Source of the DNA: a virus
Reading direction: 5' to 3' (one strand)
DNA length: 44,016 nucleotides
Virus record (IMG/VR): IMGVR_UViG_3300038393_001495
Span: 1 to 44,016 of that record
Part shown: piece by piece, positions 1-44,016 of the stretch
Position numbering within the stretch: the stretch's first letter is position 1
How the letters are laid out: each line of letters starts with the position of its first letter
Notes under the pieces: generated by a model
Seen by the model: the letters and a program-made list of their open reading frames with translations, nothing else
What the model was told of the DNA's origin: nothing
Databases searched by the model: none
Position numbers and translations under genes: made by a program

Positions 1-127
1 TCGGCGAGGAGCCCCGAGGAGCGGGCGTCGGCGTCGTGCCGGTCGGCCTGCGTGTTCAGGGCGTCGATGATGGCCTCCACGGGGGTCATCGGGTCAGCCC
101 CACGACGACGACGTTCCCGCTCTGCGG
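1..127. repeat. Terminal direct repeat copy 1 (identical to 43890..44016); circular closure of a 43,889-bp unit
   Basis: Read base by base: tcggcgaggagccccgagga...gttcccgctctgcgg is present at both window ends. ORF 43784..43978 reappears as 1..89. Confidence 0.95.
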
Positions 128-439
128 GCGCACGGTCAGCGTGTCGCCGCCCATGACCTCGACGGCGGAGCGCCCGGTCACGTAGTCGTGGACCACGTGA
201 ACGTCGAGCCACTGACGACCGTCGTCGGCGCCTAGGACGAAGCGGACGCGCGCCTTCTCGCCGAGGCCCACGGGGATGTCGGCCCACGGGTCGAGGAGCG
301 CGGAGGAGCGCTCCGGGGCGGTCAGGAGGCGAGCCTCGTCCCGCTCGCGGCGGGCGTCCTCGGCGACGCGGCGGAGGCGGTCGAGTTCGACGCGGGCCCA
401 CACAGGAAGGCGGGCCTCGCGGGCGTCAGCGGTGCTCAT
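86..439 (-). CDS. hypothetical early protein (117 aa)
   Basis: ATG 439, TGA 86. ATGA start/stop overlaps with both neighbours (86-89, 436-439). Ordinary amino-acid composition, unlike the Arg/Gly-rich shadow frames. Confidence 0.7.
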   Translation of the reverse strand: MSTADAREARLPVWARVELDRLRRVAEDARRERDEARLLTAPERSSALLDPWADIPVGLGEKARVRFVLGADDGRQWLDVHVVHDYVTGRSAVEVMGGDTLTVRPQSGNVVVVGLTR

Positions 440-636
440 GGCCGCATGTCCTCTCGAAGGAAGTTCAGCCCGCGGGCGAGCGCCGCGGGGTCAGGCGTGC
501 CGCCCTCGCCGAAGACCTTCGCGGCGAGGTAGGCGTCGAAGTCCACGTGCCGGAGGGCCTTCATGGACCGACGGAGGCGACGCTCCGTGATGGTGAAGCC
601 CCAGGCGGGGCCGAGGGCGCGTGCCGGGGCGCTCAC
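436..636 (-). CDS. hypothetical protein (66 aa, GTG start)
   Basis: Only the last 66 codons of track ORF 436..1485 are kept. GTG 636-634 overlaps the sigma-gene TGA (GTGA) and the stop overlaps the next ATG (ATGA). The rest of that ORF is an alternative frame of the sigma gene. Confidence 0.5.
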   Translation of the reverse strand: MSAPARALGPAWGFTITERRLRRSMKALRHVDFDAYLAAKVFGEGGTPDPAALARGLNFLREDMRP

Positions 637-1442
637 GCCGCCACCTCCAGCGCGTCGCGCATCTTCACGAGGGCGCCCGTGCGGACGCGCTGCGTCTTCG
701 GGCGGGACAGGCCCACGGACGCCGCCACGAGGGCGTCGGAGAGGGGCGCGTGGCCCTCGGGGCGCATCTCGTGACCGTCCACGACGGCGGGCTCGAAGCC
801 GTACGCCTGACGCACGACGGTCGTCTCCTCCGGCGTCGTGACGGCGAAGGCGAGGGCGACGAGTTCGGCGTCGAGGACGCTCTCGAAGGGGTCCGGGGCG
901 TCGTCGCCGTCCACGGCGTACGCGGGCGCCTCGCGGTAGTCGGTCTCGCCGTCGGCGGGGGAGGTGAGGGAGTCCGTCCGGGTCGCCGCCGTCACGGCGT
1001 CGAAGGTCGAGACCTTCATGTCGTGCTCGGGAGCAATGCGACGCGCCTCGGCGAGGTCTCCGTCGGCCTTCTTCACGATGGCGAGGTAGCGCTCCATCGT
1101 CCGCGCCGGGATGGTCCAGCCTCCCGTCCCGGAGGACGCGGCCTCGGCGAGTTCGCGGTTGAGCGCCGTCGCGACGCGGCCCGCGAGGCTCGGGTTCTTC
1201 TCCGGGTCGTGCGTCTTGATGAGGTCGAGGAAGGCGAGCGCGACCTCCTGCTCGGCGTCGTCGGCCTCCATCGTCTCGCCGTACTTCCGGAGGGCGCGGC
1301 GGATGGCGGGCGCGTACTGCTGGAGGAGCGTCTCGAAGGCGCCCGGGTGCCCGTACGCCGCCGCCGTGATGAGTTCGGCCTCGTCCTCCGGGGTCAGCGG
1401 AGCGGGCGTGGTCGTGCCAAGGATGTTCAGGATGTGAGCCAT
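633..1442 (-). CDS. phage-encoded sigma-70-family sigma factor (269 aa)
   Basis: Region-2-like FETLLQQYAPAIRRALRKY...DDAEQEVALAFLDLIKTHDP. Region-4 HTH-like EETTVVRQAYGF...LSDALVAASVGLSRPKTQRVRTGALVKMRDAL. ATG 1442 (MAHILN) chosen. Confidence 0.75.
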   Translation of the reverse strand: MAHILNILGTTTPAPLTPEDEAELITAAAYGHPGAFETLLQQYAPAIRRALRKYGETMEADDAEQEVALAFLDLIKTHDPEKNPSLAGRVATALNRELAEAASSGTGGWTIPARTMERYLAIVKKADGDLAEARRIAPEHDMKVSTFDAVTAATRTDSLTSPADGETDYREAPAYAVDGDDAPDPFESVLDAELVALAFAVTTPEETTVVRQAYGFEPAVVDGHEMRPEGHAPLSDALVAASVGLSRPKTQRVRTGALVKMRDALEVAA

Positions 1443-1627
1443 GGTGTGTTTGCGTTCCTCTCGCATACGGAAGGGCGTGCGGCATCGCCCGAGGTGGTGG
1501 CCGCGGTTGTTCCCGGGCCCCTAGGCGTGCGGAAGCGCGCCCGTGAACGGGGTCCAGGAGGAGGAGCGAGGAAGGCTGGAGGGCCCTGCTACGGCTTGCG
1601 CCGGAGGCGGTTCCTCGCTCCTCCGGA

Positions 1628-1657
1628 AGAGTAGTGGGAGTGAGAGTGGGAGTGCAA
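1628..1657 (-). promoter_or_regulatory. candidate host-type promoter for the sigma gene (TTGCAC-N18-TACTCT)
   Basis: Minus strand reads TTGCAC (1657-1652), an 18-nt spacer, then TACTCT (1633-1628). It lies in the longest, lower-GC intergenic region, about 185 nt upstream of ATG 1442. Confidence 0.4.
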
Positions 1658-1722
1658 ATTGAGTGTGAGTACCTACTTACTCACTCGCCCTACGAGGTAG
1701 AGGCTAGGGCCTGCCTGTTCCA

Positions 1723-2058
1723 CTACTCCTCGTACGGACGGAGGGCCTCTTCGAGGTGGCGCCGGACGGCGGTCGCGTGGAGGGTCGCCGTGCGGAGGGC
1801 TCGCTCGGAGGCCAGGACGTTTACACGGAGCGCGAGGCGCTGTCCGTCGAGGGCGATGTCCTCGGTCGGGGCGCTCGGCTTGTGCCCGATGCCCTTGCGC
1901 TCCGCGGGGACGGTCGTCCGGGGCGGGGCGGTCCACTGGACCTCGCGGGCGCGGGCGAGGAGGTCGCCGATGGCGGCGGTCTCTCCAGCGAAGCGCGCGA
2001 GGAGGGCCTCGGCTTCGAGGGCTTCGAGGTCGTCGGTCGTGAGGGCGGGCTCGGTCAT
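1723..2058 (-). CDS. hypothetical protein (111 aa)
   Basis: ATG 2058, TAG 1723. Preceded by promoter-like box 2089-2122 and an AGAGGA RBS. Confidence 0.7.
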   Translation of the reverse strand: MTEPALTTDDLEALEAEALLARFAGETAAIGDLLARAREVQWTAPPRTTVPAERKGIGHKPSAPTEDIALDGQRLALRVNVLASERALRTATLHATAVRRHLEEALRPYEE

Positions 2059-2088
2059 GCGGATGTCCTCTCGGTCGGGTGCTGTGAC

Positions 2089-2122
2089 GGAGGAATCCGC
2101 CAGAGGCCCGGGGGCTGCTCAC
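2089..2122 (-). promoter_or_regulatory. phage-specific promoter-like box PM1
   Basis: Minus strand: GTGAGCAGC-CCCCGGGCCT-CTGGCGGATTCCTCC. It ends 30 nt upstream of ATG 2058 and follows hairpin 2156-2199. Confidence 0.6.
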
Positions 2123-2155
2123 GGATGCGCGCTCGAGTTTTTCGCCGGGTACGCG

Positions 2156-2199
2156 AAAGGCCCCCGTCCCGACCTGTAGGTCTGTGAACGGGGGCCCTT
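2156..2199 (-). terminator. GC-rich hairpin downstream of the DNA polymerase gene
   Basis: Arms aaaggcccccgt / acgggggccctt (one mismatch), immediately after stop 2204. Confidence 0.55.
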
Positions 2200-2203
2200 C
2201 TGC

Positions 2204-4120
2204 TCACGCGGCGAGCGGCACGTCCTCCTCGGGCGGGCATCCGTACGCCGAGCCCCACGAGGGACCGGCGACCTCGCCCGTCGAGGAGATGGGCACGCCC
2301 TTGAAGTCGCGCGTCATCGTCTCGCCGATGAGCCGTGCGACCTCCTCGGCGTCCTCCCGGGGCGCCTGCGCCACGAGTTCGTCGTGGACGGGCAGGAGGA
2401 GGCAGTCGCCGAGGCCCTTGTCGAAGAGGCTCACGATGGCCTGCGCGAGGATGTCGCGCGAGAGCGACTGGACCGCGTAGTTCGTGGCCGCGTAGAGGCG
2501 GTCACGGTCGAGCGGGAGGTGCCGCCCGGTCTCCGTGACGACCTCACGGGCGCCGAATTGGGCGCGCGTCTGGAGGCGCTTCCCGTAGCGCTTGATGCCC
2601 GGGAACGAGCGGTCGTAGGCGGCGATGGCCTCCTTGACCTCCGGGAGCGGGGCGCCGGTCTGACGCGAGAGCGTCGTCGCGCCGCCGCCGTAGACCTTGC
2701 CGAAGCCGACGCCCTTTCCCATCTTGCGCTGGCGCTTCGTGAAGTTCGGCCCGTAGAGCATCGACGCCGTGAAGTCGTGCAGGTCGAGCCCGTTCCGAAT
2801 CGCCCGGATCATGGCGGGCTCGGGGGCCAGGGCGGCGAGGACGCGCATCTCGATCTGGTCGTAGTCCGACGAGATGATGAGGTGGCCCGGGTCCGCCGTG
2901 AGCGCGCGCCGGATGGTCCAGTCCGACGACGGGAGTTGCTGGAGCGGCGGGCGCGAGATGGACATGCGCGCCGTCCGCGCCTGAAGCCCGCCGATGAACG
3001 GGTGGAGCCGCCCGTCCGGGTCCATGAGGTCGAGGAAGGCGTCGGCGTACGCAGTCGCCCACTTCTCCGAGCGCTTCGACCGGAGCACGGCGTCGGCGAG
3101 GAGGTTCGGCTTGCGGGCCTCGATGCGGTTCCAATCGCGGTCGAGGTCCGCAAGGGGCATGAGGACTTCCTTGTCCACCTTCAGGCCCGTTTTGGTCCGC
3201 TCGGTCAGCGTCTCGCCCATCGCGACGAGGGAGGCCGAGACCTGTCCCGTCGAGTTCACGTTCTCGACGCCGTAGCGCCGAGCGACGCCGCGGTAGTGCT
3301 CGGCCTCGGCGTGGAGGCGGTCGCGGAGGCGGCGGGTGTAGTCCTCGTCCACGCGGATTCCGCGGCGCTGCATGACCGCGAGGAGGACCGCGAGGTGGTG
3401 CTCGAACTTCGAGAGGTGCGAGACGCCCGCGCCCTTCACGAGCGGCCCGAGCGCGTCGAAGAGGCGCCGAGCGAGGAGCGGGTCGAGGCCGGAGTAGAGG
3501 GTGTAGAGCGGGTGGTAGATGTCCACGTTCGCGAAGCCGAACGGGATGTGCGGGCGCGTCGGGTGACGGCGCTTGAATGCGGCGATGTCGTCGGCGCTCA
3601 CGGTCTTCTGCCACGCGCGCCAGAGGGCCAGGAACACGTCCTTCAGGCCCTCCGAGGTGTCCGGGGCGGACTCGTCCACGTAGACCGCGGAGAGCGGCTT
3701 CAGGGAGAGGCCCGTGCCGCCCTCGTGCTCGCTCCGCGGGTCGAGGAGGTGGGCCATGATGCGCGTGTCAAAGCATCGCGGGCCGAAGTCCTCGACCTTC
3801 ACGCCGAGGTGGCGGTCCACCACGAGCCAGTCGAAGGGCGCGTTGTGCGCCGTGAACATGCGGGGCTGGAGGAGGGCCTCCCGGGCGATGCCGCCGAAGA
3901 GGTCCGCGCGGAGGTTGAACGCGAGGTCGCGGTTGCCGAATTGGAGCATCCGGAGGCGGTGGTCGGCCTTGAAGATGTCGAGGTCCGTCGTCTCAGTGTC
4001 GAAGCCGAGAACCTTGTCGTCGCGGGCGAGGAACTCCTCGAAGGCGCCGAGGTCGCTCGGGCGCTCCGGGGTCAGGATGCGGCACTCGTCGCCGCCGAGG
4101 GTGTAGGTCTGTTCGATCAT
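2204..4120 (-). CDS. family A DNA polymerase with 3'-5' exonuclease domain (638 aa)
   Basis: FDTETTDL exo motif. DYDQIEMRVLA (motif A), KMGKGVGFGKVYGGG (motif B), PVHDELV (motif C). Confidence 0.9.
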   Translation of the reverse strand: MIEQTYTLGGDECRILTPERPSDLGAFEEFLARDDKVLGFDTETTDLDIFKADHRLRMLQFGNRDLAFNLRADLFGGIAREALLQPRMFTAHNAPFDWLVVDRHLGVKVEDFGPRCFDTRIMAHLLDPRSEHEGGTGLSLKPLSAVYVDESAPDTSEGLKDVFLALWRAWQKTVSADDIAAFKRRHPTRPHIPFGFANVDIYHPLYTLYSGLDPLLARRLFDALGPLVKGAGVSHLSKFEHHLAVLLAVMQRRGIRVDEDYTRRLRDRLHAEAEHYRGVARRYGVENVNSTGQVSASLVAMGETLTERTKTGLKVDKEVLMPLADLDRDWNRIEARKPNLLADAVLRSKRSEKWATAYADAFLDLMDPDGRLHPFIGGLQARTARMSISRPPLQQLPSSDWTIRRALTADPGHLIISSDYDQIEMRVLAALAPEPAMIRAIRNGLDLHDFTASMLYGPNFTKRQRKMGKGVGFGKVYGGGATTLSRQTGAPLPEVKEAIAAYDRSFPGIKRYGKRLQTRAQFGAREVVTETGRHLPLDRDRLYAATNYAVQSLSRDILAQAIVSLFDKGLGDCLLLPVHDELVAQAPREDAEEVARLIGETMTRDFKGVPISSTGEVAGPSWGSAYGCPPEEDVPLAA

Positions 4121-4161
4121 GAGGTGGCCTTCGTTGTCGGTCCGGGATGGGGAGGTACGCC

Positions 4162-4196
4162 GAAGCCCCCGAGCGCGAGATGCGGTCGGGGGCCTC
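4162..4196 (-). terminator. GC-rich hairpin (attenuator-like) between the Zn-ribbon gene and the polymerase gene
   Basis: Arms gaagcccccga / tcgggggcctc with one mismatch. Confidence 0.4.
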
Positions 4197-4210
4197 GGGA
4201 GGTGGGGCGT

Positions 4211-4327
4211 TTACACGCCCGTCGCGCACGTCGGGCAGTCGATGTGCTGGTTGTGCGCGAGGTGGCAGACGCCGCACACGGTCTCGCGCGGGAGGAGTTC
4301 CGGGACGGTCTCGATGTCAGCGAACAC
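4211..4327 (-). CDS. small zinc-ribbon-like protein (38 aa, GTG start)
   Basis: VFADIETVPELLPRETVCGVCHLAHNQHIDCPTCATGV contains CxxC-x9-CxxC. A GAAAGG RBS lies 7 nt upstream of GTG 4327. Below the track length cutoff. Confidence 0.45.
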   Translation of the reverse strand: MFADIETVPELLPRETVCGVCHLAHNQHIDCPTCATGV

Positions 4328-4338
4328 GGGCGGGCCTT

Positions 4339-6798
4339 TCAGAGGATGGCGTCGAGGTCGGCGCCGGTGATGGGGGATGTGACGGAGGAATCCGCCAGAG
4401 GTGCCGCCTCTGCTCGCGGGGCCTCGGGCTCGGCGTCCGCGGCCTCGGCGGCGTCCTTCGCCGTCGCACGGCGCACGCCGTCGAAGACCATGCCCGCGGC
4501 GGCGCGGCGCTTCGTCAGCCCGCGCTCTTCGAGAGCGGCGTTGAACGTGCGCTTCGTCCAGGCGTCCGCGTCGCGGATGCCCTCGTGCTGGCACCACTCC
4601 CGATACGAGAGGTAGAGGTCGGTCGCCGAGACGCCGCGCTCCTCCTCGTCGTGGAGCCACTCGCCCGGGAGGAAGCCGTAGAGCGCATCCGAGGTCTCTC
4701 GGTAGGCGCCGACGGCGTTCTTCACGACCTCCGGGTCACGGAGCCCGCCCTCGTACCACTCGACGGCGCCACGGACCGCCCACGCGAGGATGCCCTCCGC
4801 CTCGGCGAGGAGCGTCGCGCCGAGACGCGGGTCGCGCTCGTGCGGAGCGAAGTAGCGCTCCCACGGAATGAGTTTCACTCGGCGCCAGAGGCCCTCGTCC
4901 TGCCCGCGGAACTGCGGCTTGTAGTTCGAGGCAAGCATGATGAGGAACGTCGGGCGGAACTCGAAGAACTCCTTCCGCATGAAGCGGGCGGCGATGAGGT
5001 CGCGGCCCGTGACGCGCTTCAGCATCGCCTCCGCCATCGGCTTGTTCGCCTCGCCCTCGGATGCCATGACGAGGCGGGCGCCCTTCAGCGCCGCGATGTC
5101 GTTCGGGATGCCGCCCGAGGGCTTCGCCTCGAACGTCGAGAACGGCGTCGTGACGGTCGCCTCGCGGAAGACCTCCGTAAGCGTGTCCGTGAGGACGGAC
5201 TTCCCGTTCGCGCCCTTGCCGACGTGGACCACGAAGCACTGCTCGTCCGTGCGGCCCGTGATGCCGTAGCCGACGAGGCGCCGCATGTACGCCGGAAGCG
5301 CCGGGTACTTGTCGAAGACCTCGCCGAGGAACTTCTCCCAGCGCGGCGCCTTCGCGTCCTTCCGATACACGAGGTCGATGCGCCGCGTCAGGAGGTAGGC
5401 CGGGTCGTGCGGGAGGAGGTCGCCCGTGCGGAGGTCCACGACGCCGTTCGCGCACGCGAGGAGGTCGTGGCGCTGGTCGAACTTGTCGAGCGGGGTCGCC
5501 ACGTCGCGGAGGGCCTTCACCTCGCGAATCGCCGCGTCGATGCCGCGGCTGCTCTGCGAGTAGTTCGCCCAGGCACGCCACGCCTTCGCCGCCGCCTCCT
5601 GTTCCTTCGTTACGGCGCCGACCGCCATCGTCCGGGCGATGGCCGCGGTCATCTCCGCCGCCTCCTGCGCGTAGGCGCGCGAGGCGTCGAGGTCGTCCGG
5701 GCGCCACACGCCGCCGTCGAGCACGAAGAATCCGCTCTCGGGTGCGTAGCGGAGGTCCGAGCCCTGCGAGCGGGCGTAGTCCCGAAGGAAGCGCGCGTTC
5801 CCGAGGTCGGTCAGCGGGTAGGTGGACTGGTCGCGCCCGGAGAGCGCCGCCGAGTAGGAGGACTCGACCGGCGCCTCCATGATGGCGCGCACGATGGCGC
5901 GGCCCGTCGGGTCGCTCTCGCGCCACTTCGAGAGGTCGGAGTCCTCCGGGACGGCGAGGCGCGCGACCGTGACCGAGCGCTCCGTCATGCCCTGCGCGAT
6001 GGCCGCGGAGAACTGCTGGCCCGCCCGGTCGCCGTCGCCGCACGCGATGACCTTCCGGCCCGCCGCGAACGCCGCGAGGGCGTCGAGGATGGTCGGGTTC
6101 GAGGCGTTGCCCGAGCCCGCGATGAAGAACACGTCGTAGCCGAGGGAGACGCCGGTCAGTCCGTCGCCGGGGCCCTCGGTCACGAGCACCTCGCCCCATC
6201 CCGAGGAGCCCGGGAGCGTGCCGTACTTCAGCCACGACCCGCCGCCCTCGGGGCGCTTCGGGCCCTTCCAACGGAGGTCCACGGCGGGGTCGAGGGCCCG
6301 GGCCTGATAGCCGCGCGGGTTGCCCTCCACGTCGAGGAACGGGACGACGAGGCGGGGCGTGTCAGTCTCCGAGAGGCCGAGGCCCAGGCGACGCGCCTCC
6401 TCCGCCGAGATGCCGAAGCGCCGCTCGGCGTAGTCGAGGACGGTCGAGTAGGAGGCGTCCTCCTCGGCGAGCGCGTCGGCCCAGCGGTCGAGGTCGGCGA
6501 CGAGGCCCGCGATGACCTCGGGCGCCGGGGGCGCGTCCGTCGAGGTCGCGCGGCGGGAGGCCGGAACCTTCCCGTCGATGGTCATGCTCGCGAGGTCGCG
6601 GAGGGAGAGGCCCATCTTGTCGAGCACGTCGGTCGTCTTGCATCCCGTCCGGCATCGGACGAGCACACGGTCGCCGTCCTTGCCGACCGCGACGCGGAGC
6701 GAGGGGTCCGAGTCGGAGTGCGCGGGACAGATGGCGAGCCATCCGTCGGGCTGCTCCTCCACGCCGTCGAGGCGGGCGAGGAAGGCGGAGAGGTCCAT
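4339..6798 (-). CDS. bifunctional DNA primase / D5-P4-type helicase (819 aa)
   Basis: DnaG-like zinc finger CPAHSDSDPSLRV. TOPRIM-like VTEGPGDG...CGDGDRAG. Walker A GKGANGKS and Walker B LVMASEGE. Start MDLSAF at 6798, behind an AAAGGA RBS, rather than track start 6984. Confidence 0.85.
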   Translation of the reverse strand: MDLSAFLARLDGVEEQPDGWLAICPAHSDSDPSLRVAVGKDGDRVLVRCRTGCKTTDVLDKMGLSLRDLASMTIDGKVPASRRATSTDAPPAPEVIAGLVADLDRWADALAEEDASYSTVLDYAERRFGISAEEARRLGLGLSETDTPRLVVPFLDVEGNPRGYQARALDPAVDLRWKGPKRPEGGGSWLKYGTLPGSSGWGEVLVTEGPGDGLTGVSLGYDVFFIAGSGNASNPTILDALAAFAAGRKVIACGDGDRAGQQFSAAIAQGMTERSVTVARLAVPEDSDLSKWRESDPTGRAIVRAIMEAPVESSYSAALSGRDQSTYPLTDLGNARFLRDYARSQGSDLRYAPESGFFVLDGGVWRPDDLDASRAYAQEAAEMTAAIARTMAVGAVTKEQEAAAKAWRAWANYSQSSRGIDAAIREVKALRDVATPLDKFDQRHDLLACANGVVDLRTGDLLPHDPAYLLTRRIDLVYRKDAKAPRWEKFLGEVFDKYPALPAYMRRLVGYGITGRTDEQCFVVHVGKGANGKSVLTDTLTEVFREATVTTPFSTFEAKPSGGIPNDIAALKGARLVMASEGEANKPMAEAMLKRVTGRDLIAARFMRKEFFEFRPTFLIMLASNYKPQFRGQDEGLWRRVKLIPWERYFAPHERDPRLGATLLAEAEGILAWAVRGAVEWYEGGLRDPEVVKNAVGAYRETSDALYGFLPGEWLHDEEERGVSATDLYLSYREWCQHEGIRDADAWTKRTFNAALEERGLTKRRAAAGMVFDGVRRATAKDAAEAADAEPEAPRAEAAPLADSSVTSPITGADLDAIL
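4384..4417 (-). promoter_or_regulatory. phage-specific promoter-like box PM2 (embedded in the 3' end of the primase gene)
   Basis: Minus strand: GCGAGCAGA-GGCGGCACCT-CTGGCGGATTCCTCC, 56 nt upstream of GTG 4327. Confidence 0.5.
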
Positions 6799-6830
6799 GC
6801 GGGAGAGTCCTTTCGGTCGGGTGTGACGCG

Positions 6831-6864
6831 AGAGGAATCCGCCAGTCGCGGGGGCGCTGCTCAC
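6831..6864 (-). promoter_or_regulatory. phage-specific promoter-like box PM3
   Basis: Minus strand: GTGAGCAGC-GCCCCCGCGA-CTGGCGGATTCCTCT, 32 nt upstream of ATG 6798 and directly after hairpin 6880-6908. Confidence 0.6.
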
Positions 6865-6879
6865 GCCAGAACGCACGAA

Positions 6880-6908
6880 GCCCCCGGGCTCCGAAGAGGC
6901 CCGGGGGC
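6880..6908 (-). terminator. GC-rich hairpin terminator
   Basis: Perfect 10-bp stem gcccccgggc / gcccgggggc with a 9-nt loop. Confidence 0.6.
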
Positions 6909-6913
6909 GGGGC

Positions 6914-6932
6914 GTGTAAACGCCGTTTACAT
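6914..6932. promoter_or_regulatory. 19-bp palindrome GTGTAAACG-C-CGTTTACAT (two inverted copies of the dispersed 9-mer)
   Basis: Read directly. It contains the TAA stop (6927-6929) of the upstream gene. Confidence 0.6.
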
Positions 6933-7247
6933 GAGGCGCCGGAGGACGGCGGCGAACTCGCGGAGCGGGAGGACGACGTACCACTCGCCGACGCCCTTCC
7001 CGGGGCGCCGGACGACCGCGGCCCCGAAGGGCTCGCCCGCCCGGACCTTCTGCCGGAGGGCGCCCTCGACGCCCGCGCGCATCGCGGCGAGGAGGTCGCG
7101 GAAGTCCTTCACCTGAAGGACGAAGGGCGAGACGCCGTGGATGTCGCCCGCGTCCTCGAAGCCCGCGTTGTACGGCTTGAACGCCGGGACGCCCTCGGCT
7201 TCGAGGAAGGCGACGACCTTCGTCTCGGCCTCCGTGCCGCCGCTCAT
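6927..7247 (-). CDS. PD-(D/E)XK-type nuclease, possible Holliday-junction resolvase (106 aa)
   Basis: AFLEAEG...EDAGDIHGVSPFVLQVK resembles the E...D...(E/Q)xK nuclease core. ATG 7247 forms an ATGA overlap with the upstream gene. Confidence 0.45.
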   Translation of the reverse strand: MSGGTEAETKVVAFLEAEGVPAFKPYNAGFEDAGDIHGVSPFVLQVKDFRDLLAAMRAGVEGALRQKVRAGEPFGAAVVRRPGKGVGEWYVVLPLREFAAVLRRLM

Positions 7248-7573
7248 CGTCGCCCGGAGCGGACGGTCGTGGAGCGGTAGGTCGTGGTCTTCGAGCGGGT
7301 GCCCGAGAACCATCCGCCCGTCTTCTGCTTGACGACGGTCTTCTCGCGGACCGTCACGGGGCGGGTGCGCTGGACGCGCGTCGGGCGGAGCGGGGTCGCC
7401 GGGTAGTAGTGACCCTGCCAGTAGCCCGAGTGGACCGGAAGGCACTGCATCCCGCGGAGGTGATACCCGGGCGGGCACGAGTCGGCGTAGTAGGTCTCGT
7501 AGCGCGGCGAGCACGCGCCGAGGGCCAGGGCGACGACCACGGCGCCGAGAGCGGCGATGGACTTGCGGATCAT
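7244..7573 (-). CDS. putative secreted lipoprotein (109 aa)
   Basis: N-terminal MIRKSIAALGAVVVALALGAC looks like a signal peptide with a lipobox-like LGAC. Confidence 0.6.
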   Translation of the reverse strand: MIRKSIAALGAVVVALALGACSPRYETYYADSCPPGYHLRGMQCLPVHSGYWQGHYYPATPLRPTRVQRTRPVTVREKTVVKQKTGGWFSGTRSKTTTYRSTTVRSGRR

Positions 7574-7592
7574 GGGGAGCCTTTCGTACGAG

Positions 7593-7628
7593 GAAGGCCC
7601 GCCCCCGGAGTAGTGGAGGCGGGCCTTC
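7593..7628 (-). terminator. GC-rich hairpin terminator/attenuator
   Basis: Perfect 11-bp stem gaaggcccgcc / ggcgggccttc. Confidence 0.55.
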
Positions 7629-7631
7629 GGG

Positions 7632-7784
7632 TCAGTCGCGGGGCGGGTAGTGGAAGTGCGCGGCGCGTGCCGCGGTGTTCTCGGCGATGAGGCGCTCGTA
7701 GGCGTCCACGGCCTCCCGCTCCCGGCGACGTGCGCCGAAGAGAGGGAGGCCGAGGAGGAGGAGCGTGCGGACGAGTCCCGTCAC
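7632..7784 (-). CDS. small membrane protein (50 aa, GTG start)
   Basis: VTGLVRTLLLLGLPLFG... has a hydrophobic N-terminus. GTGA overlap with stop 7781 of the upstream gene. Confidence 0.45.
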   Translation of the reverse strand: MTGLVRTLLLLGLPLFGARRREREAVDAYERLIAENTAARAAHFHYPPRD

Positions 7785-8440
7785 TCGGCGGCGCCGAGGA
7801 TGGAGACGACCGGCTTCGTGAAGACGTTGCCGTTCTTCATCTCGACGCGCTCCAGCGCGAGGGTCGCCTTCGCGGGGCCCTCGACCTTGCCGAGGTCGCC
7901 GATGGCCTTGCCGACGACGGTCGCGAGGCTCCACGCGCCGGACTCGAACTTCCAGAGGCCGAGGTCGGGGTCGCTCGCGAGGCGGAAGGTGATGGAGACG
8001 CGGGGCTCGCAGACGTGGCCCTGCTCCTCGTGCTCGGCGCGGTTGCGGAAGCCGCCCATCTCGCAGACGTACGGCTTGCCGTCGGTCTCGAAGACCGAGT
8101 TGTCGCAGACGACGATCTTCTTCTGACCGCGGGGCCAGATGAGCATGCGTGCGTCGATGGCGGCGGCGCCGTCGAGGATGACCTCGACCTCGCCGGAGGT
8201 CGTGAAGACCTCGATGTTCTGCTCGGTCTTGGTCTCCCACGACTGCGGACCCGCGGAGGCGCCGAGGGCCTTCGCGATGGAGTCGGCGGCGTCCGGGTCG
8301 CCGGTCGTGACGCGCCACTCGGTCAGGCTCGCGGGCGTGCCGTTCACCTGATAGCCCGAGCGGAAGTTGCCCACGATGTCGTCGGCGCCGAAGCGCTTGC
8401 CCGAGTCGGTCTGGAGGGAGGGGTCGAAGAGGTCGATCAT
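7781..8440 (-). CDS. hypothetical replication-module protein (219 aa)
   Basis: ATG 8440 (MIDLFDPS) lies behind box PM4. Track ORF 7781..8935 extends upstream through a non-coding region. No motif recognised. Confidence 0.65.
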   Translation of the reverse strand: MIDLFDPSLQTDSGKRFGADDIVGNFRSGYQVNGTPASLTEWRVTTGDPDAADSIAKALGASAGPQSWETKTEQNIEVFTTSGEVEVILDGAAAIDARMLIWPRGQKKIVVCDNSVFETDGKPYVCEMGGFRNRAEHEEQGHVCEPRVSITFRLASDPDLGLWKFESGAWSLATVVGKAIGDLGKVEGPAKATLALERVEMKNGNVFTKPVVSILGAAE

Positions 8441-8489
8441 GCGGAGTGTTCTCACTTTCAAGAGGCGGTAATGCCCGCGGTGGGGCAAG

Positions 8490-8523
8490 AGAGGAATCCG
8501 CCAGTCGTGCTCGCGCTGCTCGG
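8490..8523 (-). promoter_or_regulatory. phage-specific promoter-like box PM4
   Basis: Minus strand: CCGAGCAGC-GCGAGCACGA-CTGGCGGATTCCTCT, 49 nt upstream of ATG 8440 and after hairpin 8540-8570. Confidence 0.55.
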
Positions 8524-8539
8524 GGCCAGGAACGCCGAA

Positions 8540-8570
8540 GGGCCCCCACCTCGCGAGGAGGTGAGGGCCC
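8540..8570 (-). terminator. GC-rich hairpin terminator
   Basis: Arms gggcccccacctc / gaggtgagggccc (one mismatch), right after stop 8578. Confidence 0.5.
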
Positions 8571-8577
8571 TTGTGGG

Positions 8578-8976
8578 TCAGGCGGAAGCGAACGTGCCGG
8601 GTGGCCTCGTGAGGGCCGGACCCGGGAACGAGACGCGGTTCTCCAGCCCCTCGCGCCGGAACGCGAGCCCGCCGAGAATGTCGCCGATCTTCGAGGAGCG
8701 ACGGGCGCCCATGTGGGGCAGGAGCGCCCGCATGATGTCCGCCGCGCGGTCGCCGGAGACCTCCGCGTGGAAGGTCGTCTTGTGGACCTTCGAGATGGTC
8801 ATGCGGATGCGCGAGCCCATGAGGGTTGCCGCGCGACCCACCACGTCCCGGTCGGTCATGCCGACGCGGATGCGCGGGTACTTCCCGCGGTGGAGGTCGA
8901 ACGTGCCCTCGCCTTCGAGGAGGCCCGCGAGCCACACGAGGTCGGACTCGCCGATGACGAACGGACCGTGCTTCAT
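8578..8976 (-). CDS. free-standing single-motif LAGLIDADG homing endonuclease (132 aa)
   Basis: DLVWLAGLLEGEGTFDL matches the LAGLIDADG motif context. ATG 8976 forms an ATGA overlap with the upstream gene. Confidence 0.7.
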   Translation of the reverse strand: MKHGPFVIGESDLVWLAGLLEGEGTFDLHRGKYPRIRVGMTDRDVVGRAATLMGSRIRMTISKVHKTTFHAEVSGDRAADIMRALLPHMGARRSSKIGDILGGLAFRREGLENRVSFPGPALTRPPGTFASA

Positions 8977-9170
8977 CGGGCCACTCCGTCCATCGAGCGG
9001 TTCCAGCGGACCGTCCGGTAGCCGTCCGGATGCGCCGGGTCGTCCTCGAAGCGAGCGAACGAGGCGACGTTCGTCATCGTGTCGAGGAAGGCGTCGTCCC
9101 ACGGCTCGGCGTTCGGGAGGTCGCGGAGGCGGGCCTCCTCCTCCGGCGTGAGGTTGCGGTAGCGCGTCAT
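8973..9170 (-). CDS. hypothetical protein (65 aa)
   Basis: ATGA overlaps at both ends (9167-9170, 8973-8976). It is the tail of track ORF 8973..10184. Confidence 0.5.
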   Translation of the reverse strand: MTRYRNLTPEEEARLRDLPNAEPWDDAFLDTMTNVASFARFEDDPAHPDGYRTVRWNRSMDGVAR

Positions 9171-10087
9171 GACGCCTTCGCCTTCGCGCGCGCCTTCGGC
9201 TGGTTGATGGGCCCTCTCTGCTGCCCGGGCTTGAACTCGCCGCCCGCCGCGACGGGCTTCCCGATGACGCGCTTCTTCACCTCGGAGTCCCAATCGAGGA
9301 CTTCGCGGAGGGCGAGGAAGTAGTCGAAGACATCGACCTCGTGGCCCGGGACCACCACGTCGCCGGTCGGCTCGTGGACGACGGGCTCGGCGAGGGTGAC
9401 CGTGCCGACCTCGACCGGGACGAGTTTCCAGCCCTCGGGGCGGACGAGGAGGACGGCGCCGCCCTCGGCCTTCGGGAGCGGGACGCGGGAGCCGTCCGGG
9501 CGGACGATGTGCGTCGCACGCGAGTACGCACAGAGTTGGAGCGCGACCTCCTCGTGGACGCCGGACCGGGTGGTCTTCCAGTCCATGAAGAGGAGTTTCC
9601 CCTTCAGGTCGCCCACGTCGCCGGTCAGGCGGGCCAGGGCGTCGAACGAGCCCGCGTAGCCGAACTCGTCGGACCAAACGGTCTCTTCGAGGAAGACGAA
9701 CTCGGGCTTCGCGATGTCGAGGAACTCGCGGAAGTGCTCGATGTACGGCTTCAGGTTCGGCGTGATGCGCGGGTTCTCGCCCTTCGCGATCTGCTCGAAG
9801 GCGTCGTGCGCCTCGGAGCCGACATCGGCGGAGTTCGACGTGAAGCGGCGCGGGGCGCCCTTCAGGAGTTCGACGGCTGCCTTCGGGTCGCGCATCGCGA
9901 TACCGACGACATCGCCCATGTTCTCGACGGCGTACTCGGCGACCATCTTCGCCGCCCAGAACGTGAGGAACGGCTTCGGGAGCATGTTCAGGACGGAGGT
10001 CACGCCGGGGTTCTTCCGGCCCGTGTCGGGGTTCACGTAGAACCGTGAGCCACCTCGGGAGATGGTGGAGACCTTCGGAGTGGTCAT
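9167..10087 (-). CDS. PD-(D/E)XK exonuclease (Cas4/RecB-like, 306 aa)
   Basis: GYAGSFDAL ... LFMDWKTT ... QLCAY fits the D / (D/E)xK / QxxxY nuclease motif set. Confidence 0.65.
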   Translation of the reverse strand: MTTPKVSTISRGGSRFYVNPDTGRKNPGVTSVLNMLPKPFLTFWAAKMVAEYAVENMGDVVGIAMRDPKAAVELLKGAPRRFTSNSADVGSEAHDAFEQIAKGENPRITPNLKPYIEHFREFLDIAKPEFVFLEETVWSDEFGYAGSFDALARLTGDVGDLKGKLLFMDWKTTRSGVHEEVALQLCAYSRATHIVRPDGSRVPLPKAEGGAVLLVRPEGWKLVPVEVGTVTLAEPVVHEPTGDVVVPGHEVDVFDYFLALREVLDWDSEVKKRVIGKPVAAGGEFKPGQQRGPINQPKARAKAKAS

Positions 10088-10117
10088 TTGGGGGTTCCTT
10101 TCCTGTCAGGGGACAGG

Positions 10118-10151
10118 AGAGGAATCCGCCAGTAGAGCCAGGGCGGCTCAG
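10118..10151 (-). promoter_or_regulatory. phage-specific promoter-like box PM5 (5' box overlaps stop codon 10148-10150)
   Basis: Minus strand: CTGAGCCGC-CCTGGCTCTA-CTGGCGGATTCCTCT, 30 nt upstream of ATG 10087. Confidence 0.55.
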
Positions 10152-10723
10152 TCCTCGACGTTCTCCGCGGTCTCGCGGAGCCACTGTTGAAGCGTGCGCG
10201 TGGAGGCGGCGACGCGGGCGCGGTCCGCCGAGGTGAGGGTGTCGAGGGAGCGCTTGTCGAGGTGCGAGAGGCGCTGCGCGAGCGTGTAGAGCGAGGCCAC
10301 GGTGTCCGAGGCGAGGCGCTCGGCCTCGCGCTTCGTCTTCGGGTTCTGCCGTACGAAGTGACGTTGCTTCGGCGTCTCGGCCATGAGACCGGCGTCCGTG
10401 AGTTCCTCGGCGTTTACACGCTCACGTAATGCATTCCCGACGTGATAGCGAATAGACGCCTTTATCGAGGATTGACCATCGGCAGGAAGGCCGGCCTTTG
10501 AGTAAATGTCCGCGACTATTTGACGATAAGCGAATGAATTGCCTGCCCAATCGGGCATTCCTTCGGGCGTCGTATAGCGCGCGCGGAGTTCTACGAGAAT
10601 GTCCGCGACTCGCCGGAACTCGGGCGAGCGATAGCGCGGCTCCAATCGGAGCGCGGCGCGGAGGTACTTAGCCGCGAGGTTGCGGAGTTCGTCCTCGCCG
10701 AGGAGTTCGAGGTCAGTAGCCAT
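10148..10723 (-). CDS. hypothetical protein in a lower-GC island (191 aa)
   Basis: ATG 10723 (MATDLELL). Region about 10420-10740 is visibly AT-richer. In-frame TTA codon at 10427-10429. No motif recognised. Confidence 0.6.
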   Translation of the reverse strand: MATDLELLGEDELRNLAAKYLRAALRLEPRYRSPEFRRVADILVELRARYTTPEGMPDWAGNSFAYRQIVADIYSKAGLPADGQSSIKASIRYHVGNALRERVNAEELTDAGLMAETPKQRHFVRQNPKTKREAERLASDTVASLYTLAQRLSHLDKRSLDTLTSADRARVAASTRTLQQWLRETAENVED

Positions 10724-10730
10724 AAGCGGG

Positions 10731-10760
10731 AGCATAGCGAAGTGTGAGCCCGCGTGCCTA
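10731..10760 (-). promoter_or_regulatory. weak candidate host-type promoter (TAGGCA-N18-TATGCT) giving a leaderless mRNA
   Basis: The -10-like TATGCT ends 7 nt before ATG 10723. Sits between terminator 10777-10808 and the gene. Confidence 0.3.
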
Positions 10761-10776
10761 CGCTCCGGTAACGCCG

Positions 10777-10808
10777 AAGGCCCCCGCCTCATAAGAGACG
10801 GGGGCCTT
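10777..10808 (-). terminator. GC-rich hairpin terminator after the RNR gene
   Basis: Perfect 10-bp stem aaggcccccg / cgggggcctt. The plus-strand side carries a TTTT run. Confidence 0.6.
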
Positions 10809-10841
10809 TTCGGTGGAACGGCGTACTAGCGAGTAGGGCGA

Positions 10842-12974
10842 CTAGCGGACGGGACACGCGCCAGAGGCGCAATCCTCGTCCACGCCGTCCGCCACGAGGC
10901 GCGCGGCTGCGGCCTCGTAATCCGCCGCCGTGATGCGCTCGTAGGGCGCCTGCGGGCGCGAGCCGTCGAGCATGACGGTCGTACCCTTCAGCCCCGGGAG
11001 CGCCGCCGTGAGCGTCTCCACGAGCGACGCGACCGCCTCGGCGGACGGCGGCGGAGGCGTCAGCGCGCCGGAGGCCAGGGCCTCGTCCTGATGCGGCTCG
11101 GCGGGGATGTTGACCGTGAAGGACACGGCGTTGTCCGCCCACGCGCGCTGATAGAGGGCCTGCATCCGGAGGAGGTCCGCGGGCGAGATGTCGCTCTGGC
11201 CCTCCACGAGCGAGCCCGGGAGCCCGAGGGCCTCGACCTGCTCCACGAGGATGTCCTTCGTCGGGTAGGTGACGACGACCGTGTTCCCGCTCGGGTCGTA
11301 CTGATCGGGCTCGACGTGGAAGCCGTCGAACTCGGCCCGCTCCACGATGTCGCGCTCCCGCTCCGAGGTCATCGAGAACCGCACGCGCCGGAGGAAGTGC
11401 GTCGAGTAGATCGGGTGGATGCCCTCGGCGACTCCAGGCATCTTCGCGATGGTGCCCGTCGGGGCGACCGTCGTCACCTTCACGGGCTCCGGCATGCGGA
11501 GGCGGAAGGCGTAGCGGCGGGCCTCCTCGCGGACCACGAGGTAGAGGTCTTCGAGGAGGGCCTCGAAGCCCGGGACGTACGGCGCCGCCGAGTAGCGGAT
11601 GCCCTGCTTCACGAGGAAGCCGTGGACGCCGAGATGCCCGACGCCGATGCGACGGTTCGAGGCGAGGCGCGCGGCCTGCTTCGGGTCGTTTACATCGCCG
11701 TACGTCGCCCGCATGAGGAACCGCGTCATGAGGACGTGCGCCTCCCGGAGGTCCGCCGTGACGGCGAGCCCGCCCGAGGCGAAGGCGTCGAGGTTGACGT
11801 GGCCGAGGTTGCAGTTCTCCCACGCTTCGAGAGCAATCTCGCCACACGGGTTCGTCGCGATGACCTCGCCGACCTCGCCCTCGTTCGAGAGGGAGGAGTT
11901 CCAGAGACCGGGCTCGCCGTTCGTGAGCATCCGCTCGGCGACCTTCTGGAGGATGAGCCACGCCGCCGAGCCCCCGCGGGCCATGTCCGCCGTGAAGTCG
12001 TCGTCCACCTCGACGGAGATGTTCGTCGTCCAGTGCTGCGACGGGTCTTCCTTGCAGGCCAGGAAGTCGAGGACGAACGGGTCGCGCCAGTGAACGATGG
12101 ACATGCGGGCCGAGCGCCGGACGCCGCCCGCCACGACCGCCTCGCCGATGGCGTGGTCAATCGCCATCGCGTCGAGGGGCGTCATCTGCCGAGCCCCGGC
12201 GTAGGTGACATCGAGGCGGAAGCCGTTCTCGCGGTTGCCGTTCATGACCTCGGCGACCTTGTGCAGGAGGCGAGCGAACGGGAGCGGGCCCGACGCCGTG
12301 CCGCCGAACGTGCGGAGCGGGGCGCCCTTGCGCCGGACGCGCGTCATGTCGAAGACGCGGTTCTCGTGCTCGACCGGGGCGTCCGTCATGAAGGTGTCCA
12401 CGAGGTCCACGAGCGCCGCGGCGATGCCCTCGCGCGAGTCCTCGACCGGGAAGGCGCCCGTCCACTCGTGCGAGTAGTCCGTCGAGATGAGGCCCTCGGC
12501 GACCATCGCCTCGTAGTCCGGGTGCGACGGGTCGCACACGACATGCACCTTCAGCGAGCGGCGCGGGGCGCCGTACTTCGCGAGGTGCCGCGAGGAGTAG
12601 TTCGCCCCGACGCCGCCGCCCTCGGCGAGGCGCTGGAAGGTGAACTCGAAGTGCTCCGAGAGCGACTCGCCCCATCCGGCGACGTGGCAGTTGAAGAGGT
12701 ATTGACGCCCCTTCACGCCGGACGCCCAGAGGTGGCGCCCGCCCGGGAGGAGGCGGAAGTCGAGCATGTAGTCGAAGAGGCGCGCGTACTCCTCGTGGAC
12801 CTCGCGGGACCACGAGGAGCGCGGCCCGTGGACGAGGGAGAGGTTGCCCTCGGCGACGCGGGCGACGGTCTCGGGCCACGTCTCCAGCGAGCCGTCCGGC
12901 TTCGGGCGCGAGTAGGTGCGGGTGTAAACGGTCTCGCCGGTCGGGCCGAACGGGACGGAGGGAGCGGAGGTCAT
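10842..12974 (-). CDS. nrdJ: class II (adenosylcobalamin-dependent) ribonucleotide reductase (710 aa)
   Basis: Active-site-like NPCGEIALEAWENCNLGHVNL and a C-terminal Cys pair CASGACPVR. ATG 12974 chosen over TTG 12995. Confidence 0.85.
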   Translation of the reverse strand: MTSAPSVPFGPTGETVYTRTYSRPKPDGSLETWPETVARVAEGNLSLVHGPRSSWSREVHEEYARLFDYMLDFRLLPGGRHLWASGVKGRQYLFNCHVAGWGESLSEHFEFTFQRLAEGGGVGANYSSRHLAKYGAPRRSLKVHVVCDPSHPDYEAMVAEGLISTDYSHEWTGAFPVEDSREGIAAALVDLVDTFMTDAPVEHENRVFDMTRVRRKGAPLRTFGGTASGPLPFARLLHKVAEVMNGNRENGFRLDVTYAGARQMTPLDAMAIDHAIGEAVVAGGVRRSARMSIVHWRDPFVLDFLACKEDPSQHWTTNISVEVDDDFTADMARGGSAAWLILQKVAERMLTNGEPGLWNSSLSNEGEVGEVIATNPCGEIALEAWENCNLGHVNLDAFASGGLAVTADLREAHVLMTRFLMRATYGDVNDPKQAARLASNRRIGVGHLGVHGFLVKQGIRYSAAPYVPGFEALLEDLYLVVREEARRYAFRLRMPEPVKVTTVAPTGTIAKMPGVAEGIHPIYSTHFLRRVRFSMTSERERDIVERAEFDGFHVEPDQYDPSGNTVVVTYPTKDILVEQVEALGLPGSLVEGQSDISPADLLRMQALYQRAWADNAVSFTVNIPAEPHQDEALASGALTPPPPSAEAVASLVETLTAALPGLKGTTVMLDGSRPQAPYERITAADYEAAAARLVADGVDEDCASGACPVR

Positions 12975-12995
12975 GCGAAACGCCTTTCGTGGCAA

Positions 12996-13029
12996 GGGCC
13001 CCCGCCCTCGGCGAGGAGGACGGGGGCCC
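12996..13029 (-). terminator. GC-rich hairpin
   Basis: Stem gggcccccg / cgggggccc with inner cctc/gagg pairing. Confidence 0.5.
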
Positions 13030-13040
13030 GGGAGGGAAGG

Positions 13041-13157
13041 TCAGAGGAAGAGGAGACGGGCGACGACCGCGGCGAGCACGGCGCCGATGAGGAAGCCGAC
13101 GGCGAACGCCGCGCGGAAGCGGTCCTCGGGACCGGGCGGGAGCGCGGCGGCGCTCAT
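13041..13157 (-). CDS. small membrane peptide (38 aa)
   Basis: Hand translation MSAAALPPGPEDRFRAAFAVGFLIGAVLAAVVARLLFL. ATGA overlap with the upstream small ORF. Below the track cutoff. Confidence 0.4.
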   Translation of the reverse strand: MSAAALPPGPEDRFRAAFAVGFLIGAVLAAVVARLLFL

Positions 13158-13249
13158 CGGTAGCGCCTCGGCGTCAGGAGGACGGCGAGCGTGCCGAAGA
13201 TGGCGCCCCACACGATGAACGAGAGGACGAACGAGGCGAGGGCGCTCAC
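13154..13249 (-). CDS. small membrane peptide (31 aa, GTG start)
   Basis: Hand translation VSALASFVLSFIVWGAIFGTLAVLLTPRRYR. GTGA overlap with stop 13246. Confidence 0.35.
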   Translation of the reverse strand: MSALASFVLSFIVWGAIFGTLAVLLTPRRYR

Positions 13250-13518
13250 TCGACCGCCTCCCACGTCGTCCTGCCGCGCTCGACGGTCACCTTCGCGTCG
13301 GCGAGACCGCGGGACTCCCGGGCGCCCTGCCCGCGGGCGGCGCCCTTCGTGGAGTAGGGCCCGTAGATGTCTCGGACCGGCGTCGTGATGACCTTCGGCG
13401 AGTCGAGGCGGAGGGGCTTGCCCGTCTCGCGGTCGTACTCGTAGTAGCGGACGTGCTTGCGGTTGCCCTCCACGACGACGCGGAAGGTCTCGTCCATGTC
13501 AGCCCACACGCGCGCCAC
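13246..13518 (-). CDS. hypothetical protein (90 aa, GTG start)
   Basis: GGAGG lies 6 nt upstream of GTG 13518, right after the kinase stop. Confidence 0.6.
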   Translation of the reverse strand: MARVWADMDETFRVVVEGNRKHVRYYEYDRETGKPLRLDSPKVITTPVRDIYGPYSTKGAARGQGARESRGLADAKVTVERGRTTWEAVE

Positions 13519-13519
13519 G

Positions 13520-14104
13520 TCAGACCTCCGCCCCGACCGCGAACGCCCCCGGGAGGAGGAGGCGCCGGGTCACGAAGAGGCCCGCGTCCAGGCGGAGGTC
13601 TTCGAGCGTGCCCGTGTTGAGGACCACCACGTCGGCGTCCGCCGAGGAGGTCGAGGTCTCCGAGACGTGCGTGTCGCCGTCGTCCGGGAGCCCGGGGCGC
13701 TCGATGTAGACGAGCGTCCCGCCCGCGCGCCGGATGGCCGCGACCTCGTTCGGGAAGCGAACGTCCGTCACGACGACGTGCGCCGACGGGGCCGAGAGGA
13801 TGTTCCGCTCGGCGACCCGAATCCATGCCTGCGGGTCCACGACCTCGCGGATGATGACGCCGTAGTCCTGAAGGGCCTTGCGGACGGCGGGGTACTCCTT
13901 CGCGACCTCCCAGCCGTGCGAGGCGACGATGCTCGACAGGCGCTCGGCGCCGGTCATCGTCGGCATGAGCGGGTCGAAGCGGAGGAGCGCTTCCTTCAGC
14001 GGGTCCGCGAAGGCGATGCGGTGGAAGCCGTGGTCCTCGATGAGGGCCGAGGCGAACGAGTCCTTGCCGGAGCGCTTGCGCCCCATGAGTCCGACGAGCG
14101 CCAT
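13520..14104 (-). CDS. deoxynucleoside monophosphate kinase (194 aa)
   Basis: P-loop GLMGRKRSGKDS at the N-terminus. Overall pattern is typical of phage dNMP kinases. Confidence 0.7.
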   Translation of the reverse strand: MALVGLMGRKRSGKDSFASALIEDHGFHRIAFADPLKEALLRFDPLMPTMTGAERLSSIVASHGWEVAKEYPAVRKALQDYGVIIREVVDPQAWIRVAERNILSAPSAHVVVTDVRFPNEVAAIRRAGGTLVYIERPGLPDDGDTHVSETSTSSADADVVVLNTGTLEDLRLDAGLFVTRRLLLPGAFAVGAEV

Positions 14105-14105
14105 G

Positions 14106-14318
14106 TCAGGCCCCCATCCCGAGGAGGATGGCGCCGGGGGCGTTCGAGGTGCGGACGAGGGCGAAGTGGACCTTGCCCTCCGGGTTGATGATGCCGACGC
14201 CCTCGCGGTCGGGCTTCGGGAGGTCGAGGGTGAGGTCGAACTTCGCCTCGACGGCGGCGATGGCCTCGGCGAACGCGGCGACCTTGCGCGTCTCGTCGGG
14301 GGCGGTGAACTTGGGCAC
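14106..14318 (-). CDS. hypothetical protein (70 aa, GTG start)
   Basis: GTG 14318 follows a GAGAGAGGAAC RBS and box PM6. The track start at 14387 lies inside the promoter box. Confidence 0.55.
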   Translation of the reverse strand: MPKFTAPDETRKVAAFAEAIAAVEAKFDLTLDLPKPDREGVGIINPEGKVHFALVRTSNAPGAILLGMGA

Positions 14319-14355
14319 GGGAGGAGTTCCTCTCTCTGTCGTGTTGGGGACAGGA

Positions 14356-14388
14356 GAGGAATCCGCCAGAGTCGCGAGGCTGCTCACG
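14356..14388 (-). promoter_or_regulatory. phage-specific promoter-like box PM6
   Basis: Minus strand: GTGAGCAGC-CTCGCGACT-CTGGCGGATTCCTCT (9-nt spacer), 37 nt upstream of GTG 14318. Confidence 0.6.
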
Positions 14389-14400
14389 GGAAAGCGAAAG

Positions 14401-14426
14401 GGCCCCTCCCGGATGGGAGAGGCCCT
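14401..14426 (-). terminator. GC-rich hairpin terminator
   Basis: Arms gggcccctccc / gggagaggccc, one mismatch. Confidence 0.5.
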
Positions 14427-14441
14427 AGGGCGGCGGAGCGG

Positions 14442-14783
14442 TCAGCCCCAGAGCGCGCGCTCCTGCTCGGCGGACATGAAGTGGTCCGGGCCCATGCAGA
14501 GGCGCCCGCCCATGCCGTGCTCGCACGTCGGGTAGAGCGTCGCGAAGGTCGCCGGGAAGGCGTCGAGGACGCCGGGGGCGCACTGGCCCGTGCCGTCGCA
14601 ACGCCCGTCGCGCGAGCATCCGTCGCAGAGGACGAAGGCGAAGGCGTGAGTGGAGGAGCGCTCCTCGATGAAGGCGACGGCGAGAGCGTCGGCGCGCGGG
14701 CCCGTGAAGGTCGCCGTGTAGGAGCGGCGAGCGGCGCAAACGTGAACGTCGAGGACAAGGGCCGGGGCGGTGGAGTTCGTCAT
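14442..14783 (-). CDS. cysteine-rich hypothetical protein (113 aa), apparently leaderless
   Basis: ATG 14783 (MTNSTAP). Contains CDGCSRDGRCDGTGQC plus further Cys residues. The -10 hexamer ends 6 nt before the ATG. Confidence 0.65.
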   Translation of the reverse strand: MTNSTAPALVLDVHVCAARRSYTATFTGPRADALAVAFIEERSSTHAFAFVLCDGCSRDGRCDGTGQCAPGVLDAFPATFATLYPTCEHGMGGRLCMGPDHFMSAEQERALWG

Positions 14784-14789
14784 GGCAGG

Positions 14790-14819
14790 AGTGTAAACGC
14801 GCCGTGGCACGCTTCGCAA
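14790..14819 (-). promoter_or_regulatory. host-type early promoter PE-14.8 (TTGCGA-N18-TACACT)
   Basis: Minus strand: TTGCGA AGCGTGCCACGGCGCGTT TACACT. Member of a five-copy family. Confidence 0.65.
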
Positions 14820-14883
14820 GTGAAGACGCGAAGAGGCCCCCAAGCGTCGCCGGATGGCGGGCTCGGGGGCCGGATGCGGGGCG

Positions 14884-14991
14884 GGTGTGTAGGAAGTGCA
14901 GGTTCTTCCTACATCTCCTATTCCTGTCTAGAGAGAGAGCGCCTAGAGAGGAAATAGAGAATGTAGGTAGTTCCTGCACTTCCTACACGGG
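14884..14991. repeat. 108-bp AT-rich palindromic element, copy A
   Basis: 97/108 identical to 37894..38001 by hand alignment. Perfect 16-bp outer inverted repeat gtgtaggaagtgcagg / cctgcacttcctacac. Starts 1 nt after stop 14992. Confidence 0.9.
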
Positions 14992-15219
14992 TCACTCCTC
15001 GGCGCCGGTCTCCTCGCTCGGCGTCACGTGCGCCGCGGCGAGGACGAGGGCCAGGAAGTCGAGGACGTGCCCGATGTGGGCGACGATGGCGGCGACCTGC
15101 GACTCCGAGGCGAAGCCGAAGCCCGTCGCGACGGCGCCGACCGTGCCGAGGAAGAGGTAGAGCGCGCGGCGCATCTCCGGGGAGAGGAACGCCGAGACGC
15201 GGCGGAGGAAGGCGAGCAT
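14992..15219 (-). CDS. holin-like membrane protein (75 aa)
   Basis: Two hydrophobic segments (LYLFLGTVGAVATGFGF, VLDFLALVLAAA) and an acidic tail. Last gene of the lysis cassette. Confidence 0.55.
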   Translation of the reverse strand: MLAFLRRVSAFLSPEMRRALYLFLGTVGAVATGFGFASESQVAAIVAHIGHVLDFLALVLAAAHVTPSEETGAEE

Positions 15220-15236
15220 GGAGGGAGTCCTTTCGG

Positions 15237-15470
15237 TCAGACGAAGCCGCCCGTCATGAAGTGGACGAGGAGCCACGTCATGAAGGCGAGGAGGAGGAAG
15301 CGCCGGAGCCGTACGGAGCCGGTCACGGGCGGGCGAGGCTTGCCGTTCTCGCCGACGCCGAACCATCGCCACACGTGCTCCGAGAGGGTGTCGCCCTCGC
15401 GCTTGGAGACGAGCGCGTAGCCCTCCAGCACGGCGAAGGCGCCGAGCCAGAGGAGCCAGAGCCACGTCAT
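15237..15470 (-). CDS. membrane protein, holin candidate (77 aa)
   Basis: MTWLWLLWLGAFAVL... and FLLLAFMTWLLVHF hydrophobic segments. ATGA overlap at 15467-15470. Confidence 0.55.
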   Translation of the reverse strand: MTWLWLLWLGAFAVLEGYALVSKREGDTLSEHVWRWFGVGENGKPRPPVTGSVRLRRFLLLAFMTWLLVHFMTGGFV

Positions 15471-15760
15471 GAGGTGACCTTCTGGACGATGGTCAGGGCG
15501 CCGCCGAGGACGGCGACGATGGACGTGCTCGCCGCGAGGAGTTGCGCCGGGGAGACCGTCTTCCGCTCCTCGACCGCCCGGAGGCGCGTGTGGGCGTCGT
15601 GCGGCATGTCGCGCTCCAGCCCCCGGACGCGGTTCTCGTGGTCGGTCAGCGTCTCGCCGTGGTTGTCGAGGCGCTGCGCCTGCTGCGAGGTGGCGAGGTC
15701 GAGTTTCGCTTCGAGGCGGATAGCCCAGGCGGGCATGCCCTCGTCGGTCGGGGTGCTCAT
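15467..15760 (-). CDS. lysis-cassette protein with C-terminal membrane anchor (97 aa)
   Basis: ATGA overlap with the endolysin stop (15757-15760). C-terminal LLAASTSIVAVLGGALTIV. Confidence 0.55.
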   Translation of the reverse strand: MSTPTDEGMPAWAIRLEAKLDLATSQQAQRLDNHGETLTDHENRVRGLERDMPHDAHTRLRAVEERKTVSPAQLLAASTSIVAVLGGALTIVQKVTS

Positions 15761-16776
15761 CGAGTGGCCTTCAGGTGGAGGGTGCGGAGGAGGAACGGGC
15801 CCGGGCTCGTGGCCCACGGCGTCACGCCGAGGCGCTTGTACGCGGCCCGGGTGGCGGCGGCGGTCGCCGTGCCGAAGTAGCGGTCCGCGGCCCGGGCGGC
15901 GGTCAGCCCGTAGCGGTTCGCCGTCTTCGCGCCGAGGTAGGTCCGGAGGGCGCGCTCGTAGGTGAGGACGCTCGCGCCGGAACGCCCGACGCGGAGGCTC
16001 GGGGTGTAAACGCTCGGGCTCGAGTTCGGCTTCGGCTTCGGCGTCACGACGGGGCGCGGCTTCGGCTTCGGCTTCGGAGCGGGCTTCGGCTTCGCGACGG
16101 TCGGCTTCGGGCTCGGCTTCGGCGCCGGAGCGGAGTAGCCGCTCGGGGGCGCCGTGACGACCGTCCCGGGCTGGACCACGTTCGCGTCCGGGATGCGGTT
16201 CCACGAGGCGAGCGCGGCGACCGAGACGCCGAGGGCGACCGCGGCCTTGCCGAGCGTGCCGCCCTTCGGGATGGTGAACGTCCGATGCTTCGCGGGCGCC
16301 GGGGCCTTCACGTCGAGACGGTTGTCGAACGCGCGGAGGATTGCGGCGGCGGTCGATCGGTTCCACGAGTCGCGGTCCGCGTGTCCAGCGAGGCCGGTCT
16401 CGCCGTCGCGGAACTGCTCGACCTGCGCCACGGCGAGCGGAGCCAGGTCGGGACAGTCGGGGTCGATGAGGTGGACGTGGTGGTTCCCGTCCCACCATCG
16501 CCCGAAGGTGAGGAGGAGGACGGAGCGGCCCGTGTTCACGAGCATGTGGAAGTCGGCGAGCGAGAGTCCGTCGGCCTCGATGTCGTAGACGCCGCCGAGG
16601 TCGTGCGTGCCCTTCGAGGCGTCGAGCCCCGGCGAGTAGCACCCTTGGATGGGCCGGAGGTAGACGGCGCCGGTCAGCGCCGCCCACGCCTTCAACTTCG
16701 GGACGGAGTGGACGCACACTCGGCGCCCGCGCCACGTCGTCGTCGCGCATCGGGGTCGGGAGGTGGAACCGCCCAT
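15757..16776 (-). CDS. endolysin: peptidase domain + LysM + Pro/Lys linker + PG-binding domain (339 aa)
   Basis: SKGTHDLGGVYDIEADG peptidase-like motif. LysM-like FTIPKGGTLGKAAVALGVSVAALASWN. PKP repeats. AGGAGG RBS before ATG 16776. Confidence 0.75.
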   Translation of the reverse strand: MGGSTSRPRCATTTWRGRRVCVHSVPKLKAWAALTGAVYLRPIQGCYSPGLDASKGTHDLGGVYDIEADGLSLADFHMLVNTGRSVLLLTFGRWWDGNHHVHLIDPDCPDLAPLAVAQVEQFRDGETGLAGHADRDSWNRSTAAAILRAFDNRLDVKAPAPAKHRTFTIPKGGTLGKAAVALGVSVAALASWNRIPDANVVQPGTVVTAPPSGYSAPAPKPSPKPTVAKPKPAPKPKPKPRPVVTPKPKPNSSPSVYTPSLRVGRSGASVLTYERALRTYLGAKTANRYGLTAARAADRYFGTATAAATRAAYKRLGVTPWATSPGPFLLRTLHLKATR

Positions 16777-16848
16777 GAGGGCCTCCTAGGGGTAGACGAG
16801 GAGCACGCCGCCGAGCGCGAACTCGACGGCGTGCGAAGGAAGTTGGGG

Positions 16849-17772
16849 TCAGGCGTCAGCCGGGAACGAGATGCCCGAGAGCGAGACGGAGGCGTTCGTG
16901 CCGGAGAACAGGGCGTAGATGGTGACGGAGCCGCCACTGAAGACACGCACGTCGGCGAGACCGCCACTCGCCGCGGTGACGAACTGGAGAGTGGAGTCCG
17001 GGCGGTAGCCCGTCGGGAGCACGAAGGGCGGCGAGGTGCTGCTCACGGTGCCGCTCCGAACGAGGCCCTCGACCGTGACGACGCCGTTCTCGCGCTTGTA
17101 GCGCGCCGAGGCGTAGCCCGAGCCGTAGTTCGCCCACGAGTAGCCGAGCGTCGGGTAGGTCCACGCCTGCGACTCGCGCCCGTCCGCCCATCGGTACGTC
17201 GCCGCCGACGAGTCGGCGTTGCGCGTCACGAGCGGAATCCACGTCGGCGGGACCGTGTAGTCCGCCGTGAAGTACGAGATACGGAAGTTGTCCGGGACGG
17301 AGGTCGTGGTCTGGCCGATGGGGGCCTCGTACCAAAGCGTCTGCCACGTGCCGAGCGGGACGATGCCGGAGGCGACGGTGCGAGAGGTGCTCGATGCGTC
17401 GCCGTAGACCGGGATGACCGTGCCGTCCGGGGGCTGCTCGATGTTCCAGTAGCCGCCCGGGTTCATCGGCCCGCGGCCCGTCCCGGTGTGGATGAAGCGC
17501 TGCGACCACGAGACGCCCGTCGAGGACGCCGTGCGGACGCCGCCCCCGGACAGGAGCGCCGCGAAGTTGCGGACGAGGAGTTCCCGGGCGCCGTTCACGG
17601 GCGACCCCAGGACCACGAGCGAGCGGTCGCGGAACTCGCACGCCACGCGGTCGCCGACGCCGAGCGCGTGACCGAGGTTGATGGGCGACGCGGTGACGGC
17701 GAGGTCTTCGCCGTCGAGGGTCACGGTGAGCGGGCCTGTTGTCGTCACGGTGCCGTAGCGGGTGGCAGGCAC
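16849..17772 (-). CDS. tail fibre / receptor-binding-like minor tail protein (307 aa, GTG start)
   Basis: Position after the tail hub genes. Gly/Ser/Thr-rich beta-type sequence. TAGTG 1-nt overlap at 17772. Confidence 0.55.
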   Translation of the reverse strand: MPATRYGTVTTTGPLTVTLDGEDLAVTASPINLGHALGVGDRVACEFRDRSLVVLGSPVNGARELLVRNFAALLSGGGVRTASSTGVSWSQRFIHTGTGRGPMNPGGYWNIEQPPDGTVIPVYGDASSTSRTVASGIVPLGTWQTLWYEAPIGQTTTSVPDNFRISYFTADYTVPPTWIPLVTRNADSSAATYRWADGRESQAWTYPTLGYSWANYGSGYASARYKRENGVVTVEGLVRSGTVSSTSPPFVLPTGYRPDSTLQFVTAASGGLADVRVFSGGSVTIYALFSGTNASVSLSGISFPADA

Positions 17773-18869
17773 TAGACCTCCTGAAGGTGAGCGGTGGCGG
17801 CGGCGAGCCCGTCCTCGGTCAGCGCGACGGCGCGCGCCGCGACGAGGCCCCGGAGGCGCACGTCGGCGGGCTCGTTCGCGAAGACCACGAGGTCGTTCAG
17901 GTCGAGCGGGACGAGCCAGTGAGAGAGGGTGACCGTCTTCGCGGCCTGCGTCGCCTCGGCGAGGCGCCGACGGGCCAGGGCGTCGAGGGTCGCGAAGTCC
18001 ACGGCCTCGACGGTCTCCGGCGCCCGGTCAATCCATCGCCCGCGGACGGGCTGCGAGTAGGGGCTCATGAGGTCTTCGTTCGTCGCGACGGCGACGAGCG
18101 GGGGCGTGTCGCCGGACGTGCGCCCGATGACCGTTACGCGGTTCGGGATGTCGAAGGTGTCGCCCTCGACCTCGAACTCGGGCTCGTAGATGGACGCCTG
18201 TCCGTCCTCGAAGGTCCAGCGGGCCACACGGTCCGTCGGGAGGTAGTGCGGGCTGGACGTGTAAACGCCGTAGCCGTCGGTCGCGAGAGGCCAGAAATTG
18301 CAGGCTTCGAGGAGGTCGTTCACGATGCGGAGGCGCGTCGTCCCGGGCTCCCACACCATCGCGACCTGAAGTTGGGCCACGGAGTCCACGAGGGCGACCA
18401 TCCCGTCCGGGATGCCCGCGGCGGACAGGATGAGGCGGACCTCCGCCGTCGGGTAGGCGCCCTGCGGGAGGGAGAACGTCGTCGGCGTCTTGTCGTCCAC
18501 GAGCACCTTCAGCCCGTCGAAGAGCCCGACGGTCTGCTCCTGCGAGCCGTCCGTCCAGCGCTGCGCGGGCACGTCCGGGATGAAGACGCCGAGAGGCCAC
18601 TCCGCCGCCGAGCCGTCCGGGAAGACCGCCTCGTAGACAGGCTGGAGGCGGACCGTCTTCCAGTCCGGCGCGGACAGGCCCGCCCACTGGAGCGAGCCTG
18701 TCCCGAGGATGTCGCGCGAGTTGTCCCACGAGAGGGACAGAGACGCCGCCCCGTCCAGAGGACCGAGCGGCGTCCCGTCGAGGGCGAGCATCTCGACGCG
18801 CCAGGACTCCGCCCGGGGCCCCGTGAGCGGGTCGCCGACGCCGAGCGTCATGGGGATGGTGACTGTCAC
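17772..18869 (-). CDS. minor tail protein (365 aa, GTG start)
   Basis: GTG 18869 lies 5 nt after GAAAGGGG. The upstream 435 codons of track ORF 17772..20174 are a shadow frame of the preceding gene. Confidence 0.65.
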   Translation of the reverse strand: MTVTIPMTLGVGDPLTGPRAESWRVEMLALDGTPLGPLDGAASLSLSWDNSRDILGTGSLQWAGLSAPDWKTVRLQPVYEAVFPDGSAAEWPLGVFIPDVPAQRWTDGSQEQTVGLFDGLKVLVDDKTPTTFSLPQGAYPTAEVRLILSAAGIPDGMVALVDSVAQLQVAMVWEPGTTRLRIVNDLLEACNFWPLATDGYGVYTSSPHYLPTDRVARWTFEDGQASIYEPEFEVEGDTFDIPNRVTVIGRTSGDTPPLVAVATNEDLMSPYSQPVRGRWIDRAPETVEAVDFATLDALARRRLAEATQAAKTVTLSHWLVPLDLNDLVVFANEPADVRLRGLVAARAVALTEDGLAAATAHLQEV

Positions 18870-18880
18870 GGGGGCCCCTT

Positions 18881-21697
18881 TCAGAGCGTGGTGGAAGAGA
18901 CGACGGGCTCCTCGTAGTCGATGCCGGACATGGACCACGACACGGAGCGGACCGAGCCGACTCCGAGGCCGGAGATGCGGACCGGCGCCATCGAGACGAA
19001 GAGGCGGTTCCCGTCCGGGTCGCGGAAGCACGCGGGCGAGTAGGACAGGGCGAAGCGCGAGATGTCCTGCCACGACGAGGACTCCGCGGCCCGCTCCTGC
19101 GAGCGGTCCGGGCGCCAGAGCGTCGCGGACACGGAGACCTCCGTCGAGACCTGCTGCCCGTCGAACGGGACCGGGTAGTCGCGCCCCGCGGCGCGGCGAA
19201 GCGCACGCGAGCGGCCCTGCGTGAGGTCCACGGCGACGTTCGAGTTCACGCGCACGAAGTCGCCGAAGCCAGGGCCCGCGTTCACGAAGAGGTGCTTCAC
19301 GCCGGACGTGAAGACCTCGACCGGCGCGGACTCGCCGAACGCACCCATCGCCGTCTCCACGACCGCCTTGTAGCGGTTCGAGGCGTTCAGCGCCGGGATG
19401 GCGTCCGTGACGGCGAAGGTGCTCGGCTGCGCCTGCGTGCCCGCGAAGTAGGAACCGAGGGTGTCGCTCTGCTCCACCATCGCGGCGTCCACGTCGTAAG
19501 TCGCATTGACCGGCACGCCGCCCGAGGTGGGCTTCAGCACGGCGAAGAGGCGGACGAGCGTCGCGGTAGCGGGCGCCGTGTCCGTCACGGCGATGCGGCG
19601 CCACTCGCCCGCGGGAACGCCCGAGACGACGGTGTGCGCGCTCGTCGTCAGGAAGGCGCCGCCCGCGTACCACTGGAGCCAAACGTCCATCGTGGAAGTA
19701 GCGCCGAGCGCCGCCGAGCCGCGGAGCGAGAGCGAGCCCGTCCAGACCTCGCCGGGATTGACCGTCGCCGAGGGCGCCGTCCACACGTAGTTCCCTGCCG
19801 CCACGGAGGCATCCGTGGACGTGTAGCGGAGCACGTAGCCGCCATCGACCGCGGTCGCATCGGCGACGCGCGCGATGGTGCCGCGAGTGCCCGCCCATCC
19901 CGTCGCGTCCGTCTCGAACGAGGGGTTCGTGACGATGTTCACGCGGGACGGGAGCGGGGTCGGAACGATGTCGTCGGCGATGAGCGCCCACGGTCCGCCG
20001 TCGATGGACCGCCAGACCTCGGCGGTGTCCACGGGCACCTCGACGCCGGACGGGACCGGGACCGTGACGTAGACCGACGAGGACGCGGACTCGACATCGA
20101 ACTCGGCGGACACGACCGGCGTCGGGAGGACCGCGAAGTCCACGGTGAAGGCCACGGAGTCCGCGGCGGACCACAGTCCCGTCGAGTCGCGCACGACGAC
20201 ATCGACGGAGTACGCGCCGCCGTCGGCGACCCGAGTCGCGAAGCGGACGGATGTCGTGCTGTCAGCCCCGGCGAGGGACTCCAGCACGGAGCCGTCGCCT
20301 GCGTAGAGCGTCGCCTTCCACGCGGTCTGAACCTGTCCCTCGGCGTCGCCGTAGGTCCAGTCCAGGCGGACACGCGCCGAGTCCCACGGCGTCGCCTCGG
20401 TCGGGCCCGTGATGGTCGCGACGGGTCGCGTGGACAGGGTGAGCGTGCCGGACGCGGACCACGCCGAGGCGGTCGCGTGCTGGCCCCACGTGCGGACCTG
20501 CCACTCGATTGTCTGCCCGTTCGTCCACGTGTTCGCCGCGAAGAGTCGCGAGGACGCGGTGGACGTGACCTTGCCCGTCGAGGTCCACGTCGTCGTCGCG
20601 ACCGGGCGCCATTGAATCTCGTAGGCGGACTGGTCGGTCGTGTCGAGCGGGTTGTGGGTCCAGACGAAGAGGGCGGTCTCCGCGGCCTCCTGCGCCACGC
20701 CGGACGGAGACAGTCCGGTCGGCGCCGAGGGCGGCGTCAGGGGCGTGACGCCGACCGATGTCGCGCCGTTCGCCGAGTAGAGCGTCGGCACGCTCGACAC
20801 GGCGCGGAGGCGGTAGGTGTGCGTCTGCGTCGAGTTCGGCGCGACATGCGTCCACGAGGTCGTCCCGTACGCGACGAGGGCGAGACGCGCTGCGTCCCAC
20901 ACGCCGTTCGCCGCGTGCCAGACCTCCCAGCCTCCGGTCGAGACCGGAGACAGGGTAGGCCGGGTCACGGTGATGTCGCCCGAGGTCGTCTTCTTGACCG
21001 TGGGCGCCCCGGGTGCGGCGGGGGTCGTGGAGATGTTGGGGGCGTAGGCGTAGGCCGAGTAGCCGCCCGTGTTCTTCGCGCGGACGGCGTACGTGTAAAC
21101 GCGGTCCGCGCGTGTCTTCGTGTCCGTCCACGAGGTCGTCGTCCCGGTGACCGTCGCGACCGCGACGAGCGAGGTCGAGATGTTGTCCTTGCGGTAGACG
21201 ATCTGCTGGTCATACGGCGCCGAGGATGTCGCCTGTCGCGACCACGAGACCTTCTGCGAGGTGTCGGAGATGCGAGAGGTCGAGAGGGAGATGGGCGGGG
21301 CCGGAGCCGCGACGGCGAGTTTCGGGACCGTGAACGTGGTCGAGACCGTGGCCTCGGTTCCCGGGTACGCCGCGTAGGACTTGACGCGGACCGAAGCGGC
21401 CTTCGCCTGCGTCGAGGTCGTGAGCGTGACCGTCGTCGTGGTCGTGCCCATGAGTTTGTAGCCCATCGCGGACAGGCTCCAGTCCGTGTTACCGGAGCCG
21501 TCCGTGACGCCCGAGCCCGTGATGTACCACGTGCTGCCCGAGGAGTATTCGCTCGATGCGTAGCGCGTCTGGAGGTACGCCTTCGTCGTGAGCGTGACCT
21601 TCGTCGTACTCGCCGTGATGGTGCTCGGCGACATGACGACCTCGACTCCCGCCCGGAGGCGGTTGTTCGAGGACCATGCGCCCCACGAGATAGCCAT
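18881..21697 (-). CDS. large minor tail protein (distal-tail-like) with FN3-like repeats and a carbohydrate-binding-like insert (938 aa)
   Basis: Several W..V...T.Y.Y.V.A FN3-like units. NPSFETDATGW-type segment. Position directly after the tape measure gene. Confidence 0.65.
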   Translation of the reverse strand: MAISWGAWSSNNRLRAGVEVVMSPSTITASTTKVTLTTKAYLQTRYASSEYSSGSTWYITGSGVTDGSGNTDWSLSAMGYKLMGTTTTTVTLTTSTQAKAASVRVKSYAAYPGTEATVSTTFTVPKLAVAAPAPPISLSTSRISDTSQKVSWSRQATSSAPYDQQIVYRKDNISTSLVAVATVTGTTTSWTDTKTRADRVYTYAVRAKNTGGYSAYAYAPNISTTPAAPGAPTVKKTTSGDITVTRPTLSPVSTGGWEVWHAANGVWDAARLALVAYGTTSWTHVAPNSTQTHTYRLRAVSSVPTLYSANGATSVGVTPLTPPSAPTGLSPSGVAQEAAETALFVWTHNPLDTTDQSAYEIQWRPVATTTWTSTGKVTSTASSRLFAANTWTNGQTIEWQVRTWGQHATASAWSASGTLTLSTRPVATITGPTEATPWDSARVRLDWTYGDAEGQVQTAWKATLYAGDGSVLESLAGADSTTSVRFATRVADGGAYSVDVVVRDSTGLWSAADSVAFTVDFAVLPTPVVSAEFDVESASSSVYVTVPVPSGVEVPVDTAEVWRSIDGGPWALIADDIVPTPLPSRVNIVTNPSFETDATGWAGTRGTIARVADATAVDGGYVLRYTSTDASVAAGNYVWTAPSATVNPGEVWTGSLSLRGSAALGATSTMDVWLQWYAGGAFLTTSAHTVVSGVPAGEWRRIAVTDTAPATATLVRLFAVLKPTSGGVPVNATYDVDAAMVEQSDTLGSYFAGTQAQPSTFAVTDAIPALNASNRYKAVVETAMGAFGESAPVEVFTSGVKHLFVNAGPGFGDFVRVNSNVAVDLTQGRSRALRRAAGRDYPVPFDGQQVSTEVSVSATLWRPDRSQERAAESSSWQDISRFALSYSPACFRDPDGNRLFVSMAPVRISGLGVGSVRSVSWSMSGIDYEEPVVSSTTL

Positions 21698-21717
21698 GCG
21701 TGAGACCTCCTAGGGGG

Positions 21718-24468
21718 TCAGATACGGGCCCGGGCGTCGAGGCGAGCGAGCCGCGCGTTCTGCGCGAGGCCACGCTCGACGGCGCCGGGAATGGAGTGGA
21801 GAGAACGGAGTTCGCCCGCGAGGGCCAGGAGCGCCGAGGCGATGGCCTCCGAGTCGCCGGAGCCGCCGCCCTGCCCGAGGGCCCCGAGGCGCTTCCCGGT
21901 CTCCTCCCAGATGGCGAGCGAGCGGTCGCGCTTCGCCGGGTGGAGCGGGATGTACGCCTCGCCCCCGGTCTCGGGCTCGGCCCAGAGGCGCATAGCCCCC
22001 GCGGGGGCGATCTGCGCGACGTGGTTCTCCGAGCCGTTCGCGAAGGCGGTCACGCCTCCGTTCGCGTAGGCGGTGATGCCGCCGTTCGCGTAGGCGTCGT
22101 CCGGGTTCTGAAGGTTGCCAGCGAGTTTCGCCGTGTTCTGGAGGCGCTGCTTGACCGTGATGGTGACGGTCTTCGACCGAATCGCCGCCATCGTGTCCTT
22201 CAGGAGTTGCGCTCGGCGCTGCGCGGTCTCCGAGGCCAGGTCCACGTTCGTCTTGATGGACTTCGGAATCTGGAGGTACTTGTCGATGAGCCGCTGCGCC
22301 TCGGCCTTCGTGAGCCCCGCCTGACGCATCGAGTCATAGAGGGCCTTCCGGCCCGCCTCGATGACGCCGTTCGCCTTCACGTTGGAGCCCGTGGCCTTCT
22401 GGACCTCGGACGCCTCGCGGAGTTTCGCCTCGGCGTAGGAGCGCACGGAGTCGCGAGCGGCGAGCGCCTTGTCGGAGTTGCCCTTCAGGTTGCCGTTCGA
22501 CTCGCGGACCGCCTTGTTCGCTTCCTTCAGGCGCTTTGTGGCGGCGTCGTGCGCGCCCTCCAGCGAGAGGGTCTGCGTGATAGCGGCGTCCGCGGCGGTC
22601 TTCCACGCTTCGAGCGCGGCCTTCTGCTCCTCGATGTAGTCCGTCGCCGTGTAAACCCTCCCGGCGTAGTCGCCCTGCGCCCGGGAGCCCTCGGCCACAA
22701 CCTCGTTGTGCTGCTGCTGCGCGACCTTCGCGTTCTTCAGCGCCTCGCCGGAGTCGCCGACGTTGTTCTTGAACTTCAGGTAGGCGACGTTGAGGTCCGT
22801 CATCGTGGAGGCGTCGGCCTGATCGGCGTTCACCTTCGCGAGTTGCGCCTTCATCGCGGCGTCGTGCGCGGGCTCGATCTTCGCGAGCGCGTCGCCGTAC
22901 CCGAGGTAGGCGTCCACGACATCGTTCGTCGAGAGGCCGAGCATCCTGCCCTGCTCGATGGCGCCCTCGTCCTGCGCCTTCTTCAGCGCGACGAGGCGCA
23001 CGTTCTCCGTGATGGCGCCGTTCGACTCGATGAGGGCGTCCGTGTAGTTCGAGGTCGCCGTCGCGACCGCCTGATTCCGCTCGGCGAACGCCGAGTAGAC
23101 GGCGGTCGCCGCGCCGATGGCAATCGAGATGATGCCCATAGACGCCTGAAGGCCACGCGCCCCGCGGCTCGCGGTCTCCATGCCCGCGCCCGCGGCTGCT
23201 GCCGAGGTGGCGGTCTTCTGGAAGAACGTCGGGATGAACGAGAGCGCGCGGTAGGCCACGAACGCCGTGTAGGCCGAGCCCGCCGCGACCGCGACGACCT
23301 GAAGGATGGTCGGGTCAATCGCGTTGATGGCCGAGGCGATTCCGTTCAGCGCGTCGAGGACGACGCCGCCGAGCGGCGAGGCTGCGGCGGCGATGTTGCC
23401 GACCGCCATCACGAGGGACTCGACCGTCGAGATGACCGACGGGAGGACGCCCGCCACGTAGTCCACGAAGGACTTGAAGCCCTCGCCCTGCGCGCCATCG
23501 TTCAGGCGGCGGGAGAGGTCCACGACGTACGCCGCGACCTCGCGGATGACCGGGCGGAACGTCTCGAAGGCGGTCAGGGCGGCGTCGATGAGGTTCGTCG
23601 CGCTCTGCCCGAGGTAGGTCGTCATCTCCGAGAGGAGCGGCGTCAGGGCGCCAGTGTGGGACTTCAGCGTCGCGATGATCTGCGTCAGCGAGCCGAAGAA
23701 CGCCTCGGCGCCCGAGTGCGTGATGCCGTCGAGGACGCCCTTCGCGTCATCGAGCGCGGACTTGTAGCGGAGCCCGAGGGAGGTTCCCTCCTCCATCTCG
23801 CGCTTGATGCCGAGGACGGCGAGCACGCCCGCCGCGCCCATCGCGCCGAAGCCCGCCGCGAGACCGACGGCGGCGGCGCCGACCGGGGCGATGGCAGGGC
23901 CGAGAATGCCGATGGCGGCGGCGAGCGGGTTGATGCCCTTCGTCTCGGCGTCCTTCGAGGAGCGCTCGATCTTCTTCGCAGCGGCCTCGGCCTCGGCGCC
24001 CGCCCGCGCCATGTCGTCGGCGAGGGCCTTCTCGGCGTCCGAGGCTTCGCGAGCCGCGGCCTCCAGGTTGCGCCGGGCGACCGTGACGGCGCGCTCGGCA
24101 GACAGGACCGAGGACGCCTTCGCCTTGCCGTTCTCGCGGACCTCGGCGAGGCGCGTCTCCGCGATAACGAGGCGGTCGTTCGCGTCCCGCACCTTGTCCG
24201 ACGCCTCCGACATCGCCGCGCCCATGCGGTCGAAGTCGCGGCTCGATGTCGTCGCCGTGACGTGGAGCGCGCGCCCCGCGCGGTCGGCCTCTTCGCCGAC
24301 GGCGCGGAGGCGAGCGACTGCCTCCTCCGCGTTCACGTCGATGTCGATGTCCGGGGACTTGCCATCGAGGGCCTCCGCCGCGACGCCCGCGCGGCGGAGT
24401 TCCTCGTGCCACTGCGTCGCGTCCAGGCGGAGGTAACCGACGAGGGTTCCTGCGGTCGCTTCACTCAT
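21718..24468 (-). CDS. tape measure protein (916 aa)
   Basis: Length, Ala/Gly-rich helical sequence with central hydrophobic segments, and position after the chaperone pair. Confidence 0.85.
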   Translation of the reverse strand: MSEATAGTLVGYLRLDATQWHEELRRAGVAAEALDGKSPDIDIDVNAEEAVARLRAVGEEADRAGRALHVTATTSSRDFDRMGAAMSEASDKVRDANDRLVIAETRLAEVRENGKAKASSVLSAERAVTVARRNLEAAAREASDAEKALADDMARAGAEAEAAAKKIERSSKDAETKGINPLAAAIGILGPAIAPVGAAAVGLAAGFGAMGAAGVLAVLGIKREMEEGTSLGLRYKSALDDAKGVLDGITHSGAEAFFGSLTQIIATLKSHTGALTPLLSEMTTYLGQSATNLIDAALTAFETFRPVIREVAAYVVDLSRRLNDGAQGEGFKSFVDYVAGVLPSVISTVESLVMAVGNIAAAASPLGGVVLDALNGIASAINAIDPTILQVVAVAAGSAYTAFVAYRALSFIPTFFQKTATSAAAAGAGMETASRGARGLQASMGIISIAIGAATAVYSAFAERNQAVATATSNYTDALIESNGAITENVRLVALKKAQDEGAIEQGRMLGLSTNDVVDAYLGYGDALAKIEPAHDAAMKAQLAKVNADQADASTMTDLNVAYLKFKNNVGDSGEALKNAKVAQQQHNEVVAEGSRAQGDYAGRVYTATDYIEEQKAALEAWKTAADAAITQTLSLEGAHDAATKRLKEANKAVRESNGNLKGNSDKALAARDSVRSYAEAKLREASEVQKATGSNVKANGVIEAGRKALYDSMRQAGLTKAEAQRLIDKYLQIPKSIKTNVDLASETAQRRAQLLKDTMAAIRSKTVTITVKQRLQNTAKLAGNLQNPDDAYANGGITAYANGGVTAFANGSENHVAQIAPAGAMRLWAEPETGGEAYIPLHPAKRDRSLAIWEETGKRLGALGQGGGSGDSEAIASALLALAGELRSLHSIPGAVERGLAQNARLARLDARARI

Positions 24469-24949
24469 TGGGGGCTCCTTCGGGAGAGGTGTCGGCCTCC
24501 TCCCGGAAGTGCCGAGCGAGGCGGGTGTCCGCCGCGAGGAGCCCCGCGACGAGAGAGGAGAACTCGCGCCACGTCAGGGCGTCGAACTCCGAGGAGAGGC
24601 GGGCGCCGTACTCACTGCGCCAGTCCGCCTCGATGAGTGCCCACGCCTCTAGGAGTTGGGCCCAGCCGACTCGGCCTCCGCCTTCGGCGCTGTGCGCCTC
24701 GTGCTTCGCCGGGAGGTCGTACCACTCGTAGAGGCCGGTCTCGGGGTCGAACTCGCCTCGTCCGTAGTCGTGGAGGGCGTCGAGTCCTTCAGGATTGCCG
24801 CGACCCGCGCGGCCATCCGTTCCGGGTCGATGCCGCCCTCCCAGACGACCTCCGCGACGGCGCGGCCCTGCTGGTAGTCGGCGAGCGCGGTCAGCCCCGC
24901 GCGAGCGATAGCGCTCATCGGCACGTCGTCGGCGACCATCTCGTCCCAC
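24461..24949 (-). CDS. tail assembly chaperone -1 frame extension (T part; open frame, no own start)
   Basis: The -1 frame relative to 24649..25137 becomes coding-like from about 24800 (LDALHDYGRGEFDPETGLYEWYDL...) and ends 8 nt inside the tape measure gene. Confidence 0.5.
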   Translation of the reverse strand: MGRDGRRRRADERYRSRGADRARRLPAGPRRRGGRLGGRHRPGTDGRAGRGNPEGLDALHDYGRGEFDPETGLYEWYDLPAKHEAHSAEGGGRVGWAQLLEAWALIEADWRSEYGARLSSEFDALTWREFSSLVAGLLAADTRLARHFREEADTSPEGAPNE

Positions 24950-25137
24950 GCGGAGCCGAGGAGGGCCTTCCAGAGGTCCATGCCCGAGAGGCTCGCGAGT
25001 TCGGGAACGTCGTCGCCCTTCGCGAGGCCGAGGAGTTGGATACCGAGCCGCGCCGGGACAGGCGGCACCTCGTACGTCTTGCCGTCGATGGGGAGGCGGA
25101 GCGGGTCCGCGAACTCCCGAAAGTCCTTGAATGCCAT
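24649..25137 (-). CDS. tail assembly chaperone (G frame, 162 aa to first stop)
   Basis: ATG 25137 (MAFKDFREF). Position between the major tail protein and tape measure genes. The last 45 or so codons look non-coding (Ser/Thr/Arg-rich, poorer third positions). Confidence 0.6.
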   Translation of the reverse strand: MAFKDFREFADPLRLPIDGKTYEVPPVPARLGIQLLGLAKGDDVPELASLSGMDLWKALLGSAWDEMVADDVPMSAIARAGLTALADYQQGRAVAEVVWEGGIDPERMAARVAAILKDSTPSTTTDEASSTPRPASTSGTTSRRSTRRTAPKAEAESAGPNS

Positions 25138-25218
25138 GCGTTTACATCCTTCTCTCGCCGTGGGTAGCCGTGAGAGAGGCGGGAGCGCCACGGCTAAGCG
25201 CTCCCGCCTCTAGGTGGG

Positions 25219-25917
25219 TCAGCCCCGGGTGTACGGGAAGGCGGTCGAGGCGCCCGTCGCGTTCGTGACGACGATGTTCGCGGCGCCTGCGGTGCCCGTC
25301 GGGACCGTCGCGACGATGGTCGAGTCGCCGAGGACGGTCCAGTTCGTCGCGTTCGTCGCGCCGAACTTGACGCCGGTCGTCGGGACCGTGCCGACGAAGC
25401 CCGAGCCCGTGATGGTCACGAGCGCGCCCGTGGCGGCGCCCGACGGCGAAGCCGCGGTGACGACCGGGGCGGCGGTCGGGGCGTACGGGTTCGCGATGTC
25501 GGCGAGAGCGCCGTCGCCCGTGAAGGCGATGGTCCACTCGTTCAGGTCGGCGACGCCGGTCTTGGAGGGCGTCATCTCCACGATGGCTCGCCCGGACTTC
25601 GCCTCGGCGATGCCGTCCTTGCGGAACCACCGAACGTAGATGCGGGCCGAGTCGCCGAACTGCCCGACGCGGGCGCGGAGGAGCGCGAACGCCGGGTCTT
25701 CGACGCCGCCCGTGGCCTTGCGGTTGGCCTTGACGGTCACCTTCCACGACTGCATGACGACCTCGGCGCTGCTCCAGCCGTCGCTCTCGTAGTCGTCGGC
25801 GGCGGCGGTCTGCGGCGAGATGCTCGGGTTGAAGTCGTTGAGGCCGGTCAGCGTCAGCCACGTGGCGGCATCGGCGGAGACCTGCACGCGGTAGCCGCGG
25901 GCGAGGAGGGTAGGCAT
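25219..25917 (-). CDS. major tail protein with C-terminal Ig/IPT-like domain (232 aa)
   Basis: Position. C-terminal PVVTAASPSGAATGALVTITGSGF...VVTNATG beta-sandwich-like repeat pattern. Confidence 0.7.
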   Translation of the reverse strand: MPTLLARGYRVQVSADAATWLTLTGLNDFNPSISPQTAAADDYESDGWSSAEVVMQSWKVTVKANRKATGGVEDPAFALLRARVGQFGDSARIYVRWFRKDGIAEAKSGRAIVEMTPSKTGVADLNEWTIAFTGDGALADIANPYAPTAAPVVTAASPSGAATGALVTITGSGFVGTVPTTGVKFGATNATNWTVLGDSTIVATVPTGTAGAANIVVTNATGASTAFPYTRG

Positions 25918-25948
25918 AGCGGATTCCTTTCGGAGAGAGGGAGGTAGG

Positions 25949-26383
25949 TCAGGCGCCCGGGATGCTCGTCGTCTGGACGGTCACCTCGTAGTTGTCGGCG
26001 CGCTGCGAGCGACCCGCGGCATCGGCGCCGACCGGGACGGAGGAGATGCGAAGCACCTGCACGACGAATACGCCGTGCCACGAGAGGGATTCGCGTCCGT
26101 GGAGTGCGCGGAACACGGCGTCGGCGACCTCGTTCCCGTCGAGGGAGTCGCCGGGGACGCCGCGACACCACGCCTGCACGCGGTAGACCGCCTCGGGCTC
26201 CGAGGGATGGTCGGTCGAGCCGTAGAACGTCAGGCCCACGGCGCGGTCGGGGTCAGTCGGGACGGGGCCGAAGACGACGGCGGTCTCGCTCGCGAGGTAG
26301 CCGCCCTCGGGGCGGTATGTCGCGGCGCCCGCGGCGTCCAGGGCCTCGGCCATCCCGAGGAGGACCGCGTTTACATCGCTCAT
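25949..26383 (-). CDS. tail terminator-like protein (144 aa)
   Basis: Synteny (last of four small head-tail genes before the major tail protein). ATGA overlap at 26380-26383. Confidence 0.5.
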   Translation of the reverse strand: MSDVNAVLLGMAEALDAAGAATYRPEGGYLASETAVVFGPVPTDPDRAVGLTFYGSTDHPSEPEAVYRVQAWCRGVPGDSLDGNEVADAVFRALHGRESLSWHGVFVVQVLRISSVPVGADAAGRSQRADNYEVTVQTTSIPGA

Positions 26384-26739
26384 CGGAGGACCGCCTCAGC
26401 CATCGCCCGGAGCGCCGCGTCCTTGTCCTCGTGGAGGGAGGCTTCGAGGTACTTCGCTTGCCCGCCGTGCGGATGCGCGAAGCCGAGGTTCTCGTGGATG
26501 TAGGCGGCGTAGACCGAATCGAAGACGACGCCGACCGTGGAAGCGCCGCCGCGCCCGCGGTCGATTCGCGCGGTGTCGCGTAGGTGCGTCTGCTCGGGGT
26601 CCGTCGCGTCCTTCGGCGCCAGCGGCGCCCGTCGCTTCGAGCCTTCGAGGATGGGCACGGCGCCCGCGGCTGCGATGCGCTCGTGGTCGATGTCCGGGAA
26701 CTTCAGCCCGGAGGTGTCCATGTGGATGCTGCTAGACAA
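26380..26739 (-). CDS. head-tail joining protein (HK97 gp10-like position, 119 aa)
   Basis: Synteny and size only. Confidence 0.5.
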   Translation of the reverse strand: MSSSIHMDTSGLKFPDIDHERIAAAGAVPILEGSKRRAPLAPKDATDPEQTHLRDTARIDRGRGGASTVGVVFDSVYAAYIHENLGFAHPHGGQAKYLEASLHEDKDAALRAMAEAVLR

Positions 26740-27049
26740 GGGTCACCTCCACGTGACGGACGGCGCCGAGGAGCGGCCCGCCGTCGCGGATGAGGGCCTT
26801 CGCCACGCGCGCCCGCTCGCCGTCCGGGAGGGTGACGCGCGACTTCGGGACGAGGGCGGAAGCGAAGCCCAGGCGGGCGAGGACGCGCGAGGTCTGCTCC
26901 GTCGTCTCGGCGTTCGCCGTGCGCTCGACGGTCGCCCCGCGGTCGAGGAAGCATCGGACCTCGACGGGAGCCGCGTAGGTGTCGCCTCGCGGCCCCGCGC
27001 CGAGGTACGTCTCCACGACGACCTTGTGAGCCTTCAGGAGACGCATCAC
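26732..27049 (-). CDS. head closure protein (105 aa; start GTG 27049 or ATG 27046)
   Basis: Synteny. Start overlaps stop 27046-27048 of the adaptor gene. Confidence 0.5.
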   Translation of the reverse strand: MMRLLKAHKVVVETYLGAGPRGDTYAAPVEVRCFLDRGATVERTANAETTEQTSRVLARLGFASALVPKSRVTLPDGERARVAKALIRDGGPLLGAVRHVEVTLV

Positions 27050-27405
27050 GCGCCCCCGACGGTCGGCGGGAGGAGGGAGATGGTGAACGCCGCCCCGCCC
27101 GCGCGAGCGCGACGGAGAGCGGCCTTGTCGGTCCGCGAGAGGTAGAGCCCGCCGACCGGGAGGCCCCCGGGCGCCTGAAACGTGACCTGCGCCGAGCCGA
27201 GGCCCTGTTGGCCCGTGCTCGACGGGTTCGAGAACGCCCGGACCGCGACGGCGAGGATGGTCGGCTTCGCGGCCTCCGGGAGCGGGTCGCCCGCGATGGG
27301 CTTCGCGAGCCCCTCGGCGAGGTCGAGGAGGAGCGTCATGCGGGGCTCGTCCACGTCCTCATCGAGGAGGAGGGCGAGTTCCTGCGGCGTGGCGATGGTG
27401 GGCAC
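27046..27405 (-). CDS. head-tail adaptor (gp6-like, 119 aa)
   Basis: MPTIATPQELALLLDEDVDEPRMTLLLDLAEG is a typical N-terminus of head-tail connector proteins. Synteny. Confidence 0.55.
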   Translation of the reverse strand: MPTIATPQELALLLDEDVDEPRMTLLLDLAEGLAKPIAGDPLPEAAKPTILAVAVRAFSNPSSTGQQGLGSAQVTFQAPGGLPVGGLYLSRTDKAALRRARAGGAAFTISLLPPTVGGA

Positions 27406-27423
27406 GTCGCCCTCCTCTCAGAG

Positions 27424-27624
27424 TCAGGCGGGCGTCTTCGGCGCGCGCTTCGGGGCGGGCTTGTCCTCGTACGGCTCGACCGAGAACTCGGCGAGTTCCT
27501 CGGCGCGGTACTGACGACGGAGGGAGGCGATGACGCCCTCCTGCGAGTGGTCGGCGTCGTCCAGCACCTGCGAGACGGAGGGACCGTCCTCGAAGCGCCG
27601 GGTGGTGACCTTCTGGAGTGCCAT
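27424..27624 (-). CDS. hypothetical head-module protein (66 aa)
   Basis: ATG 27624 after a GAAAGGAC RBS. Follows the capsid-gene terminator. Confidence 0.55.
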   Translation of the reverse strand: MALQKVTTRRFEDGPSVSQVLDDADHSQEGVIASLRRQYRAEELAEFSVEPYEDKPAPKRAPKTPA

Positions 27625-27663
27625 GCGGATGTCCTTTCGGGGCGGGAGGTTTGGGGGCCGACG

Positions 27664-27705
27664 AGGGCCCGGAGCGTCACACGAGGCGTTTACACTCCGG
27701 GCCCT
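27664..27705 (-). terminator. hairpin terminator after the major capsid gene
   Basis: Perfect 11-bp stem agggcccggag / ctccgggccct. The 20-nt loop contains one copy of the dispersed 9-mer. Confidence 0.65.
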
Positions 27706-27719
27706 ACGTCAGCGGTCGG

Positions 27720-28577
27720 TCAGAGGGTGACGTCGATGTCCTGCACGACGAGGGCCTCGGGCCGGACGACCTTGCCGCCGAAGAGGTGGAGGCCCTTGAT
27801 GGCGTCCGAGAACGAGTCCTGCGGGCGGTACGCCTCGACCTTGCGAATCTGCTCCGCGAGGGTCGTCGCGATGGAGTGGCCCGCGATGAGGAAGTTCGAG
27901 ACCTCCGGGGCGGTACCCGCGGTGCCCTGCGGGATGCGGTTCGAGACGATCACCCGGAAGCCCAGGACGCGCCCGACCTCACCACGGAGGATCGGCTCCG
28001 AGGAGCCGTAGCGGCTCACGTCGATGAAGCGGTTGTCCTGAAGCAGGAGACCGTGGAACTCCGGCGAGATGACGAGGAAGCGGCCCTCGACCGGCATCTT
28101 CGCCCGGTCGCACTTGACCTTCACGACCACGAGCACCTTGTAGGCGGCGTCCGGGGTCGCCACGTCGGCGGGAGCGATGACGTTCCCGGCGCCCGCGACC
28201 ATGAGGCCGGAGACGAACGTGTCGAGGTTCTGGCCGAGACCGTCGGCGGCGGAGAGCGCGGCCTTGTTCAGGAGGTCGCCGGAGTTCTTGACCTGACGCG
28301 CGTCGATGTCGTCCACCTCGAAGGCGAAGAACTTCGACTGGTCGATGACCATCGTCTGATCGGTCGTCGCGAGGGTGTCGGGGGCGATGACCGTCGTGTT
28401 CTTGACGTAGTTCTTGATGGTCACGTCCGACAGGGCGCCGATGTGAACGGTGTCGCCGCTCTCGGCGATGTCGCCCTCGTAGTCGCGGTTCACGAGGCCC
28501 GCGAAGACGTACGAGTCGCGGAGGGCGGTCATGAGGCTTGCGTGCCAAACCTCGGGGATGAAGGTGTCAACAGCCAT
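27720..28577 (-). CDS. major capsid protein (285 aa)
   Basis: Position after the scaffold gene, size, and a strong downstream terminator. Confidence 0.75.
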   Translation of the reverse strand: MAVDTFIPEVWHASLMTALRDSYVFAGLVNRDYEGDIAESGDTVHIGALSDVTIKNYVKNTTVIAPDTLATTDQTMVIDQSKFFAFEVDDIDARQVKNSGDLLNKAALSAADGLGQNLDTFVSGLMVAGAGNVIAPADVATPDAAYKVLVVVKVKCDRAKMPVEGRFLVISPEFHGLLLQDNRFIDVSRYGSSEPILRGEVGRVLGFRVIVSNRIPQGTAGTAPEVSNFLIAGHSIATTLAEQIRKVEAYRPQDSFSDAIKGLHLFGGKVVRPEALVVQDIDVTL

Positions 28578-28621
28578 GACGGGGCATTCCTTTCAGGAGG
28601 AGGAGCGTCGAGAGGGAGTTC

Positions 28622-29281
28622 TCAGCGCTTCGAGTAGTCGATGCGGCCCTCGGCTCGGGCCTTCTCGATGGCGGCGAAGTCGCCCGCCTTGCTCAGTCGC
28701 GAGATGTCGTCGCGCGTCAGGAGCGGGCCCTTGTCGCTCGGCACGGCGTCCGTGGTGCCCTGCGCCGGGTTCGCGGGCGGGGCCTTCGGGGTCTGCGCCG
28801 CCTTCGCGAGGTGGGGCTTGCGAGCGAGGAGGTCCGAGAGTTCGGACCGGATGGCGTCCGCGTCGATGTCGCCGGACTCGGAGGCGAACCGCGTCACGTC
28901 GCCCAGGAACACGAGCGCGTCCTCGGGGTCGGCGAAGTCGGCGGCGAGGGTCTTTGCCTCGGCCTTCGCGGTGCGCTGGAGGAGAGCGGCGGCGCGCTGC
29001 TCTGCGGCCTCACGAGCGGCCTCGGCCTTCTGCGCCTCGGTCATCTGCTCGGCCTCGATCTGCGCCAGTCGAGCCACGGCGGGCTCGGCTTCCTTCCAGC
29101 GGTCCTCGTGCTTGCGCGCGAGGGCCTTCCACTTCTCGGCCTCGGCCTGCCAGTCCTTGCCCTCGCCTGCGCCCGTGTCGGTCGCGGAGGGTGCCGAGGT
29201 CTGCTCGCCCGCGGGGGCGGCGGGAGCGTCGGTCGGCGTGGTGGCGGGCTCGCCGGAGGCGGCGGGCATCTTGTCGGACAT
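28622..29281 (-). CDS. scaffolding protein (219 aa)
   Basis: Ala/Glu/Lys-rich coiled-coil-like sequence (AEAEKWKALARKHEDRWKEAE...). ATG 29281 after a GGGAG RBS. Confidence 0.65.
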   Translation of the reverse strand: MSDKMPAASGEPATTPTDAPAAPAGEQTSAPSATDTGAGEGKDWQAEAEKWKALARKHEDRWKEAEPAVARLAQIEAEQMTEAQKAEAAREAAEQRAAALLQRTAKAEAKTLAADFADPEDALVFLGDVTRFASESGDIDADAIRSELSDLLARKPHLAKAAQTPKAPPANPAQGTTDAVPSDKGPLLTRDDISRLSKAGDFAAIEKARAEGRIDYSKR

Positions 29282-29341
29282 GCGGAACTCCCTGTCGGGT
29301 AGGTGGGTTCGGCGCTCCTCCATGTCGGCGAGCGCCTCGTG

Positions 29342-30310
29342 CTACGCGCCGCGAAGGCGCGCGATGGAAGCCGCGGCGTGCGCGGCGAGTCGGGCGTTGC
29401 CGGTCTTCTCGGCCTTCGCCCGTGCCGCCTCCAGTCGAGAGATGAGGAGGGCGGCGCGTTCAGGGGCGACCGAGGCAGGCTCGGACGCGGGCGCCGTTGC
29501 GCGAGAGCGCTTCTGGCGCGGAGGGATGAAGTCACGGTCCTCCAGCGCGGCGCGGAACGCCTTGCGGGCGTCGGCGCCGGAGAGGCCCTTCGTGACGCGC
29601 TTGTAGATGGCCGCGTACTCGCGCACGTCGGCGGGAGGCTCGTAGCGACCGAAGACCGGGACCGGGTGGCATCGACAATGGTCGTGGACCTTGATGGAGT
29701 AGCCGCCGCCCTCGAAGCGGGCGTTCGAGGAGTCGAACGAGTGGCGCTTGTAGACCGCGCCGCGGAGCGCGAGCATCGCGCAGAACGAGCACGCCCCGGG
29801 CTCCAGCCCGCGGGCCCAGCCCGACGCCTCGCGGTCGGCGAGCGTCGCGCCGATGATGGTCGCGCGGCCCGTGTTCAGGACGTGGCGCTCCGTGATGGCG
29901 GTCGCCTCGGCCACCACGGCGGCGAGGTCTTCCGGCGTCGGCTCGTCCACGCGGAGGCGCTCGACCGCGGACTCGAGCCCCCGCGCGACCTGCTCCAGAG
30001 GAGGGGCGGGCGCGGGGGCCAGGACCGGGAGCGGCGCGACGATGCGAGCCGTCACGCGCGCCATCCGGTAGTAGGCGATGGCCTGCGTCGCGTTCATCTG
30101 CCCGTAGCGCTCGATGAGCGCGAGGAGGTCAGCGGTCAGCGCCGGGAGCCTGTCGAGCACCTCGTCCGGCGAGAGGCCCGCGAAGACCTCGGCCACGACC
30201 GGGCCGAGGAGCATCGCCACGTGAGCCTGCGCCGCCTCGTAGGCGAGTTCAGGCGTCGCCGCCGTCGGGCTTGCCGCCGCCGTCGGGGCCAGCGTCGCGG
30301 TTGCTGCCAT
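29342..30310 (-). CDS. MuF-like / SPP1 gp7-family head morphogenesis protein (322 aa)
   Basis: CSFCAMLALRGAVYK...HDHCRCHPVP segment and position after the portal gene. GGAGG lies 5 nt before ATG 30310. 62-nt overlap with the portal 3' end. Confidence 0.6.
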   Translation of the reverse strand: MAATATLAPTAAASPTAATPELAYEAAQAHVAMLLGPVVAEVFAGLSPDEVLDRLPALTADLLALIERYGQMNATQAIAYYRMARVTARIVAPLPVLAPAPAPPLEQVARGLESAVERLRVDEPTPEDLAAVVAEATAITERHVLNTGRATIIGATLADREASGWARGLEPGACSFCAMLALRGAVYKRHSFDSSNARFEGGGYSIKVHDHCRCHPVPVFGRYEPPADVREYAAIYKRVTKGLSGADARKAFRAALEDRDFIPPRQKRSRATAPASEPASVAPERAALLISRLEAARAKAEKTGNARLAAHAAASIARLRGA

Positions 30311-31751
30311 CGCGGCCTCCGTTCGGGTTCTGCGGGTTCTGCGTCGCCGTCATGGCCGCGCGGAGCATCTGCTCGCCCTGCCACGCCACGCGGTCCTGCT
30401 CCAGCCGGAGCCGCTCCACGGGCGAGTAGCCGAGGCGCTTCAGCACCACGTCGGAGTTCGGCGGGACCGCCTCGGCGGCGACCTGCTTCGAGATGGAGTC
30501 CGACGCCTGCGAGGCGTTGAACATCTCCGGGGCCAGCCAGTCCACGGACAGGCGCTCGGCGCCCTTCGGGAGGTCGAGGCCAGGACGAGACAGGCGGAGC
30601 GCGAGGTGCGCGACCTTGCGGAGGTCCGGTGTGAAGCGAGCCATGTCGAGGCGCGCTCGCCGGTCGAGGCGACCCTCGGCGACCTGCCCGCCCTCGGCGC
30701 TCACGGGGTTGCCCTCCGTGTAGAGGCCGAGGTACTGCGGCGGGAGGGCGAGTTCGCCCGACGCCTGCGCGCCGTACATCTCCACGACCTTCGTGTAAAC
30801 GCTCGGGTCGTACGCCTGCATCTGCTTGATGTCCGGGAGGTTCCCGTCCTCGTCGCGCTCCAGCGCGAGGACCGCGTGGAGGTAGACCTCCCACGCCGTC
30901 TTCCGCGAGCCGTCCGGGTTGATGAAGTCGCTCTCGGCGGCGCCGAGGATGGCCTTCTGCGGGACGGAGTAGAACTCGCGAGCGACCTCCAGGCCCAGGA
31001 GCGTGCGCGACGCCCCTTGGATGATGGCGCGGAGCGCGGGCGTGATGGCCGAGCGGCCCTGCCGAGCGCCGGAGAGCGGCGCGTGCGCGAGGCGGACGAC
31101 CGGCACCACGTCGAGGTCGTGCGGCTCCCGGGCGTCGAGGTGCCACTCCGAGCCGTCCTGCCCGTCGTGCGACATGCGGAGCGTCTTCCGGGGCATCTGG
31201 AGGACGGCCTTCGTGGACTTGCCCTCGGCGTAGACCGAGAGGACGTGACGCGGCGAGCGCGTCCGCACGTCCCACTCGACGGCGGTGTTCATCGGCGAAT
31301 CCGCCGTGATGAGAGGCATCTCCGGGTCGTCGCCCGTGCCGACCGTGATGTAGCCGCGCCCGAGCGAGTAGGCGTCCGTGAGCGCCATCGAGAGTTCGGC
31401 CTCGAAGCCGTTCCCGTCCATGATGGAGGCGAGCGTCTCGTCGGCCTCGGTCTGACCGGCGAAGCGGAAGGACTCGAAGCGCATCCGCTCGACCCGCGGG
31501 TCCACGGCGAGACCGCCCCAACCGAGCACGGTGTTGATGAACTCCAGAGACTCCGGGATGGAGATGCGGAGGTTCCTCACGACGTACTCGCCGAGGTAGT
31601 ACGCCTCGGAGAGTTGCAGGTCGGCGAGGGAGTCCTCGCGCGCCGTGCGGAGGCGCTCGAAGACCTCCCGCTCGTCCTCGTGGAGAACAGTGTCCGGGAG
31701 CATCGGCGACGATGGGACGTTGTAGGGCGCGAGGGCGCCGACGGTGCTCAC
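30249..31751 (-). CDS. portal protein (500 aa, GTG start)
   Basis: Size and position directly after terL. AGGAGG lies 7 nt before GTG 31751. Confidence 0.8.
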   Translation of the reverse strand: MSTVGALAPYNVPSSPMLPDTVLHEDEREVFERLRTAREDSLADLQLSEAYYLGEYVVRNLRISIPESLEFINTVLGWGGLAVDPRVERMRFESFRFAGQTEADETLASIMDGNGFEAELSMALTDAYSLGRGYITVGTGDDPEMPLITADSPMNTAVEWDVRTRSPRHVLSVYAEGKSTKAVLQMPRKTLRMSHDGQDGSEWHLDAREPHDLDVVPVVRLAHAPLSGARQGRSAITPALRAIIQGASRTLLGLEVAREFYSVPQKAILGAAESDFINPDGSRKTAWEVYLHAVLALERDEDGNLPDIKQMQAYDPSVYTKVVEMYGAQASGELALPPQYLGLYTEGNPVSAEGGQVAEGRLDRRARLDMARFTPDLRKVAHLALRLSRPGLDLPKGAERLSVDWLAPEMFNASQASDSISKQVAAEAVPPNSDVVLKRLGYSPVERLRLEQDRVAWQGEQMLRAAMTATQNPQNPNGGRDGSNRDAGPDGGGKPDGGDA

Positions 31752-31768
31752 GTGAGCGCCTCCTAGGG

Positions 31769-33550
31769 TCAGAGCGCGACCACGCGCCCTCGTGAGGCGC
31801 CGGTCTTCGCGTGCTTGTTGTTGTAGAGGCGCCAGAGCATCCGGGCGCCGACGGCGGCGACCGCGAGGTCGATCTTCCGAGCGCTCTCGCGGTGTTCCTT
31901 CATGAGGCCGATGCCGTACTTCCCGGGCGCGCGGCGCGCGTTCTTCACGTGCGCGCGGAGGGCTCGGGAGGCGTCATGGGCCAGGACTCCGGCGTCCACG
32001 TCCTCCACGAATCGCTCTGCGGCGGCGGTGAACTCGGCCTGCCTCGTCGGCGAGCGCATGTCCCAATTGACGGAGTGCTGCTTGTCGCCGGTCTTCGTCG
32101 CCCACAACTTCAGGCGGCGTTTGTAGAGGCGGTGCCACTCGTCCACGAGGGCTTCCCAATAGCGCTCGCCGCTCTCGTCGTCGCGGGTGTCGGACGGGTC
32201 GGCGAAGAACGCGACCGGGCGATAGACCTCGAAGACCTCGGCGACGCGGGCGTTTACACTCGCGCGGTCCACGCGCCACGGGCCCATCGTCTTCTCGTCG
32301 TAGCCCGGGGGCTTCTGCCAGACGCCGAGTTGGAAGACCTTCCCGTCCTTCGCGCGGCACGCCACGAGGGCGGTCGCGTCGTCGGACTTCGAGCCGTCGA
32401 AGAACACGAGGATGGTCTCGCCCGCGGCGAGTTCCTCACGGACGCCGAGGGCGTCGAACTTCTGCGGGTGGACCCAAGCGTCCTCCGCCGCGACGATCTG
32501 GTTGTACCAGAATCGCCGGGAGCGGCTCGGCGGGTTGCGTCGGTCGGCGATGGACTTCGCGATTCGCTTCACGTTCAGCCACACGGAGTCGCCACGGACA
32601 GAGGCGATCACGTCCGGCGCGGCCTCCAGCGTGAGGGGCGCGTTCGGCGGGGCCTCCAGCGAGTCGTACAGGAGGCCCGCGTCCACGGCGCGCCCGTCGA
32701 GGACCGCCTCGGCCTGCTCGCGGTCGCGCTCGGCCACGGAGTCGTGACCGGGCTCGTAGGCGTTCGTGATGCGGAGGGAGCGCGCGGCGCCGCCCTCGGA
32801 CTTCGAGGCGTTTCGCTCGATGACATCGGCCATCTCGTGCCCGGAGTTGTTCGCGAGCCAGTGGTGCGTCTCGTTCAGGAGGACGAACGAGGCGCGGGCG
32901 CCTTCGAGCGTCGTCGGCGACGAGGTGACCGCCTGCATGAGGGCCTGACCGTGGAGACCGTGGACGGTCTCCTTCTGGACCACGAGGTCGTAATCGGCCT
33001 TCGCGCGGTCGGAGATGAGGCGCGGGAGGAGGCGCATCGTGTTCTTGGTCTGTTCGAGCGACACGGCGGCGACTTGGACCCACGGCTCCGCGGCGGGCTC
33101 GCCGACGGGCTGCCCGTCCACCATGTCGCCGACGCGGCACGGGCCCGCGAGTTCAAACGTCGCGATGCCAGCGCCGAGCGGGTCTTTGCCGTGGCCCTTC
33201 AGCCTTTGGAACACGCCGTCCGAGTAGAGGAACTCGCCGGAGTCGTTCACGGCGTACCACCACAGGAGGAAGCGCGCTTGCTCCTCGGTCCAGACCCACG
33301 GCGTCTCGCGGTTCTTCTGGAGGTATGCGCCCGTCCAGGCGAGCATCTGCCAGCCGAGCGTCCGCTCCGGTAGGAGCCAGTGCTCGCCGTCGGTCTGCCA
33401 CGTCGGGCCGAGGAAGACGGGCGGGTACGGAAGTTCGCGGCGCTCGACCTTCGCGTAGGCGCGGCGCCGGTAGAACTCCTCGGCGGCGTCCATCTCGGCG
33501 CGGACGAAGGGGTCGATGTCCGTCGTGACGACGGAGAGAGACCGGGCCAT
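31769..33550 (-). CDS. terL: terminase large subunit (593 aa)
   Basis: Size, position, and acidic nuclease-type C-terminal half. ATG 33550 overlaps the terS stop by 1 nt (TGATG). Confidence 0.8.
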   Translation of the reverse strand: MARSLSVVTTDIDPFVRAEMDAAEEFYRRRAYAKVERRELPYPPVFLGPTWQTDGEHWLLPERTLGWQMLAWTGAYLQKNRETPWVWTEEQARFLLWWYAVNDSGEFLYSDGVFQRLKGHGKDPLGAGIATFELAGPCRVGDMVDGQPVGEPAAEPWVQVAAVSLEQTKNTMRLLPRLISDRAKADYDLVVQKETVHGLHGQALMQAVTSSPTTLEGARASFVLLNETHHWLANNSGHEMADVIERNASKSEGGAARSLRITNAYEPGHDSVAERDREQAEAVLDGRAVDAGLLYDSLEAPPNAPLTLEAAPDVIASVRGDSVWLNVKRIAKSIADRRNPPSRSRRFWYNQIVAAEDAWVHPQKFDALGVREELAAGETILVFFDGSKSDDATALVACRAKDGKVFQLGVWQKPPGYDEKTMGPWRVDRASVNARVAEVFEVYRPVAFFADPSDTRDDESGERYWEALVDEWHRLYKRRLKLWATKTGDKQHSVNWDMRSPTRQAEFTAAAERFVEDVDAGVLAHDASRALRAHVKNARRAPGKYGIGLMKEHRESARKIDLAVAAVGARMLWRLYNNKHAKTGASRGRVVAL

Positions 33551-33939
33551 CACTTCGCCCAACGGGCGGCGGCTGCCTTCCGGGCGGCGTCGCCGGGGTC
33601 AGCGCCAGCCGAGGCAGGGGCGACCTCCTCCGGGAGGCGGAGTTGCTTCAGGAGCGCGGCCCGCGCGGCGCGGTACGTGCGGAGTTCGGCGACGAGCGGG
33701 TGGATAACCGCCTGTCCCATCGAGCCCTTCGCCGTCATCGGGCGGTCCATCTCGGCCCACGCCGCGGCGAGGGCGTCGATCATGTCCGAGGTCCGGGCGG
33801 CGTCTTCGAGGACGGCGAACTCGTCGGGACGGAGGACGTACGGCGCGGGCGCGTCGTCGGCCCCGGCGATGGAGGTCCAGAGTTCGCGGCCCGCGGCGCC
33901 GAGGTCGGCGGGCATCTTGCGACGGGGAGCGTCGGGCAT
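33550..33939 (-). CDS. terS: terminase small subunit (P27-like, 129 aa)
   Basis: LGAAGRELWTSI...MGQAVIHPLVAELRTYRAA resembles P27-family small terminases. GAGGAGG RBS before ATG 33939. Confidence 0.6.
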   Translation of the reverse strand: MPDAPRRKMPADLGAAGRELWTSIAGADDAPAPYVLRPDEFAVLEDAARTSDMIDALAAAWAEMDRPMTAKGSMGQAVIHPLVAELRTYRAARAALLKQLRLPEEVAPASAGADPGDAARKAAAARWAK

Positions 33940-34284
33940 GTCGGCCTCCTCTGCGGGGTCGTCAGCGACCGCCCTCCCACGAGCCCCGATGCCTGCCTCG
34001 GGTGCCTCTACGAGTGCCGGGTGTGTCGCTGCGCGTTCTGCCGTGGTCCGGTCGGGCGGTCTGAAAAAACGGGCGGAAAGTCCGCACGCATGGCGAGGTG
34101 CTATAGGCACCGCGCCACTGAGGGGGCGGGGGAGGGGGAGGCCCGCCTAGGGGCTGCTCGCGGCGTCATCACGCGAGCGATGTGCGTGCGAGAGCGCGTG
34201 GTCATGCCTCGCGCGTCGCGCGGTCGTGGTCTCACACGAAAGAGATGTTCATGCGTGAGACGTAGGCGTGTGGGCCTGCGTTCC
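33940..34284. other. 345-bp non-coding region between the HNH and terS genes; candidate cos/packaging site
   Basis: A6 tract 34064-34069. G-run cluster 34122-34153. 7-bp inverted repeat gtctcac/gtgagac (34229-34261). Repeated ctcacacga (34231, 34284). Confidence 0.45.
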
Positions 34285-34617
34285 TCACACGAGCGAGCCA
34301 GGGTGCGCCTCGGGGTCGCGGGCCTTGCGCCTGCGTCCTGCGTTCGCCTCGCGCTGCGTCTTGACGAAGTGACAGGACTCGCCACACGTGAGGCAGGCAC
34401 CTTCCCTACCGTCGGGCGTGCCGTGGATGGGGGCTAGGTTCGAGGGGTCGTCATAGTCGCCGGGAAGCCGAGCCCGTAGCCACGCGGCCACGTTCAGCAC
34501 GTGGTCTACCTGCGTAGCCCCAGGGTGCCCGCATGCGTGGCACACGCCGCCGTGCTCCCGGAGGATGCGGTCCTTCTGCGCCCTCGTCAGACGAGAGGGG
34601 CGGCGGTGCCATGCCAT
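34285..34617 (-). CDS. HNH endonuclease (110 aa)
   Basis: CHACG...VDHV...N...CLTCGESCH gives the CxxC / DH / N / CxxC-H arrangement. Adjacent to the terminase genes. Confidence 0.8.
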   Translation of the reverse strand: MAWHRRPSRLTRAQKDRILREHGGVCHACGHPGATQVDHVLNVAAWLRARLPGDYDDPSNLAPIHGTPDGREGACLTCGESCHFVKTQREANAGRRRKARDPEAHPGSLV

Positions 34618-34620
34618 GCG

Positions 34621-34776
34621 TCAGTGCCTCCCGCAATCGGTCACGTGGTCGCCGTCGAGGACGACCGTCGAGCCCGTGCGCCGAAGGCAGGGCCTACCGT
34701 TCGCCTCGCGCCTCTGGCATCGGTACGAGTCGCGCCGGAGAGCGCGGAGGCGCAAGAGTTCCGGCGTCTCGCTCAC
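34621..34776 (-). CDS. short HNH-N-terminal-like ORF (51 aa, GTG start), possible remnant
   Basis: LRRDSYRCQRREANGRPC...VLDGDHV resembles the first half of an HNH domain and ends 3 nt before the full HNH gene. GTGA overlap at 34773-34776. Confidence 0.4.
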   Translation of the reverse strand: MSETPELLRLRALRRDSYRCQRREANGRPCLRRTGSTVVLDGDHVTDCGRH

Positions 34777-35045
34777 GGTCCGTCGAGGTGCTCGGTCACC
34801 ATCGGCTGAACCGCGGCGAGGATCATTGCGTCCGTGACGGCGCTCTCCTCGTAGCCCGGTCGGGGCTTGCCCGCGGCCACGGCGTAGGCGTAGGCGGCGT
34901 CCCATCCCGGCGAGCCCGAGAGGGCCCAGAGGTGAGCGTCGGCCCACTGGACGGGGCTCGGGACGCCCTGCGTCGCGGCGCACGCGGCGACACGGTTCCG
35001 GAGGTCAGAGTCCACGGCGAGCGCGGCTTGTGTGTTGTAGGACAT
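34773..35045 (-). CDS. hypothetical protein (90 aa)
   Basis: ATG 35045 after a GAAGGA RBS. First ORF downstream of the tRNA-like gene. Confidence 0.6.
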   Translation of the reverse strand: MSYNTQAALAVDSDLRNRVAACAATQGVPSPVQWADAHLWALSGSPGWDAAYAYAVAAGKPRPGYEESAVTDAMILAAVQPMVTEHLDGP

Positions 35046-35239
35046 GGAGGGTTCCTTCATCGGCGAGCCGCGAGTCGGCCCGCGGGTACGACAAAGCCCG
35101 CCCCTGCTCGACGCCTCGACCGCGGAGAGGAGGACGCGGGAGACGGAGCGGGGGCGGGCTGAACCTCCCTGCAAGCCCACGAGGGGCTGCCGCCGATACA
35201 TCCGTCCGGGAGAGAGACGGGGCGCGTTTACACGATGGG

Positions 35240-35309
35240 CAGATGTGGGAGGAGTCGAACCTCCGGGCGTCGGTTTTGGAGACCGGGCCATCACCACTGA
35301 CTCACACCT
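35240..35309 (-). tRNA. tRNA-Trp(CCA)-like gene with a shortened D arm
   Basis: Minus strand: acceptor AGGTGTG/CACATCT, anticodon arm CCGGT-CTCCAAA-ACCGA (anticodon at 35277-35279), T arm GGAGG-TTCGACT-CCTCC. The D region is about 3 nt shorter than canonical. Confidence 0.5.
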
Positions 35310-35312
35310 ACG

Positions 35313-35365
35313 GAGGGGCCCTCGTCCTCCGCGAGTCGATGCGCGAGGAACGGGCAGGGCCCCTC
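35313..35365 (-). other. long structured leader hairpin between box PM7 and the tRNA-like gene
   Basis: Perfect outer 10-bp stem gaggggccct / agggcccctc with inner imperfect pairing. Confidence 0.5.
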
Positions 35366-35371
35366 TCTACA

Positions 35372-35405
35372 TGAGGAATCCGCCACGGTTACGCCACGTG
35401 CTCAC
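35372..35405 (-). promoter_or_regulatory. phage-specific promoter-like box PM7 (candidate late-operon promoter; 5' box overlaps stop 35402-35404)
   Basis: Minus strand: GTGAGCACG-TGGCGTAACC-GTGGCGGATTCCTCA. No further box is seen between here and the lysis genes at about 15 kb. Confidence 0.55.
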
Positions 35406-35638
35406 GGCACGCGACGACAGGCGGAACAGACGCGCCGGAGACCATCGGCCTCCCGCGAGTCGAGGTGGAACTCGCTCGTGGGCTTCGCGACGCCGCACGA
35501 GGCGCACGTCTTCCGCACGCCCCGAGTCCAGGCCCGCCTACGGGCCAGGGCGGCGCCGAGGAGCGCCTCCACGCCCTCCGGGTCGCCGTCAGGATGACGG
35601 GTCGCCAGAGAGGCGCGGAGGCGGTCCTCCAGGCTCAC
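35402..35638 (-). CDS. zinc-ribbon protein (78 aa, GTG start)
   Basis: KTCASCGVAKPTSEFHLDSREADGLRRVCSACRR gives CxxC-x24-CxxC. GTGA overlap with stop 35635 of the repeat protein. Confidence 0.55.
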   Translation of the reverse strand: MSLEDRLRASLATRHPDGDPEGVEALLGAALARRRAWTRGVRKTCASCGVAKPTSEFHLDSREADGLRRVCSACRRVP

Positions 35639-37350
35639 GAGCGGGTCTTCAGCCCGAGGAGGAACTCGGCGAGCGCCGCCACGTCCGAGCCGAGGATGCC
35701 ACGGAAGCCCGACTTCGCGAGGATGTCCGACGCCTGCGCCGAGACCTCCAGCCGAAGGGCGTAGTCCTCGCGCGCCGTCTCGTCGCGGACCTCGAACGTC
35801 GGCGTGGCGCCCTTCACCTCGGGCGCCGGGGCGAGGGACGACGGCTTGAAGTAGTCGTAGTCGCCGTCCTCGAACTCCACGTGGTAGTCGCCGTCGGAGT
35901 CGAGCCCGCCCTTGACCTGCCCAGCGCGACCCTCGTAGTCCGTGAGGCCGCACTCGGTCGGGCCGGTCACGAGCACCTTGTCGCCGTCCTCGAAGACGAC
36001 CTCGGCCTCCACGACCTCGGGCTCCGGGGCCGGGGCCTCGATCTTCACGAAGGACTGCGGCGCGAGGCGGTAGCCCGCCGTGACCACGAGGCGCCCGAGG
36101 TGGTCCTCGCCGACGTGGCGGACCGTGTGCTCCTCGCCCACGATGGAGTCGCCGAGGAGCCCCGGCTTCCCGCTCGGGAGGATGTTCGCCGCGATGCGGA
36201 CGCGGTCGCCGACCTCGAACGTCGGGACGTACGCGGCGAGTTCCTCGCGCTCGAAGCCCCACGACTGGAGCGAGTAGTCGCCGTCGATCTTCACGGCGTA
36301 GTCGCCGCGGCCCTGCCCGTAGCCGCGGAGAGCGGTCACGGTGCCGGTCGCGCCCGGACCCCGGACCTCCGCCGCGAAGGGCGAGGAGAGGACCGTCACG
36401 CGGTCGCCGACGGCGAAGGACGGGGCGGTCTCGACCGTCTCGACCTCGGGCGTCTCCATCGAGAGGAGCGTCGCCCACGGGCCGACGGGGGCCTTCGACA
36501 GGCTCGACGCCGGGAAGTAGGACCACTGGCCCTCGCCCGGGAACTCCACCACGAAGTCGCCCTCGCGGTCCGGGCCCTCCGTGACCGTGCCGACGAGGCC
36601 CGCGTACTTGTCCGAGCCCGTGAAGTCGTCGCCGACGAGCACGCGGTCGCCCTTCGAGGGCACGTAGGCCGGGGCGGGCTCGACGGTCAGGAGGGCGAGT
36701 TCGGCCTCGCGGTAGCCCCAGGCACGCGAGCCGTTCCCGTCGAGGACGACGGCGTAGTCCGGGCGGGAGATGCCGGAGATGTCGTGGCGGTCGGTCGGCA
36801 TCGGGACGACCGTCCCGACGTTGCCCGCCTTGCGGTAGACGCCGACGTACGTCGAGGAGACGATGCTCACGCGGTCGCCCGGGACGAACTTCGGCGCCGG
36901 GACGAGGCACTCGGCGGCGACGGTCCAGTTGCCGATGCCGACGTTCCCGGGGATGGTCCATCCGTTCGTGACGGTCACCACGTCGCCGACCTTCGGGCGG
37001 GTCGAGTCCGCGTGGTAGTAGTCCGCGTGGTCGCCCATCCCGCCGACGTAGCGGTGGAAGACCGTGCCCGCCACCACGGCGCGGTCGCCCGGGGCGAAGG
37101 TGTGGACCTCGGGGTCCGGGACGTGGACCTTCAGGTCCACGAGGCGGACGGTCTGGCGCTTGCCGCCCTCGGTCGCCTTGAACTCCGCGGCGTCCGCGTG
37201 GCGGGCGTAGGAGGCGCTCGGCACGTCGAGGGAGATGCACTCCACGACCTCGCCGAGGTCGTAGTAGTGGCGGAGGCCGCTCGCGCTTCCGTCCGCGGTC
37301 ACGACGTAGCGCTCGCCGACGACGGGCAGGGCGGGGGAGGTGCTGCTCAT
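35635..37350 (-). CDS. 571-aa protein built of six or more tandem ~65-75-aa beta-barrel-like (KOW/SH3/Tudor-like) repeats
   Basis: Recurrent F-x-x-GD(R/K)V anchors: FAPGDRAVV, FVPGDRVSIV, SKGDRVLVG, FAVGDRVTVL, FEVGDRVRIA, FEDGDKVLVT. Each is followed by G..G.V and GD(F/Y).V.F segments. Own box PM8. Confidence 0.7.
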   Translation of the reverse strand: MSSTSPALPVVGERYVVTADGSASGLRHYYDLGEVVECISLDVPSASYARHADAAEFKATEGGKRQTVRLVDLKVHVPDPEVHTFAPGDRAVVAGTVFHRYVGGMGDHADYYHADSTRPKVGDVVTVTNGWTIPGNVGIGNWTVAAECLVPAPKFVPGDRVSIVSSTYVGVYRKAGNVGTVVPMPTDRHDISGISRPDYAVVLDGNGSRAWGYREAELALLTVEPAPAYVPSKGDRVLVGDDFTGSDKYAGLVGTVTEGPDREGDFVVEFPGEGQWSYFPASSLSKAPVGPWATLLSMETPEVETVETAPSFAVGDRVTVLSSPFAAEVRGPGATGTVTALRGYGQGRGDYAVKIDGDYSLQSWGFEREELAAYVPTFEVGDRVRIAANILPSGKPGLLGDSIVGEEHTVRHVGEDHLGRLVVTAGYRLAPQSFVKIEAPAPEPEVVEAEVVFEDGDKVLVTGPTECGLTDYEGRAGQVKGGLDSDGDYHVEFEDGDYDYFKPSSLAPAPEVKGATPTFEVRDETAREDYALRLEVSAQASDILAKSGFRGILGSDVAALAEFLLGLKTRS

Positions 37351-37400
37351 GGGTGTGTCCTCTCGGTCCGTCCCACGGCGCCTCTCGCCGTGGTGACAGG

Positions 37401-37433
37401 GGAGGAATCCGCCAGTCGCCGGATGCTGCTCAC
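37401..37433 (-). promoter_or_regulatory. phage-specific promoter-like box PM8
   Basis: Minus strand: GTGAGCAGC-ATCCGGCGA-CTGGCGGATTCCTCC (9-nt spacer), 50 nt upstream of ATG 37350 and after hairpin 37445-37475. Confidence 0.6.
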
Positions 37434-37444
37434 GGGAAATGCAA

Positions 37445-37475
37445 GAGGCCCCCGCCCGGTCAGGGCGAGGGCCTC
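37445..37475 (-). terminator. GC-rich hairpin terminator
   Basis: Arms gaggcccccgccc / gggcgagggcctc with a ggtca loop. Confidence 0.55.
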
Positions 37476-37497
37476 GGGAGGCGCCGGAGGCGGCGGG

Positions 37498-37800
37498 TCA
37501 GCCCCGGCGCACGCGCCGCTCGTGGTTACGCCGAAGCGCGGCGAACACGGCGTCCTTGCGGGCGTAGTCCTCGCGCTGCTCGTCCGCGGTCAGGAGCACG
37601 GCGTCGAGGGCGCCGTACGCGGCCCAGAGGCTCGCGTCGTCGGCGTAGGACGAGGCGCCGTAGGCCAGGAGTTCGTTCGCGATGCCGCGGGCCTCGGCGA
37701 GGAGGCGAACGGGGTCGGCGCACGTGTGGGCGTGCGAGCGGAGGTTCGCCTCGCAAGCGTGGCAGGAGGCGGCGGTCGTGGTGGCGGTCGTGGCGGTCAT
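37498..37800 (-). CDS. hypothetical protein (100 aa) with N-terminal Cys/His cluster
   Basis: ATG 37800 (MTATTATTTAASCHACEANLRSHAHTC...). Driven by PE-37.8. Confidence 0.6.
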   Translation of the reverse strand: MTATTATTTAASCHACEANLRSHAHTCADPVRLLAEARGIANELLAYGASSYADDASLWAAYGALDAVLLTADEQREDYARKDAVFAALRRNHERRVRRG

Positions 37801-37847
37801 GTCGGGCTCCTCTGCCCTCGGGGCCCCCGTGTGGGGCCGATGAGGAG

Positions 37848-37877
37848 AGTGTAAACGCGCGGTGGCACGGCGCACAA
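37848..37877 (-). promoter_or_regulatory. host-type early promoter PE-37.8 (TTGTGC-N18-TACACT)
   Basis: Minus strand: TTGTGC GCCGTGCCACCGCGCGTT TACACT. Confidence 0.6.
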
Positions 37878-37893
37878 GTCGGCGGCGCGGCGT

Positions 37894-38001
37894 GGTGTGT
37901 AGGAAGTGCAGGAAGTTCCTACATTCCCTATTCCGTACTAGAGAGAGAGTCCCTAGAGAGGTAATAGAGAATGTAGGTAGTTCCTGCACTTCCTACACGG
38001 G
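37894..38001. repeat. 108-bp AT-rich palindromic element, copy B
   Basis: 97/108 identical to 14884..14991. Ends 7 nt after the integrase stop codon (38009-38011) and lies 16 nt upstream of the -35 of PE-37.8. Confidence 0.9.
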
Positions 38002-38008
38002 AAGGCCC

Positions 38009-39655
38009 CTACGGGGTCGTCTCCGGCGCTCCTCCGGCGTTGTGGCGCCGGGGTCCAGCGGGCGAGGTGCCGCCCGGAGGGTTCACCCAATGGATGAGCA
38101 CGCGCTCGCCCGGGTAGAAACGGGCCCCACGAGAGGGCGCACGGGTGACCGTCACGCGCTCGATGGCGAGACCGAGGAGGGCGCGACGTTCCTCGACGGG
38201 CAGGGCCTCCCATGCCTCGCGGCTCTGTGTCATGTCGAGGAGGGGCGTCATGTCGCCCTCAGGGCCCGGGAGCGTCGCGAGAGATGCTCGGGCCTCGGCT
38301 ACCCGGGCCCGGAGCGTCGGGAGGCGCTGCGCCGCCTCGTCCTTCGTCATGAGCCCCGAGGCCATGAGGTCCAGGACGCGGGCGAGGTCCGCCTCGAAGC
38401 GCGCGAGCACCTCCGCGAGGCGGTTCCGCTCCGTCGCCGCCGCGGGGTCCACGCGCGCCGCCCATCGACGGGCCACTTCGGCGAGGAGTTCGACGCGGTG
38501 CGGGTCTTCGGCCTCGTCCTCCGGGTCGATGGCGAGGCGGCGGAGGAAGGCGTCCACCACGGCATCGTCGGTCCGCCGCTCGGGCGCGTTGAAGCCGTCG
38601 CACGTCGTCCCGGCGCCCCGGGAAGCGCACGAGTAGGAGCGGTGCCCGAGGCGGTTCCCGTTCACGCGCGCGATGCGCCCACACGAGGCGCATCGGATGA
38701 GGCCGCGGAGGAGCGTCGAGGGCCCGCCGCCCGTGCCGCCCCGGGCGCCGTGACCGCGCTCGCCCCGCCTCTCGTCGTGGAGGGCCAGGACGCGGGCGCG
38801 CTCGGCCTCCGTGATGACGCCCGCGCCGACGGAGACCGGGAGGCCCTCCTCGTTCAGGTAGACATCGGCGACGTTCGCCCATCCGCCCGAGGGCGTCTTG
38901 CGCCGGAGCGACTGTAGTCCCGCGAAGCCCGGGGCCTTCAGGAGTTCGCGGATGGACGACGCCCGCCACTCGCCGCCTCGGGACGCCTTCACGCCCTCGA
39001 CGTTCAGCGTCCGGGCGATGGAGTAGGGCGAGATGCCGTCGAGGGCCATCTCGGCGATGCGCCGCGCGAGGGCGTACGTCTCCGGGTCGTGCTCCAGCCG
39101 ACCGTCCTCCGCGCGCCGGAGCCCGAGCGGCGGTTTCCCGCTCTGCCAGCGCCCCGCCTCGCGGGCGTAGCGGCGGGCGCGGGAGACGCGCTCGGAGAGT
39201 TTCTCGGCCTCCTCCCGGGCGACCTCGGCTCGGACGATGAGGGACAGGCGGGCGCGCTCGTCGCCCGTGTCCGTGCCGTCCACGCCGAGGACGCGGCGGT
39301 TCTTCCCGACGTGCCGCTCGGCGAGTTCGCCCGCCTCCACGGCGCCCTTGCGCGTCGCGCGGTCGAGGCTCCAGACGATGAGCGTGCGGAAGTCCTCGCC
39401 GCCGTCGAGGTCGCGGAGGGCCTCCTCCCAGACCGGGCGGGCCTTGCGGGAGTGGCGGCTCGCGCCCGTGCCCTCGCGCTCCGCGTAAACTCGGGTGACC
39501 TCCAGCCCGACGCGGGCGGCGAGGGCTCGGCAGTCGGCCTCCTGCTCACGCATCGAGCGCCCGAGGCGGTGCGTGTCCTTCGCGTTCTTGTGCGAGCGGC
39601 GAACGTAGATGGCGGCGGCGGAGTCCGGCGAGGCCGGGAGCGGTGAGAGCGTCAT
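38009..39655 (-). CDS. int: large serine recombinase (integrase, 548 aa)
   Basis: N-terminal resolvase-type catalytic region AAIYVRRSHKN...REQEADCRALA...LIVWSLDRATRKG. Long C-terminal domain with a Cys cluster CASCG...SYSCASRG...C. Confidence 0.85.
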   Translation of the reverse strand: MTLSPLPASPDSAAAIYVRRSHKNAKDTHRLGRSMREQEADCRALAARVGLEVTRVYAEREGTGASRHSRKARPVWEEALRDLDGGEDFRTLIVWSLDRATRKGAVEAGELAERHVGKNRRVLGVDGTDTGDERARLSLIVRAEVAREEAEKLSERVSRARRYAREAGRWQSGKPPLGLRRAEDGRLEHDPETYALARRIAEMALDGISPYSIARTLNVEGVKASRGGEWRASSIRELLKAPGFAGLQSLRRKTPSGGWANVADVYLNEEGLPVSVGAGVITEAERARVLALHDERRGERGHGARGGTGGGPSTLLRGLIRCASCGRIARVNGNRLGHRSYSCASRGAGTTCDGFNAPERRTDDAVVDAFLRRLAIDPEDEAEDPHRVELLAEVARRWAARVDPAAATERNRLAEVLARFEADLARVLDLMASGLMTKDEAAQRLPTLRARVAEARASLATLPGPEGDMTPLLDMTQSREAWEALPVEERRALLGLAIERVTVTRAPSRGARFYPGERVLIHWVNPPGGTSPAGPRRHNAGGAPETTP

Positions 39656-39677
39656 GCGGGCATCGTACGCGAGTTGC

Positions 39678-39715
39678 CGTTAGGGGCGGGACTTCTGGAA
39701 ACTCCGCCCCTAACG
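39678..39715. other. perfect 12-bp inverted repeat with 14-bp centre; candidate attP core (or hairpin terminator)
   Basis: cgttaggggcgg-gacttctggaaact-ccgcccctaacg, 23 nt upstream of the int ATG. Confidence 0.4.
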
Positions 39716-39720
39716 TGAAC

Positions 39721-39747
39721 CGCCCCCGAGCGGTCCATCCTCGGGCG
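39721..39747 (-). terminator. GC-rich hairpin after the membrane-protein gene
   Basis: Arms cgcccccgag / ctcgggcg with a 2-nt bulge. Confidence 0.4.
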
Positions 39748-39757
39748 TTTGTGCAGG

Positions 39758-40405
39758 TCAGCGGCCCACGGTCGCCCGCACGTCGCCGACGACCGGGAGC
39801 CGCACGTCCACGGCGACGCCAGGGCGAGAGGCCGAAGGCGTCGGGCGCGGGGCCGGGACGCCGGTCCGCGCCGGGGCCTCGCGTACGGCGCTCGTGGCAC
39901 GCTCCGGGGCCGGAGCGGGCAGGGCCGGGGTCGAGGCAGGGGCGGGCGTCGTCGGCGCCGGAGAGAGGCGCGTAGCGGCGCGGGACGCGAGGGGCGCGAG
40001 GCGCGGCGCGAGCACCTCCACGAGCGGCGGGCCCTCGACGGGCTCCGAGCCCGGGCCCGTGATGGCGCGGACGGTGTTGCCGCGCACGTGGACCGTCCGC
40101 CCGTCGGTCGTCTGGTAGTCCACCTCCGCGACGGCGAGGTCCGGCGCTCGGTAGAGGAGCATCCCGCCGACGAGGGCGACTGCGGCGGCGACGCCGAGGA
40201 GGCGGAGGACGCGCTTCGCCTTCGCGCCGGGAGAGACGACGCGGGCCTCGAAGCCGTCCGGCGTCGTGTAAACGCGGTAGGTCCGCGGGTTGTCGAACTG
40301 AACCGTGATGGCACGGGAGGCGCGGAGCGACTCGATGGTCTCCTCCGGGAGGAGGTCGAGGTCGAGGAATGCGAGGGCGCCGGATGGAACATCAATCGTG
40401 GTCAT
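39758..40405 (-). CDS. membrane protein with Pro/Ala-rich C-terminal region (215 aa)
   Basis: ATG 40405 (MTTIDVPSG). Central hydrophobic segment VLRLLGVAAAVALVGGMLLY. Co-oriented with and upstream of int. Confidence 0.65.
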   Translation of the reverse strand: MTTIDVPSGALAFLDLDLLPEETIESLRASRAITVQFDNPRTYRVYTTPDGFEARVVSPGAKAKRVLRLLGVAAAVALVGGMLLYRAPDLAVAEVDYQTTDGRTVHVRGNTVRAITGPGSEPVEGPPLVEVLAPRLAPLASRAATRLSPAPTTPAPASTPALPAPAPERATSAVREAPARTGVPAPRPTPSASRPGVAVDVRLPVVGDVRATVGR

Positions 40406-40438
40406 GCCGTGGTGCTCTACCTTCGGTTGCGGGCGGCG

Positions 40439-40464
40439 CACGGCGCATACCTCTAGACGCCGTG
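40439..40464. promoter_or_regulatory. inverted repeat CACGGCG-N12-CGCCGTG in the divergent intergenic region (operator candidate)
   Basis: Same 7-bp half-site as the palindrome in the early-promoter spacers. The centre contains TCTAGA. Confidence 0.4.
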
Positions 40465-40527
40465 TGGAGCGGGCCTCGCGGGGGTATGAGGAACCGCTCG
40501 GGGCAAACAGTACGGGAGGGGTCAGAC

Positions 40528-40728
40528 ATGGTTGAACGCGGCACGAAGCGACGGAACGGGCCGGTCTCGACCGTCGGACGGAGACTCACGGCGCACGGGC
40601 TGGACCTCCTGCCCGTCGAGGTGCGAGAGCGCGTCGAGGCCGAACTCGCCCGAGGCGGTCGCGAGGCGTGGGTCATGGCGCCGGACGACGGGCGCGTCTA
40701 CGTGGAGATACGCAACGCGAAGGCGTGA
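40528..40728 (+). CDS. only convincing plus-strand gene: small basic protein (66 aa), regulator candidate
   Basis: GGGAGGGG RBS lies 6 nt before ATG 40528. Divergent from the membrane-protein/int unit. Ends at the convergent terminator. Confidence 0.6.
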   Translation: MVERGTKRRNGPVSTVGRRLTAHGLDLLPVEVRERVEAELARGGREAWVMAPDDGRVYVEIRNAKA

Positions 40729-40745
40729 GCCTCGCAGAGACGCGA

Positions 40746-40779
40746 AGAGGCCCCCACCCATTCCCGGGTAGGGGCCTCT
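40746..40779. terminator. bidirectional hairpin between convergent units
   Basis: 9-bp stem agaggcccc / ggggcctct. Confidence 0.55.
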
Positions 40780-40811
40780 CGTCTGCGCCCGCGAGCGGGG
40801 CGGGTGGAGCG

Positions 40812-41090
40812 TCAGGCGTTGCGCTTCAGGACGCGAGTCCGCACGGCGTCCATCGGAGGGAGTCCAGGCAGGCGGGCGACCCGCTCGCGGATGTCGTCGG
40901 CCTCGCCGTCGCCCGCCGCGAGGAACGTCACGGCGACGTAGGCGATGCCGGTCTTCGCGAGGGGCGCCGCCTCGCGGTCGATGACGATGCATCGCTCGTC
41001 CACGAGGGCGGCGATGGAGTTCGCGGCGTCGAGGGCGCGGTCGGCGTCGTCCGTGAGGACGTTCGCGGTCAGGAGGAAACGGTCAGCCAC
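40812..41090 (-). CDS. hypothetical early protein (92 aa, GTG start)
   Basis: GAAGAGAGAGG RBS lies 6 nt before GTG 41090. Last gene of the leftward early unit. Confidence 0.5.
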   Translation of the reverse strand: MADRFLLTANVLTDDADRALDAANSIAALVDERCIVIDREAAPLAKTGIAYVAVTFLAAGDGEADDIRERVARLPGLPPMDAVRTRVLKRNA

Positions 41091-41173
41091 GGCGGGCCTC
41101 TCTCTTCGAGGTGGAACGGACAAGGGGCGCCGTGCGCCGGGGCGAGGGCCAGTGTAGCCCCCGCCCCGGGCGG

Positions 41174-41563
41174 TCAGAGCGCCGCCTCGAAGGACTCGCG
41201 CGTCTCGTAGCCGTGGATCGAGCCCTGCCACTCGACGGCGACGCCGACCTTCGCGGCCCGGGCCATGATGGCGCGGTAGCGCTTGACGCCGGTCTCGTTC
41301 GCCGAGTTGCCCTTCACGGCGGCGAGTTTCGTCTTCGAGTAGACGTAGTAGTAGGCGATGCCGCCCGTGGCCTTGTAGTCGGCGCCGATGCCGAAGACCT
41401 CCACGACGCGGAAGAGGTGCGCCTTCGGGAAGAGGGCGGCGAGGGCCTCGGCCTCCTCGCGCGTCGCGACCTTCGCCGAGAACTCGACGCCCGCGGGGCG
41501 GTCGAGGTAGGTCCAGGCGCGGACGGAGAGGGTGTTCGGGGCGGTCAGGTTGTGGTTCGACAT
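41174..41563 (-). CDS. hypothetical early protein (129 aa)
   Basis: ATG 41563 behind PE-41.6 and the conserved GAGGCCAGAGGAGGCC cassette. Confidence 0.65.
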   Translation of the reverse strand: MSNHNLTAPNTLSVRAWTYLDRPAGVEFSAKVATREEAEALAALFPKAHLFRVVEVFGIGADYKATGGIAYYYVYSKTKLAAVKGNSANETGVKRYRAIMARAAKVGVAVEWQGSIHGYETRESFEAAL

Positions 41564-41600
41564 CGGGGGCCTCCTCTGGCCTCGTTGGGGTGATGAGGAG

Positions 41601-41630
41601 AGTGTAAACGCCTCGTGGCACGGTGCGCAA
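41601..41630 (-). promoter_or_regulatory. host-type early promoter PE-41.6 (TTGCGC-N18-TACACT)
   Basis: Minus strand: TTGCGC ACCGTGCCACGAGGCGTT TACACT. Confidence 0.6.
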
Positions 41631-41676
41631 CACGAAGGGCCCCCGCGTGTCGCGAGGGCCCTCCGGGCGGTTCGGG

Positions 41677-42270
41677 TCAGGCCCGCTCCATCCGCTCGTC
41701 GCAGCACGGGCACTTCGGCTCGCCGTAGGCGTCGAGCCACTTCGCCGTCGTGCGAACGATGTAGCCCGTCTCGGGGCACTGGACCTTCAGCATCCGCGTG
41801 CCCTGCTTCGGCTCGCCCGCCTTGCCCGCCGCGGTCACGAGGGCGGCGTGCGGGTAGTCGCCGAGGCGGTCCGCCACGAGGCCCGAGAGCGTCGCCTTCA
41901 GGTCGTCGCCCGCGACGGTCGCCGTCATCGCGCCAGTGAGGCCGATGGCCTTCGCCATCTTCGCGAAGGGGCCCTTGTGCCCGTTCTGGCAGTCATCGAC
42001 CGCGTGGATGAGTTCGTGGGCCAGGACATCGAGCACGCGGGCGGCGTCGTCCAGCACGGGCGAGATGAAGAGGTTCGCCACGCGGTCCTTCGCGGCGCCC
42101 GTGCTCCAGCACTGCCCGATGACGTTGTTCTTCGAGCCGCGGCCCCCGGGCCACCCGACCGAGACGCGGACGGCGGGAAGCGTGATGTCGGCGGGGGCGA
42201 AGACGACCTCGCCGAGCGCCTCGACGGCGGCGACGAGCCACTCCTCGCGGGTCTGGAAGTTCGTGCTCAT
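41677..42270 (-). CDS. SprT-like zinc metalloprotease-domain protein with C-terminal zinc ribbon (197 aa)
   Basis: HELIHAVD (HExxH) and C-terminal CPETGY...CPCC. ATG 42270 behind PE-42.3. Confidence 0.6.
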   Translation of the reverse strand: MSTNFQTREEWLVAAVEALGEVVFAPADITLPAVRVSVGWPGGRGSKNNVIGQCWSTGAAKDRVANLFISPVLDDAARVLDVLAHELIHAVDDCQNGHKGPFAKMAKAIGLTGAMTATVAGDDLKATLSGLVADRLGDYPHAALVTAAGKAGEPKQGTRMLKVQCPETGYIVRTTAKWLDAYGEPKCPCCDERMERA

Positions 42271-42318
42271 GGTGGGCCTCCTCTGGCCTCGTGGCCCGCG
42301 GTTGGGGCCGATGACAGG

Positions 42319-42348
42319 AGTGTAAACGCACCGTGGCACGGTACGCAA
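42319..42348 (-). promoter_or_regulatory. host-type early promoter PE-42.3 (TTGCGT-N18-TACACT)
   Basis: Minus strand: TTGCGT ACCGTGCCACGGTGCGTT TACACT. Confidence 0.6.
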
Positions 42349-42390
42349 ATCGAGAACGGGCGAGCCTCGGAGAGAGGCCCGCCCGCTCGG

Positions 42391-42480
42391 TCAGGAGCGC
42401 CGGAAGATGGCGCGGAGGATGTCGCCGACGAGCACGCCCATGAGGTCGGGCTCGGGCTCCAGGTCGTCGGTCCAGAGCAT
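42391..42480 (-). CDS. small acidic peptide (29 aa)
   Basis: MLWTDDLEPEPDLMGVLVGDILRAIFRRS. TGATG 1-nt overlap with the upstream stop. Below the track cutoff. Confidence 0.35.
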   Translation of the reverse strand: MLWTDDLEPEPDLMGVLVGDILRAIFRRS

Positions 42481-42776
42481 CACGAGGCGACGACCTCGAC
42501 GGCGAAGAGGTCGCGCCGGAGCGTCCGCTCGCGCCCGTCCTCGAAGCGGACCCGCGCATAGCCCGCGCCGGTCGGACGGCACTTCGCGACGATGCGCTCG
42601 CCGGTCGCGTAGTCCGCGAGGAGTTCGACGGGCTGGCCGCGGTAGGTGAGGCGGGTCACGGGAGCCTCCTCGGGCTTCGGGGCGGGGCGGGGGCGGTCGT
42701 ACTCGGCGGGGCGGCGGAAGATGCCCCACGCGATAGCCGCGATGGTGACGAAGACGTAGACGCCGTGAATGCTCAT
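42480..42776 (-). CDS. membrane-anchored hypothetical protein (98 aa)
   Basis: N-terminal MSIHGVYVFVTIAAIAWGIF hydrophobic segment. Conserved RBS cassette upstream. Confidence 0.6.
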   Translation of the reverse strand: MSIHGVYVFVTIAAIAWGIFRRPAEYDRPRPAPKPEEAPVTRLTYRGQPVELLADYATGERIVAKCRPTGAGYARVRFEDGRERTLRRDLFAVEVVAS

Positions 42777-42866
42777 TGGTGGCCTCCTCTGGCCTAGGTG
42801 TAAACGGGTAGTGGCTCACTCCGAGGGTGGAAGGGAGGGGCCCCGGATGGAGCCCCTCCCGCAAGG

Positions 42867-43139
42867 TCAGCGGCGGCGCTTGCGCGCGTCCGCGTCCGTC
42901 CAGGGCTTGCCCGAGCGGAGGAGCACGGTCACGAGGACCGGGCGACCCTTGCGGCGGGCCACGACGTAGGCGATGCCGCCGCGCACGTAGCGGAGCCCGT
43001 CCTCCGAGGGCTCGATGACCTCGGGCGCGAGGAGCGCCTTCGCGAAGTCCTCCGGCGTCACGTCGCGGCGGGCCATCTTCTCCTCGGCGTGCGCCGAGAT
43101 GGTGACGAAGCGGAGTTCGTCGCGCTCGATGGGGTTCAT
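42867..43139 (-). CDS. DUF4258-like (BrnT-type toxin fold) protein (90 aa)
   Basis: ISAHAEEKMARRDVTPEDF...GGIAYVVARRKGRPVLVTVL resembles the H-A-x-x-R-M-x-x-R-x-(I/V) signature. ATG 43139 behind PE-43.2. Confidence 0.45.
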   Translation of the reverse strand: MNPIERDELRFVTISAHAEEKMARRDVTPEDFAKALLAPEVIEPSEDGLRYVRGGIAYVVARRKGRPVLVTVLLRSGKPWTDADARKRRR

Positions 43140-43186
43140 GTGGGGCCTCCTCTGGCCTCGGCGCCGTGGTTCGGCGCGGTAGGACG

Positions 43187-43216
43187 AGTGTAAACGCGCC
43201 GTGGCACGGCGCGCAA
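43187..43216 (-). promoter_or_regulatory. host-type early promoter PE-43.2 (TTGCGC-N18-TACACT) with perfect 17-bp palindrome in the spacer
   Basis: Minus strand: TTGCGC GCCGTGCCACGGCGCGTT TACACT. Palindrome gcgccgtg-g-cacggcgc at 43196-43212. Confidence 0.65.
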
Positions 43217-43298
43217 CTCGCGACACGCAAAGGCCCCCGCCGCCCTCGGGAAGTGAGGACGACGGGGGCCAGTAGTGAAGGATGCGGCGGAACCTTTC

Positions 43299-43565
43299 CT
43301 AGGCGAGGCGCCGACGACGGTCGCGCACGGCGACGAGGGCGCCCGCGGCGAACACGCACGCGAGGCCCGCGCCGCCCATGAGCGCGAGGGCGAGCGTCCG
43401 CGTCGAGCGGAGCGCGCTCGTGCATCCGACCGCCCACTCTCCCGGCATGAGCGCCGAGCCGCACGAGGCGGACCCGGACGACACGGGCAGGAAGCCGACG
43501 ACGAGCCCCACGAGGAGGAGCACGAAGGCGACGGCGACGGCGACGATGGGCGTTCGGCGAGACAT
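43299..43565 (-). CDS. membrane protein, two hydrophobic segments (88 aa)
   Basis: IVAVAVAFVLLLVGLVVGFL and LALALMGGAGLACVFAAGALVAV. Confidence 0.6.
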   Translation of the reverse strand: MSRRTPIVAVAVAFVLLLVGLVVGFLPVSSGSASCGSALMPGEWAVGCTSALRSTRTLALALMGGAGLACVFAAGALVAVRDRRRRLA

Positions 43566-43583
43566 GGCACGGAGGATAGTCGG

Positions 43584-43787
43584 TCAGGCGCCGAGGAGGG
43601 CCACCTCCACGCGCCGAGCCCCGCCGACGACCTCCGGGCCCCGGTCGGTCTGCCACGTGATGCGGCCCGCCTCCGGCGTCGCGAAGGCGACGGACTGGAC
43701 CTCGACCTCGTACGCCTCGCCGCCCTCGTCCGTGAGCCGCACGCGGTCGCCCTTGCGGATGCACGCGGCGGGCAGGAGGCGGCTCAT
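43584..43787 (-). CDS. hypothetical protein (67 aa)
   Basis: ATGA overlap with the upstream gene at 43784-43787. Confidence 0.55.
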   Translation of the reverse strand: MSRLLPAACIRKGDRVRLTDEGGEAYEVEVQSVAFATPEAGRITWQTDRGPEVVGGARRVEVALLGA

Positions 43788-43978
43788 CGCTCGATCCCGA
43801 GGGCCAGGGCGAACTCGGAGGCGACGCCCCGGAGGGCGTACGCGACGCGCCGGTCCGCGAGTGCCTCGATGCGGTAGCCGTCGCTCACGTCGGCGAGGAG
43901 CCCCGAGGAGCGGGCGTCGGCGTCGTGCCGGTCGGCCTGCGTGTTCAGGGCGTCGATGATGGCCTCCACGGGGGTCAT
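43784..43978 (-). CDS. hypothetical protein (64 aa), spans the circular junction repeat
   Basis: ATG 43978 corresponds to position 89 of the window. ATGA overlap with the stop of gene 86..439 when the circle is closed. Confidence 0.55.
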   Translation of the reverse strand: MTPVEAIIDALNTQADRHDADARSSGLLADVSDGYRIEALADRRVAYALRGVASEFALALGIER

Positions 43979-44016
43979 CGGGTCAGCCCCACGACGACGA
44001 CGTTCCCGCTCTGCGG
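43890..44016. repeat. Terminal direct repeat copy 2 (identical to 1..127)
   Basis: See copy 1. Confidence 0.95.

Follow-up and report, generated by a model that had tools for sequence, protein, structure and literature searches.

The minus strand of the window, by which we mean the whole 44,016-nucleotide stretch of viral DNA analysed, encodes a 571-aa protein built of seven SH3-type barrels and a helical tail. Judging from sequence comparison, barrels of this array have been added, lost and reordered between phages whose flanking genes are otherwise close to identical. Our preferred reading, to which we give a probability of roughly 40%, is that the protein is a cytoplasmic, 'beads-on-a-string' multivalent protein-binding adaptor of lytic growth, paired with a small zinc-ribbon protein.

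Seven SH3-type barrels and a helical tail

The open reading frame proposed in the preliminary description holds up: it has an ATG start, a third-position GC of 0.98 and a GAGAGGA Shine-Dalgarno sequence 8 nt to its 5' side. Its product is acidic (pI 4.71, net charge -34 over 571 aa), as is the family as a whole (pI 4.3-5.6), and its peak 19-residue hydropathy is 1.33, which argues that it carries neither a signal peptide nor a transmembrane segment. In the AlphaFold2 model (mean pLDDT 71.6), seven small beta-barrels of five or six strands are joined by disordered linkers rich in Pro, Glu, Ala and Val (pLDDT < 50). Each unit is a five-stranded SH3-like barrel, modelled at pLDDT 70-89, in which a short helical turn precedes the final strand. 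The parts of the protein are as follows.

35635..37350, minus strand: coding sequence of the 571-aa SH3-like array protein (open reading frame, codon GC, AlphaFold2, pI)
37111..37332, minus strand: barrel R0 (aa 7-80), divergent, in only 4 of 9 family sequences (window, P0001, P0002, P0003)
36895..37104, minus strand: barrel R1 (aa 83-152), invariant family core, with conserved F98, H108 and an RPKVGDV motif
36679..36894, minus strand: barrel R2 (aa 153-224), canonical repeat within the invariant core
36481..36666, minus strand: barrel R3 (aa 229-290), canonical repeat with the terminal Mind-bomb-REP-like motif W-S-Y-F-P-A-S-S-L-S-K-A
36229..36423, minus strand: barrel R4 (aa 310-374), canonical, 44% identical to R2, only in the window phage and its 99% twin P0001
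36031..36222, minus strand: barrel R5 (aa 377-440), divergent 'NILPSGKPG' type
35815..35997, minus strand: barrel R6 (aa 452-512), canonical repeat, 48% identical to R3
35638..35775, minus strand: C-terminal helical hairpin (aa 526-571; helices 527-546 and 554-570), with the R1-R2 core among the best-conserved parts of the family

Self-BLASTP of the array protein returned its trivial match only and was thus uninformative, so that shuffle-based alignment and iterated profiles were needed to reveal repeats. When pairwise Smith-Waterman scores were set against 300 shuffles, R2 and R4 stood out most strongly (z = 16.2, 44% identity), followed by R3 and R6 (z = 13.2, 48% identity) and by R2 and R3 (z = 7.4). 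Internal repeats are therefore statistically supported, with R2, R3, R4 and R6 forming a canonical set of sequence homologues (z = 7-16). By the same measure R0, R1 and R5 gave no significant score against other units (z < 4); their likeness is in fold only. The 'six or more' repeats counted earlier thus stand by fold, which gives seven barrels, but by sequence the repeat takes in just four units. Iterated profiles mutually linked the canonical set with extra units found in homologues (Ra, Rb and Rd) at E = 1e-5 to 1e-24. The repeat consensus, AP-x-F-x-x-GDRV-x-V..G..F.G.....G.VGTV....D.DGDY.V.F..DG...YF.P..LA, agrees with the anchors picked out by eye, such as F-x-x-GD(R/K)V, and the distinct tail recognised at the same time corresponds to the modelled helical hairpin (H527-546 and H554-570), which is kept in related phages.

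A regulatory cassette and a zinc-ribbon partner

The upstream terminator and the two boxes named PM8 and PM7 in the preliminary description were all located in the sequence and are kept in related phages, as is the overlapping gene for a 78-aa CxxC...CxxC protein.

37445..37475, minus strand: intrinsic-terminator-like hairpin, 13-bp stem with 11 GC pairs, then TTGCATTT; ends the upstream 100-aa gene
37402..37433, minus strand: promoter-like box PM8, GTGAGCAGC-N13-CTGGCGGATTCCTC, a putative promoter
37373..37393, minus strand: 5'UTR hairpin, CCACGGCG-AGAG-GCGCCGTGG, between the PM8 box and the Shine-Dalgarno sequence
37358..37364, minus strand: Shine-Dalgarno sequence GAGAGGA, upstream of the 571-aa coding sequence
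35402..35638, minus strand: coding sequence of the 78-aa basic partner (pI 9.67), its N-terminal helical hairpin (H3-14, H20-40) leading into a C4 zinc ribbon
35373..35405, minus strand: promoter-like box PM7, a one-mismatch copy whose upstream half overlaps the partner stop codon

The terminator insulates the array gene from the 100-aa gene upstream. On the plus strand the box reads GAGGAATCCGCCAG at 37402-37415, with the one-mismatch copy at 35373-35386, and the window holds eight copies of the box against 0.65 expected by chance. Among the eight, the PM8 copy alone is followed by the hairpin at 37373..37393; two related loci, L001 and L003, have a different hairpin in the equivalent 5'UTR position. 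An upstream terminator, a phage-specific promoter-like box and a 5'UTR hairpin are kept in all seven loci. PM7 precedes a 91-aa gene, an HNH gene and the terminase genes, an arrangement shared with L003. Further copies of this box stand ahead of the genes for primase/helicase and DNA polymerase and ahead of the block leading into the terminase genes, and from this we infer lytic-cycle expression of the array gene. Gene order makes it plausible that the pair lies between the lysogeny module and a putative cos site.

The TGA of the array gene overlaps the GTG of the partner gene, as GTGA, and the overlap and the zinc-ribbon partner (cysteines C45, C48, C71 and C74) are kept in 7/7 loci. Such four-base overlaps are common in phage operons, and the three distant SH3-array relatives examined have an unrelated overlapping downstream gene and no zinc-ribbon partner; the overlap therefore says little in favour of a complex. 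A homologue search with the partner sequence gave a single match. Against the PDB, the partner model had no Foldseek match below E = 0.9 and the partner profile nothing significant. The best PHROG match is a Lar-like restriction alleviation protein (phrog_5558, E = 5.7e-8), in an alignment confined to the ribbon (partner residues 38-76 against profile positions 61-99 of 130). The partner comprises a hairpin and a C4 ribbon without a His-Me finger catalytic core (Pfam His_Me_b4a2, E = 0.11).

The Lar-like match raises the alternative that the pair is an anti-restriction device, in which an elongated, acidic, DNA-mimicking array and a Lar-like zinc-ribbon partner block a host nuclease at an early stage of infection. 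The net charge of the array fits such a role, as does the position of the pair, which lies close to one end of the genome and immediately upstream of the genes for the HNH protein and terminase: by analogy with lambda, the end carrying the pair would be injected first. The hypervariability of the array, described below, is likewise compatible with counter-defence. We nevertheless consider this reading very unlikely. The PHROG match covers a 39-residue zinc ribbon only, which endonuclease VII and HNH PHROGs match as well; the partner has no Pfam Lar match, and PADLOC returned nothing meaningful for it, its one match (Cas10, E = 0.072) being at chance level. A charge of -34 spread over 571 aa is a density well below that of known DNA mimics, and the gene sits behind a phage-type box and not behind a promoter of the operator-bearing, sigma-70-like class.

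Fold and closest sequence family

The preliminary description had called the repeat pattern KOW-, SH3- or Tudor-like, and AlphaFold2 and Foldseek bear this out at the level of SH3-type barrels, a fold group that includes KOW and Tudor. With the whole model, the best PDB matches were Spt5 KOW arrays (5.6e-11), and further matches were the MZM-REP region of Mind bomb 1 (4XI6, 1.2e-7; 4TSE, 2.3e-4), the SETDB1 triple Tudor and Agenet tandems. For Spt5, TM-scores of ~0.10 and an rmsd of ~30 A indicate a common string of barrels and not a common assembly; the matches to Spt5 KOW and to Tudor/Agenet arrays would thus reflect the shared SH3-type fold.

Sequence profiles point to a narrower relationship. 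Against PDB sequences, the repeat profile A5 aligned over the whole unit with 4TSE (E = 5.3e-7) and 4XI6 (7.5e-7), and the C-terminal W/Y-F-x-P-x-x-L motif was aligned between the profile and the REP domain of MIB1. By this comparison, the closest known domain is Mind bomb REP, or SH3_15. The match to the Pfam family itself (PF18346) lies below threshold for the whole array protein (18.2 bits against a gathering cut-off of 24, E = 0.0032), and 2 of the 18 single repeats match it (best E = 5.9e-4). Pfam, PHROGs, NCBIfam and PADLOC gave nothing above threshold for the array protein. Tudor and Agenet families in Pfam matched neither the whole protein nor single repeats, their likeness being at the fold level in Foldseek only, and the helical tail profile found nothing in the PDB (best E = 0.54). 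Literature searches on phage SH3/KOW arrays, SH3_15, YorP and phiC31 early promoters turned up nothing that bears on phage arrays.

It is unlikely, in our view, that the array is a KOW-like factor that docks, in the manner of NusG or Spt5, on the host's RNA polymerase or ribosomes, perhaps to adapt them to the unusual promoter class of the phage. Spt5 in Pol II elongation complexes does top the Foldseek list; some distant relatives match Pfam KOW (7/71) or KOW4_SPT5 (8/71), and one is named NusG in its source annotation. Most lytic genes also lie behind a box that is not sigma-70-like, with no RNA polymerase or sigma gene recognised. However, beyond the poor superposition on Spt5, the whole array protein has no Pfam KOW (PF00467) match at E <= 1, and a single repeat of 18 reaches E = 0.041. 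Pfam finds no NGN domain, the model consisting of barrels, linkers and a helical hairpin only, and the protein is acidic. Because the array gene is itself preceded by the box, its product cannot act as primary activator for boxes of this class. An earlier hint that the array binds nucleic acids or a polymerase finds no support here: KOW and Tudor family matches and an NGN domain are missing from this pI 4.7 protein, and the family closest in sequence, Mind bomb REP, binds a short peptide epitope in ligand tails (PMC11887331).

The SH3-like fold, and that alone, would also suit a protein of the bacterial SH3b type that binds the cell wall and works together with the lysis system. This we regard as extremely improbable, since the array protein has no signal peptide, membrane segment or catalytic domain, neither it nor its single repeats match SH3b families in Pfam, and its gene lies outside the lysis region.

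A rare family with apparent barrel turnover

The array family is very rare, with 8 proteins among 5.8 billion. A search of IMG/VR gave one locus, no relative was found in 185,579 species-representative reference genomes, and searches of GenBank phages (50,697 records; megablast, tblastn) with the region, the array protein and two distant relatives gave no match. The closest annotated phage by terminase is Microbacterium phage Footloose (48% identity), whose right end has no gene comparable to the array gene. The host class of the phage is high-GC bacteria.

Flanking genes are 84-92% identical to those of L003 and L001, while the array protein is ~50% identical over the part that can be aligned and differs in domain order. 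The loci also differ in the island that separates the integrase gene from the array gene. The invariant core comprises R1-R2, one canonical barrel and the tail, around which accessory barrels vary; R1-R2 is exclusive to the 8-protein clade, whereas a few more remote relatives carry a weaker version of the tail. The repeat itself is shared by 198 protein clusters, and a search of BFVD gave 56 matches at E <= 1e-3, among them dozens of uncharacterised phage proteins of tandem SH3-like barrels. An architecture that at first went unrecognised thus proves to be common among such proteins. Pfam matches among the repeat's relatives are to SH3-clan families only, with no recurrent enzyme domain.

This pattern of conservation bears on two further alternatives. 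A virion-associated accessory protein (decoration, scaffold-like or ejected) might be encoded beside packaging genes, and the small-terminase gene lies ~1.7 kb downstream in the same orientation, in a block preceded by the same box class; decoration proteins, moreover, are typically arrays of small beta domains. Yet the array protein has no match among structural or tail families in PHROGs or Pfam, its own boxes and ~390 nt separate its gene from the next, and it changes architecture where capsid and portal genes are 86-92% conserved. Distant relatives, too, are placed among early or accessory genes, adjoining integrases. A virion role is therefore quite improbable. The array gene lies less than 1 kb from the gene for the large serine integrase in all loci, and known directionality factors of serine integrases are mutually unrelated, so that a recombination directionality factor comes to mind. 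The likelihood of this is close to negligible: the integrase is 86-89% conserved while the array protein is reshuffled, one or two genes intervene, and the array protein is much larger than known factors. On the grounds given for each, we set aside SH3b-type cell-wall binding, a recombination directionality factor and a structural or tail protein.

Proposed function

In the adaptor that we propose, each barrel would bind a short peptide or a surface on one or more proteins of host or phage, giving multivalent capture. We infer peptide binding by analogy; it is extrapolated from a distant family, REP, below whose Pfam threshold the array protein falls. A helical hairpin is predicted in each of the two proteins; in this model the hairpins would pair and so tether the acidic array to its basic zinc-ribbon partner. 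The gain, loss and reshuffling of barrels would mark adaptation as the target changes, for instance during host takeover or counter-defence, although relaxed constraint instead of an arms race could lie behind the shuffling. A bolder version, which we find unlikely, is that the pair is a novel type of host-takeover or counter-defence module, with a reshuffled SH3-fold 'reader' array and a tail-held zinc-ribbon protein simultaneously capturing multiple copies or multiple kinds of host proteins and being retargeted by barrel swaps. RNA polymerase subunits, nucleoid proteins and defence effectors are examples of targets named for such a module.

Tandem SH3-like arrays recur among phage 'dark matter' proteins as a class that has gone unstudied, and the 8-protein clade offers a clean study case for it, with clear domain boundaries, an invariant core, a fixed small partner and a defined regulatory cassette. 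Natural variants occur in phages that are otherwise ~90% identical, so the functions of single barrels could be directly compared. Should the array prove to be a retargetable binding scaffold, it would account for an architecture that is widespread in phages and might be a source of modular binders; otherwise this is an ordinary accessory gene. Were the takeover module to prove true, uncharacterised SH3-array proteins of other phages could share the same logic.

Comparison with known systems

Among phage proteins, those of Escherichia phage Pollock (A0A0A0YR23), Pseudomonas phage ventosus (A0A2H4P814) and Arthrobacter phages Liebe and Bumble have the same tandem SH3-like barrel architecture but no detectable orthology with the array described here. 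YorP of prophage SPbeta (PDB 2HEQ) and the variable chain of ferredoxin-thioredoxin reductase each have a single SH3-like barrel that resembles the repeat weakly in profile comparison (E = 7e-3 and 2e-3, respectively); both consist of one domain only, and the resemblance is marginal. The tandem readers of the Tudor/Agenet group (SETDB1, AGDP3, ADCP1) share tandem barrels of the same fold group, but not sequence, with the phage array. Spt5 and NusG KOW arrays likewise string SH3-fold barrels on linkers, whereas the phage array is acidic, has neither a KOW match in Pfam nor an NGN domain, and superposes at a TM-score of only ~0.10. Closest is the REP region of Mind bomb 1 (Pfam SH3_15, PF18346; PDB 4TSE, 4XI6), with tandem SH3-like barrels, a GD-x-V first strand, a G-x-VG-x-V second strand and a closing W/Y-F-x-P-x-x-L. 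In MIB1, however, two REP barrels are set inside a eukaryotic E3 ligase, whereas the phage protein, free of any ligase part, strings together seven barrels of at least four sequence types and ends in a helical tail.

An acidic string of SH3-fold barrels

The 571-aa array protein is encoded at 37350..35635 on the minus strand, where the preliminary description had placed it, with a GC3 of 0.98 and a Shine-Dalgarno sequence, GAGAGGA. Its AlphaFold2 model (mean pLDDT 71.6, pTM 0.27) contains seven small barrels, R0 to R6, each of five to six strands and joined by linkers with pLDDT < 50, and ends in a helical hairpin (the tail) at 527-546 and 554-570. For a predicted model of independent beads, such a pTM is as expected. 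The internal repeats claimed earlier are statistically supported for four units, R2, R3, R4 and R6 (R2 against R4, z = 16.2 and 44% identity; R3 against R6, z = 13.2 and 48% identity; R2 against R3, z = 7.4), but the similarity of R0, R1 and R5 to other units of the protein was not significant. Using iterated profiles, we find that these four units form one family with the extra units of homologues, and the family consensus reproduces the anchors F-x-x-GD(R/K)V, G..G.V and GD(F/Y).V.F picked out by the first reading.

Foldseek searches of the PDB returned Spt5 KOW arrays, Mind bomb 1 (MIB1) MZM-REP, UBE2O, the SETDB1 triple Tudor, Agenet tandems and Kin17, all of them strings of SH3-fold barrels. 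As the TM-scores were near 0.1, the likeness covers single beads and not their arrangement. At the level of the fold, the guess of a KOW-, SH3- or Tudor-like protein was right. The accompanying hint of nucleic-acid or polymerase binding found no support: the protein fails the KOW and NGN tests and is acidic (pI 4.71, net charge -34; family pI range 4.3-5.6), which makes a KOW-like binder of polymerase or ribosome improbable.

The repeat profile aligned over the whole unit with the MIB1 REP domain (Pfam SH3_15; E = 5e-7), with which the repeat shares a closing W/Y-F-x-P-x-x-L motif, and weakly matched the ferredoxin-thioredoxin reductase variable chain, YorP, nitrile hydratase beta and eL21. 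No Pfam family reached threshold with the protein or its single repeats. Judged by sequence, 71 more distant proteins that carry the repeat give hits to various SH3-clan families (NHase_beta_C 22, SH3_15 19, KOW4_SPT5 8, KOW 7), and no enzymatic domain recurs among them. From the sub-threshold Pfam results, the REP match and this spread, we place the repeat in the SH3-fold group, as yet unclassified and closest to SH3_15. Among structural and tail families the array protein had no match, and we consider a virion accessory protein unlikely. No signal or membrane segment was found in it; that the barrels bind the cell wall seems very improbable.

A zinc-ribbon partner in a complete phage genome

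Bases 1-127 of the window recur exactly at 43890-44016, and this 127-bp terminal overlap shows a circularly closed assembly, a complete phage genome of ~43.9 kb. The GC content is 71%, and GC3-based gene calling places nearly all genes on the minus strand. No close GenBank phage was found (best large-terminase match, 48% identity), and the only megablast matches fell in the polymerase and primase region and in a single SprT-like gene.

Genes in the direction of transcription, and repeated motifs
First: small-terminase, large-terminase, portal, capsid and tail genes
6798..4339, minus: DNA polymerase (replication, after the structural genes)
4120..2204, minus: primase/helicase (replication, after the structural genes)
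Between replication and integrase genes: small early genes
39655..38009, minus: large serine integrase
37800..37498, minus: 100-aa gene, between integrase and array genes
37350..35635, minus: array protein
35638..35402, minus: 78-aa zinc-ribbon partner, followed by a 91-aa gene
34617..34285, minus: HNH endonuclease, after the 91-aa gene and leading back to small terminase
Box copies, plus-strand starts: 2090, 4385, 6832, 8491, 10119, 14356, 35373, 37402
Second motif, minus: 14789-14841, 37845-37881, 41600-41652, 42318-42370, 43186-43238

The TGA of the array gene overlaps the GTG of the partner in 7/7 loci, and no GGAGG-like Shine-Dalgarno sequence precedes that GTG; both observations fit translational coupling of the partner to the array protein. 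The partner is basic (pI 9.67); its predicted structure opens with a helical hairpin (3-14, 20-40) and continues into a C4 ribbon. It had no significant structural neighbour and no significant sequence neighbour in the PDB, and its PHROG matches (Lar-like, endonuclease VII, HNH) span the ribbon only. The two proteins might be an anti-restriction or DNA-mimic pair, but with the Lar-like likeness confined to the ribbon we think this doubtful.

A conserved regulatory cassette

Upstream of the array gene lie a strong terminator, a box GTGAGCAGC-N13-CTGGCGGATTCCTC and a 5'UTR hairpin, all conserved in related loci. The hairpin, CCACGGCG-AGAG-GCGCCGTGG at 37373-37393, is replaced at the same position in the related phage loci L001 and L003 by another, CCCGCC-ACGAG-GGCGGG; its retention despite differing sequence suggests that the structure matters. 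The box occurs eight times in the window against 0.65 expected, 3-52 nt (mostly about 32-38 nt) upstream of minus-strand start codons. Behind it stand the genes for primase/helicase and DNA polymerase, three other genes, the array gene, and the 91-aa gene, which is followed by the HNH and terminase genes. We infer that the box is a promoter; it is unlike a sigma-70 promoter in appearance, and among the genes of the phage none was recognised as coding for an RNA polymerase or sigma factor. A second motif, TTGCGC-N18-TACACT with the palindromic spacer GCGCCGTGCCACGGCGC, has five copies and looks like a set of operator-controlled sigma-70-type early promoters, one of which would drive the 100-aa gene just upstream of the array gene.

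Directly after the integrase stop codon, at 37894-38001, is a near-perfect palindrome of ~100 nt, CT/AT-rich despite the 71% GC genome (DNA fold -34.7 kcal/mol, z = -10.7). A 90% identical copy lies 23 kb away at 14884-14991, and eight related loci retain the arm GTGTAGGAAGTGCAGGAAC behind their integrase gene. The palindrome may represent attP or some other site for recombination or regulation.

A rare gene pair with domain turnover

Homologues of the array protein numbered eight among 5.8 billion clustered proteins, all metagenomic, with six orthologues at E < 1e-30 among 1.84 billion representatives, one locus in IMG/VR and no relatives in 185,579 reference genomes. All homologues examined occupy the same site, with a serine integrase gene on one side and HNH and terminase genes on the other. 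A recombination directionality factor at this site is a reading to which we give very little weight. By iterated profiles, barrel architecture varies within the family, the constants being R1-R2, one canonical barrel and the tail.

Barrel architectures (Ra-Rd, extra units in homologues P0002-P0008)
Window: R0-R1-R2-R3-R4-R5-R6-tail
P0002: Ra-R0-R1-R2-R3-R5-R6-tail
P0003: Ra-Rb-R0-R1-R2-R3-R5-tail
P0004: Ra-Rd-R1-R2-R5-R3-tail
P0005 and P0006: Rb-Rc-R1-R2-R3-tail
P0007: Ra-Rb-R1-R2-R3-tail
P0008: Rc-R1-R2-R3-tail

Compared with L003 and L001, the window shows 84-92% identity in the integrase, HNH, terminase and portal proteins and 73-81% in the partner, but only ~50% in the array protein over its alignable part. 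The island between integrase and array genes is swapped: one unrelated 100-aa gene in the window (37498-38008) against two genes in the relatives, one of 167 aa and a Cys-rich one of 150 aa (L001 8766-9855, L003 8762-9856). The array protein and its partner are a real, well-delimited and rare accessory gene pair.

At a probability of roughly 40%, we favor a model in which the array is a multivalent adaptor. The REP domain binds peptides (PMC11887331), and by analogy the barrels would be protein- or peptide-binding modules. The helical hairpins of the two proteins may pair, the array would capture host or phage proteins multivalently, and barrel turnover would amount to retargeting.

Comparison with other phage arrays

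Arrays of SH3-like barrels in tandem occur commonly in uncharacterised phage proteins (56 matches in BFVD at E <= 1e-3), and the more distant actinophage relatives P0013, P0144, P0040 and P0035 also lie among early or accessory genes, with a serine integrase gene in the loci of P0013 and P0144. The architecture is therefore already known, in phages without an attached function. As in the window, a gene overlapping by four bases follows each of P0144, P0040 and P0035, but this gene belongs to another family and, unlike the partner described here, has no zinc ribbon. The overlapping downstream genes in the distant loci share the motif H-DP-x-(I/V)-N-x-F-x-AM (L013, 2427-3104; L014, 1806-2198; L015, 1690-2136) and may encode a different conserved partner. 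Against this background, the R1-R2 core, the tail and the partner mark the clade as new.
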